In this document: positions 1 to 64,000 of the stretch, in pieces
Layout: each line of letters begins with the position of its first letter
How positions within the stretch are numbered: the stretch's first letter is position 1
Source: Octopus sinensis
Lineage: Eukaryota
Length of the DNA: 64,000 bases
Reading direction: 5' to 3'
Assembly: GCF_006345805.1 (NCBI RefSeq)
Contig: NC_043003.1
Coordinates: 74,338,001 to 74,402,000, forward strand
Program-made: the position numbers and the translations under genes
The notes under the pieces: model-generated
Seen by the model: the letters and a program-made list of their open reading frames with translations, nothing else
Database searches by the model: none
Told to the model about the DNA's origin: nothing

Positions 1-2318
1 CAGCAGCCAAAATTCGACATAAGCTGCTTCATAATGTGCATTAGAAGCACGATGTGACGAAATATTTTAATATAGATGTCAGGTTTCGAGTCTATGATAT
101 CAAATATCTATAAAATTCAAGAAACTAACAAAATTAATGACCGACTTAAGTAGAATGTACAAACTCAGAATAGAAATTTACTTCTGTTTACCAATGATCG
201 GCGCATTCGATGCTACTGACTGAATTATTGGACAAGCACTTTTAACTAATCGCTTCAGGTTGATGAAATCTGTGTGTGTATGTGTGTGTGTGTATGTGCG
301 TGTGTGAAAACCGTCCATTAGACGTAAACTATTTCGAGGGAACGAGCACGGTTCTTGGACTGTAGACTTATTTAAACAGTCATTCAGTTTTGTTATCGCC
401 ACTTGGTGCTTTCATATATTCAAAATGGTTGTAAATAGTTGAGTAATCTCCGTTCACAGAGTCTTTGAGTAGGATCAAGCACGCCATTATTCTTCCTCCG
501 ACAAAATCATTAGAAGATAAATGGAAATACGTTAACGGACATGAGCAAGGTTATATTTCGCATATTTCATGTAAGATGTTGAATAATCTAATATCTTTGT
601 CATGTAGATAATCACACACTTAAAATATAAATATCTACAAGATTGTCATCAAATTTATGTGATATGTCTTTCGTTGTCCCACTCTATGTATTATTTGAAA
701 TAAGCATTACAGATCAATTCATGAAAGACAAACAGATAGATATTATTTTACACACACACTTTATACATATAAATTAGAAAAAGGTGAAGTTGGTATATTG
801 TTAATACCAGTCGTGCTGAGCTATCTAGATATGTCAGCTGTAATGCGATGAGATAGCTTACGTTAAATTGTCTGGACAACATAATTCAGAATAGTAGATG
901 AATTGTTTTGTAGCGAAATACAAACTAAACTCTCTTAAATATATCCACTGCTTTACACTTCTATTAAAGTAAGTTATTTAAAAGATAAACAAGTTGATAT
1001 TTAAACAAATTAGTGATTACCATACTACAATCATTAAAATATGACCTCATATGTTATATCTATGAAGAAATAAAAAAACGCGGATATATAACATCAAAAT
1101 AGTTTATTCAATAGAAATGTCACTGGTTATTAGGGGCATTTTCAAATAAAGTTGTTATTCACCCCCGTGATTCTACATTTGTAGAGGAAATAGCGAGAAT
1201 TGATAGGTATTTTTTCTGTTATTAATGCCAAAAGATGTGCAAGTCTCCAGCAAGGTAATTCAAAGGAAAAGAAGGACGTTGTCTTAGAATGCTTCATATC
1301 TTTTTAGAGGTCCAATTAGAGGGATGATAAGTCTTGTAATAACTCCTTAGAAAGGAAGGCACCTTCAAGTAATTCTTATGTTGATTATATATTTACTGTT
1401 AAAGAATGCAATAGTTTCAATTTATTTATATTTGGAAGGCAGCTTTGGAAAGTAAGGGTCTCATCATCATTGATCTTATGTTTCCCTGTACCTGTTGTTG
1501 TAATAGATTGAAAGAACATCAGATTGTGGTATGTTTTCTCCAACAGTTGCAATGCATTTTGAACAACTGGAAATCGTTGGGAAGTGCTGTGTTAAATATC
1601 CAGTGATATTTATTTATAGTTAAAAGCCTCTGTAGCAACATCTTGGTACTTCTCAATGTAATAATTTGATTTCTAGTGTATTAGCTCTAGTAAAATGTCA
1701 GTACAATTATATATTTTTTGAAGCTAAATAGAATGTCTACAGGATTTGAGATTTTATTTGACTCGCTCTTAAAAATTAACATCGTTCTTTCGCTAGTTAC
1801 TCATTTAGTGGTTTTCTGGCGATAAAAAATAAGCGTGCTCCGTCAAATAAAATACGTAGAATTTTCATCTTTACCAGCTTCTAATAACCTTTGTTTTTAA
1901 CTACGTAAATGTTTTCTGTAGCTTCTAAACTGCTTCTTTTCCTGTTTCCCCATATGCTCAGGTGCAGTTTTGAACGCTCTCATCAGAGGCCAACAATTTA
2001 TGTAATCATTTGGTTAGAGACAAATATTTGCTTTCTTCAGAGAAATCCTTGTAGTTTACAGAAAGAGATCAGTTCAATTTCGCTAGGACTTCAATTTTGA
2101 ATGATATTTGATGTCAGATACATTATTCTGACGCTGCGTAATTTGTAATGTGCGTGTCTATTTATTTCATCAAAATCGAATATCGCCAAAATACTCTATT
2201 TTCTGTCTTTCTTTAAATATGTAATTCCTCCAGTTCTTTATTTAAGAGATGAGGAGTTATGTACATTATTTACATTATTTACGATTAACGGATAGTTCTC
2301 CTCATCTGTTTTGTTGTT

Positions 2319-2364
2319 AACACAATGTTTCGGCTGATGTAACCTCCGGCCTTCATCAGGTGTT
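2319..2364 (-). ncRNA. Minimal type-I hammerhead ribozyme motif
   Basis: Minus strand reads aacac-CTGATGA-a-ggc...gcc-GAAA-catt-gtgtt. Stem I aacac/gtgtt pairs fully. Confidence 0.75.
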
Positions 2365-2444
2365 TCGGGGAAATTTTGAACCTCGGTTCTCATTCCTAAG
2401 GTATTTTCCATGTTATTATTATTATTATATTATTATTATTATTA

Positions 2445-2485
<41 letters not shown>

Positions 2486-2518
2486 TATTATTATTATTAT
2501 TATTATCATCATTATTAA

Positions 2519-2579
<61 letters not shown>

Positions 2580-2668
2580 ATCACGCCATATGCCCACGGG
2601 CATATGGCGTAGTGGTTAAGAGCGTGGGCTACAAACTTCAATATTCCGAGTTCGATTCCAGGCAGTGA

Positions 2669-2721
<53 letters not shown>

Positions 2722-2768
2722 TGGAAAAATACCCTAGGAATGAGAACCCAGGTTCAAAATTTCCCCAA

Positions 2769-2813
2769 GTCACCTGATGAAGGCTAGAGGTTATATCAGC
2801 CGAAAGTTGTGTT
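2769..2813 (+). ncRNA. Minimal type-I hammerhead ribozyme motif (base after GAAA deleted)
   Basis: gtcac-CTGATGA-a-ggct...agcc-GAAA-gtt-gtgtt. Confidence 0.7.
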
Positions 2814-4059
2814 AACAACAAATAAATGAGGACAAATATCCGTCAACTGTAAATAATGTAGATAATCTGATTCCTACTTTGCTTCTTTGGCTTCCTGTTG
2901 TATTTGTTAATCAATGCCTTTCACTTTCTGTATGAACGCAGGTGGAGTAATACAGATCGTTGACATGTTACTGTAATTCAGGTAGTATTTTGATGGTCTA
3001 TAAGTTTCCTCATTCTTTTAATTATGCCACCATTAAATGTTCATACTATATTTTCATGACCAATGAAAATTCTTAGTTTTTGCACTTTGCAAAACTATGA
3101 AATAAATTAACAAACTGTCAAACACATAAAAAACATCAAACTGCTCTGAGTTGATAAAGTACTTAGCTAAATATGTATAACAGTAAAAATCGGGCATTCA
3201 AAATTATGTATCTCTATGCACAATCTGGAGAAGGCGACCAGATTTCTAAAGATATCCAGAAATATTCATGTGAATGTAGATTTCCTTTGTACAAATTGTC
3301 GATTGAATTGTATTTTCGTAGCTCAATGTAGATTTTGAACTCTTTGTATGAAAGGGTACATAATGACTGAAAACTCTGGTTTGATATTGCCAAAAGACTG
3401 ACAGATTTCTTGAATGTACTAGTTTTGATATGCAGCAAAACGAAGTGAGTAATTTGATCGTAGTTAGATTTAGTGTTCGCTAAGTTAAAGATTGGACTAA
3501 TGCTCACTCCTCACTTTGAAAATTAGGCAATTATATAGCAAACAAATTAGTGGTGTGAATGGTAGACATTTAAATTAAATATAGAGGCAGTGACAGATGC
3601 TGAAAAGTGAGAGGTTTTCCAGTGAGCAAAAGCTACAGAGACTAATATCGATCTATTAATGAGTACATTGATGAGGAGAAGCATCGATAGAAATGCTACG
3701 CAAACGAGGTGATAGTAGTCGCATTGGTCCTCGATTATTTCTTTAAAATGTCACACGAGGACTGTATTGTGAAAGCTAAGGTTGGAAGCTATACCAAGGG
3801 GATAGAAGAACAATGATGTAGTGAATGGGCCGCATTTCGGTCCTTGGTGAACTAGGTTTGGCACCCGTTACTCGTTCTTATGTGGTTTGTGGTTTCTCAG
3901 TTTAGATTCTCTTGAATATTCTGGCTGAGCTCTGATTAGGGAAAGTCACAAATATAAATTCGTGCAATCCTGACGGCCTGCTGCAGATTTCAATATATGA
4001 CACGGAATGCTGTGTGACGCCGATAAAAGCAACTGGAATACGGAATATATAACTGAAAT

Positions 4060-5130
4060 ATGAAATTGATAAAAGAGAAATTTCGCTTTGCTTCGTTATT
4101 GAAACGAATGAGATATTTTGTTTTTATGTTAGTTTTGGTTGTCTAATATCCGCTGAAAAATGCAGCAGAGCACCGGGATTCTTCGTTCTTTCAGCAGGAA
4201 CTTCGTAGCAACAGAGAGAAAGGGCATTACCAAATGTAATTTCATGCATAAATTTCGGCACTCATATTTTCCAATTGCAGTTTGCAATGCTTACCTATGC
4301 GTTGGAAAATTGTTTGAGGTTTCCTGTAGGCTTTTTGTTCGAGGAAGCTCAAGCATGTGATTTCTCAATGGATCTACCAAGACAACCTCCATTTTCCACC
4401 TGTTGCACGACTCTCTTCTGCATCCATTCTGTTGATTATACCGACGCTCTGATGAAAGGTTGTCTCCTAAGGAAGGTAGAAAAATGGGGGGTCCAAAGTG
4501 TTTTCTCTTCAGATTCTCACTGATTTTTCAAGTTTCAGAAAGAAAAGAACATGATGATACCTACGGTGAATATGTCGAAAGGTTGGTGCCCAGAGTAAAA
4601 TGGTTAGACTGGATCAAACTGTTTTATGTATCTGAAGCTCAAAAAAAAAAAAAATACTGGAAGAGCGCACGTGACCTCAGTAATTCTGTGGTCTTCGATT
4701 TATGGTGCTTTTGAATGGCCTTACTTTGAATACCACTTATATAGGAAAATTTTACCATCCGTATAACTGTCATGTATATTTAGAATTTTTCCCCACCAAA
4801 AAATGTTTATGTAAAACCTTAATTTGTAACCTGTATTTGTAATAAGTCCATCATCAGATACAAATGTGGCAACAAAAAAGGAAAGTACTGCTGTTAATAT
4901 TAATGGGGTTGTCATTGCTTATTCGTTGTGTACTTTTGTATTTTTGATGTTAAGTTACAAAACATTGCATAAAGAGACCAACTAACTGAACTTTTAAATT
5001 CGTAGCAATAAAAGTATGCACTGTTTTGCGAATGAACCGTTGTCATCAATACAAGACATTGAAGTTACTTATGTTCCTGAAGGAGCTCAAAATTTGACCC
5101 TATGTTTAATAAAGAAACCTGATACTGGAT
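4060..5130 (+). pseudogene. Putative decayed intronless GT61 (POMGNT2/EOGT-like) glycosyltransferase pseudogene
   Basis: Type-II-membrane-like start MKLIKEKFRFASLLKRMRYFVFMLVLVV* at 4060. WIYQDNL/FHLLHDSLLHPF at about 4369-4429 (cf. DNLMHVFHDDLLPLF), LWCF*MALL at about 4700 and PEGAQNLT at about 5076-5099 (cf. HGAQL) occur in the expected order with many stops and frameshifts. Confidence 0.4.
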
Positions 5131-6924
5131 GAGATAATGCTTCTCAAAATGAGTAATGCTTTAACAAAGAATTAGAACAGTTGAGACACTGATGTATACC
5201 TCTCAGCATACTGTATGTCGTGTGTACGTGTAGGATTGTGTTCTCAGTGTAAATTTGTGTGTAGGTGTTACATTGTGAAGCATATAAATAACTAGGAAAG
5301 GAATTTGAAGTTCAACTTAGTTGGCAAAGTTAAGGACACAAAGATTTTGTATGGTATAAAGTTACAAATTTATTAAAATACGTCTAAATATTTATCAAGA
5401 GGCAGGATGCTGCAATATGAAACACCTTTGAACGTAGTCTTGCACGATTAAGTTTCACTTAGATCTAACAACAATCATAACATTTTGATTATGGCTGCGA
5501 ATATTAATGCCATTGCTTCACCACGTCTCTTGATATACAATAATTTACGTGCAATAGGAATTATCATTCCATGAAGCTCTTTAATCTCTACTCATTTTGA
5601 ATAATCAATTCACACACATATTTATTCGTTCTTTCTTATGAGCTTATGAATAACTACCGTGTTTATGAGAATGTCATATTTAGGTGGTTTGTTTATAAGA
5701 AGTGTCAATGAATGTAGTGAGGAAGTTTTTAAGGAACAATTATTACACACGTAATTGAGACGACAGCGACAACGAAAGCATAGTTGCCGTCGCGGATGGT
5801 GCTGGTGATAACAATAGTTACAAAATCAGTCGTAATTATCACCGTAGTAGCAACATCTCATCGCCATGATCATGGTATTATTAATGATATACTTTTTTAT
5901 GTTCATGATCCTGACTGAGTTCGTAGTGATGGTGACAAGATGGAGAGGCAAAGAAAAAAGGAAATAAGTGAATGATAAATAGTAGCATGAATAGATTTAT
6001 GTGTATTATCCTGAAAAACCACTGACGATGAAGAAAAATATCGTTTACAGAAATATCAGGAAGCTACTTGAAAACAAATGTGATATATGTAATATGTTTA
6101 TATACGAAATCGATGAAGAAGCGATAAGGAATAAAAGGGAGTGTTGAGTAGGGATGCGAAGAAATACGGTGATGTTACACAAGAGCGTCATTGAAATACA
6201 TATCACGTTGTGCAACCAAGCATACATATCTCATGTGCACCACAAACTATTATGCGGCAAGGAATATATTAGTTTTACATACTGAATTACTTAGTTATGT
6301 AAAGCAAGTACCAGGTTTGAGGCAATTCTTGTTTTTCTTTTTTCATTTTATTTTTGTTCAGATTTTAGTATATGTAGACATGATGGGTGTGTAAAGGCAG
6401 CAGAGATTGGGATAAGGAAGATGTATGAAAATATTAGCGATTTGTTATGCGTTGTAAAGCGAAACGTTATGTGTGAACGGTAGGTTTGGATAGATAGGAG
6501 GATTGTGATGAGAAATAGATTTGTGGATGGAGATGACATATAGGAAAGGGCAGTTGTAAATAGCAAATAGCGATAGTATATGGCAACTGAATTATGATTA
6601 GATGATAATGTTGGATGTGTACAGTGAATGTAATGATAAAGGCAGAAGGATGCTGGTATGTAATAGAAAAGAGTAAAATCAAAATCGTAATAGAAGTGTT
6701 AGTTGAAACTGAAACTTAATCGTGATGTAAGATTATATAGTAGATAGTGCTGGAGATTGCAATGGAAATGATGAAGACTGATTAAGATAAAATTAATAAG
6801 TACTGAATATATAAGTAATGGAACTACTGATGACGGTGGAAATGGAGATAGTGATAATATAGGCCGTATGTATGTGAAAGTGACGGCGAATGAAGAATGA
6901 TCAATATCGAGTTGTTGAGGTGAG

Positions 6925-6994
<70 letters not shown>

Positions 6995-7351
6995 CGCTGA
7001 GTGTGGGTAACCGAATATCAGACATGTAACATGAACGACTATCAAAAATCAAAAATATAAGAATTCGGTAATTTACAATGGGTGATAAAAGGAGTATATT
7101 TGAATAATTAAAAAATTAAAAATAGAATGATTGCAGATAGGAGGAGACGAAGAAGAAAAAGACGAGGCAGAATATTGAAAATAATATTAACATCTCACAA
7201 AGAGAAAGAAACTCCCAGATTCAATTATATCAACAAAGAAAAATTCAAGTGTCTCTAAATCCAGGTGGTGAGTTTCAGAATATTCCTTTAGGAACACTTG
7301 GCTTGGCGACTGATCAGCCTACATATCACAATCAGTGTATATACTTTACCT

Positions 7352-7580
7352 ATTTCTTTACTACCCACAAGGGGCTAAATTCAGAGAGGACAAACAAGAA
7401 CAGACAAAGGATTAAGTCGATTATATCGACCCCAGTGCGTAACTGATACTTATTTAATCGACCCAGAAAGGATGAAAGGCAAAGTCGACCTCGGTGGAAT
7501 TTGATTTCAGAACGCAAAAATGGACGAAATACCGCAAAGCATTTCGTCCGGCGTGCTAACGGTTCTGCCAGCTTGCCGCC
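7352..7580 (-). mobile_element. SINE family B (GGCGGCGAGCTGGCAGAA...GTCGACTTTGCCTTTCATCC... type), near full length
   Basis: Reverse complement of the copy at 25203-25434; more than a dozen further partial copies occur in the window. Confidence 0.85.
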
Positions 7581-7771
7581 GTCAATCGGTATATATACTT
7601 TACCTTGACCTCAGCCTGATGCTAGAGATAGACGGAACTGGGCATCGACCTAAATCATGGAGGTTCTACCAATTTCTTTTTAAACGTACATAACATATCT
7701 GCATCTGACTAACCTACACAATTAGTCAAAATTAAAATATAGAATATATACAGTGCCCTTGTAGCTGTTGC

Positions 7772-7846
<75 letters not shown>

Positions 7847-7883
7847 AGTAGTAGTAGTAGTATAGTAGTAGTAGTAGTGGTAT

Positions 7884-7916
<33 letters not shown>

Positions 7917-7941
7917 AAGTAGTAGTAGTAATAGTGGTAGT
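7772..7941. repeat. (TAG)n microsatellite
   Basis: Directly visible. Confidence 0.95.
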
Positions 7942-8359
7942 ATGCCTATGTGACTAGATTCTACAGTATCTGCAAGTATCATACGCTTTATAGCTCAACC
8001 AAATAAAGTTAAGAGCTTATAGCTTACAGTTCACAGCTTACCTCACTTCATTATCCCTATGGAAAAACTGCCAGAATATGTTTGATTGTATGAAGAAAAT
8101 TCAAACACGTCATGTGTTATAATCTTGTTATATCTCCGTATATCTCAATCAGGATGTCCAAGTGGGTCTTACTCAAATACCATTAGAGAGTGTTAAGCAA
8201 TGGTAATACACAAGCTATCGGCAATGCAATAAAGAGTAAAATTTGAATTTCCTTTTAAAATTAATGCAATGAATTTGCGTATGTCTATGAGAACGTTAGG
8301 AATATTTAGATTGTATAAGGTGGTAGTGGTAGTAATAGTGGTAGTGGTAGTAGTAGTAT

Positions 8360-8391
<32 letters not shown>

Positions 8392-8989
8392 ACAGAAGAA
8401 AGACAGCAACAGGTGCGAGAACAAAACGACTATGTCAAAAGTAGAGGACATGGAAAAAAATAAACAGCTAATTTTACAATTTTGCTTTTCTAATTTTTCT
8501 GTACTATTCTTAACACATTTTAGTATACCTCGCTTTATAATAATTCTCATTTATTTTTATTTCATTTTCAAATTGTTACTCCACATCACTCATCAGTAAT
8601 CTGTCTTCGCGATCTTAATAAATTAGTTCACGTTGCATAATGTTTTTTTTTTCCAGTTTTGTTTTAGTTTATGTTCAGTAAGCGGATTAGCTACGCGACG
8701 TGTTTTAATCCTAAATAGTGCCGTCTCTTATCTTTGGGTAATTAAAAACTGCTAAGAAGATATCTAAAGCATGCCGTAACGATAGATATCACTGTGGTTG
8801 CTATAATACCATATCAAGTATAACAACAAAGTATGTACATAGTTATTAAGACTTCAGGACAATGTAGAGAACAAAATTGATTGGTTAATATCGGACGAGT
8901 ACATTGATCCATGTAGAAAGAGGGAGAGAGAGAAGGAGAGGGAGAGAAAAGGAGAGAGAGAGACAAATATATATATATATATATATGTG

Positions 8990-9152
8990 TGTGTGTCACC
9001 CCATCATCAATGGACAACCGCTGCTGGTGTGTTTAACCCCCATAACGTAGCGGTTCGACAAAAGTGACGATTAATGGGATCAATATATTCGACTATCAAA
9101 ATTCTTTCGTCAGTGACCAAGCATGGTCACAGTCTTATGACTTAAGCAAGTA
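8990..9152 (+). mobile_element. SINE family C, 3' part
   Basis: GCTGGTGTGTTTA...CCAAGCATGGTCACAGTC tail shared with 16688-17048 and 30046-30428. Confidence 0.7.
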
Positions 9153-9169
9153 AGATATATATATATTTT

Positions 9170-9346
9170 TTTTTTTCCTCTGTCTTCCCTTCTCGGGATC
9201 TTTCCTTCTCCTCTGTTTCCGACGAAGAGCTCCGCTCGAAATGTTAAACCCTCCTTCTTCCCTTCTTTCCTGAGCGTCCAATAATACTTTATTTGTTCCA
9301 CGTCCTCGCGTTGCTGTGTTTTTTTATGTTTTCTTGTTTGGATTAG

Positions 9347-9347
<1 letters not shown>
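9170..9347 (+). mobile_element. Short (TA)n-flanked Penelope-type tail with minimal hammerhead motif at 9215-9249
   Basis: gttt-CCGACGA-a-gagc-tcc-gctc-GAAA-tgtt-aaac. Stem I gttt/aaac, stem II gagc/gctc, core U4>C. TA runs on both sides. Confidence 0.65.
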
Positions 9348-9390
<43 letters not shown>

Positions 9391-9573
9391 TTATACGAAT
9401 GTATGTGCGCGCGCGTGTATGTATACATATACTGCTACTAGAGAAAAAGATATATTCAGAAAATTTTTCATTCGTACGACGAAATTTAGAACACCGCTCC
9501 CTGGTTTTGTAAAGGAAGACGAAGTAACTAGTTCTTTTAGTCTCGTGACTGCCTAAAGCGTTGGCAGTATGAT

Positions 9574-9630
9574 TTTTGCTAGTGCTTGTCTTAGTGTCAA
9601 ATTGAACTGCTCCAACATTCCATTCGATTG
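9574..9630 (-). mobile_element. Gypsy/Ty3-type integrase fragment
   Basis: Minus strand encodes QSNGMLEQFNLTLRQALAK (cf. HPQSNGxxERFNRTLKxxL). Confidence 0.55.
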
Positions 9631-9880
9631 TTTACAAATGTCGCTGATGACGTACGTTCTGCCCTTTCTGCTCTTACTCGGTCGGATTATCATTTTCGTC
9701 TTGTAACAGCTTCAAGACTATAGCCAGAAGCACCTCTTCCGTTGCTGCTTGCTTCTACGTGCGCAATCCTTCCTGCTACATAGCAAATAATTGACTAATT
9801 GGAACAATAAATATGTCCCACTTCTGACGCTTGTTCTTACACGATACCTCCTGAAACCACCAATAGTGTGTGTCCGATAG

Positions 9881-9964
9881 ATTATTTACATTATTTAAAT
9901 TTGACGGATATTTGTCCTCTTCTTCTTTGTTGTTAACACAACATTTCGGCTGATATACCCTCCA
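9881..9964 (-). mobile_element. Third, 5'-truncated copy of the hammerhead-SINE tail, broken inside stem II at a (TA) run
   Basis: ATTATTTACATT...GACGGATATTTGTCCTC...TTGTTGTTAACACAACATTTCGGCTGATATACCCTCC matches 2260-2347. Confidence 0.8.
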
Positions 9965-10734
9965 ACAAATATATATATATATACATTTATATATTTACAT
10001 AAGATATATACATTTTCTTTTACTATTTAATGGTTTCAGCCAAGGGCTGGGCCCAGTCTGGAGTACCACCTTTCAGACACTGGGATGATTATTTGCTTTA
10101 GTTATGGCATGATTTAGGTTTTGCGGAGACTTTTCAGTATCAAGGAATATATTTCACTACCAGATTTTTCTATCACATATTTGGCTCCATTACAATTGAC
10201 CGTAGTACTCCTTGCGATATTGAATGTTTACTTGGGGGGGGGGGAAGATTAAAGAGCTAAATATTAATGTGTGTGTGTTCTTGTAGTAGAGATCGGTTAC
10301 TTCTGTCAAACTTTCTTTTATTATCGTAATGTTCAGAAATTGGACAACCCTTCATTTTTATACTGAACCCACTCGATTTAAGAAATTTAAGGTTACTTCC
10401 AATCCTCATTGCTTCCGTTCCAACTCATCCAGGAATCTTATCATGTCGAGCGAAATAATGCCAAACAGATTATCATTTTTTTCTTTCATGGATAACATTA
10501 ATACTGCCTTAAAGTCAGTTGATAGTTTTAAAAATTATTGTTACCTTTTATGAAGAATTAACACTTGAAATAAATATTTCGTTATATATTGTTTTTCTAG
10601 CAAATCCCTTCACATGGATTTTGTTGGTCCGAGGCTATAGCTGATGACATTCGTGCAAGTTGCCTGGCAATACGAGAGAAACGGAATCATTGTAATTGGA
10701 ATGCGCGATTCTTACCTCCTGACCATGCTTATGA

Positions 10735-11560
10735 ACTATAAGGTGTTCAACAGTGTGAAACGTAAAGTATTCTTTTCATAACTAGAGAACCATTTCCCCT
10801 GAAATTATTCAATGTAATGGTACACATATTCTCCAACTTCTGTCAATTGTGTCAAGCAAAAAAGATGCAGATATTGCAATTAGAGCTGTTAGGCTTATAA
10901 CTATTGATGGGCTGGCACCAATTGTTAGAGTCAGCCGTAGTAGTGCTCAGTATATTATTGGATCGATTGGATAGTCAAATGTCTAGAGACAGATAAATGA
11001 ACTAATACTAAAATCATTACCTTGAATCAAAAAGACAATCAATGTAATTGCTTCATCCCATTTCTCCAAAGTCAGAAGACTTCAAGGTAGAATAATCGAC
11101 TGTAAACATCACCTTGGCACACTTTTGGGCTGCTACAAGTGTTATTCTTGGCACTTTCATAAAGGCATTTGAAGTAGTCATATCTGAAGCATGTATTCAG
11201 AAACGTCACTGTCTTAGAGCAAGAATACGCTGAGTAAGAATAAATTTGGAGATGAATGAATGAATTTCTTCAACAAGACAACATCAGGCTTCAGAACAAA
11301 GAAGACAATACCTTCTTTTGCGAAGACAACTTAGTCACATCCTACTGAGCTGAGCAAGCTTGCTGAGTCTTCCATCTATTTGGCCGAATGAAAGAGAAAC
11401 TGAGACTCAAACGCTACCTTAGCAATGAAAAGTATAAACTGCTGTTATTGGCTTCGTCACAAAGAAGCTGAATTTTACGAAGCAGGCATCTACGCCCTCA
11501 ACCGTAGATGGAACACTGCCACTGAAATATGCAGTGATTATTTAATAATTATGGATCTGA
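10735..11560 (+). mobile_element. Decayed mariner (Tc1/mariner) transposase
   Basis: ESKRQSM*..HP.SPK (about 11024), FLQQDN (about 11265), FHLFGRMKEKLR (about 11371), WLRHKEAEFYEAGIYALNRRWNT...DYF (about 11450-11545). Confidence 0.8.
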
Positions 11561-11755
11561 ACCAGTGGCGAATAGATATATTTTGACGTAAGATATATAT
11601 AACCAGGCTACTTATTTATTTACACAAAGCATTAGCTTACGACTCTCATTTGTATTACATATATATGCATATGTGAATGTGTGTGTGATTGTGTGTGGGT
11701 TTATATGGGTTTATGTGTGTGTGCGTGAAGGTGTGTGTACACACACACACACACA

Positions 11756-11809
<54 letters not shown>

Positions 11810-13156
11810 GTTCCCACATCATACCAGTTACTCTTTCAAATGTTTTAAATTATTATTTAAGTTATGCTTGTATCCTTACTCGAATACACGAGATATCATT
11901 TATTGCCAATTTAGTTATATTATCGTTTTACTATTCAGAGAGCGTGTGTCATTTATGCATATATATGCATATTCACGTCCTGGTTAATTTCCTTCCGTCA
12001 GAACGATAGAAATGAACGAGAGAGACATTTTATGACTATATAATTTAGACATTTAAGAATGCTAAAGCAAAGCGTGGCAAACAACCAACTATAAGAAAAG
12101 AAGTGTTTTAGTGAAATTTAGACTAAATGTCAAACTCGATTTTTGCTGTATATTTGAATGATAATTCTGCTTTGAATATATAAATAGTCTACAGTTACAT
12201 TCGTTTCTTTGTGATATATATATTTTTTAAGTATCTGAACAAAATCTCTATAAGGTAAAGTAGTATTTTTGTTTTTGGCTTCATGAAGTGCTCCAGCTTT
12301 TAACAGTGTTCTTGTTTAGAGTGTTTAGTGTCAAAATATATTAAATAGCATTTGTCACATAAAGTTTTCTATATCGAGTTCGACAAAGAATCATATTCCA
12401 ACTTTCAATGTAAAGAATCACTAAAAGTTTCTCTCACAATTTTCATAATATGTGCAATTCTATATTGCCTCGAAATAGTTTTGCAATAATACTGCACATT
12501 TTTAGAAGTTGCCATTTATATAATACTAAGTTTTATGACTTTTGAAAATCCATTTTTATCATCAAGCAATAAATGTCTTGCTATAAGTTTCCCAGAATCA
12601 TATATAGTATTTATAACAATGGTCTTCAACAACTTATATTTTGCTCGTCATGCATATATTTATATTTTTTTTAATCTGACTTCCTGGAAATAAAAAAAAA
12701 TGTGTAATTTGAATGTTTTAACGTTACATTGTTAATGCCGTCATATCATTAAATCTGTCACTTATTCATATATTTAACTGTTACCATTTTCAGCTTTTTC
12801 GGTTTGAGCATTTTTTCCGCTCTTCTTTCGGAGTTTTATATTTATGGTTAGATATATGCAAACATTTATTGGAGAATATGTAAATGAATTTTCCAGAAGT
12901 AACATCAAGAACACCGTTCGTACTATTAGCAATCTTTTTATAAGAAATATTCACGAAGCCCGTATTTTGAAGAACGTTATTATGGATTTTGTTAAAAATA
13001 CTGGTCACAACACTAGAAATTACTTCGTGACGGAAATATCAATATATTTTTCTCCAAATTTCAACGTCACATCCAATGACTGCCATCCTCATTGTGTGCG
13101 TAACTGAGAGAATATAGTTGCAAAATGCCATGCAAATCACGTTCTTATTTCTATAG

Positions 13157-13158
13157 CG

Positions 13159-13233
<75 letters not shown>
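13157..13233. repeat. (TTA)n(TTG)n microsatellite
   Basis: Directly visible. Confidence 0.95.
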
Positions 13234-13235
<2 letters not shown>

Positions 13236-14077
13236 CCTTTAATCTGTTGCAATCACTTGCCGAGATACACGTAGCACCCTAGAGCAAGAGAAGGATGACA
13301 TGTTACCCAATAACCGAAAACTTGGTGATAGGAATTGGCAGGGGTAGTAGCGAAATATCTCCACGTCTTCATGACACAATTGGAGACAAAGTTAATGGAA
13401 ATATTCAAATCTCTCCCCACTCATGAAACAGTTCCATGGTCACGGTTCGTAGATGATGTGTTAAATTGTACGCAAAGGTGCGCAGGATAGTTACAAAGAA
13501 GAACATTACAGTTTTTCAAAGGAAGGAAAATAATTGCATAAAATAGACTGAATCTAGGATTTACAATTTTGTGTGCATTGTTACTAATGATATATGCGTG
13601 AGTGCGTTTGTGTGTGATGTTCCTTGCAATAACAACATCTAAAGACGAGAGATTCAACAGGTATGAGCTACGTAATTGTGCCTTTCACAAGGTATTGTGT
13701 TTTTGTAAAACGCAGACAGGAATATAGGTCAACAAATGTAATATCATGTTTAATTTCAATAGCAGATCATACTTAAGACAAAGAGTACGCAGTATAATTC
13801 TCCTACATACTGCTTGTTGGAGAGCATTTCAGCGCGTTATAATTCACCTACGATAAAAACGAACGACTTAAACCTCTTCAGATACATGCGTGGAGTCTCA
13901 GTTCAAGCTTTCTGAAGTATCGTTCAAGCATGTGTGCACTTATATACATCGTATATTGATTGAATATGCAGACGTCTGGATGCTTATTGTTAATTTCAAT
14001 GCAAAACAATGACATGCTCAGGCATAAAGAGTCGCCCGCGCGCACAGACATAGACACAAGCAAACACACAGAGGCAC

Positions 14078-14088
14078 ACATACATACG

Positions 14089-14176
<88 letters not shown>

Positions 14177-14265
14177 ATACATGCCTACATACATGCTTAT
14201 ACACATACTTCCTTATTCATGCTCACAAGCTTACACACAGACAGCCATATGTGTGTGTACATATA

Positions 14266-14320
<55 letters not shown>

Positions 14321-14930
14321 CCACACGTACCCCCACTCACACCCCCACACAGACACATACACACGCACACATACACACACACATACACACATATATACAT
14401 ATATGTGTAAATATAACATTACTTATACATACATGCATGTATCTTGCTGTAAGGGTATGAGTGTGGAAGTATGTTTTACTGTTTGTCTGTACTACAATAA
14501 CCAATGAGATTTCACCACATGCTTTATCAGGTGAATAAGGAAGCTTTTTGGAAATATATTTATGTAATTCCGTTTTCATAAGGATAATCAATACTGTTGC
14601 ACTTATATTTGGCCATATATGTATTAACCGTATCTGCTCATAAATATAAAAATTATTATACATATATTCGCCCATATGTATGTGCACACAAGGCATACAT
14701 ATATGCATTCAATTACTTAGTGTATGCGTGTCTGTATGTATATATACATATATACATACCTACGTACATGCATACGTACATACATACATACATACATGCA
14801 TGCATACATATATACATACATACATACATACGTACATACAGATATATAAATGTACATAGACACGTAAATTCACACAAACGCACGCTCATGCTGATATGCG
14901 TGTGTATGTTTTGCTATACGGAAAAAAGGA

Positions 14931-14961
<31 letters not shown>

Positions 14962-15150
14962 CATACATATACATATATATACATATATATACACACACAC
15001 ATATATATATATATACATATATACATACATACATAAATTCATATATTTATATATATACATATAAACACGCGCACACACAGACACTCACATATATATATGT
15101 TTATATTTATGTATGTATGTATGTATATATGTATGTATGCATATATGCCA
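14078..15150. repeat. Compound (TA)n/(CA)n/(TACA)n low-complexity tract
   Basis: Directly visible; source of the YIYI/HTHT ORFs. Confidence 0.9.
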
Positions 15151-15892
15151 TATAACATATGTTTGTGCGTCGGTTACGTTTGAATGAGTGTACTTGCATG
15201 CATGTTAATCTCTCCCGTTCATTTCTCAATGGAGACAACACCGTATATAACTACCTTCCTGCAGGAAATCGGATGAGGAAGCGCATGAAAGCAATTGTAA
15301 TAGCTAACAGAGAGTTATAGTAATAAAATTCTATTGTAGGAAACACAACAAATGGATTGATGAAAAAAAAATCTAACTATATGAAAGCAAATCAACAGAC
15401 AGCATTATTATTCATATATAGATATAAAATTTCTTTGTCTCGCGGAATATATTACAACAAAATATTGCTTTTAACAACAAAGTGTTCTTTCGTTACTTCC
15501 ACAATAGTCTGATAACAGTTGCATTCACTAAACAATTAATTAAAACAGTACACTTTGGAACGATATACCCTCGTATTTTCGCTATTTTGCTTTCTGTTTT
15601 AAGTCAGTCATTTGGATAGAAAAAGGATGTATATAAATAAGATTTACGGACGCAAACTATTATCTTTTAATGTAATTTTAGTAATTTTAATACGTGGTCA
15701 CACATGTGTGCCAATATGGGTGTGTGTGTATGTGTGTATGAGGAGGTTATGTCCGCCCGTGCGCGCGCATTGGAATACATAATGAAGGCCTGGCCGAGGA
15801 AAAGAGATGTACATTAATATGAAATCGTAGTAAAGATTAATGAGGTGTATATAAAAACGAATACTCATGCAAGGTATGAAATATGTAACAAT

Positions 15893-15899
15893 CTCTCTC

Positions 15900-15966
<67 letters not shown>

Positions 15967-16180
15967 GTTTGTCTGTCTGCCTCTCAGTCGGTCTGTATGT
16001 CTATTTATTTATCTATGTATCTGTCTATGATCTAAGTAGCTATCTATACGTACAAATACGCATTCAAATATGTGTGTGTGTATGTGTGTGTGTATGTGTG
16101 TGTGTATGTGTATGTGTGTGTTTATGCGTGTGTATGTGAAGGTGTAAATGTGTATGTGAATGTGTATGTGTGTGTGTGTT
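15893..16180. repeat. (ATCT)n then (TG)n-type microsatellites
   Basis: Directly visible. Confidence 0.9.
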
Positions 16181-16249
16181 ATTCATAACATCTAGAGGTA
16201 TGTGCTACACTTCCATGCACCAAAGTAAATATCGCCTTGTCCTGGAGGA

Positions 16250-16607
16250 AGAGATGTCATGAGTCGGTATCCAATGATCACCTGGTGTTCCGATCCTGAA
16301 CCTTAACACCAAAAGTGATGAAGTCATTGGTCTCCCCCCCCCCTTGACTTCCAAACTAATTCTGCTATATTGCCTAACAACTAGCAGGAGTCTCTTTCTG
16401 CTACCTCACCTACGCTGCGCTCTGCTGCTTTTGCCTCTGCTACTTTGAAACCAATGAGTGTGAGCATCCCCAAAAAAGACTTGCCACGGAAAACTGCAAA
16501 AACTCATGACTGCTGTCCTTCCTCCATTAAATCCCGTAGAGTACTCTCTTAAATTGTACGCTTCTATTCAAAGGCCGGTTGACACACTTCTCCCAAGGAG
16601 ACTGGTA
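16250..16607 (-). mobile_element. Hero-like RLE non-LTR retrotransposon, decayed 3' end
   Basis: SPWE/EVCQPAFE*KR (cf. TVPWEExxxEAxERK) and KAAERSVGEVAERDSC*LL (cf. AAExASxWLW), followed by a 3' UTR-like segment. Confidence 0.6.
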
Positions 16608-16687
16608 TAATATAATATAATACAATATATAATATAATATTGTGCATATATATATATATATATATATGCACAATATTACATTATATA

Positions 16688-17045
16688 TTGTTTGGCAAGA
16701 AGCTTGCTTCCTAACAGCATGGTCCCGGGTTCCGTCCCACTGCATTGCACCTTGGGGACGTGGCTTATACTATAGCCTCGGGCCAAACAAAGCTTTGTGA
16801 GTCTATATGTTAGACGCAAACTGAAAATGGCCTGTCGTATATATGTGTATGTGTTTTTTTTTATGTGTCTGTTTTTGCCACCACCCCCTCGTCTCACAGC
16901 CGATATTGCGGTGGTTTGTTACAAAGAGACCAATGTAATAAGTACTAAGCTTACAAATAATAAATTTTGGAGTCGATTTATTCGAATAAAGGTTGTGCTC
17001 CAGCATGGCCACAGTCAAATAAGTGAAGCAAGGACATGAATAAAC

Positions 17046-17048
<3 letters not shown>
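16688..17048 (+). mobile_element. tRNA-derived SINE family C
   Basis: Head GGCAAGAAGCTTGCTTCCTAAC...GGGTTCCGTCCCACTG...CACCTTGGG; tail GTGCTCCAGCATGGCCACAGTCAAAT. Confidence 0.85.
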
Positions 17049-17097
<49 letters not shown>

Positions 17098-17099
<2 letters not shown>

Positions 17100-17146
17100 T
17101 CTTTTACTTATTTCAGTAATTTGACTGTGGCCATGCTGGAGCACCG
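17098..17146 (-). mobile_element. SINE family C 3' tip, inverted, tail-to-tail with the preceding copy across (TA)n
   Basis: TTTGACTGTGGCCATGCTGGAGCAC is the reverse complement of 16995-17019. Confidence 0.85.
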
Positions 17147-18179
17147 CTTTATATGTACATATATGCACACACACACACAATCACACACATAAATACATAT
17201 ACGTTCATACATACATATTTACACATATAATATATTATAATATTATAGTATATCATATCATATATATTATATATTTGCTGATATATTTCAATTCATGTAT
17301 GTACCTATGTCTACACATATCCGTAGATGTATGCCAGAACTGACGAACAGTGTTATATAAATTTCCTTTCAACAACATCATTGAGTCCCACTATCTAACT
17401 AGCCACATCACTGTACGAGTATAAATACACACGAACGTATAGACAGATGCGTACACAACAGCTTACACACACAAACGTCTTTGTGCGTGTTTATCGATTC
17501 TAAGTGCGTCTGTTTTTCTTGACTAGCCACTGGTCCTTCTTGTTCTATATGACAATAAGTGGCATTGTCTCCCGAAGACAAAAGCAAGTACACTATTGTT
17601 GATGGTCATTAGAGCAAACCATTCGGCTCTCTGCGATCAATAGACATCAAATTAACACTGCTTCAGAGGAAATTGATATTCGTGATGAAAACAGAATTTA
17701 AACATAGAATAGTATCAAATATACAGAGACACGTCACAAATTTGTAGTCATGCGTCCCAGCTATTCAATTCTATATTGATATATATATATATGTGTGTGT
17801 GTATGTGTGTGTATGTATATATATATATATATAATATATATATATATATATACACAAACAAGACTACACGGGTATTTTTGTTTGTACGTATAAGCGTATG
17901 TGTCTGTACTCATGTGCTCGTGTTTGTGCGTTTTTGTGAGGGTGTTTTTTGTGAGGATATGTTAATGTTTGTGTGTGTGCGCGCTTGTGTGTGTGTGTGC
18001 AATTATGTGTTTATATAAGTATGTATGTATGTACGTATGTTTATACATGTGTGTGTATATATATATACATACGTATATATACATAAAAATATACATATAT
18101 ATATATATTATATATATATATATATACATACATACTTATACATGTACATACATACACACACACACACCCATATATATAC

Positions 18180-18224
<45 letters not shown>

Positions 18225-18999
18225 CACACATTTGAATATATATACATTTGTATCTACATAATCACACTCGCAAATACAATGACTCGCTTGTACACAGTAT
18301 AACAATATATTCTGTACATAGTGATAAACTTCGATCAACTGCGATTATTCAGGCAATTGCCCGTCGAAGACTCCCGCAGGGAACTTTCTATAACTGACTA
18401 CCTTCCGTTAGACTTTCGTTGCATCTCAGTCACTTAGTTGTAATTCATAATAAACATTACTATCAAGTAAAAAAATATTGATGATCAGAAGTCTTCATAT
18501 CTTCATCTTATTTGTTATAAATATTACATTCATTAAAAATAAAGATTGCAGGTAATAACTTTAGTCGTTGCTTTTATTGGTATAGTCCCCGCATGACATA
18601 TGTGGAATCGTTCACGATATATGGTTATTATACAGAAACCTTACTCGTGTTATTTTTTTTTGTTTTTGTTTTTATATATAAATCAACAGCATTTTGGAAA
18701 TTGATATTGCGGCGAGCTGGCACGCCACACAGCAGTATTTCATCTGCTTTTACATACTAAATGTAACTTCAGGCGTGGTTGAACTTTCCTTTCATCATTT
18801 CGGGTCAATAAAATACGTACCAGTTGAGTACTTGAATCGCAGTAATCATTTTAGCAACACTCTGAATTTGTGGGCCTCGTGACAAAATTTGGAACCAGTA
18901 TTATTGAAATTAATTATCAAGTAATTCGTCCTTACTTCTTTTCTTATCTCTCATTATCAATATATCTCCAACACATTTAGACCCGTTTGTGTTGAGTGC

Positions 19000-19088
<89 letters not shown>

Positions 19089-19113
19089 AATATAGAATTT
19101 AAGATATATAATT

Positions 19114-19343
19114 ATAAAATATAATTACAAAGGCAGGCTCTGGAATTCTATCGCCTATACGCTAAAAATAGAAGTTTACAATCTACAAACCACACTAATA
19201 ATAGTTCTCTAGTTATAATTTTTTAAAATCTGGCCTATTACCTCGCACCCGACATTTCCTTATAAGAGTAGTTCGTAACTATTTGACTTCTATTTTTAGA
19301 TGGTGTTGGAATTCCAGAGCCCTTATTTATAATTATATTTTAT
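19114..19343. mobile_element. About 230-bp element with imperfect 60-bp terminal inverted repeats (MITE-like or fold-back)
   Basis: ATAAAATATAATTA...GGCTCTGGAATTC...CTAAAAATAGAAGT (19114-19175) versus ACTTCTATTTTTAG...GAATTCCAGAGCC...TAATTATATTTTAT (19286-19343). Confidence 0.7.
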
Positions 19344-19639
19344 GATTATATATTTAAAAAGCAAGAAACGACTTTTACCGATAACGTCACTTTTTATACG
19401 GTAGCCGCTGATATAATCATTTTAATGATACTCTGTGTCACACTGAATCTCCCCGAGAACTACGTTAAGGGTACACATGCCTCTGAAGTGCTCAGTCACT
19501 TGCACGTTAATTTCACAAGCAGACAGTTCTGTTGAACGGATCAACTGGAACACTCGTCGTCGAGGGAGTTTCACAACATGTATGTAGATATATATTTATG
19601 TGTGTGTAGGTGTGTGTGTGTGTGTGTGCCTGTCTGTCT

Positions 19640-19858
19640 GTCTATATTTGTGCTCCCTCCACCGCCATAGCTTGGTAACAGTTGACGGTGTGTTTATATC
19701 CCCGTAAATTAGCAGTTTGGCAAATGCGATCGATCAAAAAATTACTAGGCTTACGAAGAACAAGTCGTAGTGCTGAAATCTTCGACAAAAACCATTTGTG
19801 GGGATGCTCCAGCATGACCGCAGTCAGATGACAGAAACACGTAAACGAATAAAAGAAT
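19640..19858 (+). mobile_element. SINE family C, 3' half
   Basis: GGTGTGTTTATATCCCCGTAA...TGCTCCAGCATGACCGCAGTCAGATGAC. Confidence 0.75.
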
Positions 19859-20460
19859 ATACAATAATGCAGACAGGCAAAATAACTTATACAGTAAAAT
19901 GGAATATTTATCCATAATTTTGACTGCGAAACGATCGTAATGTTATGAATATAAACTGGAAATAAATATATTCATCGCATATCTCCTGCCTTTCTTTATA
20001 TTTTATATTTTATATACCCCTATTGAAATAGTCATTAGTAAGTGCATTTACTGTAATTCAGCTGCATAGGATTATACATTGCACCACTCAGTTTATGAAT
20101 AAAATCAAAGAGGAAAAATTCAGTTGCAAGGTTTTATATTGCGTATAGCCGCCCTCGTTGTTTTATAATTTCCACATTTGCTAAAACAGCCATAAATTCC
20201 GATGGCAAATATAGATACTGACAGTCAGAGTTTAGCCAAACCATCCACCGATGGACTAGTCCATTATAGTGATCTAGCATCGCTGTGTGGGCGGTTATCT
20301 CCCCTGTCAGTATTTGAAAATATGCTTCTTTGCGGCTATTTAGGCTTTTGAACTCTTATCTCCAGCAATATTGGAGGTGGAGCCCGGTTGGAGACCGGCA
20401 CCCTTAGTCGCAATTAGTGACAATTGACATTTCCGTGTCTGGTTTTATAATATGCTTTTG

Positions 20461-20481
20461 TTATTATTATTATTATTATTA

Positions 20482-20574
<93 letters not shown>

Positions 20575-20602
20575 ATAACAATAATAATAATGATGATAAT
20601 GA
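20461..20602. repeat. (TTA)n(TAG)n(TAA)n microsatellite
   Basis: Directly visible. Confidence 0.95.
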
Positions 20603-20614
20603 TAGTATGACTAA

Positions 20615-21110
20615 GACGTTGAACTGGCGGCCGGGCAATATACTTAGCGGTATTTCGTCCGTTTTCCACTTCTGAGTTCAAATTTCGCCGAGGTCCACTC
20701 TGTTATTTATTCTTTTCTAGTGGATGAAATAAGTATCAGCTGAATATTGGGATCGATGTAACCGATTTGACCCTTCCCCTATAATTGCTGGGCATGTTTC
20801 AAAAATTCAGAGTAATATTATCATTAGAGCAGCAAGCTGTCCGAGGCCTTGGTACGCCCAACAAAATGCTTGGCGTTATTTCGTTCATTTTTACGTTCAA
20901 TGTTGAAATACTACTAGGGTTGATGTTGCTTTACATAATTTCAGGGTCGATGAAATAATTGCCAAAATTGCTGCACTTGTGCTAAAATTTGAAACCATTA
21001 AGTGATGAACGGTAAAGTCGACCTCAACGGATTTTGAACTCAGAACTTAAAGACAGATAAAATTCTGCTAAGCATTTTGCCTGACGTGCCAATGGCTCTT
21101 CCAGCTCTAC
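20615..21110. mobile_element. Cluster of three SINE family B copies (+, +, -)
   Basis: TTAGCGGTATTTCGTC...TTCTGAGTTCAAATT at 20644-20685, a second + copy at about 20830-21000, and an inverted copy at about 21005-21110. Confidence 0.75.
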
Positions 21111-21134
21111 ACTTATGATGTTTTTTTTATAAAT

Positions 21135-21381
21135 GTGGCCTTTTAAAGCCTAGCCAGGCTTATGGGCCCGGTTTCCCGGTTTCTATGGCGCATGTATTCC
21201 CCAGCTGGACTATACGCCAATCCATAGCAGCGTTACTCATTTTTTCCAGCTGAGTTGACTGGAGCAACCTGAAATGAAGTGTTTTGCTCAAGAACACAAC
21301 GCGTCGCCCGGTCCAGGAATCGAAATCACAATCTTACGATCATGGTGCTCACATCCTAACCACTAAGCCACGCGCTTCCAC
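21135..21381 (-). mobile_element. tRNA-derived SINE family D with a CORE/Deu-like central block
   Basis: Minus strand: A box TGGCTTAGTGG, B-box-like GATTTCGATTCC, then GTGTTCTTGAGCAAAACACTT. Confidence 0.8.
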
Positions 21382-22259
21382 ACACCTATGAATTGCAAAC
21401 ATTAAATTATATTTCAGCGCCGCTTACACCGGCTGACAAAGTGTTCATCTGTACCCTTGAATGGCACAACCGTATCACGTTATGTCACCATTTTCGCTGA
21501 CCATCAGCTGCATCCTAACATCGCACCGAACCTGGAACAAAAATCAATCGAACCGATATAGAATAATATTGGAAAAACAGCCATTGATGTCGAAAAATCA
21601 AGCGGGCTACAAAGACATTAGCTATTAGGGAGAACAGCAGAATTTGTAACAAATAACACTTGACATATCCAACATTGGATGTGTTGTCTAGATAGCCTTT
21701 AAACTGTTATTAACGGCCAGAGATAATATCTCTTATTGACGACTTTTCCTCATTAAACACTGATTATATCGGCTATAAATTATATTATATCGGTTCATGT
21801 GATTCTTGTTGTTCTCGTTGTAGAGTTTGGTGCGAGCCTTGTTGTCGCTGATAATCCACAAAAATCAACTGCTACGGTAGTGTCATTCACCGTTGCTGAC
21901 GATCGCTTCATTAACTGATATGGCGATTGCTTAATGATATCTCTATGTGCTAATAGCCGTTGAAAGGCGATATAAACTACATCACTTTCACTGTATTTCC
22001 AAAGAATGATTAATGCAATCTTTGTTACCACTGTTTCCGTAACGTGCTTCTGTGGAATATCTTTTCATATTTCCAGACATTTGTGCAGTCAAACACGTTT
22101 CTGTACTTGCAGTTCCAGTTTTAATATTCTAATAATTTTCTTCTGCTCTTTTATTTTTTTTTATATATACAATAACATTTATACATTACCACAACCGTTA
22201 GCATTGTTCAATGTATTTCTAATACCGTACTTCATTACTATCTTGACATTGTGTTGCTA

Positions 22260-22780
22260 TAAGAAGCAGTCATTTGAACACAGCTGCGCTGCTCATATTC
22301 CATTGCAATGGGTATGCGAGATAGAAGGTGAGGAGTTCATCTCTGCGATAGATATAGCAGAGCAAAAAAGTGAAATAACACTGATTAGTAGGCGAGACGT
22401 ATGATACTGATTCGAAGTGGTACATGGGGAGTGATGTGCGGTTACATAACCAAATAAGGAGCAGACGTTTGGTAAGAGAATCGGCCAGATTGCGCTTAGT
22501 CACTTCAATTTATATGAGGTAAGAAATATCAGTAAATGGATTTTCCAGTTTCGGGGGTAAAATGGACAGTGTTAACGAAAAGAAGTTGTTTCGTTGCAAG
22601 TAGTTTGGTCGTGCAGTTTATATAGTGTTTATTGCAAGCCAGTTAGTTGAGTTGTACTACAGAGGACTAGGGAACAGAGCAAACAGCCTGGATCAGGTTA
22701 GTAGTGTTGAAAGGTCATGACAGTGTACAATGAGTAAGACAAACTCTGAAACATGGAATGACTTTGAAATGTAAGAAATG
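22260..22780 (-). mobile_element. Decayed CR1/Jockey-group LINE, RT C-terminal relic
   Basis: Fragments ATKQLLF, WKIHLLI and LLTFYLAY...MEY resemble the KTQ / WxxHI / LYKAQVRPxMEY motif series. Confidence 0.4.
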
Positions 22781-24209
22781 AGAAGTGATCAAAATGACTG
22801 GTTTGAATATTTAGTGATTTTCTCAGCTATAGCCAGACAAATATTGACTCTGGAAGTAAACCCTGCGCATATCAACACCAAATGGAGGATACCAGAAACG
22901 TTTAACCTTTGCATTAACAACAGCAAATGCTTGGATGAAGAAAGAAAAACACCGAAGAATTCCTTTACAAAGACGGCTACCTATTTAATACAATTGAATT
23001 TTGTTGTCCCTGACGTCATGAGCGTAACAGCTGAGCGTAAACTAGGATAATGCACCATAAATATAAATATAGCATCTCCGTCATCGTTTTTTCCTCCGCA
23101 ACATAATCCGATGAATTATGATGAGATTTTCCTCAAATTTGATATATACAAGCCTATACACGACTATGTATTCGCAAGACCAAGTTTATATCCTGTTATA
23201 CAGTGGCAGTGTATGTATGTATGTATGTATGTATGTATGTATGTATGTATGCATGTATGTATGTATGTATGCATGCATGCATATATATACATATATATAT
23301 ATAGAACAAAAACGCACAGATATTGTTGACGCAACATCAGAGAACGTGAAATAATTATTTTTCATAATATTGCCTTCTGAGACACATGACATAGAACTGT
23401 GAACAACGGCTTGAAGGATATTAGATTAAAAGACTTTGGAAAAGAAGTCGAAGGCAGCTTTCGATCTTTCATTCCAAACGATTTTTCAACCAAGTATTTA
23501 CATACTATTATTTAGCTTTATATGATGTGCCTCCAGAGCTAATTTTACACGCACACACACATAAATGTGCATATATATATACGCACTTATATATATATAT
23601 AGCTCAGAATAAAGAGGTATGTACTTATGTGCATATAGATTCATTTGTATACGCATTAACCATATTTCTGATTAGATTTCGATAAAATAAATTGAAAAGT
23701 ATATTTAAGTAGTTTTACTATTTCCTCAAAAGACCTATATCGTCCTTTTCAAACTGTAGCTTCCTCTTATGCATTGAGGTCCCCCGTTCTTTCCGATCTT
23801 TATCTCACTGAAAATTTCTAAATATTGGTTTTTTCGATTGCCTTTTTTACCCATTGTAATCTATAAATGAGATAAATACTGCGTATTGATTTTCTGAAAT
23901 TTTCAAAATTTTAAAAGGCTTTATATCATATAAGCGTATGTTGCTTTCAGAAAGCGATATTTTGTGCGTAGTGGATGCTGTTGATTGCGCGCTGATATCG
24001 CTTAAATTTTTGCGATTTGGAAGATTTCAATAACGATTAGTCATTCAGTGATGATTAATGAAAATGATGATGATGATAGGATGTAGAAGAAGAAAAAGAA
24101 GAAAAAGTAGTAGTAGTAGTAGTAGTGGTGGTGATGGTGGTGGTGGTAGTAGTATTAGTAGTGGTGATGGTGGTGGTGGTAGTAGTAGTAGTAATAGTAG
24201 TAGTAACAA

Positions 24210-25170
24210 TGGTTTCAAATTACAGCACAAGTTCAGTAGTTTCGAGAGAGAGGGGGGAAATCGATTACGTCGGTGCCAGTAATCAATTGGCTCTTATTTT
24301 GTTGACTTCGAAAAGATGAAAGGCAAAGCCGACCTAGACAGAATTTGAACTTAGCATATAGAGGAACGAAATGCCTTTAAGCATTTTGCCCGGTGTATTA
24401 ATGATTCTACCAGCTCGTCGCCTAGAGATATTAACAATATTATTATGTAAAAATTTGGGACAAGTCCAGCAACTCCAGTGAAGCAGGTGCGTCATTTAAA
24501 TCGACCCCAGTTTTCAGCTGGTATTAATTTTATCGACTCTGAACTGATGAAAGTTAAAGTTGATCATAAAGTCTCTATAATGGAACGCGAAAACACGTTT
24601 GTCAGAAATCCTGTCCTCACTGACAGTAAGAACATCCATGGCAAGTGACCTGAGGTCGTTGAGGGAGAAACCCCTTTTTCAGGCCAACCCAGGCGTTCAC
24701 ACCTCCTACTTTCCGCTATGTCTTTACATTTTGAGTTCAAATTCCGACGAGGTGGATTTCGCCGTTTGTCCTTTCGTGGTCGATAAATTAAGTACCAGTG
24801 GTGTAATGGGTCGATCTATTCGACTGGCCTCTCACCTCAAATGTCGGCCCTTGTGTCTGGAGTAGAAAAAAATAAATCTCTTCCTGTTTGCTGTTCGTAC
24901 GATATAACGTTTACAGTAGATGTGAAATTGGATCAGCATTTATAATGCGTATAAATAGAAAGGAACCTACAATATAATGTTTGTTACAAATTCCGGCACA
25001 GGCCCAGAATAGGGTGCTCAACTGATACTGATATTTTATCGATCCCAAAAAGATGAAAGATAAAATCGACCTCGGCAGAATTTCACCCCAAGCCGTAAAC
25101 AAGGACGAAGTGCCAAAGGGCCAAAGTGCGTTTTGAACGGAGTGCTAACGTGTCTGAGAGCTTACCGCTT
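24210..25170. mobile_element. Cluster of SINE family B partial copies (-, -, +, -)
   Basis: GATGAAAGGCAAAGCCGACC at about 24315, AAATCGACCCCAG at about 24498, GAGTTCAAATTCCGACGAGG at about 24733, GATGAAAGATAAAATCGACCTCGGCAGAATT at about 25052. Confidence 0.75.
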
Positions 25171-25202
25171 CAAGTTCAACTATATAATATTAAGAGTCAT
25201 GA

Positions 25203-25434
25203 GGACGACGAGCTGGCAGAATCGTTAGCACGCCAGGCGAAATGCTTAGCGGTATTTCGTCTGCCGTTACGTTTTGATTTCAAATTCTGCCGAGGTCGAC
25301 TTTGCTTTTTATCCTTTCGGGTTCGATTAAACAAGTACCAGTTACGCACTGGATTCGCTGTAATCGACTTTATCCTTTTGTATGTCCTTGTTTGTCCCGT
25401 CTATGTTTAGCACCCTGTGGGGTAGTAAAGAAAT
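25203..25434 (+). mobile_element. SINE family B, best-preserved copy
   Basis: GGACGACGAGCTGGCAGAATCGTTAGCACGCCAGGCGAAATGCTTAGCGGTATTTCG...GTGGGGTAGTAAAGAAATA. Confidence 0.85.
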
Positions 25435-25576
25435 ATATATTAACAGTCATGATATTTTAAAGCTTCTTTCTTTAGACATACATTAAATAATGGAATTTAT
25501 GTTTCTGAGACGGTAGCTTACTTTTCAAAATGCCTCTTTGTATGAGAAAGCATTTATAATAATATAAATAGTAGAA

Positions 25577-25975
25577 CATGCCTTGCTGAATACCAGGTCG
25601 TGGTTCTCATGGTTCCTTATTTTAACTGACTCGAAGTGGTAACATGTTTTCTCTTCGTGTGAAAGATTGGCTGCAGCAAATATCCTACTGAAGACAACAC
25701 ATTTGTTTGTCAGTTGCTTTATCTCAATACGTAGGACATGTCCCTTAGTGGCTGATGATATGTGTCTCTAATTTTGAGCAGTGGAACCTTGGAAGCATTA
25801 TAGCTGTGTTGAAAGGGAATTTGAGGGGTTTGAATAATTTACATTTGGAAATATGGGTGTTTTGATCATCATCCTAAAAGAAGCCTTATTCAGGGTCCTT
25901 CTGAGCAAGATGGGCTACACGCTCGTAAGAAATTACTAACGGGGCCTAACTACGAGGTCATGTGCTGTGTATCTT
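25577..25975 (+). mobile_element. About 540-bp non-coding repeat (family E), 3'-truncated copy
   Basis: Colinear with 53289-53790 and 54288-54838 (ATGCC.TG.TG...TACCAGG; CATGTCCCTTAGTGGCTGA; CTTATTCAGGG; AGGTCATGTGCTG). Confidence 0.8.
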
Positions 25976-28900
25976 AATAAATATACAGTTGTAATGCATA
26001 TGTTTGTGTATCAATTTTCAGACGTGTATTCACAATTTTTATATTGGGTTTCGCATATTTGTATCCCGCTGTCACCTTGTTGGTGTGAGCTGCTCTCTTA
26101 TTCAATAACACCACCACCAACAGCAACAATAGCAGCAGCAGCAACAACAACAACAACAATAGCAGCAGCAACAACAACAACAACAACAGCAACAATAATA
26201 ATAATAATAATAATAACAATAATAATGATAACTGTTATCACTAGTTGATTAATTCGGTTGGCTAAATATCTATCCATCGAGATATCATATGTTTAAAACT
26301 TATTTTATGCAGTCAAAATTGAACTGATTTTGTAGAACAGTATAAACAGCTAATAACAATCTAGCCCGCTTGGCTACTGTACTGGATATCGCTACAGCCC
26401 CCTTAAGAAATGATAACTAACTAGCTTAATTATTTCTCAAGTAAATAAATAAAGAGTATTGTAGATGAATAGATACATGAAAGAGGAAAATCATTGCCAA
26501 TTCTCACAAATAGAATTGGACATTTTTTCGACTAAGATTTGTTACCACATTTAGTTAAGTCTCAAGGATTTTTTTTTTCTTTCTGTGAAAGAATTATGTG
26601 CGGCATTCTATTTTAAAGTAGACTGCATTAGATAAGTAATCTTATCTTATTCTGGAAATATCTTTCTTAGCGAATCTACTTTAGAGATAACTGAATCAAC
26701 AGACATTTCTGCTATACACGAGAGGACGGTAAAATTGACTAGAATTACCTGTCGCATTCAATACAGCGTACTTAAGAGTGTATTCTTACTGTACTACCGC
26801 AGTGCGAAACACTTTTACTCTGATCTAAAGCAGAAATTCTTATCTCTAAAATCAACAATTCTCTGCCATTTACTATCTGTTTCACTCTTTTGTTTTTATT
26901 TTTACATTAATAAAATCGTATATAATTTTTTTTTCTATTTTCACAATCGTATCGTTTTAGTATTTGTTTTATTTTTAGGATATCCGCTAGATTAAAACTA
27001 TTACGATTCGCACGTGTTTATATAAATTGCTACTTTATTTTAATCCAGTGCACAAAGAATACCAAATATAGAGTGAAAGAAAGGAAGAGGGAAATGGATG
27101 GAGACACACTGTCTGAAAAGAAGGAGGCAGGGATTAGGGCCACTTGGCAAGACTATCATGGGAAGGTGAATTCAAAAATAGCAGGTTTTTAATTTACTTT
27201 TCTTTGAAATAATTTACGCCTGTAATTCAGATAGAAGTTATCACTAGTTCTTTAAAAAATTGTTTCTTATTACGTGAATAACGTGTCGGATAAATTTTTC
27301 GTGCGTTTCTAATTTTGTTTATACCCATTATCAATGGATATATCCAGCTGAAATATCAACGAGTAAGAGTTTCCGTCTTATTCCTGGAGAGGCACTAATG
27401 GTATCTGGTTATAGAAAAGTATATAGCTTGTCGAAGTTAAAAGAATACGCGCTGCTCTAATCACATATATTTTCGACAGGAACTATTTTATATGTAGACG
27501 AATATTTAATAAAATTATAAACTCAGCTATAATATAGAATTAGATTTAGGTACAAGTATACATCACCGTTCAAATTTGAAGTTGATTATCTAACATAACA
27601 TATTCTGAAGTGCACATTAAGTTAAATAATAGTGTTCAGAGCAACATATAATTACTATTTATTTCTTACTTTAAAGCGTTTATATATGAAGCTGTATTAT
27701 ATTCTGAAATAATTAAATATTAATGAGCTGTGGAAACTAAAGATAATACATATCAGCATATTATATACGTACATGAATCTACCATTTAATATTTCCAAAT
27801 GATGATATATCGTTGACCAAAATAGGAAATAAGTCAATAATTTAAAAATAAGTAAAGCACATCAGAAGAACTGATTAGAATCATTACTGAATTAACAGCA
27901 TATTTAGAGACGAAATAATTTTCAGTGTTTATATGTATACTCCATTTAGAAGTACATGCAAATTTGAAATTCATCATTCATTGAACACTGGCTAAATATG
28001 GGAAAATTCTTTATAAGATTAGCCAGGCTCTGTATGGAGGGAGATGATAAATCAGAATGTTAGGTGAGTTTGACTGGAGATCATAAGCTACTAGCTAATT
28101 AACACGAAAAAAAAAAACGTTACGACATTTATAGCATATCCAGAGGGAGGATATTGCGCCCTATCGCACCAAGATTTGGAATGTGCTTTCAAATTGACAA
28201 GGAATTTCCCACTTATGTGGCATGCGTTCAGCAATGCTCATACGACACAAATCTTTCGCGTGAGAGCGAAAGCTGGTGGGTTATCAAATCAGGCACATAA
28301 AATTATTGGTCTTTAAACAAATTATCTCAAAGTGGAGGAACACATTTTCCATGACAATAGAGAGGAATGTTCCAGTATACTCAATTCAGATGATGATGTG
28401 CTCGTAAATGCTGAAAACTGAGCTTTCTCATTGTACTGTATTATACGGTCACCGTCGGAACTACTTTACATTAAATTACAGGGTTTGGAAAAATAACAGG
28501 TTTATACATTGATTCGAAACACCGCATTATAACATCAGAAAATTATTTTTAAGTAACAATCGCAATTTCGGTAAATTGGGTAATGATATTAGCAAATAAA
28601 ATTATATGAAAACATCCCTCGCATTTTCGACGAATTACCGAAATCCATTTAGAATTGTTCGTGAACACATTCAAAGTGACCGATTTAGAGTAGCAGAGAG
28701 ACAGAAGTGAAGAAAATAGAGTGAGATAAGTGAGAAAATTGAACAGGACGTAATCATTCTCTATTTACTATCAGGTGATGTTACTGTAAAATCCGCCAAA
28801 TACGGAGAATCTACGACACGACGTCACCAACTCCAGCTAGGAGAGAGGTAAATTGTGGCAATTTACTCCCGTATTCTTTCCTTAGTCCACTCTTGTTCTT

Positions 28901-29287
28901 TCACTGAATTTCTTCGACCTATAGACAGCAACAATCGTTCAACGAAATTTGTACTATGATATAACTTAGTTGCTTTTTTCTCCTTTGGATTGCCGTGACG
29001 AATGCTAGATTTTAACTGTAAACAAACGATGAATTGAAACCGAACGACTAAATCTTCACCTTCCATTTTATTCTAATTGTGATCAGTATTTTTCACTTTG
29101 AAACTGGTGCTGCCTTCAACGTGGTGCGAATACGCAACCTTCATAGTGTTATAGGGTGGTTGCTTGCGAACCAGCAATTTTGAAAAGCTATGAGAGTACA
29201 TTTTCACCCTTCACAATTAAGTATACATGTAATACATAGATGCACGCATGCAGAGAGATAATCACGCAGGAACAAATACATATGTTC

Positions 29288-29332
<45 letters not shown>

Positions 29333-30045
29333 ATATTATACCCCCTAAATGAAATGTTTCGTGCGTTTGAATTGATGTTATATGCACACCTCAGCAAAAT
29401 AGTAAAATAATTAATGGCATTTAAATGTCAGCGGCCTTGAAATTAGTTATTCCATTGATTGGTCAGGTTATAGGCATGTATTTTGTCACCTGATAGTAAC
29501 GTGATTAATAATCTTGTTCAAAATTTCCGTTGATATTAAGTATATAGTAACCGTTTAGATTAAATGTATACGTGGGTGTATATGTGTGTGCGTGTTTCAT
29601 GTTTCTAAATATTCATTATTTATTGTTCTATTTTTCTGTACGTTTCCGGTTTCAATTATTTAAAAATATTTAAACTCCTGCGCTGGCATTTCCTGTAATT
29701 ACACTGCTTTTAGGGGAAACGCTTTTCATACTTAAAATATTCATTATTGAAATATTAGATCAGACTGCAAAAAAGGCACAATGATTCAATTTTTTTTAAG
29801 AGTAAACATCGATACAAAAATTTAAAGTTCATGAACTGGCAAAAACACAATTGCATAAAAGTGCCAATGTGAAAGTGGAGATAAAGGAGGTAATTGTCTA
29901 TAAATCTGTAGTATATATGAGTAAATAATGCCATTTAGAATGCAATAAAAGAAAATATGTGTTGACTGGTGTAACACAAAGGTGGTCTGATCACCTTCAC
30001 GTTATAAAGCAATGCTTTGACCATACCGTGTTTCCATGTCGTCAT

Positions 30046-30428
30046 ATTCTTTTACTCTTTTACTCTTTAGCTTGTTTCAATCGTTTGACTGTAGCCATGC
30101 TGGAGCACCTCCTTTAGTCGAGAAAATCAACCCAGGACTTATTCTCTGTAAGTCTAATACTTATTCTATCGGTCACTTTTGCCGAAGCGCTATGTTCCGG
30201 TGACGTAAGCACACCAGCATCGGTTGTGAAGCGATGCTGTGGGGAAAAACATATAAACACACGTACATATATACGACCGGCTTCTTTCAGTTTCCGTCTA
30301 CCAAATCCACTCACAAGGCTTTGGTCGACCCGAGGCTATAATAGAAGGCACTTGCCAAAGGTGCCACGCAGTGGGACTAAACCCGGAACCATGTGGTTGG
30401 TAAACAAGCTACTTAGCACACAGCCACT
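30046..30428 (-). mobile_element. tRNA-derived SINE family C, full length
   Basis: Minus strand: AGTGGCTGTGCTAAGTAGCTTG...GGTTCCGGGTTTAGTCCCACTGCGTGGCACCTT head and a (GAGTAAAA)n tail. Confidence 0.9.
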
Positions 30429-31749
30429 AACATTGTTTAAGAAAAAAAAATCGAAATGTTTCAATGTATCTTCATTATTTTAAACAAGCTGATATTCCCT
30501 CCTTTCAGTTTTCGTGACAAAGTCATCAAATCGCTTTTGATGACGCAGAGCACCGGATCTAGCTGAAAGGCAAACACTTGACCAACCCAATAACCCCATT
30601 GCTTGGATTGTTGCCGAAGTTTTGTGTGGTTACGTGGTGAATATAGCTCCTTTCGAAATTCTTTTTTTCTGTCGCTTTCTGTTAATAGATATTGGATCTT
30701 TTTTTAGTATCATAATGTACCAGTCGCAGTTTATGACTTATCAACGTTACAGAAAATCGCATTAAATGACACAATGCTATCCTCGATAAAAAGTCATCAT
30801 AAATTTTGTACTGATTTCTAGCTGAACAACTACTTACGCTTAGGAGAGAATGTGTGGCGTAATTCGATGGATTTAGCCTTTCTTTGTGGGCCATAAAATT
30901 GTCTTCTTCAATAGCTTCAAACGCTTCCTAACTATCGAGTTACCCATTTTGCACATGCATAACGATACACTAAGTCGTCCAACATTATCTGCAATGCACT
31001 GTGATTGCAATCCAGTTTTGCAGTAATAACATGGATAATCATACTAATGTCCGTGCGAATCAATTCGTCCACAATCCAGTTATTCTTCTGCAGTCATAAT
31101 AGATAGTCTACTTTCTCTTTGATGTATGTTTTCTTTTCCTTACATTCGAAGCATCATATATTGAAATTACTCTTGCCAAAGATATCAACACTACAAAATC
31201 TATAACCTTTTATAAAATTCGGTCGGATTGCATGTCTCCATACGCACTTTCGGGAAAATATAATACCATCATGTTTGAGCTTAGAACTACTTAGCTGCTA
31301 GAAATGAAGAATAGAAAGAACAGTTACTGTTGAGAAAGTTATTCAGTCAACCCGTAAATGTTGAAGGACATTTTGCATTACTTTCGGGACGGAAATCCTC
31401 GTTCCATGCTTTGTGTGCATACATGTGTTGTTCCGTGTGCGCGTGAATATACATATATCTACATGACTGAGTGTGTCTGAGTGTGTGAGTGTTTGTGAGC
31501 GTGTGTGTATATATGTGTGTGTGTGTGCGCGCGTGATCGTGTCCCCAACAAGAGTGCGGCGGGGGAAGTATGATTTTGTCCATTCCCGTAAATTAGCGGT
31601 ACAAAAGTAAAGATAGATAGAACAAGGACCTAGCCTTAAAAACAAAAGTACCTGCATGTTTTTGCGCGAATAAAAGAATTATTGTGGCGCCACTGTATAG
31701 TTGCATCTCAAAGAGTGAAACAACACAAGATACATACATAAAATATCTC

Positions 31750-33010
31750 TTATTGTTATTCAGCCTACTCACAGCTAAATAAATGTCATTTAGAGTTGCT
31801 TCAAATGCCATCTTCTCTATAACTTGAAGGCATTCGATTTTTTCTACCATCCTCATGTCAACGGATGATGGTCTATTCAAAAGTGCAGAAAAATATTCTA
31901 ACCAATGCTTATGAATATAGGCAGAGCCAGTCAAAAGCAAATGTCCATTAGCTGCTCTGACTGGAGCTATTGAAGAATATTTTGATTCCCCTACCCCCTT
32001 AACATAAAAGTACAAACCCTTGGCATAATTTCTATCAGCTGCTTCTTGTACTCCTTTTGTTCTGTCATTTCACCATTCCTATATAATTTCCCTTCGAGCA
32101 GTCTGCACTTTCCCTTTCATCAGTGAGACATTGTCGATGTATAAATGCTAACAACGGTATACAACCTAATTTTGTCAGTTTTATATGGCATGACATGGAT
32201 CGTTTAGATATACCACTTGGAAATTCTGCAATAGAGGATACTAATAAATCCCTGAGAGCAAACCCAACACCAGATTCTCTACGCTGATCCTCAGGTAAGC
32301 CTCTACAGAAGAGAGTATATCCATACGTAGTTTCATTTATTTGATCCTCAGCAGAGAGATGAGTTTCAGAGAGAGCAACTATATCAAGGGAATATGTTTT
32401 AAGCTCACATGTAATATGTGACGTACGATTTTCTGGCATCTTGTTGAAATTATCATCTAGAAGTGCTGGTACATTTCAACGGCAAAAGTTCACATGATGT
32501 TTTTTTTTTTCTCGAAGATATGACCACGACAGCAGGATGACGATCGGGTCAATCCTGTGACACATTGGGACACCTGCCGCTGCAGAACTTATCCGCTGAA
32601 GATCCCAAGCCCTTTTTTGCAACTTACCGAATTTGTATGAGATATTTCAAGGTAAGTAGCAAGTGACTTTTTATGTTTCTGTCAACCAAGTCAATGACTC
32701 TACTGAGATTTGTTGTACAAGTAGTACCTGTGGAGATGAATAATTTTCCGTGGATGTAGCTCGTACTGCACTACTCCCACCTATTGGCCCAAGAAGACGT
32801 TCGGGCGTGTGACATGAGAACTGACAACACCGAGAACTTCCCAGGCCTCGGGTTTTATTTTGGAGATTTCCTTGTAGCTAGATTACTAACTAAGGTTAAA
32901 GAGTTTCTAACTGCCCATGAGCTAGGCTATCCCGTGCCAGACACAAAACCGACACTCAAGCACTCAGTAGAGTGGTTAAATATCGTTCCGGTGTCCGAGG
33001 TAGAGCAGTT
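31750..33010 (-). mobile_element. RTE-clade (BovB-like) LINE: 5' UTR, APE N-terminus and pre-RT linker; internally deleted and 3'-truncated
   Basis: ORF 32065-32439: PENRTSHITCELKTYSLDIVALSETH...GYTLF...RESGVGFA. ORF 31593-32015: APVRAANG...WLEYFSALLNRPSSV...AVSRLNNNK. Confidence 0.9.
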
Positions 33011-33395
33011 CATTCATATATACATACATACATACACACAAACATACATACATACATGCATACATCATACATAAGAAAATAAAAATAAAAAACGATATAT
33101 TCATATTTACACATATTTGTTGGATAGCCGTTGACTACAGATGACTTCTTCGACCCTTTGACGGGTCTGACTTTTAGTCCCGCAGCGCATCCAACGATCA
33201 CCATCCTCACCAAGCAAGCTTGGTGGGTTTGCCGATGTAACAGGTTGTACTGGGTTACATGTCAACAGTAGCGAACAAGAGCAACTAATATCAATCAAGA
33301 ACGATATGACTAGTGTGTGTGTGTGTGTTTATTTGTTTGTTTGTGCTTTGTGTATGAATGTACGACTGAAAAGATGCACATTTGGAATGTGATCA

Positions 33396-34425
33396 AATGA
33401 GGTTTAATGTTTGTCATAGTTGCCCTTACGGTACAAACACTTCTTCCACCAGTGATGCAGTGATTGGATCACATTGGTTGAGAAACTTTTATTCTGTTGC
33501 TCATCACTATCCTCAACAGTAGATATGACGTTATTATCACTGTGATACGGTTTTTTCCTATTGGGGTACATTTGACAGCTAAATATGACCAAATCAGAAG
33601 AAATGGGGATATGATAACCAGTCAAAAGCTACAGTCAGACACAGTAGACAATGAAACCAAGGAATTGTGTGCTGGAGTATTGCCCTAATAAAATAAGACC
33701 CCATTTATCAATTTTGCTGGGCCTTTAACTGCCTGAACAAATTTGCATCCTAAGAAAGTGTGATTATCGTCTTCCCTACAGCTGGAACGACTTTGGCCTT
33801 CTTTGGAGTGGGTGAGAATGGGTGTTCGCAATGCATCGATAGTGTCATTGTCTTTGGCTTAAAATAATGAAGCCAACATTGATCCTGGTTCAGGAAACGT
33901 TCAAGGAAACCTAGAAGTGTCAGACATTTTGGTGCTCTCCGAGTAGAACAAATTCGGCATGCCTAGCTCGTTGTGCAGAATATATTCTAAATTTTTGCAT
34001 GGTTTATTCTAATAGCATTGTCTCTTTGATTCATAGTAAATTACCTGCCATCCACCGTAATATTTTCGTCGGTGGTGGCACTTTCAAGATGGCCAAACCT
34101 TGGGCCATCTTCACAACTCTCTCTCTTCTCCTCCTAAATTCAGCTACCTACTTTTGCACAGTCGATAAAGATGGAGCATCATCCCTTAACGTCATCATGA
34201 ATGTTGTTGGTGGCTAAACCCTTTTGTGCAGGTACTTGATAACACTATAATGCCAAATGTTATCGCTACAAGTTACACTGGAAGTCATCTTCAACAGTCA
34301 GATGTCAGTTTACCTGTAAAGTAACAATTCATTTATCAATAAGATGGGTGGTACTTAATGCATGCAAGGTTTTGCAGCTTCGGCATCCTTCCTTCATAGT
34401 CACCGCTGAACTTTACAACCTAATC
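33396..34425 (-). mobile_element. Decayed mariner transposon
   Basis: HIPISSDL (cf. HPPYSPDL) and VIQSLHHWWKKCLYRKGNYDK (cf. GIQALxxRWxKCVxxxGDYVEK). Upstream sequence extends to about 34425. Confidence 0.85.
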
Positions 34426-34439
34426 TCTTATATAATTTA

Positions 34440-34640
34440 ACTTTTACTGTATTCAGTCACTAGGCTGTAGACATGCTCTGGCACCACCTTGGAAAACATT
34501 AGTTAAGCAAAACGATCGCAGTGCGTTGCTGTTTAAAGCTTGCTACTTATTATATCGGCTTCTGTTGCTGAAGCGGTATGTTACGGGACCGTAATCACAC
34601 CAACACCGGTTGGTGGGGGACATACAGACACAAAAAACAC
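34440..34640 (-). mobile_element. SINE family C, 3' half
   Basis: CTTTTACT...GGCTGTAGACATGCTCTGGCACCACC...ACACCAACACCGGTTG. Confidence 0.7.
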
Positions 34641-35879
34641 ACGCACACATATATGTATGTATAAATACATACACACACAGAGACATATTTATATATATAT
34701 TTTAATTGTATATACATATACATACTGATTTGGGAAGTTCTCTGGCATATGTGTGTGCATCTTTGTCTGTGGATATGTGTGTGTATCTGCACATTTGTGC
34801 GTGTGTATATATGTATGCGTATAATTAAAAGAGATTAATACCCACAAACAGTTCTGAGATGCAGAAACAATAGTTACACTAATCCATAGGAATGGCGAAG
34901 CACATATAAAGCGGAACATATAATAGCCACACATATATATCGATGTATATAAATATAAATAACTGCATATTTAGACAAAACGTAAGATTTATATAATTCC
35001 CTTGGTGAACATCGATTTTGTCCATATCCTTTGTTGTTTTTGAATGAGTCTCTGAAAATATCAATTAAATTCCTTGTTTATTCCTCTCATTTCTTTTGTG
35101 GTTAGCAATCAATATAATTCCATTTGGTAGTTTAGCGTACATACTCATTTAAATTTGACCTGTTGTAACGCAATCCCCATCACCATTTATACATTCTTAT
35201 GTTTTCACTTTGTATACAAGTGGCAGATAATTGCAACGGCTAAATCGATATGTTTCAGTTTGATTAAAAGCCTTTCATATCACTATGTACATATCTGTGT
35301 AAGTGTGGTATATGCGTGTGTGTATCTCTCGCCCTCTTTCTCACTCTCTTTTTCTCACCCCCTTTCACTCTCTGTCACCCTCTTGCACTCTCTCGCTCTC
35401 TTTTTCTCTTTCTCTCACCCCTTGTCTCCTCCTCCTCTCTCTCTCTCTCTGTAAGTATATGTGTGTTTCGGTTTTGTGTGTCACTGAATATCTAAGTAAT
35501 CACCCTGGCTATCTTTAGAAGAATTTATTTCGCGAATACAATTGATTATTTTTTTTAAAATATCATTACCATCATCGCCACAACCACTTCCACCACCATT
35601 ATCATGATGAAGATGTTGATGATGATGATTATGATTATGATCATCACCAGCATCATCATCATCATCATTCATTTAATTTGAATAAACCTCAGATATGATG
35701 TGGTATCCAATTTAATTTAAATATTTGAAGCGAAAATGCATATAAAAGGGACATTTTCGCATAACTACGTACTCTGGAAATGAGTAATCTCGAGTTTTAG
35801 ATACGAATATATATTCATATTCTTTATATATTTTCTTTATATTCTGTGTGTATATATATATATAAATATAAATATATAT

Positions 35880-35928
<49 letters not shown>

Positions 35929-36189
35929 ATATATATAGACACGTACACACTCACACACCCAAACAACTAACGCACGCACGCACGCATTTATATATATATA
36001 CACATATTGCTAATATGCTTATGTAGATTTATGCGTGTTTATCTGTGTTTGTGCGAGTGAATATCTACGTATTATCTATATAAAATTATTGATTGTAAAA
36101 GATGCATGTTATCTTAGCGTTTTAAGTTTGTAGATGAGGATCGTATCCATATACCAACCACGTTTCCTTCAACATCGATGCAGTATTAT

Positions 36190-36595
36190 TCGCTTCTACT
36201 CTAAGCACAAGACCCGAAATTTTGGCGGAGGGTACCAGTCAATTAGATCCACCCTAGTACACAACTGGTACTTAATTTATCGAACCTGAAAACACTAAAG
36301 CCAATATCAACCTCGGTGGAATTTGAACTCAGAACACAAAGAGAGACGAAATATTGATGCCGTAATATTGTTTCTTGTACTAAGATGGTGAGCCGACTGA
36401 CATGTTAGCACACCGGGCGAAATGCTTTGTGCTATTTTGTCTGTCTTTACGTTCTGAGTGTAAATGCCACTGAAGTCGAATTTGCCTTTCATCTTTTCGA
36501 TGTCGATGAATTACGAAGCAGTTTTCACTGGGGTCGATCTAATCGACTGGTCCTTCCCAAAAATTTCAGGCCTTGGGCTTAGAGTAGAAAACAGT
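36190..36595. mobile_element. Head-to-head pair of SINE family B copies (-, +)
   Basis: CCTCGGTGGAATTTGAACTCAGAAC at 36311-36335 versus GTTCTGAGTGTAAATGCCACTGAAG at 36451-36475. Confidence 0.8.
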
Positions 36596-37474
36596 ATTGT
36601 TTCTTGTCCTTATCAACTGTTTCTGTTTAACAATAATACTTTGTTGGGTGCATAAAATGGTAAAACCATGCATGTATGATGTTTGTAGTAAAAAAGAAAA
36701 TTTGGCAAACTATGTTATGTGGGACTTACTACAAATTTGAAAAATGCTAAACCGTCGTTCTGCTTTTTAACAATTATCATATCCTGGCATCTGAAGGTAG
36801 AGATACGATATTTTGACCAAAAGAACTGGCTATTGCAAGGAAAATTAAATGTTGAAATCAACGCATTTGGCCAAATTTTGACATACGGCAGTTTAACATA
36901 ATAGCAACGATATGTAAGAAAAATTAAAAACGTAGTCACATGTGTGTATGAGTGTGTGTTCGTGTGTGATGTATGTTTACATATATATATATATAAGTGT
37001 ATATGTAGACATGTATATGTGTGTGGGGGTGCGTGTGTATGAGTGTGTATGTGTGTGTGTGTGGTGTGTGTGAGTGCGTATAAATGTATATATATGCGTG
37101 TATAAATTTGAAGGTGAGGCTGTGTATTGTTTCACTTGTCAGCGTCTGAATTGATGTTTACATCGGTTAAAGAGATTTTGTCGTCAATTGTCTGTTATCT
37201 CGACAACAGTTGGTGTTCGACAATAAACACCGATAGTATAAGAGCAAGTCAGGAATTAGCTGTGAATTCAATATGCTATACAGACATTTGGAAATGACGA
37301 TGCTCAAATATGACTAAAGGCTCCAGGCTGGAAGCTGTAAAATGTTAAACAAATTCAATTATAACACACTCTTTTACAATATGGAAAACTCATTATACTA
37401 ATTATCATTAGCACCATTAGCTTCCTCTTCATCACTGACAATATTTTCACCGTCATCATACCTATCATCATTTT

Positions 37475-38259
37475 TTCATCGTCATCATCGTCGTCTCCAT
37501 CATCATCATAATCATCATCATCATTATGGTCATCTTCCTCGTCATCAACTGCATCATCATCATCGTCACCCTCGTCGTCACCATCTTCATCCCTATCCTC
37601 CTCATCATCATCATCATTATCATTATCATCATCATGGTTAATTTCCTCGTCATCAACTGCATCATCGTCATCGTCATCGTCGTCCATTTCATCCCCATCC
37701 TCATCCCCATTATTATCACCATCATCCTCAACATTGTCGTCGTCGTCATCATCAACATCATCATCATCATCATCATCATCATCACCATCAGTAACAGTAT
37801 TTTCTTTAATTTTTCCAGTGATACCCCCACTTTTTAACTAACAATATTTTCATCATCATCTCCAGAATAGCACTCAATGTCATCATACCACTCTTCCCAG
37901 TCTTTTGCTATGATCTCCAAGAGAAGCAATATCCTTATTTTCCTCTTCCACCTCATCCTCCTCGTTGTCACCGTTTCATCAGAAGTAGTTCTCACCGTAT
38001 TCTGGACGTAAATATCATGTTTTCAGTGCAAATGAAATAACCATTGTCAACAATCTTGTTATCATTTTTATCATTCTCATTTTCGGCGATGTCGTTTTAC
38101 TTCTTCGTTATCATTGTTTATATTTGTCATCGTCTTCATTATTGTCGTCACAGTGATCATCATCACCATCGTCTTAATCACGTCTTTGCCACTACAGGTA
38201 CTACCTCCACCGCTGCCGCCAAATGCAGCAGCAGCAACACCAATTCTGCCACCACCGCC

Positions 38260-38292
<33 letters not shown>

Positions 38293-38385
38293 GTCGGCGT
38301 TATCATCATTATCATCATCATCATCATCATCATCATCGTCGCCGTTATCATCATAAGCAGCAGCAGCAGTGGCAGCAGCTACAGC
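37475..38385. repeat. Degenerate (CAT)n/(CAG)n trinucleotide tracts
   Basis: Directly visible; source of the poly-D/H/I/S ORFs. Confidence 0.9.
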
Positions 38386-39250
38386 ATCTTTCACGTCATC
38401 ACAGACAGCTTTTCCGAATGAGAAATTAATTTAATTTGAATGGAAAATTGCAAAGAAATTATGAGAAGCTTTCTAATGGATATTGACTTTCGGAAGCGCC
38501 AATTGAATTGTGACTGATTTCAATACACCAAAATTATCCCAACAATATATTCCTCCGCTTCTCCGTACTATCACATCTATGCTCTGCCTTCCCCTTCTCA
38601 CAATATGTCTCCCCCCCATAATACACTTTCCCCGTCTCCACGCATAACCCTCTTCTAATCAGCATATGTACACCCCTCATTCTCAGCTAATTTCTATTTG
38701 ATACCCACATTATGCCTAATTCATTCTATTTATAATTTTTGAATATTATTACAAATAGGAAAGAATATATTAAAGCATATGAAATCCTTCAATCATATTG
38801 AAATTTCAAATGATTTAATTAAATCGAAAATAAAATAAAAAGGTTTCAAAAATTCCTTTTATTGAAAATACAAGATTTTGAGGATTTTAAGTAGAAAATT
38901 ATGAAAAAAATAGGATAATTTTTCTTCTTCATTTTTAAAGAAAAATAAAATCATAATAAATATAGTTGAAGTAGCAAAGGAACGAAAAGAAGAAAAGCAG
39001 TTACAACAACAGCAACAATAACAACAACAGGTTAATCATAATTTGAAGCCAATAGCATCTACGGCAAACAACAATCAAAGCATATTACGAATTTGAAGTG
39101 TTTTGGCAATAGATTACTTTTTCTGACAGTTCTTTAGTAATGTTATTAATTAAAATATTTCACGTCTGAATGGTCTGGTCTGATGCAAGCTTCATTATGC
39201 ACCAATACTGACACGTAGATGTGGGGATTCACAGGAAATTTAATTCTCTC

Positions 39251-39371
<121 letters not shown>

Positions 39372-40499
39372 GCACACACACATACGTACGTGTATGTGTG
39401 GCGGCGGGTGTATGTGTGTCTATTAATATTACGAGTGATAGAGAGAGAAGGAGAGGATGAGACAGCTGGATAGATAGAGATATGTATGTAACTATGTTTG
39501 TACATGTGCGAGTCCATACACGCAGAAGTACAATTTTTCATTTTAATTCATTGTCCATACTGATACGTAATCATTGTTACCTATTCTCTGCGTCTTTCTG
39601 TTTTGTGCCCCAGATGCAAAATACTTCTTATCATCCGTCTATACAAAATCTCTTTTTCGTTAATCGTAGGTGATTACATCTCCTTTTTGTGGGAATGGTA
39701 ATCATTTTAAAACTCTATAACTGTGACTGATTAAGATAATGTATAACTTATCAATTCTCATCATATCCTTTATTATCTATTTAGTTGGTAGTCAATCTTT
39801 CTTTAACCGGAGATCCGCGTTGCTGTTTTTGTCTAGTTAATGAATATAAATGTTTCTGAGCCTATACATCATAGTAAATTCCTTTATATCTTGCTCATAT
39901 ATTTGGACTACAACGCCGTTTTATTCGAACGATGTAACTTACATTTGGTCAGAAATTGCAATAAACCTACAGTTATAAAATAAAATCCAATGAGACAGCA
40001 CTATTTCATTAAATATACATCTGGATATTTTATAAACTGCTAAGTTCCGTGAAAGTCATGTAATGAAGTTTAAAAAATTACGCTTTCAAAAATGTCTCAC
40101 TTTCTGTGATCTCGAAAATAGCTCAAATTATAAGCGTCTTACTGAGAGTTGAACTTTAATGTAAGGAGAAGAAACGATGCTGATACTTTTAGGCTGCGTC
40201 GAAATATTGTGTTGGCAAAATTCAAAGAAATGGGCATTGCCGATACACTTTTCTAACGAATCTTTACTGCATATTTCCAGATCTGCTCTTACATTTAGGG
40301 AACATACTCAAACGAATTTGGTTTCACACGTAATCAATTCTGGCATTTAATTAGATACATAATTACTTTGAACCGAGTATAAATCTGTTCATGTCACTTA
40401 TTCATTTTATATCACCTGTTGGTGGTAGGTTCACTTTTGTTGCTCAGCAAAGTATCTTCTTGCATGTGGTGAAAACATTAACATTTAAACGATCGAATC

Positions 40500-41090
40500 T
40501 TCAAGATGTAAGAAATTAAAGTCACGCAAAGCGGAAAGCAGAAGCCTTAAAGTGTCAGATAAATTAGATACAGCTACATTGAGTGTAAATATTGTGGAAA
40601 ATATTGAAGAAATTTCAAGATGCCTCAGAGAAGCAAAATTCACTGCTCTCTTTGAAGCACACGGTTTGTGGTATTGTAAGCATTAGGATCGGTTCGAAGA
40701 GAAAGAACACAAGTTTAAATATGTATTAAATGCAATGCATAGTTCAGAGTAAAATGTGAAGCGAAAAGGAAGACTTATCTTGATCAAGCACTTTCTGTAT
40801 AAAAATTATTTACAACATATGAAAGAAATATGGTAACAGGAAAGAAACGGCACAGGAAACTGCGATTAAATCTGCAGCAGATATTAAGTCCTGTGAAGGT
40901 TTTATACAGCGTTATTTCTATATTCCAGCCCCTTCTATGAATGATGCCGATATCACTCATTCATGAAATTGCATGAAAATTTAATATCTGAGATTACCTA
41001 TGCGTGGATGAACGAAAGAAATTTATATAAAATTCTGATTCGGAGGTGTGTTTTATAGCAGTTATATGAATATGGCGCTGTAAAAATATG
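40500..41090 (+). mobile_element. Heavily decayed pogo/Tigger (CENP-B-like) transposase relic
   Basis: Fragments in order: LKVSDKLD (about 40547, cf. LTxxxKLE), KKRH / SAADIKSCE (about 40841-40897, cf. FKKRH...ASADxxAAE), MNERNLYKILIRRCV (about 41008, cf. DETGLFYKLLPRRT). Confidence 0.45.
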
Positions 41091-41543
41091 TATTTGCATA
41101 AGGACAAAATAACTTCAGGCAAAAATTCATGATGAATATACAAGATGTTACCTTTCGAAAAGTATGTAAACATAAGGTTAGAAATAAACAGACAAGGGAG
41201 AATCTACACAGAGTTTTAGTTAAAATTCTGTACAACAATCAAAATAAAATCCTGTACAACTTCACACCAACCAAAATATTTTGTCAGGATGCGCGCAAAA
41301 ATACTCATTAACATGTTTAATGTCGTTCACGTTGGAAAATATTGAACATCCTCGTTGTATGACCTTCACCAAAATTTTGAGGCGCGTAAGTGATTTTTTG
41401 GAAAAACTAGGAGGTCGTCTGAGAATCTTTTTTTAAGTTTCGTTGATTTCAAAGAAATGTTTATTACAGTTACGATCCCAGCCAAACACAAGACATTCGT
41501 AAAAAAAGATCGCACTCCCTGCCAGTTAATGCAGGGAGATATA

Positions 41544-41833
41544 GAGAGATACAGTTGACGATTCAATAATTTATCTGTATTATAATATAACATATATCAA
41601 ATTTCGCTTAATATACGGAATTTTGTCTATCTTTTAAACATAACTCTGATGAGACATATATATGTGAATTGAATTGTTTATAAATCCAATAATGTATATA
41701 AATCGAAACATATTGTTGACTCTCTTGGTTATTCAATATTTAAAAAATGTTATATTATATTATATAATATTCATAGTATATTATGTTATATTATAATATA
41801 GATAAATTATTAGATTGTCAAGTGTATCTCTCT
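41544..41833. mobile_element. 290-bp element with 50-bp inverted ends and an internal degenerate hammerhead (+ strand, about 41642-41720)
   Basis: AGAGAGATACAGTTGAC...TATTATAATATAACATA (41544-41594) versus TATGTTATATTATAATA...GTCAAGTGTATCTCTCT (41782-41833). CTGATGA at 41646-41652, a long AT-rich stem II, and GAAA at 41705-41708. Confidence 0.7.
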
Positions 41834-41862
41834 AATTTATTGTTTATACATACATTTACATA

Positions 41863-41924
<62 letters not shown>

Positions 41925-42189
41925 TATATATATATGGGTGTGTGTGTGTGTGCGTGTGTGTGTATGTATGTATGTATATATAAATATACATATATATATA
42001 TATATGCATACACACACACAAATGCAGACAGACAAACAGATAGATAGATAATATGTGAAGATACTGATAACATTGATGACGACCGCAAAGATTATTACGA
42101 CGTCATTGATGATGATGGCCGTGGGAATGATGAAAGCGATGACGAGTATGATAAAGATATATATCATAGAAATAATAGCAGTAAAGATC

Positions 42190-42654
42190 CTCTCTGTTGA
42201 GGGCACAACACCTGAAATTTTCGGGGTGGGTTCTAATCGATTACATCGACCACAGTACTTGGCCGGATGTTATGCAACGGACCTCGAAAGAATCAGTGGC
42301 AAAATCAATTTCAGAACAATTTCAACTTGGAATGCAAAGTCGGATTAAATGCCGATAAGCATTTTGTCTCATGCAAGAATCATTATGTTTGATCGCTAAT
42401 CCCCAAAAGCAAAATAATGGTTTCAAATTTTCGTACAAAGCCAACAATTCTGCGGTGGGGTAACTCGATTGCATCACCAGCAATACTCAAATAGTATTTG
42501 TTTTATTGACTACAAAAGATGATAGGCTAAGTTGTCGCATCGGAACTTTAACTCCGAACTTCAAGATAGAAGAGCTACCGCTAAATATGTTGTTCGGTAG
42601 GTGAAGGATCTTACAGCTACAGTTATAGTATTAGTGGTGGTGGTGATGGTAGTA

Positions 42655-42708
<54 letters not shown>

Positions 42709-42810
42709 CAGCAGCAGCAATTTTGCCACCTGCGCAGGAGACGGGAAAGAGGCGATTAAATCGACGCCAGTGTTTCACTGGTACTTAATGTATCGACCAG
42801 AACGAATGAA
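42190..42810 (-). mobile_element. Three decayed SINE family B copies separated by (TAG)n
   Basis: AATCGATTACATCGAC (about 42235), TGGTTTCAAATTTTCGTACAAAGCCAAC (about 42418), AAATCGACGCCAGTG (about 42758). Confidence 0.6.
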
Positions 42811-42815
42811 ATAAC

Positions 42816-42871
<56 letters not shown>

Positions 42872-42911
42872 CAATAACAATAATAACATTAATAATAATA
42901 ATAATAATAAC
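42810..42911. repeat. (TAA)n microsatellite
   Basis: Directly visible. Confidence 0.95.
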
Positions 42912-43615
42912 ACTAACTCACAGGAAAGGTATAAGTACCTGGGGATAAGCGAAAGAGATGGTACACAACTCTCCACAAGAAAGCTGCAAATACCTGTGGA
43001 TAAACGGAGATGGTAAACAACCCTCACAAGAAAGCTCCACATTCCTGGGGATAAACGAAGGAAATAGTACACAACATGCTACTATGAAAGAAACAATACG
43101 AAAGGAGTATTACAGAAAAAATACAACTCATACTAAAACCTGAATTCAACTCCAAATACCGCATCGAAGTCATTAGTGTACTGGCACATCCAGTAGTCTG
43201 ATACAGTTTTAACATCCTTAACAAAATTCCCAAGCCTGGATAGCACGACAAGAAGACTACTATCACCTAAAACCATGCGCCACTCAAAAGCAGACGTTCA
43301 TCATGTGTACCTTCCTAGAAGTAATAGGGGAAGGGGAATGATGCAGTTAGAACTGTGCTATAAGACCTCGACAATAGCAATGGACAAGTACTTATCTAGT
43401 AATGAGGACTGGATGCAAACACGAATGCAGCAAACCATCACAATCAATTGTCAACGAAGCTTGAAAGCTCGCAAGGGAACTTGACATTAACTCTGAATTA
43501 GAAACCACTGCCATGAAGAAAGCAAAACGAATGAAACAGGCTGCAAAAAAGAACAGGCAGAAACAAATTGATGCGTGGTGGAGCCAGACATGGCATCTTA
43601 AAACGGGAACTGTTC
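42912..43615 (+). mobile_element. R4/Dong-clade RLE retrotransposon fragment (post-RT region), truncated at both ends
   Basis: YKYLGI, MKETIRKEYYR, HSKADVHHVYLPRSNRGRGMMQLE and EDWM are colinear with the 49877-51466 ORF. Confidence 0.9.
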
Positions 43616-43616
43616 C

Positions 43617-46600
43617 TGTCTTTAAGGAGATAAGGAGAAGAGGCTTGAATCCCGTACTCCAATATGGGTCTCACCAACGTGACATAGAGCGGTAGGAATA
43701 TGGCTGCTGTGAGCATCCCGAATGACCGTCGAATCAAGAACAGAATTCCGCGTGCTTTGTTGGCAGCATGGACGCACTGGCCCAAAGGCGAAAAGGAAGA
43801 ATCCACCAAGATACCCAGGTCCTTTACCTGATCGGTCCTCTCCAGCAGCAGACGACCGGGCTCGAAATCAAGATGAGTTGCAGGAGGGGAGCCAACAAAC
43901 AGATGACAGCACATTGACACGTTCAGACACAGGTCCCATTCGTTAGACCATCTCCAAATTTGGTGGAGGCATCGACGAAGATCCTCTATATCACCGCGAG
44001 GAGCGACCAGTTTGACATCGTCGGCAAATAGAAGGGTGTGTTGCGTGAGGTCGTCGGGCAAATCATTTATGAAGACTAAGAACAATGAGGACCCAAGCAC
44101 TGAACCTTGAGGCACGCCACTGCTCGCACTGGAGACGTCGGACCGCGAACCATTAACTTGGACTTGGAAGGAGAGATCTGAGAGGAAGGCACCAACCCAA
44201 CTTACAATATCCGGATGGAAACTATATGCTTGAAGCTTGACAAGTAATAGGCGATGGTTTACTGAGTCAGAAGGCTTTGGCAAAGTCCAATAAAACGATG
44301 TAAACAGCATTACTATCATCGAGGATGCGCGTCACCAATTCTTTCCTTACCAGTAAGTTGGTCAAGCATGATCTCTTCGGTACGAAGCCGTGTTGGGAAT
44401 CAGAGATAGAGGCTGTGTTTTGGAGGTGGAGCATCATACTTTTCTTAAGGTTGGTTTCGAACATCTTGCTGATTATTGATGTAAGGGAAACCGGTCGGTA
44501 GTTAAGCGGGTCTTCGCGGCTCCCTTTCATGAAAATTGGGCAGATTATCGCTGTTCTCCAGTCCGCAGGTATAACACCCGTCGCCAATGACATATTGAAT
44601 AGACGTGTTAAGGGCTCGCAGATGACCGGAGCCAACGCTTTGATAACCCGTGGGTGTATGCCGTCAGGGCAGTGACCCTTGTTGACATCGAGGTCTTGAA
44701 TAACGCGTTCGACTTCGTCCCGCGTGATGACCGATCGAAGAAATGGAGGTACCGATATATCAAATGGAGGGGGTTCACGACCATCATCTTGTTTGAAAAT
44801 AGTTGAAAATGTCTCGGCAAATAATTGACTCTGTTGATAAGGGTTCTCAATCGATACGCCTGTTGAGTCTACCAACGTTGCAATTTGGTTGTTCAAGCGG
44901 GAATTCCGTTGGCAAAGAAGGTTTTTGGATTGCTACTGGCGTTCGCCGCGATTTTGTATTCATATCTGAAGCATTCTTCCTTTTCAATTTTCACGGCCCG
45001 GTCTCGTTGAGTTTTGTACACCTCAAAAGCTGCAGTCGAATCCAGATTTTTGAATTCAGCCCAAGCAATATCTCTGAGTCGAAGTTCTCGTTTAACCTTC
45101 TTCGTCACCCAGGGCTTGTATTTCTTCTTCTTGGGAAGCCCAACGGGAACTGCCTGGTCAGTCAAACAGATTACATATGCTTTGAAGGATGACCATAGTT
45201 CGTCAACTGAGGACAACGTCATCAGGGATCGCCAGTCCAGAAGCGCGGAAGCCTCGGTTAGAATTTCAAGATTAATTGCAGAGAAGACTCTACGTGACAG
45301 CGAAGTAGTCGTAAGCGTAGAAAAAGTTGTGTGCATGACGAACTTCAGGACCGCATGATCACTCTTGGCAAGAGGGGCGCACTGATCTGGGATAGCGGGA
45401 GAATACCAGATCCAACATAGATGGCTGCTGCCCAGACCGATGCTTTGACGGATATTCAACATGTTGCCATAGAAAACAATCTTCAGCCACGTCAAGAAGG
45501 GCCTGGCCGAACCGGGAAGATGACGTACAAATTGATGCGGGCCAATCGATCGTGGGAGCGTTGAAGTATCCTAATATCAAACAGTCATGAGAAGCTGAAA
45601 CGAATCTTATCGCTTCGAGTAAATGAGCATCGTCCTTGGGTCGACAAGAGGCGGCATGTAGACAGCTAACACGGGTAGGCAAAACCCGGATAGGCTCAGC
45701 TTGCAATAGACGGCATCAAATTTTGTTGTAGGTTGAGCATTTGTGGGTAGAATACCGCTGGACGGTTTGAGATCAGATTTAACATAGACAGCAACACCTC
45801 GTCCTCGCCTTTTTTCTCTGTCACATCTGAAGAGGGCGTAGCCCTGTAGGTGGATTTCTGAGTTCTTTACTGCTGGAGTCAGCAGCTCTCGATGATAGCT
45901 ATCACATCAGGGGAATCACGCATTGCCAGTGTAAATAGTTCGCTGAACTTTGGAAATAAGGAGCACGGGTTGGTATAGATGATGCTGAGCTGTGAAGTTT
46001 GAGGGGCGGGAGTTGGGAAACAAGCAGAATAAGGGGTATCAGAGATAGCATCGTTGACGGGGGTATCTACTTTACTTCGATTCGCCCTAAATTCACTCTC
46101 CCTGTCAGCACTACAGCATGCGACCAGAGGTAGGACTTGATTATTTGTCCATCTTGGATGCGTAAACTCTTCTTTCCCATCTGTTTTCTCATCTTCAGTT
46201 CGGATATTATGTTTCTCCGGCGAATTCTCTCTCTCAGTGAGTATTCCTCGCGAAAACCCATATTGGGGTCCTCCCATGCATGCATCTGAGCTCTGTTCAG
46301 AAAGGTTGAAGCCTCCTGATCGGAAGAAAAGATTACTCCTATTGGGCGTGGTCTAGTGTCTGAGGTTGAGTTCGCTTGGAATCTTCCTAGTCGAGCGACC
46401 TTATGGATACTGACATTTTCGTTGACAGACAACAATTCTCCAACTAAAATGGAAACAAAATTTATGTCTTCTTTTAGGCGGTTTATGCCTGTATCACAGG
46501 TGGATTCAGCTTTACCATAAATTATTGCTGATCTTGAGTGGGCAAAATGGCCTTTCTGTTCTCTACTATGAGCTGCGGCATTCTATTCCTCGTTGGATGA

Positions 46601-46750
46601 TTAGGGATAGCTAGGATATTTAGGAGAGTTCTTGTCATCTAATATTACTTATTGTAGCCCGATAGGATGGTCCTTGGTATCTGAAGTTACTTATAGTAGC
46701 CCAACGTTAAGAATTTTTTTCTTGTCCAACATTCTAATTTGTTGAGCGTA
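43617..46750 (-). mobile_element. CR1-group APE non-LTR retrotransposon (ORF1 + APE + RT), frameshifted, 3' end missing
   Basis: ORF1-like RLGR...RPRPIGV (46067-46435). APE motifs IIYTN, DVIAIIES, LILGYFNAP.IDW, LDLVF, SDH. RT motifs PDGIHPRV, NYRPVSLTS, QHGF, LDFAKAF, SGVPQGSVLG, LFADDVKL, VRPILEY. Confidence 0.95.
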
Positions 46751-46756
46751 TGTGAA

Positions 46757-46805
46757 AAGTAATAATAATAATAACAAATTAATAATAATAATAATAATAA
46801 TAATG

Positions 46806-46842
<37 letters not shown>

Positions 46843-46855
46843 TGATGATGTTGAA

Positions 46856-46924
<69 letters not shown>

Positions 46925-46950
46925 TAATAATAAAAATAATAATACTATTA

Positions 46951-47035
<85 letters not shown>
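46757..47035. repeat. Long (TAA)n microsatellite
   Basis: Directly visible. Confidence 0.95.
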
Positions 47036-47689
47036 TACCTTTTATTGTAACAACACAATTAAATGCACGATAAAAAGTTATGGAATTAAGCACCTACTAC
47101 TATATACATACAACTGAATTCAGAAATTTAAAAATATATACATAACATTGAACTCAGAAAGTTATTTAAAAAAAAGAAAAAAAAAATCTTCGACGAAAAT
47201 ATCAGATAATATGTGTGAGTGAATATACATATATATACATATACATATGCATGTGGTGAAGAAGAAAAGAGAACGGGAAAAAAAAATAAATAAATAAATA
47301 AATAAACGTAAACAGGTTTGACCTTTTACTGACCATTAACGTCCTTTGTCTCCACCATCTACCGTGGTTATTTATAGACCCAAAGAACATGAATTCTTTA
47401 ACCACCCATTCTCCAACACAATGGAGTGTTGATGGTGGCTGTGGCTACACATTGAAGATGATGATGGTGATGGTGATGTTGCTGATGATGGTGATGGTGG
47501 GGAAGATGATAGTAATAACAATAATAACTGACAGATCCCGTCTTTTTCCCTTTCTTTTCGTTTCCTTCTCCGTATTTTATTCTCATTATTTCGAACTAAT
47601 ACAGACACAGTAAGCCTTGAAGAAAGGAAGAGGAGGAAAGGAGGAAAAAAAAATGTCCGGAGATAAAACTATCAACAAAAAAAATACAG

Positions 47690-50600
47690 ACGAATATAGA
47701 TCTGCTAGTCTTAAGAAGCGGCGCTATGAGCAATGCTTACATGTAGTGAACCCTAAACTGACAGATCCATCTAATATAAGAATGGATGCTCGTCATGCTT
47801 CAAGGTCAACAAATCAAACAATAAACCGCATTGGTCATTGCGCGGATTACAAAAGACCACGTACCCGAAAATTGAACCAAATCCTGATTGAAAAATCAGT
47901 TACTGGATCAAATCTTCCCAACACACAGGAGCTGGACGAACCCCACAACCGGAATATTGCAACAGATGGCCATCCATGCTCATCACCAAATAATCAAAAG
48001 AAAAAGAAGGAAAATGGTCTAGGGAAGATAATAAAGAAGTTCTCGAGGCCTTCTACCATGCCATATATTTCCCCACAGATAAGTCTAGCACTGTACAAGC
48101 ATACTTAAACTGGAGACAGAAACACCCTGAAGTAAGACCCTACATAGACAGTAACAAGCTTGCCAATGTTAGAAGAAACATTATAAAAAAGAAATTACTG
48201 ACTGAAGTAGAGATTGATCAGGTTAGACAAGCAATATCGGATAAAATGAACGAAGCTGCAGTTAGAGAAGATAATACAGAGGAAATGATTATAGAGCAGC
48301 CCAGGGCGGATAAAAACGAAGAGAGGATTGAAAGAGTTATTATAAGTGATAGGCAAAGTGAAATACGCCCTGAACCAATCATAAACACTAAGACAGATGA
48401 GCATCAAATAGATAAAGAAAGTCACACAAATATTGACCCAACAGAACTACATGAGCTAAAAAATCAAATCATGATTGAATGGCTGAAAATTAAAGAAACC
48501 AGCATGGATGAGCGTGATACACTTCCTAAAATCCGCAACTCTAACCAAAACATGAAAATAATTGGTAAAATCCGGCTTGCACTTAAGGATATAATTCAGT
48601 TAATGATGTTGATATCACAAACCTCAACCACCTATACTATGCATCCGCGAAAATCTCAACGATCCTATGTGGTGTAAAGATTAGAAAACGGCAACAGTCC
48701 CACAAAAAGCCTTCTTGGCAAGAGCGTCTGCAACAACAAATTAAAGTATTTAGATCTGACATTGAATATTTGAAAAACCTTAAGGCTCACAAGACTACCA
48801 AACCTACAAAAACCCAAAAATTACTGAAAAAATACAATATGAAAACTATACTTGATATTGATGCCACCATAGAAACCATCAAACAAAAGGTATCTGCCAA
48901 AGCTACCCGCATAGCGAGGTATGAAAAGCGTGTTAGATTTTTCAAGGACAACAACATGTTCAAAAATAACACCAAGAATTTTTACAGGAAGATAGGAATA
49001 ACAGCGTTTACTGCAGGGTCTGTACCATCAAAAGAAGAAGTGCAGAGATTTTGGAATAAAATCTGGGCAGAAGAAAAAACACACAACGAAAAGGCCCCCT
49101 GGATTGACAGAATATCTACAGAACTGGACCCCTTAGAAGAGCAAAAGTGGGAGGGTGTCAAGGTAGAAGATATAAGATCTGCTCTCAGGAGGTCAAGCAA
49201 ATGGAAGTCTCCAGGAAAGGATAAAATTCCTAACTTCTGGCTGAATGCCTTCCCAGAGAGCCATGCACTGCTAACAGAACTGTACAATGATGTTCTGCAA
49301 CACCCTAGTAGGATGCCTCCTTGGCTAGTTAATGGGTTAACATTCCTGCTTCCAAAAAGTGAAGAAACAAATGAACCAAAAAACTATAGACCCATAACCT
49401 GCTTAACAACTATGTACAAAACTCTAACATCTGTCCTGACGGAATATACCTATAGTTTTTTAACAGACAGCAGCATATTCCCTAATGAACAGAAAGGATG
49501 TAAACGTGGATCCTACGGCTGTAAAGACCAACTACTCATCAATAAGATGATCTTAGAAGATTGTCACAAACGACACAAAAACTTATCAATAGCCTGGATA
49601 GACTATAAAAAGGCTTTTGATAGCCTACCACATAGCTGGATTAGGAAATGCCTTGAAATGTATAAGATAGCACCAACTCTGCGAAACTTCTTGACTGTAA
49701 GTATGAGATGATGGAGAACCACACTAACTCTGAACAGTGACAGTGAATCCCTAAAAGCTGGTGATGTAAAAATTTCGTGTGGCATTTTCCAGGGTGACTC
49801 ACTGTCACCACTCCTCTTTTTTTTATCCTTAATACCTCTCTCAAAGCTGCTCAATGACGCGCAGTACGGGTATAAAATGTTTGATAAAAATATAAATCAT
49901 CTCGTTTACATGGATGATTTAAAGCTTTTTGCAAAAAATGATCAACAACTCAAGGGCTTACTAGCGATAGTCAAACAATTCAGTGACGACATCAGAATGC
50001 AGTTCGGCCTCGATAAATGTGCAAAGGCTACCTTTATCAAAGGAAAAATGACAGAAACATCTAACGTTAACCTTGACCAACAGAATGTCATAAAAGAACT
50101 AGACCCAGCGGAGAGCTACAAGTACCTAGGGGTAATTGAAGGGAACGGAATAAGGCATTCAGAGATGAAGGAAAGGATCAGGAGAGAATGCTATCGAAGA
50201 GTGAGAGCAATACTCAAGACAGAGCTGAATGCAAGAAACAGGATCGAAGCAATCAATGCATTAGCTATACCAGTCGTGACTTACAGTTTCAATATTGTTA
50301 ACTGGTCAATTACTGAAATATGTCAGCTCGACAGAAAAATAAGGAAACTGTTGACAATGCATAGAATGCACCACCCTAAGGCAGATACAGAACGACTCTA
50401 TCTGCCAAGAAAAGAGGGAGGCCGTGGTCTTTTGCAACTGGCAATAACAATGAACATTGCTACAATTGGCCTAGACACCTACCTGAAAAACTCTGAGGAC
50501 TGGATGTTAAAATTTGTCTCAAAACATGAAAACAAGAAAGCATCATACTCAGTCACAAAACAGGCAAAGGAATATGTAAGTGAATTCCGAATACAACCAA

Positions 50601-51690
50601 TTTCGGAATTAGAGATAGATATACAAGAAACAAGCACAGAAAAAGCTAGGCGCATGAAAACCCGTGCCAAAACTGTGGCCTTAGATATTCTGAATAATAA
50701 ATGGCAAGAAAAACCTCTCTACGGCAAATACCCAAAGAGAGCGAATAATGCAGATATCGACAAAGCCCTGACCCATCAATGGCTAATGGCCTCTGGCTTA
50801 AAATCTGAAACAGAGGGGTTTATCATAGCAGCTCAAGATCAATGCCTACCAACAAGAAACTATCAGGCCAACATATTAAAGATCAGAAGCAGTCCAACGT
50901 GTCGTGTATGCAAGCAACAAAATGAAACCATTGACCATGTGGTCTCCAAGTGCAGTCTTCTAGCGCCTACAGAGTATCTCAACAGGCACGATAGAGCTGC
51001 ACAATATATTCACTGGGTAATCTGTAAAAACCTGGATTTGCCCCAGGAAAAAAACTGGTGGGAACAGAAACCACCCCCAGTGCTTGAAAATGACCACATC
51101 TCACTCCTCTGGAACTTCACCATTCAAACTGACAGGAAGATAGATGCAAATAGGCCAGACATCATATTGAAAGACTTCAAACAAAGAACATGCCTCCTCA
51201 TTGATATGACTGTCCCAATCGATATAAACGTATCTGTCAGGACCTACCAAAAACTGAGCAAATATAAAGATCTTGAAATAGAAATCAGCAAAATGTGGAA
51301 GCTGAAGACTAAAACAATACCTGTTGTCATAGGTGCCCTGAGAATGATAGCAAAAGGGGCTGATAGCTACCTAACTCAGATACCAGGAAACCTCAAAATG
51401 GCAGAAGTTCAAAAGATAGTGCTCATGGGAACTGCTCATATCCTACGCAAAATACTCTCTATGTAACCTCAAGGTTTAAAACAACCATAATTTTCGGTTT
51501 AAAAAAAAAAAAAAAAAAAAAACTTTTTTTTTTTCTTTTAGACATTCATTAGTACAACATCCCCACCCCCCAAATATATGGCACACTAGGCATAACAACA
51601 ACGTGAACTTCCAACCCTGTTGTCTCTTGAGGTCTCTGGGTGAGACTTGGAGCCAACTTGTACAAATATAAAGCAAAAGTCAAACATAGA
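47690..51690 (+). mobile_element. Near-full-length R4/Dong-clade RLE non-LTR retrotransposon; single ORF with two N-terminal frameshifts and one nonsense codon; ends in (TAA)n
   Basis: N-terminal KWSREDNKEVLEAFY (about 48011). RT motifs WKSPGKD, NYRPITCL, EQKGC, WIDYKKAFDS, GIFQGDSLSP, YMDDLK. CCHC CRVC...HVVSKC, then RHD, PDII, IDMTVP, KLSKY. Stop at 51466, 3' UTR to about 51690. ORFs 48770-49711 and 49877-51466 share one frame. The 5' boundary is approximate. Confidence 0.95.
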
Positions 51691-51717
51691 ATAATAATAA
51701 TAATAATAGTAATAATG

Positions 51718-51795
<78 letters not shown>
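51690..51795. repeat. (TAA)n microsatellite
   Basis: Directly visible. Confidence 0.95.
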
Positions 51796-51796
51796 G

Positions 51797-51955
51797 CCGA
51801 AATACTGATATAGGCCAAGCAACAACCAATCAGTTGCTGAAAATCTCAAGACTGAAAGCAGAGACTGAATTTTGCATATTCGTGGCACAACATCAAAGCT
51901 TGACTAACAAAATCACCAGGATAATGTTCGTCAAAACGTTCTGACAGTAAAAGCA
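51797..51955 (+). mobile_element. Short old R4-clade fragment
   Basis: TDIGQATTNQLLKISRLKAETEFCIFVAQHQSL, cf. ADIDKALTHQWLMASGLKSETEGFIIAAQDQCL in the upstream element. Confidence 0.75.
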
Positions 51956-52071
51956 TATTCTGGCCAACCAATATATACGTCTTGTCATCTAGAGCTTCTC
52001 TGCTCTAGATGACAGGATGACACTCGGCGAAAAATAGAAACAGAATTGAAAGAAAATGCTAATGAAAATAA

Positions 52072-52075
52072 CGAC

Positions 52076-52138
<63 letters not shown>

Positions 52139-52183
52139 AATGATGATGATGTTGATGATAAGGATAATAATATTACTAATAAA

Positions 52184-52229
<46 letters not shown>

Positions 52230-52242
52230 TTAATAATAATAA
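52072..52242. repeat. (GAT)n then (TAA)n microsatellite
   Basis: Directly visible. Confidence 0.95.
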
Positions 52243-52246
52243 CCTA

Positions 52247-53203
52247 ATACCACCTAATAAATATGATCATACCACCTAATAAATATGAAGAAGAAGAAGA
52301 AGAAGAAGAAGATGAAGAAACAACAAAAGCTATAAAACAAATGAAATCCAAACTAAAAATAGAACAGCAACGAACCATGATAAAACGATGGCAAGAAAAG
52401 CCCCTTCATGGTAAATACTGGACTAAACTAAACGCAAAAGAAATAGACAAAGAAAAATCCCAGCAATGGTTGAGAAGCTCAAGTCTCAAAGCAGAAACAG
52501 AGGGATTTTTAATTGCAGCACAAGACCAAAGCCTCCCCACCAGAAATTACCAAAAACATGTAATGAAAAGAAATATTACAAGTAACTGCAGAATATGTGG
52601 AAATGGACAAGAAACAATAAATCATATTATCTCTAGCTGCCCAATCCTGGCTAAGAAGGAATATATTCATAGACATGACAGAGTTGGACCCTACATACAT
52701 TGGAAGCTATGCAAACATTATGGAATAACAACAGAAAAATGACGGTATAGGCACACACCAGAAAAGGTCACAGAAAACGAGAAAGCAACCATACTCTGGG
52801 ATATGCCGATACACACAGATAGAGAAATTAAGGCCAACAGACCAGATATAGTTGTCAGAGATCATGAAGAAAAAAATGCTTTCTAATTGATGTATCAATA
52901 CCGGCAGATGACAACGTGTCTCTAAAAGAAATGGAGAAACTCTCAAAATACAAAGACCTGGAAATAGAGGTAACTAGAATGTGGAATCTGAACACAGAAA
53001 CAATTCCTATCATAGTAGGTGCATTAGGCATGATAAAACAAATAACATACAGAAAATTGCACTACTAGGCACTGCACACATCCTACGCAGAACACTTTCC
53101 ATACAATAACCATCAGAGCATCACAACAAATCACAGCACATACCCAAGGCCCATAGAGCTACGCTCGGTAGTGAAGTGTACGCACGCTATAAAAATAAAA
53201 CTA

Positions 53204-53207
<4 letters not shown>
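52247..53207 (+). mobile_element. 5'-truncated R4/Dong-clade element of a different family (CCHC + RLE + 3' UTR), flanked by (TAA)n
   Basis: WQEKPLHGKY, LKAETEGFLIAAQDQSL, CRIC...HIISSC, RHD, ANRPDIV, KYKDLEIEV, GTAHILRRTLS*; 3' UTR ends AAAACTACTG(AAT)n. Confidence 0.92.
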
Positions 53208-53288
<81 letters not shown>

Positions 53289-53290
<2 letters not shown>

Positions 53291-53779
53291 GTCCTGATGC
53301 ATTACCAGGCAATGGCTTTCATGTCTTCTGATCTTACTTGATTGGAAGTGTTATCATGTACATTGTTTGTCTTTGTATAAACGATGCGCTACTGCAAATA
53401 TTCTGCTGAATACTACAGGTTTGCTTGTTAGTTGGTTGACCATAACCAGTTGAGCATGTATTTTAGTGGCTGATCATATGTGCAACTCTGATCACGAGGA
53501 GAAGTAGTGGGGGAGAATCATAGCCATGTGTTCAGAGGGATTCTTTGGGGTTTGAATAATTCAACGTCCTTAAACAGCCATTATTCAGGGACATTTTGAG
53601 CGGGATGGGTTACTCGACTAGAAGAAAATTCTAACTGGGCCTCACCTGCAAGGTCATGTGCTATTTATCTTAAAATGTTGTGATGCATGTGCGTAGGGAA
53701 CCCTTATTAGATGGGTTGTCATGATGGGCATACTGGGCTTCGTATATTTTACCCTAGTGTCACTTTGATGGCATTCACT

Positions 53780-53790
<11 letters not shown>
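53289..53790 (+). mobile_element. About 540-bp non-coding repeat (family E) between (TAA)n tracts
   Basis: Colinear with 54288-54838 and 25577-25975. Confidence 0.85.
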
Positions 53791-53814
<24 letters not shown>

Positions 53815-53839
53815 AACAATAATGATGATGATGATGATG

Positions 53840-53902
<63 letters not shown>

Positions 53903-53984
53903 TAATAATAATAAAAATAATAATAATAATTCCTATCACAGCTATGATAAAAAAAATATTCAGACGCGCATAACGAAAACATCA

Positions 53985-54160
53985 AGATTAACAAGTATAT
54001 ATAAAATACAGAAGATAGCACTACAAGACATCGCATACATCCTACGTAAAACACTTTAAATACAGTAAAAATAAGAGAATCACAAGACCACAGCACATAC
54101 CCAAGGTACACAGAGCTGTGCTTAGTGGCGCAGTGAATGTACGTGATAAAAATAAGACTA

Positions 54161-54163
<3 letters not shown>
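53985..54163 (+). mobile_element. 3' tip of an R4-clade element (last codons + 3' UTR), ending in (TAA)n
   Basis: IQKIALQDIAYILRKTL and CACAGCACATACCCAAGG...GACTACTG(AAT)n match 53045-53207. Confidence 0.85.
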
Positions 54164-54253
<90 letters not shown>

Positions 54254-54287
54254 CATAATAATATTAACAACAACAACAACAACAAAA

Positions 54288-54838
54288 TATGCCCTGATGC
54301 AGTACCAGGCAGTGACTCTCATGACCTCTCTTCTGAACTGATTGGATGTGCTATCATGTACATTGTTTTTATCATGGTATAGAATATGGTCTACAACAAA
54401 TATTCCACTGAATATCATCGATTTGCTTATTAGTTGGCTGACCATAAGAATTAGAGCATGTCCCTTAATGTCTGAAGATATGTGCGTCTCAGATCACGAA
54501 CAGAAGTAGGGGGCGGGCATCATAGCCATGTGTTGATAGGAATCATTTTGGGGTGTGTATAATTCAACTTTGGAAACACGGCTGTTTTGTTCATCATCCT
54601 CAAACAGCCCTTATTCAGGAACTTGTTGAGCGGGATGGGCTCGTCGACCTGAAGAAAATTCTAACTGAACCTCACCTTCAAGAGCATGCGCTGTTTAGCT
54701 TGATATGATATCACCATGTCACGCATTTGTGGTTGTGATGCATGTGCTTGGTGTATCCTCATCAGACGGATGGTCATGATGGGCTTCGTATAATTTACGC
54801 CAGTGTTAATTTGATGGCATGCACTGCTCTTTTAGTCA
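54288..54838 (+). mobile_element. About 540-bp non-coding repeat (family E), most complete copy
   Basis: ATGCCCTGATGCAGTACCAGGCAGTG...GATGGCATGCACTGCTCT; preceded by (TAA)n(CAA)n and followed by CAATAATAA. Confidence 0.85.
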
Positions 54839-54847
54839 ATAATAACA

Positions 54848-55020
54848 TTTCAAAATTTAGGTCCAATGCAAGCAATTTTCAGAAGAGGATAAGTTGATTA
54901 CATCGATTCCTGCGATTAGCTGTTACTTTATTCATGGACCCGAACGGATGAAAGGCAAAGTCGATCTCAGCGGAACTTGAGCTTAGAACATAAGAGTAGG
55001 CGAAATTCCACTAGGCAACT
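54848..55020 (-). mobile_element. SINE family B partial copy
   Basis: GGATGAAAGGCAAAGTCGATCTCAGCGGAACTTGAGCTTAGAAC. Confidence 0.75.
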
Positions 55021-55964
55021 GGAATCAATATTTCTTCTTAGAATTAAGGGAGAACTGACTAAATTTTACTCTAAGTTTTGCTCAATATTTTGTGATATCA
55101 ATGATTCGGATCTCATAACTATATGACTCTTTTACGATTGTCAGATCGCCGCCTCAAATAAATACTCACACACACAAACAGGCACCCCGCCACACACACA
55201 CACATATATATACACACACACACATATAATATTGAGGTCATTTAATGTAAGTATCTTTTTCGCAACGAACCGACTTACAAAATGGCATCTTGGAAAATCT
55301 CAGGACGAAAATCAATGTGTTTGTTTTCACCTTGCACTTGGCGTACGCTATTCTTCATCCCGCTCAGATAAGTACTATTATAATACGCAACATTAGAATT
55401 TTCTAGAATAATTCTTCTCATTATAATCCAAGAAACTGGAACATGGCCTATGAAAAATGGGCGGCCATAATCGATCAGAGCTGTTACGGATTCTTTTCAC
55501 TGGCAGAAGAAACACAATTTCCATTTTCTGCATTAGATTGAACGTAAATTTATATTCAAAATAATTCCACTTCTACTAATCTCGTTTTTTTCTCTACACA
55601 ATTAACGAATATGAAAAACACCATAACGAGATATTTTCGTACATCTCCCGTAGCTTATGCTTTGCTTAAATATTTCCTGATATCTCTCTCCGGCTTCATA
55701 GAGCGTTACTGTCGTATAAGCAATTCTCAAGAGTTTCGTACATACAACTTTAAAAAAAAAACGAAATAGTCTTAAACGAACAATCAATATTTCACAAATG
55801 AATGCAAATTTAAGTTCTCCATAATTGATAACAGAATTTTTAATAAAAAACCTCATTTATCGTATAATTTATCGTGTCATAAACTCAAATTTTCAATTCC
55901 TTAAAGAAACAATACTAAGCAATAATCATTTTTCGCAACACGACTCTCTCACTTACAATTATGC

Positions 55965-56080
<116 letters not shown>

Positions 56081-56299
56081 GTTTATGAGAGGTAATGGTG
56101 TCATTGAGACCCAAAGGTATCAGGTAATGTTGAGTAAATGCTATGGATAGACCATAGTTAAGTTCCGGGTTCAGTGATTATGCGAATAAGTGGTTCAACG
56201 TCGGTCAAATATCAGCGTGTGTATATATATATATATTTTTTGTAATGAGATTGAAAATAACCCAAGATATGTAGATTTTAGAACATTTATATACAGAAT

Positions 56300-56347
56300 G
56301 TCTTACAACTGTTTCTAGGATATTTATCATATCCCTTCATCGGAGAC
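56300..56347 (-). ncRNA. Minimal hammerhead ribozyme motif in a (TA)n-flanked element (about 56240-56420)
   Basis: Minus strand gtct-CCGATGA-ag-ggatat-gataa-atatcc-ta-GAAA-cagttg-TA-agac. Stems I and II pair; core U4>C. Confidence 0.8.
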
Positions 56348-56482
56348 GGTATGTGCAGATGCTTAAGCAATAGTTAATTTAGATAAGATACTATTTCGTA
56401 TCTTATCTAAATTCGTATCTTTATATATATATATATATATATTATAATATATATATATATATATATAATATATATATATATA

Positions 56483-56532
<50 letters not shown>

Positions 56533-58188
56533 TGTGTGTTGTGTGTGTGTGTGTCTGTGTGTGTGTCTGTGTGTATGTGTGTGTGTATATATATATATAT
56601 ATACAAGTAATGAGTAACTACATGAGTAACTATATCGTTAGAAAATAGAAGGCAAAAAATACTGGTATGCCATTGAATTTCGAAACTGGTACCAGGTTGA
56701 CCAGCATTTACTTGTTCTGACCCAGTAGATATAAAACATTATTATTGTTATTCACTGATATATTTCCTATAATGTCTGTAATAGTTTTGTGACTATTCGG
56801 TGCTGTAGAAGTATTTTTTGAATTCTAATTTTTCGCGATATAGGTACACATGTAGTACCATTGGATATATATGTACATATCTAATATCGTAAGCATGTAT
56901 TTTATTAATTTGCCTATACGGTTGATAATTCGCTTACCACTCGTGATGGCGTTTTAATAATATCCTCCCTATATATATATATATATCTAAAGCGCCGGCT
57001 TTTGCAAAGATTCTGAGTTAGTCAGAGTTCTTTCCAAAGTGACCTTTGCCGAAGTAGATTTCGCAAAAGGGAGAATGAGTAATATACTCAAACTAGTAAG
57101 TAAAAAACGTGCTTAGAACAGATGCTAAAGTTTAGCAGCCTGTTATCGTCCTAACTTTGCATAGAGCAAAAGCAGGTAACAAATAAAGAGAATAACACGG
57201 ATCAAGTTCTATGAAGAAATATCTTGCCTACTCATAACCAGCATGATTTTCACATGGGAATTATCTACATCAAACAGCTTCTGCATCATCAAAGCGTTGA
57301 GTTAAAGCAAATACTAAAGTAGTCAAATGTGGCAGAAGTATGGTCTGACTTTGTGAAGCCAATTGACTAAGAGAAGCTATGAAACATAAGATAAACTGCG
57401 ATTTTTGGACCTAAATGTAAAACGTGGGAAATAGCATCACGTTTTCTTAAATGTTAGAGTTCTATCAAACAGCCGTGTGTACTTGTTTTAGATGGTTGCT
57501 TCCGAGAGACTGTGTATTTGAGTTTCCATTAGGGTGTGCGTGCGAGTATTTATGCGTGTATTCCTTTGCGGGCGCGACTTTCATATTGCTGTAAATTTTG
57601 TTGTGTATACAGTACAAATGCTTTTGCGGGGTATCATAATAAAAGCTCGTTCCAATTGATGCACTTCTTCTATGTCTTTTATTTATGTTTTACAAAGTTC
57701 CGTAAGCACATCCGTCTCTGTTGCAAAAATAACCACTAAGTATTTAATACGTACACACAAAGTGTAGATAGTCATTTATAACAAGAATCCTTTCTCCGAC
57801 AGGTATTAACATTACACGTAAGTGAATGTAAAATATGACCACAGATCTAAGACTAAAACGGTGCAATGTTCCTTCGTTATAACGGCACATTTCTGGACAG
57901 AGAACTAAGAAAGCAGCGACTACATTCAGTGTATTGACTTATGTTTCTATACTTACTACTTTGTATCTCTAAAACTCAATCTTACCTATCATTGATTTGG
58001 CATAGATTTCTTTCGAAGCCACAAATATTTATATCGATCAGAAAAAGTAAAGCTTATTCTCCAAATCTTGCTTCAGATTCTCCGAAATAATATAAAAGCT
58101 GTCTAAGTGTTACTAGATCAGTTCGACAGATTACCCACACTGTGCAACGTATACATTTAGAAAAGAAATTTTAATTCTGATGAGGTTC

Positions 58189-58240
<52 letters not shown>

Positions 58241-58433
58241 TATATAATTAGGGCTTAGTAAAATAAAATAAATTACTTTGCCACATACTGAACTTAGTAG
58301 AAATAGCAGCCCCCAAAAATTTTTCTTTGCATTTCTACTACTTAAAGAAAATTTCTCTCAGATAATGTTTACTCCAGACAGCTCACGAAGGTTTGGGGGT
58401 AAATACAGAAAAATATCACAAGTACATAGATCG

Positions 58434-58496
58434 TTTGAGTACGTCAACGTTTCAAGATTAGCCAAATAAAATCAGCATTTCTTTCGTCAGCTCAAA
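58434..58496 (-). ncRNA. Type-I hammerhead ribozyme, intact core
   Basis: Reverse complement of 58646-58708. Confidence 0.88.
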
Positions 58497-58645
58497 ATTT
58501 CTTAATTTGGATTTGGAAACACTAAAGAGAAGGAACTTTACCTATCAGCGAACTTGTCGCTTCAGATGAACCGACATCTGAAGCGACAAGTTCGCTGATA
58601 GGTAAAGTTCCTTCTTTTAGTGTTTCCAAATCCAAATTAAGAAAT

Positions 58646-58708
58646 TTTGAGCTGACGAAAGAAATGCTGATTTTATTTGGCTAATCTTGAAACGTTGACG
58701 TACTCAAA
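58646..58708 (+). ncRNA. Type-I hammerhead ribozyme, intact core
   Basis: tttgag-CTGACGA-aaga...tctt-GAAA-cgttgacg-TA-ctcaaa. Six-bp stem I, stem II aaga/tctt, short stem III, GUA cleavage triplet. Confidence 0.88.
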
Positions 58709-58999
58709 CGATCTATGTACTTGTGATATTTTTCTGTATTTACCCCCAAACCTTCGTGAGCTGTCTGGAGTAAACATTATCTGAGAGAAATTTTCTTTAA
58801 GTAGTAGAAATGCTAAGAAAAAATGTTTTTGGCTGCTATTTCTACTAAGTTCAGTATGTGGCAAAGTAATTTATTTTATTTTACTAAGCCCTAATTATAT
58901 AATGTAATATTTTGAATTCGCCTTAAATGGTCCTTTTACATACTGAACACTTGGTGAAATTGATTAATTAATTACTTTTACCCTCAATTGTTGATATAT

Positions 59000-59043
<44 letters not shown>

Positions 59044-59099
59044 TGTGTGTGTGTGTATACACATACATGAATATGTATAAGCATACACACATATATAGT

Positions 59100-60312
59100 T
59101 ATATTTATATAAGAAAATGGAGCAAAATATATAGTGGATACTAATTTTATTTGTATGACGATAAAAACATAGTAAATCATTTATTACAGTTAAAATTAGA
59201 AGGAATATAAATTGATGGAATAAAAGCGTAAAAAGTGCCTACACATGTTTCAATCTGATAATTCGATAAACAGAATTTCAGATCCGCAGGATTCAGACCA
59301 TGTTAAGAGTTTCAGATTGAAAAAAAAGGTTAAACAAATATCATTAGGGCTGTTTACTGCAAAAAGCTACTGCTTATATATATTTTCAAAGGAATTCGAA
59401 TTGGTTGGGAAAGCATACAGAATAAGATGGATGAGGGCTGCATATTGATATACCCATGTAATGTAAACATTAAGTTAATGATAAAGATGGGTAACAGGGG
59501 AGGCATTAGCAAGAAAAATCATGCTAAAAGACTATGAAGGATTCGAAAATTAGACGGTTATAGGTATTGGGGGTGATTATGTAATCAATTAAAAAGGGTA
59601 TAGTCCTTTAGTAGTAGTGAAGGACATTATGTAATTAGGATAAGATGTTGTGAAGACGTTAAGTATATAGAATAAATTAAAGAAAAGGTGAAGGGTAAGA
59701 AAATACAAATATAGAGGGGAATATATTTTATCTAGGGGGGAAAATAACGAAATGGAAATAAAATAGAGGGATATTATTTAATTGCATATAAATATAACTA
59801 TAAATTAGAGTGTTTGTCACTATATATTGCGAAAATTCTCTCAATATATCATCGATAAGAGTAGTTTCCCTAAAGAGAAACTTATATCCTCCAATATAAT
59901 ATAATTATATATAGATGTTTATTTACTTTGCCGGTTTCACTCTTTGGAAAAAGATTGTCAAAAGTAACATGTAGACGTATGTTTACGTTAATTATTGGTT
60001 GTTACAAATTGCTACATTACATATATACAGTCGTTGGTAACAAGGACATATTAAGGACATAAAAAAGTTTAACAAGTTCCTTAAAATATTGGGCACAAAA
60101 GATATGATTATTTATGTAGTAATCTTTTGTGCCCAATATTTTAAGGAACTTGTTAAACTTTTGTATGTCCTTAACATGTCCTTGTTACCAAAGACTGTAT
60201 ATATGTAATGTAGCAATTTGTAACAACCAATAATTAACGCAACCAAACTTCTACATGTTAATTTTGACAATATTTTTCCAAAGAGTGAAACCGGTAAAAT
60301 AGATAAACATCT
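59100..60312 (-). mobile_element. Penelope-type non-coding element with an eroded hammerhead (59235-59292) and a 5' fold-back palindrome (59913-60312)
   Basis: Minus strand CTGcGGA-tctga...tcagat-t-GAAA-catgtg-TA. Arms 59913-60103 and 60122-60312 with an 18-nt loop. TA/TG runs on both sides. Confidence 0.7.
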
Positions 60313-60353
60313 TTTAAATCTGCATTTTCAAACTTCTTTCGTATATATATATA

Positions 60354-60452
<99 letters not shown>

Positions 60453-60542
60453 TCATATATACATATATATATATATATTCATATAGAGAGATATACATAC
60501 ATATTTACATACATACCTACTACCCACATTCATAAATGTATA

Positions 60543-60582
<40 letters not shown>

Positions 60583-60708
60583 TAAATTAGAGACAAAACC
60601 ACTATTAGGCAAATCAAACAATGAAAAACTTAATCCAATACATAAGATTATTTAATTTATATTATTTAAATATATAACAAAATTATTAAAAAAATATAAT
60701 TAATATCA

Positions 60709-60772
60709 CACTACGATCGTTTCATGCCTGCTAACATCTTCAAATTTTTGAGTCGCAGTCATTCATCAGGTG
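60709..60772 (-). ncRNA. Minimal type-I hammerhead ribozyme, intact core, in a (TA)n-flanked element (about 60580-61145)
   Basis: Minus strand cac-CTGATGA-atg-actgc...gcag-g-cat-GAAA-cgatcg-TA-gtg, with palindromic stem III CGATCG. Confidence 0.85.
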
Positions 60773-60837
60773 GTTTAAATATCTGCTAACATCTTCAAAT
60801 TTTTGAGTCGCAGTCATTCATCACGTGGTTTAAATAT
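60728..60837. repeat. 55-bp tandem duplication
   Basis: CTGCTAACATCTTCAAATTTTTGAGTCGCAGTCATTCATCA[G/C]GTGGTTTAAATAT occurs twice. Confidence 0.95.
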
Positions 60838-61143
60838 ATTTACGTTGAGCTGGTAATATATATATACACACACAGAATTAAAAAGGATTGTAATAATAGA
60901 TTACGAAGGATATATCATAAACAATTCATGATTTATGAATATATTAAGGGCTAAATATGTATTCATAAATTACGTACAAAAAGATTGTTTATAATTATGA
61001 ATAAATCACAATTACAATGCAGAGCGTTACAGAAACCCTTACATGTTTAGAAATAGCAGTAAAAACCACTATAGACCACCATTAAACAAGAAACTCTTTC
61101 CGTTATAATTGTAATTTAGTCATAATTATAAACACTTTTCTTT

Positions 61144-61215
<72 letters not shown>

Positions 61216-61236
61216 TGTGTGTGTCTGTGTGTATGT

Positions 61237-61306
<70 letters not shown>

Positions 61307-61611
61307 ATATATATATAATATATATGTATCCAAGGCTGATTCTAAGTATCAATAATTGTATTTAGTAGCATCTCGCTTTCTTCCTACTTAAATAAAATGT
61401 ATTTATAATGAATTGCTTTATGCAAGAAAATTCCTTTATGACACAGCAAAAAGTACGTATTTAAATGCGCACGCACATTTTGTTTGCGTATATAACAAAT
61501 ACTGAGTGTGAAATGTTCTGAAAGTGTTTCACGTTTATGATTTTTATGGTGTTGTTGAGGGATAGGAAATGAATTTGATAATCAGTTTATGATGTATGCA
61601 AATTGGATCAT

Positions 61612-61975
61612 TTACTTTTTTTTCAGTCATTAGACTGTAGCCGTGCTTGGACACATCCTTGAACAATTCTAGTTAAACAGCTGAACTCCAGTACATTTTT
61701 CAAAAGCCTGGTACATATTTGATCGACCGCTTTGCCGATCTGCTAAGAGCGGAAATCTAACCACAAGACAGACGATTCTCGAGTGTCAGTGGGGAAAGAA
61801 CACGGTCACAAAGACACATGGATACGTTCGATTTGCTTCTTTGAGTTTCTGTCTGCCTAATTCACTAAGAAGGCTTTCGTCGATTCAAGGCTATAGGAAA
61901 TGTAGAGGACACTTGCCCAAAGTACCAGACAATGGGACTAAACGCAGAACTATGTGGTTGGAAAGTGAATTTCTT
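61612..61975 (-). mobile_element. SINE family C, decayed full-length copy
   Basis: Colinear with 30046-30428 (CAGTCATTAGACTGTAGCC...GACACTTGCCCAAAGTACC...TATGTGGTTGG). Confidence 0.8.
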
Positions 61976-62049
61976 TCGAGGAGATGAATCAATATAATCT
62001 TCCCAAAAGCAAATTTAAATATAACATTGGTTGATTTATATCCCCGATG

Positions 62050-62605
62050 ATCCACTAGCGGAAAATATATAATTAAGTAAATGTTAATTATCAGATGATA
62101 TCAAGTATTTAACAGATAGCCAATAATGAATTACCCTGAGATGATTATAACAGCAATCAGGTTTCCATCAAATCATACACTACATGCTCAGACAATAGAG
62201 ACTTAGATAATATAAGTCGGAATATTGAATCAGACTGTATTATCTAGGAAATTATGATGATGGAATATTATTATCAAGGATGGTATTAGGTAGAATATAT
62301 GACCAAAGAAATTATATTTACGATTTCATTAGTCACAGAGACAGTGAATTCGAATAAGGTGCTGTAAGGGTAATCTACAGTAAAATCCGCCAGTGCGACA
62401 AGCGTAGATGGTATTACTCTTACATTATAATACGATACAAAGTAAGTATTTGAAAGAGAATATTTTGCCATGTGATATTATTTCACCAGAAAGAATGATT
62501 GTAGAATAATTTGTTCATAAAATGAAAATCCGTTGCGCCGATTTTCACCGATAACTGTAATATAAGTAGATTTCTCTGCGCGCTGACCGGAAGAGTAATT
62601 CATAA
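62050..62605 (-). pseudogene. Putative decayed cadherin-repeat coding relic
   Basis: ITLPVSAQRNLLILQLSVKIGATD...KLFY/.ILSG, LFEFTVSVTN, TILDNNIP and ACSV*FDGNLIAVIIISG resemble two consecutive cadherin repeats (ATDxD, YxIxSG, VxVxD, DxNDNxP) across frameshifts. Confidence 0.35.
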
Positions 62606-63284
62606 TTGTCAAATATAATAATAGGTGTATAAAGTATACTGCTATATATTAGAATGATCTTGCTTCATATATCTATATTCAATTTTTAGCACGATAACGT
62701 CATGCGAATTCTTTATGCAGTATTTATTGACTTGATAATATCGCATGCAATGCTATATATATATATATGTTAACGTAAGATGAATAGTTTCACTCATTAT
62801 AAAAATGACAATATGAGAAAGATTAACTCGATGCTAACATAAAAAGATCTGATGCATTTCACTATCAAAAAGAGTTGGGATAGTTTATATTCGAAGAAGC
62901 TAAACAGTTTGCTTTTGTAATACGACGGATTTTGAGTGAGACATTTTAAAATATATAGAACGTTACATTAAAGATATTCATACTATTTAAAGTATGATGT
63001 CATCTTAAAGCGACATAGTGTTGGATTCCTGGTTGCTACAGCCTTCCAGTGAATATAAATATCCATGTGACTTACAATGAGTTTCCCCGAGGGAAGTAAC
63101 TCGTGTGCATAGAAACCACACAAGTATTTCTACACGGTCGCTCAATAGAATTTCTTTTAATTATGTCCTGGTGTGTTAAAATACGAAAATCGAGATTGAA
63201 AAGGATAGATGACGATATATATCGTCATGCTGGACCGTTGAACTCTGCGCATTATATTCTCTCATCATTTTCTCCTCTTAATCC

Positions 63285-63319
63285 CTTCTGTATAAGACCT
63301 ATGTTCGAAACGTAAAAGA
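63285..63319 (+). other. Eroded hammerhead-like motif just before (TA)n
   Basis: ctt-CTGtatA-agac-ctat-gttc-GAAA-cg-TA-aaag; the core is mutated. Confidence 0.4.
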
Positions 63320-63329
63320 CGTTTCCGTT

Positions 63330-63398
<69 letters not shown>

Positions 63399-63420
63399 AG
63401 TATAAATATATTTATATTAG

Positions 63421-64000
63421 CATTGAACAGGTATACATGGAGGCACAACTTGGTCCTTAAGGTTATCATCAATGCTATAAAGAACCAAATTCATGTCAAC
63501 AACACTGAGGAAAAACCGTTGAAGGTACCATCAAGAGATTTCATTACCTTCGTGCGACCAGGTCAGCGGATCCGTTTCAAGAAGAAGATCAAGAAACTTC
63601 CTGAGAGAAATGAAAAGTGGAACGGCTATTGGGAGGAAACTGCAGATTTTTCTGGGTGCCAGGTTTTCTTTCCAATCCCAGTTACGAAAAAAACACATAT
63701 TTTGATGTGGTGTGAAAGAAAGAAAGTTGTAAATATAGTCGAGCTAACGGTTCCTCATGAAGATAATATGGACGCCGCTCGGGCTCGAAAATTGAACCGT
63801 TATGTAAACCTCATCGAGGAAAGGAATGTGAAGACACAGGCTGGAAAACTGAACATTTTCCTATCGAAGTCGGTTGTAGAGGGTTTGTTGGACACAGCGT
63901 AAGACGACTGGTGTTATCGCTAGGCCTAAGTCATCGTAAAGTCAATACCACCATGACTGATATCCAATCTACAGTGGAGAAGGCTAGACACTGGATTTAG
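63421..64000 (+). mobile_element. Hero-like RLE non-LTR retrotransposon, 5'-truncated endonuclease region running off the window
   Basis: RYTWRHNLVL, FVRPG, VELTVPHEDNMDAARARKLNRY; after a frameshift, GWKTEHFPIEVGCRGFVG...VEKARHWI. Confidence 0.9.

What the first reader, a model, noticed from the sequence alone, without database searches (positions are those of the whole stretch)
2231..2866. Pol III SINE carrying a hammerhead ribozyme, folded back on its own 5' end: candidate Penelope-mobilised 'ribozyme SINE'
Seen: tRNA A and B boxes, then (TAA)n, then a CUGAUGA/GAAA hammerhead with pairing stems I and II, then a short tail. The unit occurs twice head-to-head. The palindrome apex (13-bp stem, 2-nt loop) lies at the start of the tRNA head, and a third tail copy is at 9881-9964. 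Known: minimal hammerheads and inverted 5' copies characterise Penelope-like elements, whereas SINEs normally borrow LINE tails. Schistosoma Sm-alpha is a precedent for a tRNA-type repeat with a hammerhead. Inference: this is a SINE mobilised by a Penelope RT/GIY-YIG enzyme, and the apex records self-primed hairpin second-strand synthesis after cDNA reached the RNA 5' end.
Basis: partly seen in the sequence, partly recalled or inferred. Interest (0 to 1): 0.85.

Follow-up and report, generated by a model that had tools for sequence, protein, structure and literature searches.

The report
Penelope retroelement with tRNA-headed terminal repeat

Summary
The motifs are real, but this is not a separate SINE. 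Head + (AAT)n + hammerhead tail is the pseudo-LTR (pLTR) of an RT/GIY-YIG Penelope-like element.
- The ORF's end sits directly upstream of the head in 29 of 30 loci anchored on it.
- One copy reads head-tail-ORF-head.
- The tail encodes the ORF's first ~50 codons, in frame also in an intact relative.

Back-to-back arms, one long and one short end (53 of 58 pairs) and 10-16-bp target duplications (42 of 67) are known Penelope hallmarks. Whole-arm fold-back is contradicted: in 25 of 53 pairs each arm holds sequence the other lacks.

What looks new is the tRNA A/B-box module inside the pLTR of a coding element. Copy number steps 5.7-fold across its +1, and the 2.4-kb sense strand lacks TTTT terminators (P about 0.02-0.2). 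That fits a Pol III start, but a native palindrome at the same spot is a live rival, and RNA-seq was uninformative. The window's left arm lacks most of the head, and both hammerheads there are decayed.

The parts
2231..2414 (-). Left arm: pLTR tail (start of the Penelope ORF) ending at the long 3' end, including the ~30-nt optional PLE 'tail' extension
2319..2364 (-). Minimal type I hammerhead of the left arm (stem I 5 bp, extra A before stem II, CpG-decayed helix III; predicted cut between 2324 and 2323)
   Evidence: sequence; architecture as in PMC4209133 section 5
2415..2576 (-). Expanded (AAT)n run of the left arm
2577..2582 (-). Last 6 nt of the tRNA-like head; the left arm is truncated or deleted here
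2583..2610 (.). Palindromic apex (13-bp stem, 2-nt loop); extends a 5-bp palindrome native to the parent element at head -7..+5
2598..2672 (+). tRNA-derived head of the pLTR (A box 2605-2615, B box 2648-2659); in coding copies it follows the ORF stop codon by about 30 nt
2673..2717 (+). (AAT)15 run, variable between copies; a target for other LINE insertions in some copies
2718..2866 (+). Right arm: pLTR tail ending at the short 3' end; likely ORF start codon at 2740
2769..2813 (+). Minimal type I hammerhead of the right arm (core 2774-2780 and 2802-2808; C after GAAA deleted; stem I weakened)
   Evidence: sequence
2222..2229 (+). Possible decayed target-site duplication, left copy (7 of 8 nt match 2868-2875); weak on its own
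2868..2875 (+). Possible decayed target-site duplication, right copy
9881..9964 (-). Separate 5'-truncated copy of the same pLTR tail (short end, starts inside stem II)

Best explanation
The 2231-2866 unit is one decayed, back-to-back insertion of the pseudo-LTR of a protein-coding Penelope-like retroelement, and that pseudo-LTR begins with a tRNA-derived A/B-box head that likely starts the element's RNA as a Pol III promoter. Shown: the order ORF stop, ~30 nt, head, (AAT)n, start codon, hammerhead, two alternative 3' ends, rest of the RT/GIY-YIG ORF; thousands of copies; one long and one short end per pair; target duplications; a sharp loss of copies just upstream of head +1. Inferred: the element's RT starts inside the RNA at the two end sites, as shown in vitro for anole Poseidon. 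It primes one cDNA on each nicked target strand, and the two cDNAs join by microhomology or at the native palindrome. When RT starts in the upstream pLTR it runs off the RNA 5' end a few nt before the head, giving the SINE-like short copies; when it starts in the downstream pLTR it gives copies that carry ORF 3' ends. The hammerhead would cut only as a dimer and need not be used for insertion.
For: ORF end directly upstream of the head in 29 of 30 loci (query's own locus included), tail downstream in 30 of 30. 19 of 30 RT-anchored loci run on into the head. RT PF00078 E 1e-9. 3 of 10 extended loci have the tail leading in frame into the ORF, and L123 has the head at both ends. Intact relative P0001 (847 aa) is 44% identical over the N-terminus including the hammerhead-encoded stretch, and 57% over the endonuclease pieces; its C-terminal part matches GIY-YIG clusters at 0.97. 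Exact 20-mer counts: 734 at -122, 843 at -30, 4811 at +4, 8038 at tail start. 20 of the 25 arms that reach the head start stop there; 4 of 70 head hits extend 25 nt or more upstream. Long+short ends in 53 of 58 classifiable pairs against 29 expected, P 2e-11; duplications of 10 nt or more in 42 of 67 pairs against 1.7 shuffled. No TTTT in the unit or in the 2.4-kb majority ORF body; 0.27 per kb in 63 kb of copies against 1.95 per kb in RLE-type LINE copies of the same T content. Unspliced frame conserved. ORF-linked and solo heads equally diverged (91.6% and 91.9%) with the same majority bases. 2 of 130 loci carry N-terminal ORF fragments between the arms.
Against: No direct evidence of Pol III transcription: three RNA-seq runs look unstranded, depth follows copy number, and no molecule starts were called at the head. 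The TTTT deficit is modest (Markov nulls P 0.11 and 0.20, synonymous shuffle P 0.048), the copies are not independent, and the control is one LINE group. Palindromes at pLTR 5' ends occur in rotifer Penelopes with Pol II-like promoter motifs (PMC3846280), so the step could come from the native hairpin. The +4 pattern allowed CpG decay (though exact-match rates in RT-anchored copies were similar, 6 of 18 against 8 of 19). Arms of one insertion share alleles more than chance (17 of 22 against 10.6; 20 shared variants against about 9), which fits one template RNA or one source locus and does not by itself favour two cDNAs. An uncapped Pol III RNA has no obvious route to translation. Every long ORF match has stops, so no active copy was seen.
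Confidence: 0.6

Rival explanations
1. The unit is a Penelope pLTR, but the tRNA head is a captured passenger. The element is transcribed by Pol II, and the step at +1 arises because cDNA folds back or is resolved at the native palindrome there.
For: The parent has an imperfect hairpin spanning about -18..+17 around the apex. 18- and 38-bp palindromes mark pLTR 5' ends in Adineta Penelopes (PMC3846280). Known PLE promoters are described as Pol II-type, some with introns (PMC8557442). RNA data show no start at the head.
Against: Many copies stop at -2..-7 with no inverted head. The boundary coincides with tRNA position 1 and with intact A and B boxes. There is a TTTT deficit along the ORF.
Confidence: 0.27
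2. One reading: solo head+tail copies form a self-propagating non-autonomous Pol III SINE lineage mobilised in trans, and this is the main source of short copies.
For: Solo copies keep promoter boxes, RT start sites and no terminator, so they could be transcribed. Solo copies outnumber ORF-linked ones about 6 to 1. pLTR sequences suffice for trans-mobilisation in rotifers (PMC3846280).
Against: No diagnostic variants separate 60 solo from 53 ORF-linked heads, and their divergence is the same. The unit is wholly contained in the coding element. ORF fragments sit between the arms in 2 of 130 loci.
Confidence: 0.12
3. The head plus (AAT)n is an ordinary SINE mobilised by the (TAA)n-associated RLE-type LINE and lies next to Penelope fragments by chance.
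For: RLE-LINE 3' ends also finish in CTG(AAT)n and sit upstream of the tail in L024, L025, L028, L183 and L191.
Against: 25 of 30 head-anchored loci have the tail downstream. The head is at one fixed place after the PLE stop codon. Target duplications flank the whole two-arm unit. The LINE cases are explained as later insertions into the AAT run.
Confidence: 0.01

Closest known systems
Penelope/Poseidon-type EN+ PLEs (anole Poseidon PAc, PMC11167929; Adineta Pen2a, PMC3846280)
   Same: Single ORF, RT then C-terminal GIY-YIG; pLTR overlapping the ORF start; hammerhead inside the ORF's 5' end; two 3' ends about 30 nt apart; inverted 5' pLTR with the extension on one arm only; short target duplications; palindrome at the inverted junction.
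   Different: The pLTR contains a tRNA-derived A/B-box head and an (AAT)n run, and its 5' boundary is fixed at the tRNA +1. The described PLE promoters are TATA/Inr-like or intron-overlapping. Clade placement was not tested by a tree with named references.
Minimal PLE hammerheads (Cervera and de la Pena 2014, PMC4209133)
   Same: Type I, 5-bp helix I, 6-bp helix II with G10.1-C11.1, an unpaired nucleotide between 9 and 10.1, palindromic 15.2-16.2 positions; pairs on opposite strands 100-700 bp apart were already noted in Schistosoma.
   Different: None in the ribozyme itself.
Schistosoma Sm-alpha SINE-like elements (as reviewed in PMC6765202; original paper not read)
   Same: Pol III-type promoter followed by a hammerhead.
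   Different: Sm-alpha is described as tandem head-to-tail repeats with no coding parent named; here copies are head-to-head and the unit is part of a coding PLE.
TRIMp3 elements: Cassandra, Helenus, Ajax (Kojima 2024, PMC10886601)
   Same: A small-RNA-derived Pol III promoter inside the terminal repeat, probably gained by SINE insertion.
   Different: Those are non-autonomous LTR elements, and the paper argues their autonomous partners must use Pol II and not share that repeat. Here the coding element itself carries the module, and it is a PLE.
Animal non-LTR retrozymes (bioRxiv 10.64898/2026.07.22.740005)
   Same: Short hammerhead-bearing units related to PLE pLTRs.
   Different: Retrozymes are head-to-tail tandem repeats; the preprint's main text has no mention of tRNA, promoter or polymerase III.

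Membership tests
EN+ Penelope-like element | ORF with PLE-type RT | tested here: met
   PF00078 E 1e-9; 44-57% identity to the intact 847-aa relative P0001
EN+ Penelope-like element | C-terminal GIY-YIG endonuclease | tested here: met
   Motifs visible; 57% identity to the P0001 C-terminus, which matches GIY-YIG clusters at 0.97. Pfam scans alone gave no GIY-YIG hit.
EN+ Penelope-like element | pLTR: same sequence upstream and downstream of the ORF, overlapping the ORF start | tested here: met
   L121-L123; frame conserved in P0001
EN+ Penelope-like element | Inverted 5' copy, optional 30-40-nt tail on one arm, short TSD | tested here: met
   67 pairs in 186 loci; 53 of 58 long+short; TSD 42 of 67 against 1.7
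Penelope/Poseidon clade | Phylogenetic placement; no extra Zn-finger linker | not tested
   No named reference sequences were available; domain order and P0001's sequence are compatible
Minimal type I hammerhead | Core boxes, helices I and II, palindromic helix III | tested here: met
   Intact in the family majority and in 84 of 158 copies; decayed in both window copies
Minimal type I hammerhead | Covariation of stems | tested here: inconclusive
   Copies differ mainly by post-insertion and CpG changes; no sister-family DNA was available
Minimal type I hammerhead | Self-cleavage | not testable with these tools
   Needs an in vitro assay
tRNA-derived SINE | Head derived from tRNA with A and B boxes | tested here: met
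   Aligns end to end with genomic tRNAs (best Arg-TCT z 8.6, Cys-GCA z 7.9); donor tRNA unresolved because only 8 anticodon types were in hand
tRNA-derived SINE | Non-autonomous unit distinct from its coding partner apart from a shared 3' end | tested here: not met
   The whole unit is part of the coding element; no solo-specific variants
tRNA-derived SINE | LINE-type 3' end with poly(A) or simple-repeat tail | tested here: not met
   Copies end at two fixed sites inside the PLE ORF; the AAT run is internal
tRNA-derived SINE | Transcribed by Pol III | tested here: inconclusive
   Step at +1 and TTTT deficit fit; RNA-seq uninformative
Non-LTR retrozyme | Head-to-tail tandem units, each with a hammerhead | tested here: not met
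   Arrangement is head-to-head or single; adjacent same-strand tail copies were rare, e.g. L029

The most novel reading that the evidence does not exclude
[quoted passage not shown] Its pLTR copies would then be ready-made SINE-like elements: a route from an autonomous retroelement to Pol III short elements with no separate SINE-LINE pairing.
Probability: 0.3. Interest if true: 0.85.

Novelty: new variant of a known kind. Interest (0 to 1): 0.58.

Why it matters
If the head is a working Pol III promoter, this is a coding retrotransposon with a tRNA promoter in its terminal repeat. The TRIMp3 paper argues that is unlikely for autonomous elements. It would also link SINE-like hammerhead repeats (Sm-alpha type) to PLE pLTRs through an actual coding parent. 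Independently of that, the family gives a large natural data set on PLE integration: one long and one short end per insertion, with mutually non-nested arms, argues for two primed cDNAs rather than self-primed fold-back. That is testable in the existing in vitro Poseidon system. Practically, annotation pipelines would likely label these copies as tRNA SINEs.

Tried and rejected
(1) A 47-nt intron in the tail joining a downstream ATG to the ORF: rejected, because the intact relative keeps the unspliced frame with conserved residues inside the supposed intron, and none of the 15 joints shown was GT-AG (180 were not shown).
(2) Whole-arm fold-back: rejected.
(3) RLE-LINE as partner: rejected.
(4) Rfam and ARAGORN: no tRNA or hammerhead call on the unit.
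(5) No RNA holder listed in the run index. The raw RNA reads laid show the family in RNA on both strands equally, which says nothing on its own promoter.
(6) No relatives with flanking DNA in metagenome contigs and no names for P0001/P0002 clusters, so whether the relative has a tRNA head is unknown.
(7) PDB gave only weak group II intron RT hits.
(8) No sister PLE family long enough for a TTTT control was in the DNA held (5 short foreign matches among 197).
(9) A direct donor SINE for the head was not found: other tRNA SINE families in the sampled DNA match only weakly (E 0.07 or worse).
(10) Whether the unit equals one of the three octopus SINEs of Ohshima and Okada 1994 could not be checked: paper not held, SINEBase supplement unavailable.

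Full report
Observation. The right arm is a complete unit: a 75-nt head with A and B boxes (2598-2672), (AAT)15, and a 149-nt tail with a hammerhead core. The left arm carries the tail on the minus strand (87% alike), a long AAT run, and only 13 + 6 nt of the head. The 13-bp apex is as described. A third, truncated tail lies at 9881-9964. Both window hammerheads are damaged at the CpG of helix III and do not fold better than shuffles. The host genome is 2.7 Gb and rich in microsatellites. That it is an octopus-like mollusc is my guess, not a tool result.

What it is. The tail has thousands of relatives: 1878 exact matches to a 34-nt hammerhead pattern and 8038 to a 20-mer, with 0 in reversed controls. 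4 of 40 evenly spaced 10-kb stretches held an insertion. One locus (L022) had a peptide-coding fragment just upstream of the head. Searching with it gave 30 loci, 29 with the head directly downstream and 30 with the tail (the query's own locus is one of them). Upstream lies an RT (PF00078) followed by a GIY-YIG-type domain; 19 of 30 RT-anchored loci run through to the head. Of 10 loci extended to 8 kb, three have the tail leading in frame into the ORF, and L123 reads head-(AAT)n-tail-ORF-head. An intact 847-aa relative from an unnamed ENA record is 44% identical over the N-terminus and keeps the same unspliced frame through the hammerhead. So the unit is the pLTR of a Penelope-like element. 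The family looks old: copies average 91.7% identity to the working majority, and every long ORF match has stops (53 candidates scored, stricter first look).

Insertion anatomy. Among 186 loci there are 67 head-to-head tail pairs. The 3' ends cluster at two sites about 25-35 nt apart. 53 of 58 classifiable pairs have one long and one short end (29 expected, P 2e-11; 9 pairs unclassifiable), and 42 of 67 are flanked by duplications of 10 nt or more (1.7 in shuffles). These features are described for PLEs: inverted pLTR, a 31-bp tail on one arm, 8-10-bp TSD and junction palindromes in Adineta (PMC3846280, passages), and two internal RT start sites bounding the tail, with the hammerhead overlapping the ORF start, in anole Poseidon (PMC11167929, parts 1-2 of 4). 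In 25 of the 53 long/short pairs the short-ended arm reaches at least 25 nt further 5'; in 14 the long-ended arm does; 14 are level. A fold-back copy cannot hold sequence absent from its template, so two primed cDNAs are likely. Against a two-source reading, arms share alleles above chance (17 of 22 against 10.6; 20 against about 9 variants), so they probably come from one RNA or one source locus. In the window, the right-arm cDNA likely folded back for 13 nt at the apex and then joined a separately primed, more truncated left arm (inference).

The tRNA head. It aligns end to end with genomic tRNAs (best Arg-TCT and Cys-GCA among 26 sequences of 8 anticodon types); a closer likeness to tRNA-Arg-ACG is recalled only. 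Exact 20-mer counts fall from 4811 at +4 to 843 at -30, then only to 734 at -122. Exact-match rates of these motifs in RT-anchored copies are 6 of 18, 8 of 19 and 11 of 21, so the step is not a mutability artefact. Of 68 arms in sets not selected for their 5' end, 20 end at the head start, 5 further upstream and 43 earlier. The exact apex occurs at 342 sites. The parent already has a 5-bp palindrome there inside a longer imperfect hairpin, which offers a non-promoter cause for the step. The sense strand has no TTTT in the unit or the ORF majority (13 runs of exactly three T). The rate is 0.27 per kb in copies against 1.95 in RLE-LINE copies of equal T content, where 32 of 120 runs reach four; null models give P 0.048-0.20. 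ORF-linked (53) and solo (60) heads share majority bases and divergence, so there is no sign of a separate SINE lineage. RNA-seq (3 runs, about 6% of each read) was unstranded in effect and tracked copy number, with no start called at the head.

Hammerhead. The family majority matches the minimal PLE hammerhead in every feature listed by Cervera and de la Pena (PMC4209133, passages and section 5). The core is intact in 84 of 158 copies. Covariation and cleavage were not shown.

Comparison and novelty. The geometry, ribozyme and tail are known PLE features. A tRNA-type Pol III module inside the pLTR of a coding PLE was not found in ten full-text searches. These cover only open-licence PMC and bioRxiv; Repbase/Dfam were not searchable. 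The nearest concepts are TRIMp3 (PMC10886601, passages), Sm-alpha (through the review PMC6765202, passages) and retrozymes (bioRxiv 10.64898/2026.07.22.740005, part 1 of 5 and passages). Also seen as passages only: PMC8557442, PMC13282606 (its supplement was listed, not read), PMC4758252, PMC3531059 and PMC9115989. Ohshima and Okada 1994 and Ferbeyre 1998 were seen only as reference entries; the unit may already be catalogued there or in unseen supplements as an octopus SINE, without the PLE link. Three earlier unchecked scan notes report tRNA-bearing non-coding repeats with Penelope-type ends in other genomes. I did not test them, but this family shows a coding parent that such elements could derive from.

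Verdict. New variant of a known kind: PLE pLTR (about 0.95); the tRNA head as the Pol III start of the RNA (about 0.6); the whole coding element Pol III-transcribed and translated (about 0.3).

Noticed in passing
window 58232-58910: Young fold-back element: two 295-nt arms 98% complementary around a further palindromic core. Each arm shows a CTGACGA ... GAAACGTT hammerhead-like core with pairing flanks, so it may be a head-to-head insertion of a different PLE or retrozyme family.
   Followed up: partly
window 59913-60312: Second fold-back element, 191-nt arms 94% complementary with an 18-nt spacer; no clear hammerhead first box seen.
   Followed up: no
window 47614-51466 (+), fragment 52248-52742: Near-complete RLE-type (R4/Dong-like, label recalled) LINE between (AAT)n runs; related 3' ends are inserted in the AAT run of pLTR copies L024, L025, L028, L183, L191.
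   Followed up: partly
window 43498-46582 (-) and 31593-32475 (-): Decayed APE-type LINE remnants (RT hit E 2e-14 for the first).
   Followed up: no
window 21315-21371 (-), 30371-30410 (-): Heads of two other abundant tRNA-derived SINE families, only weakly similar to the pLTR head.
   Followed up: partly
L033:1581-1630 and L011:1439-1471: 50- and 35-nt pieces of the ORF's N-terminal region wedged between the two arms of pLTR-only insertions, suggesting template jumps on a pLTR-ORF RNA.
   Followed up: partly
L122, L090, L111, L118: Copies in which the ORF or its end joins the tail directly, with the head deleted.
   Followed up: no
window 37355-37837: Long GAT/ATC-type compound microsatellite giving an acidic open frame on the minus strand; probably not coding.
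   Followed up: no
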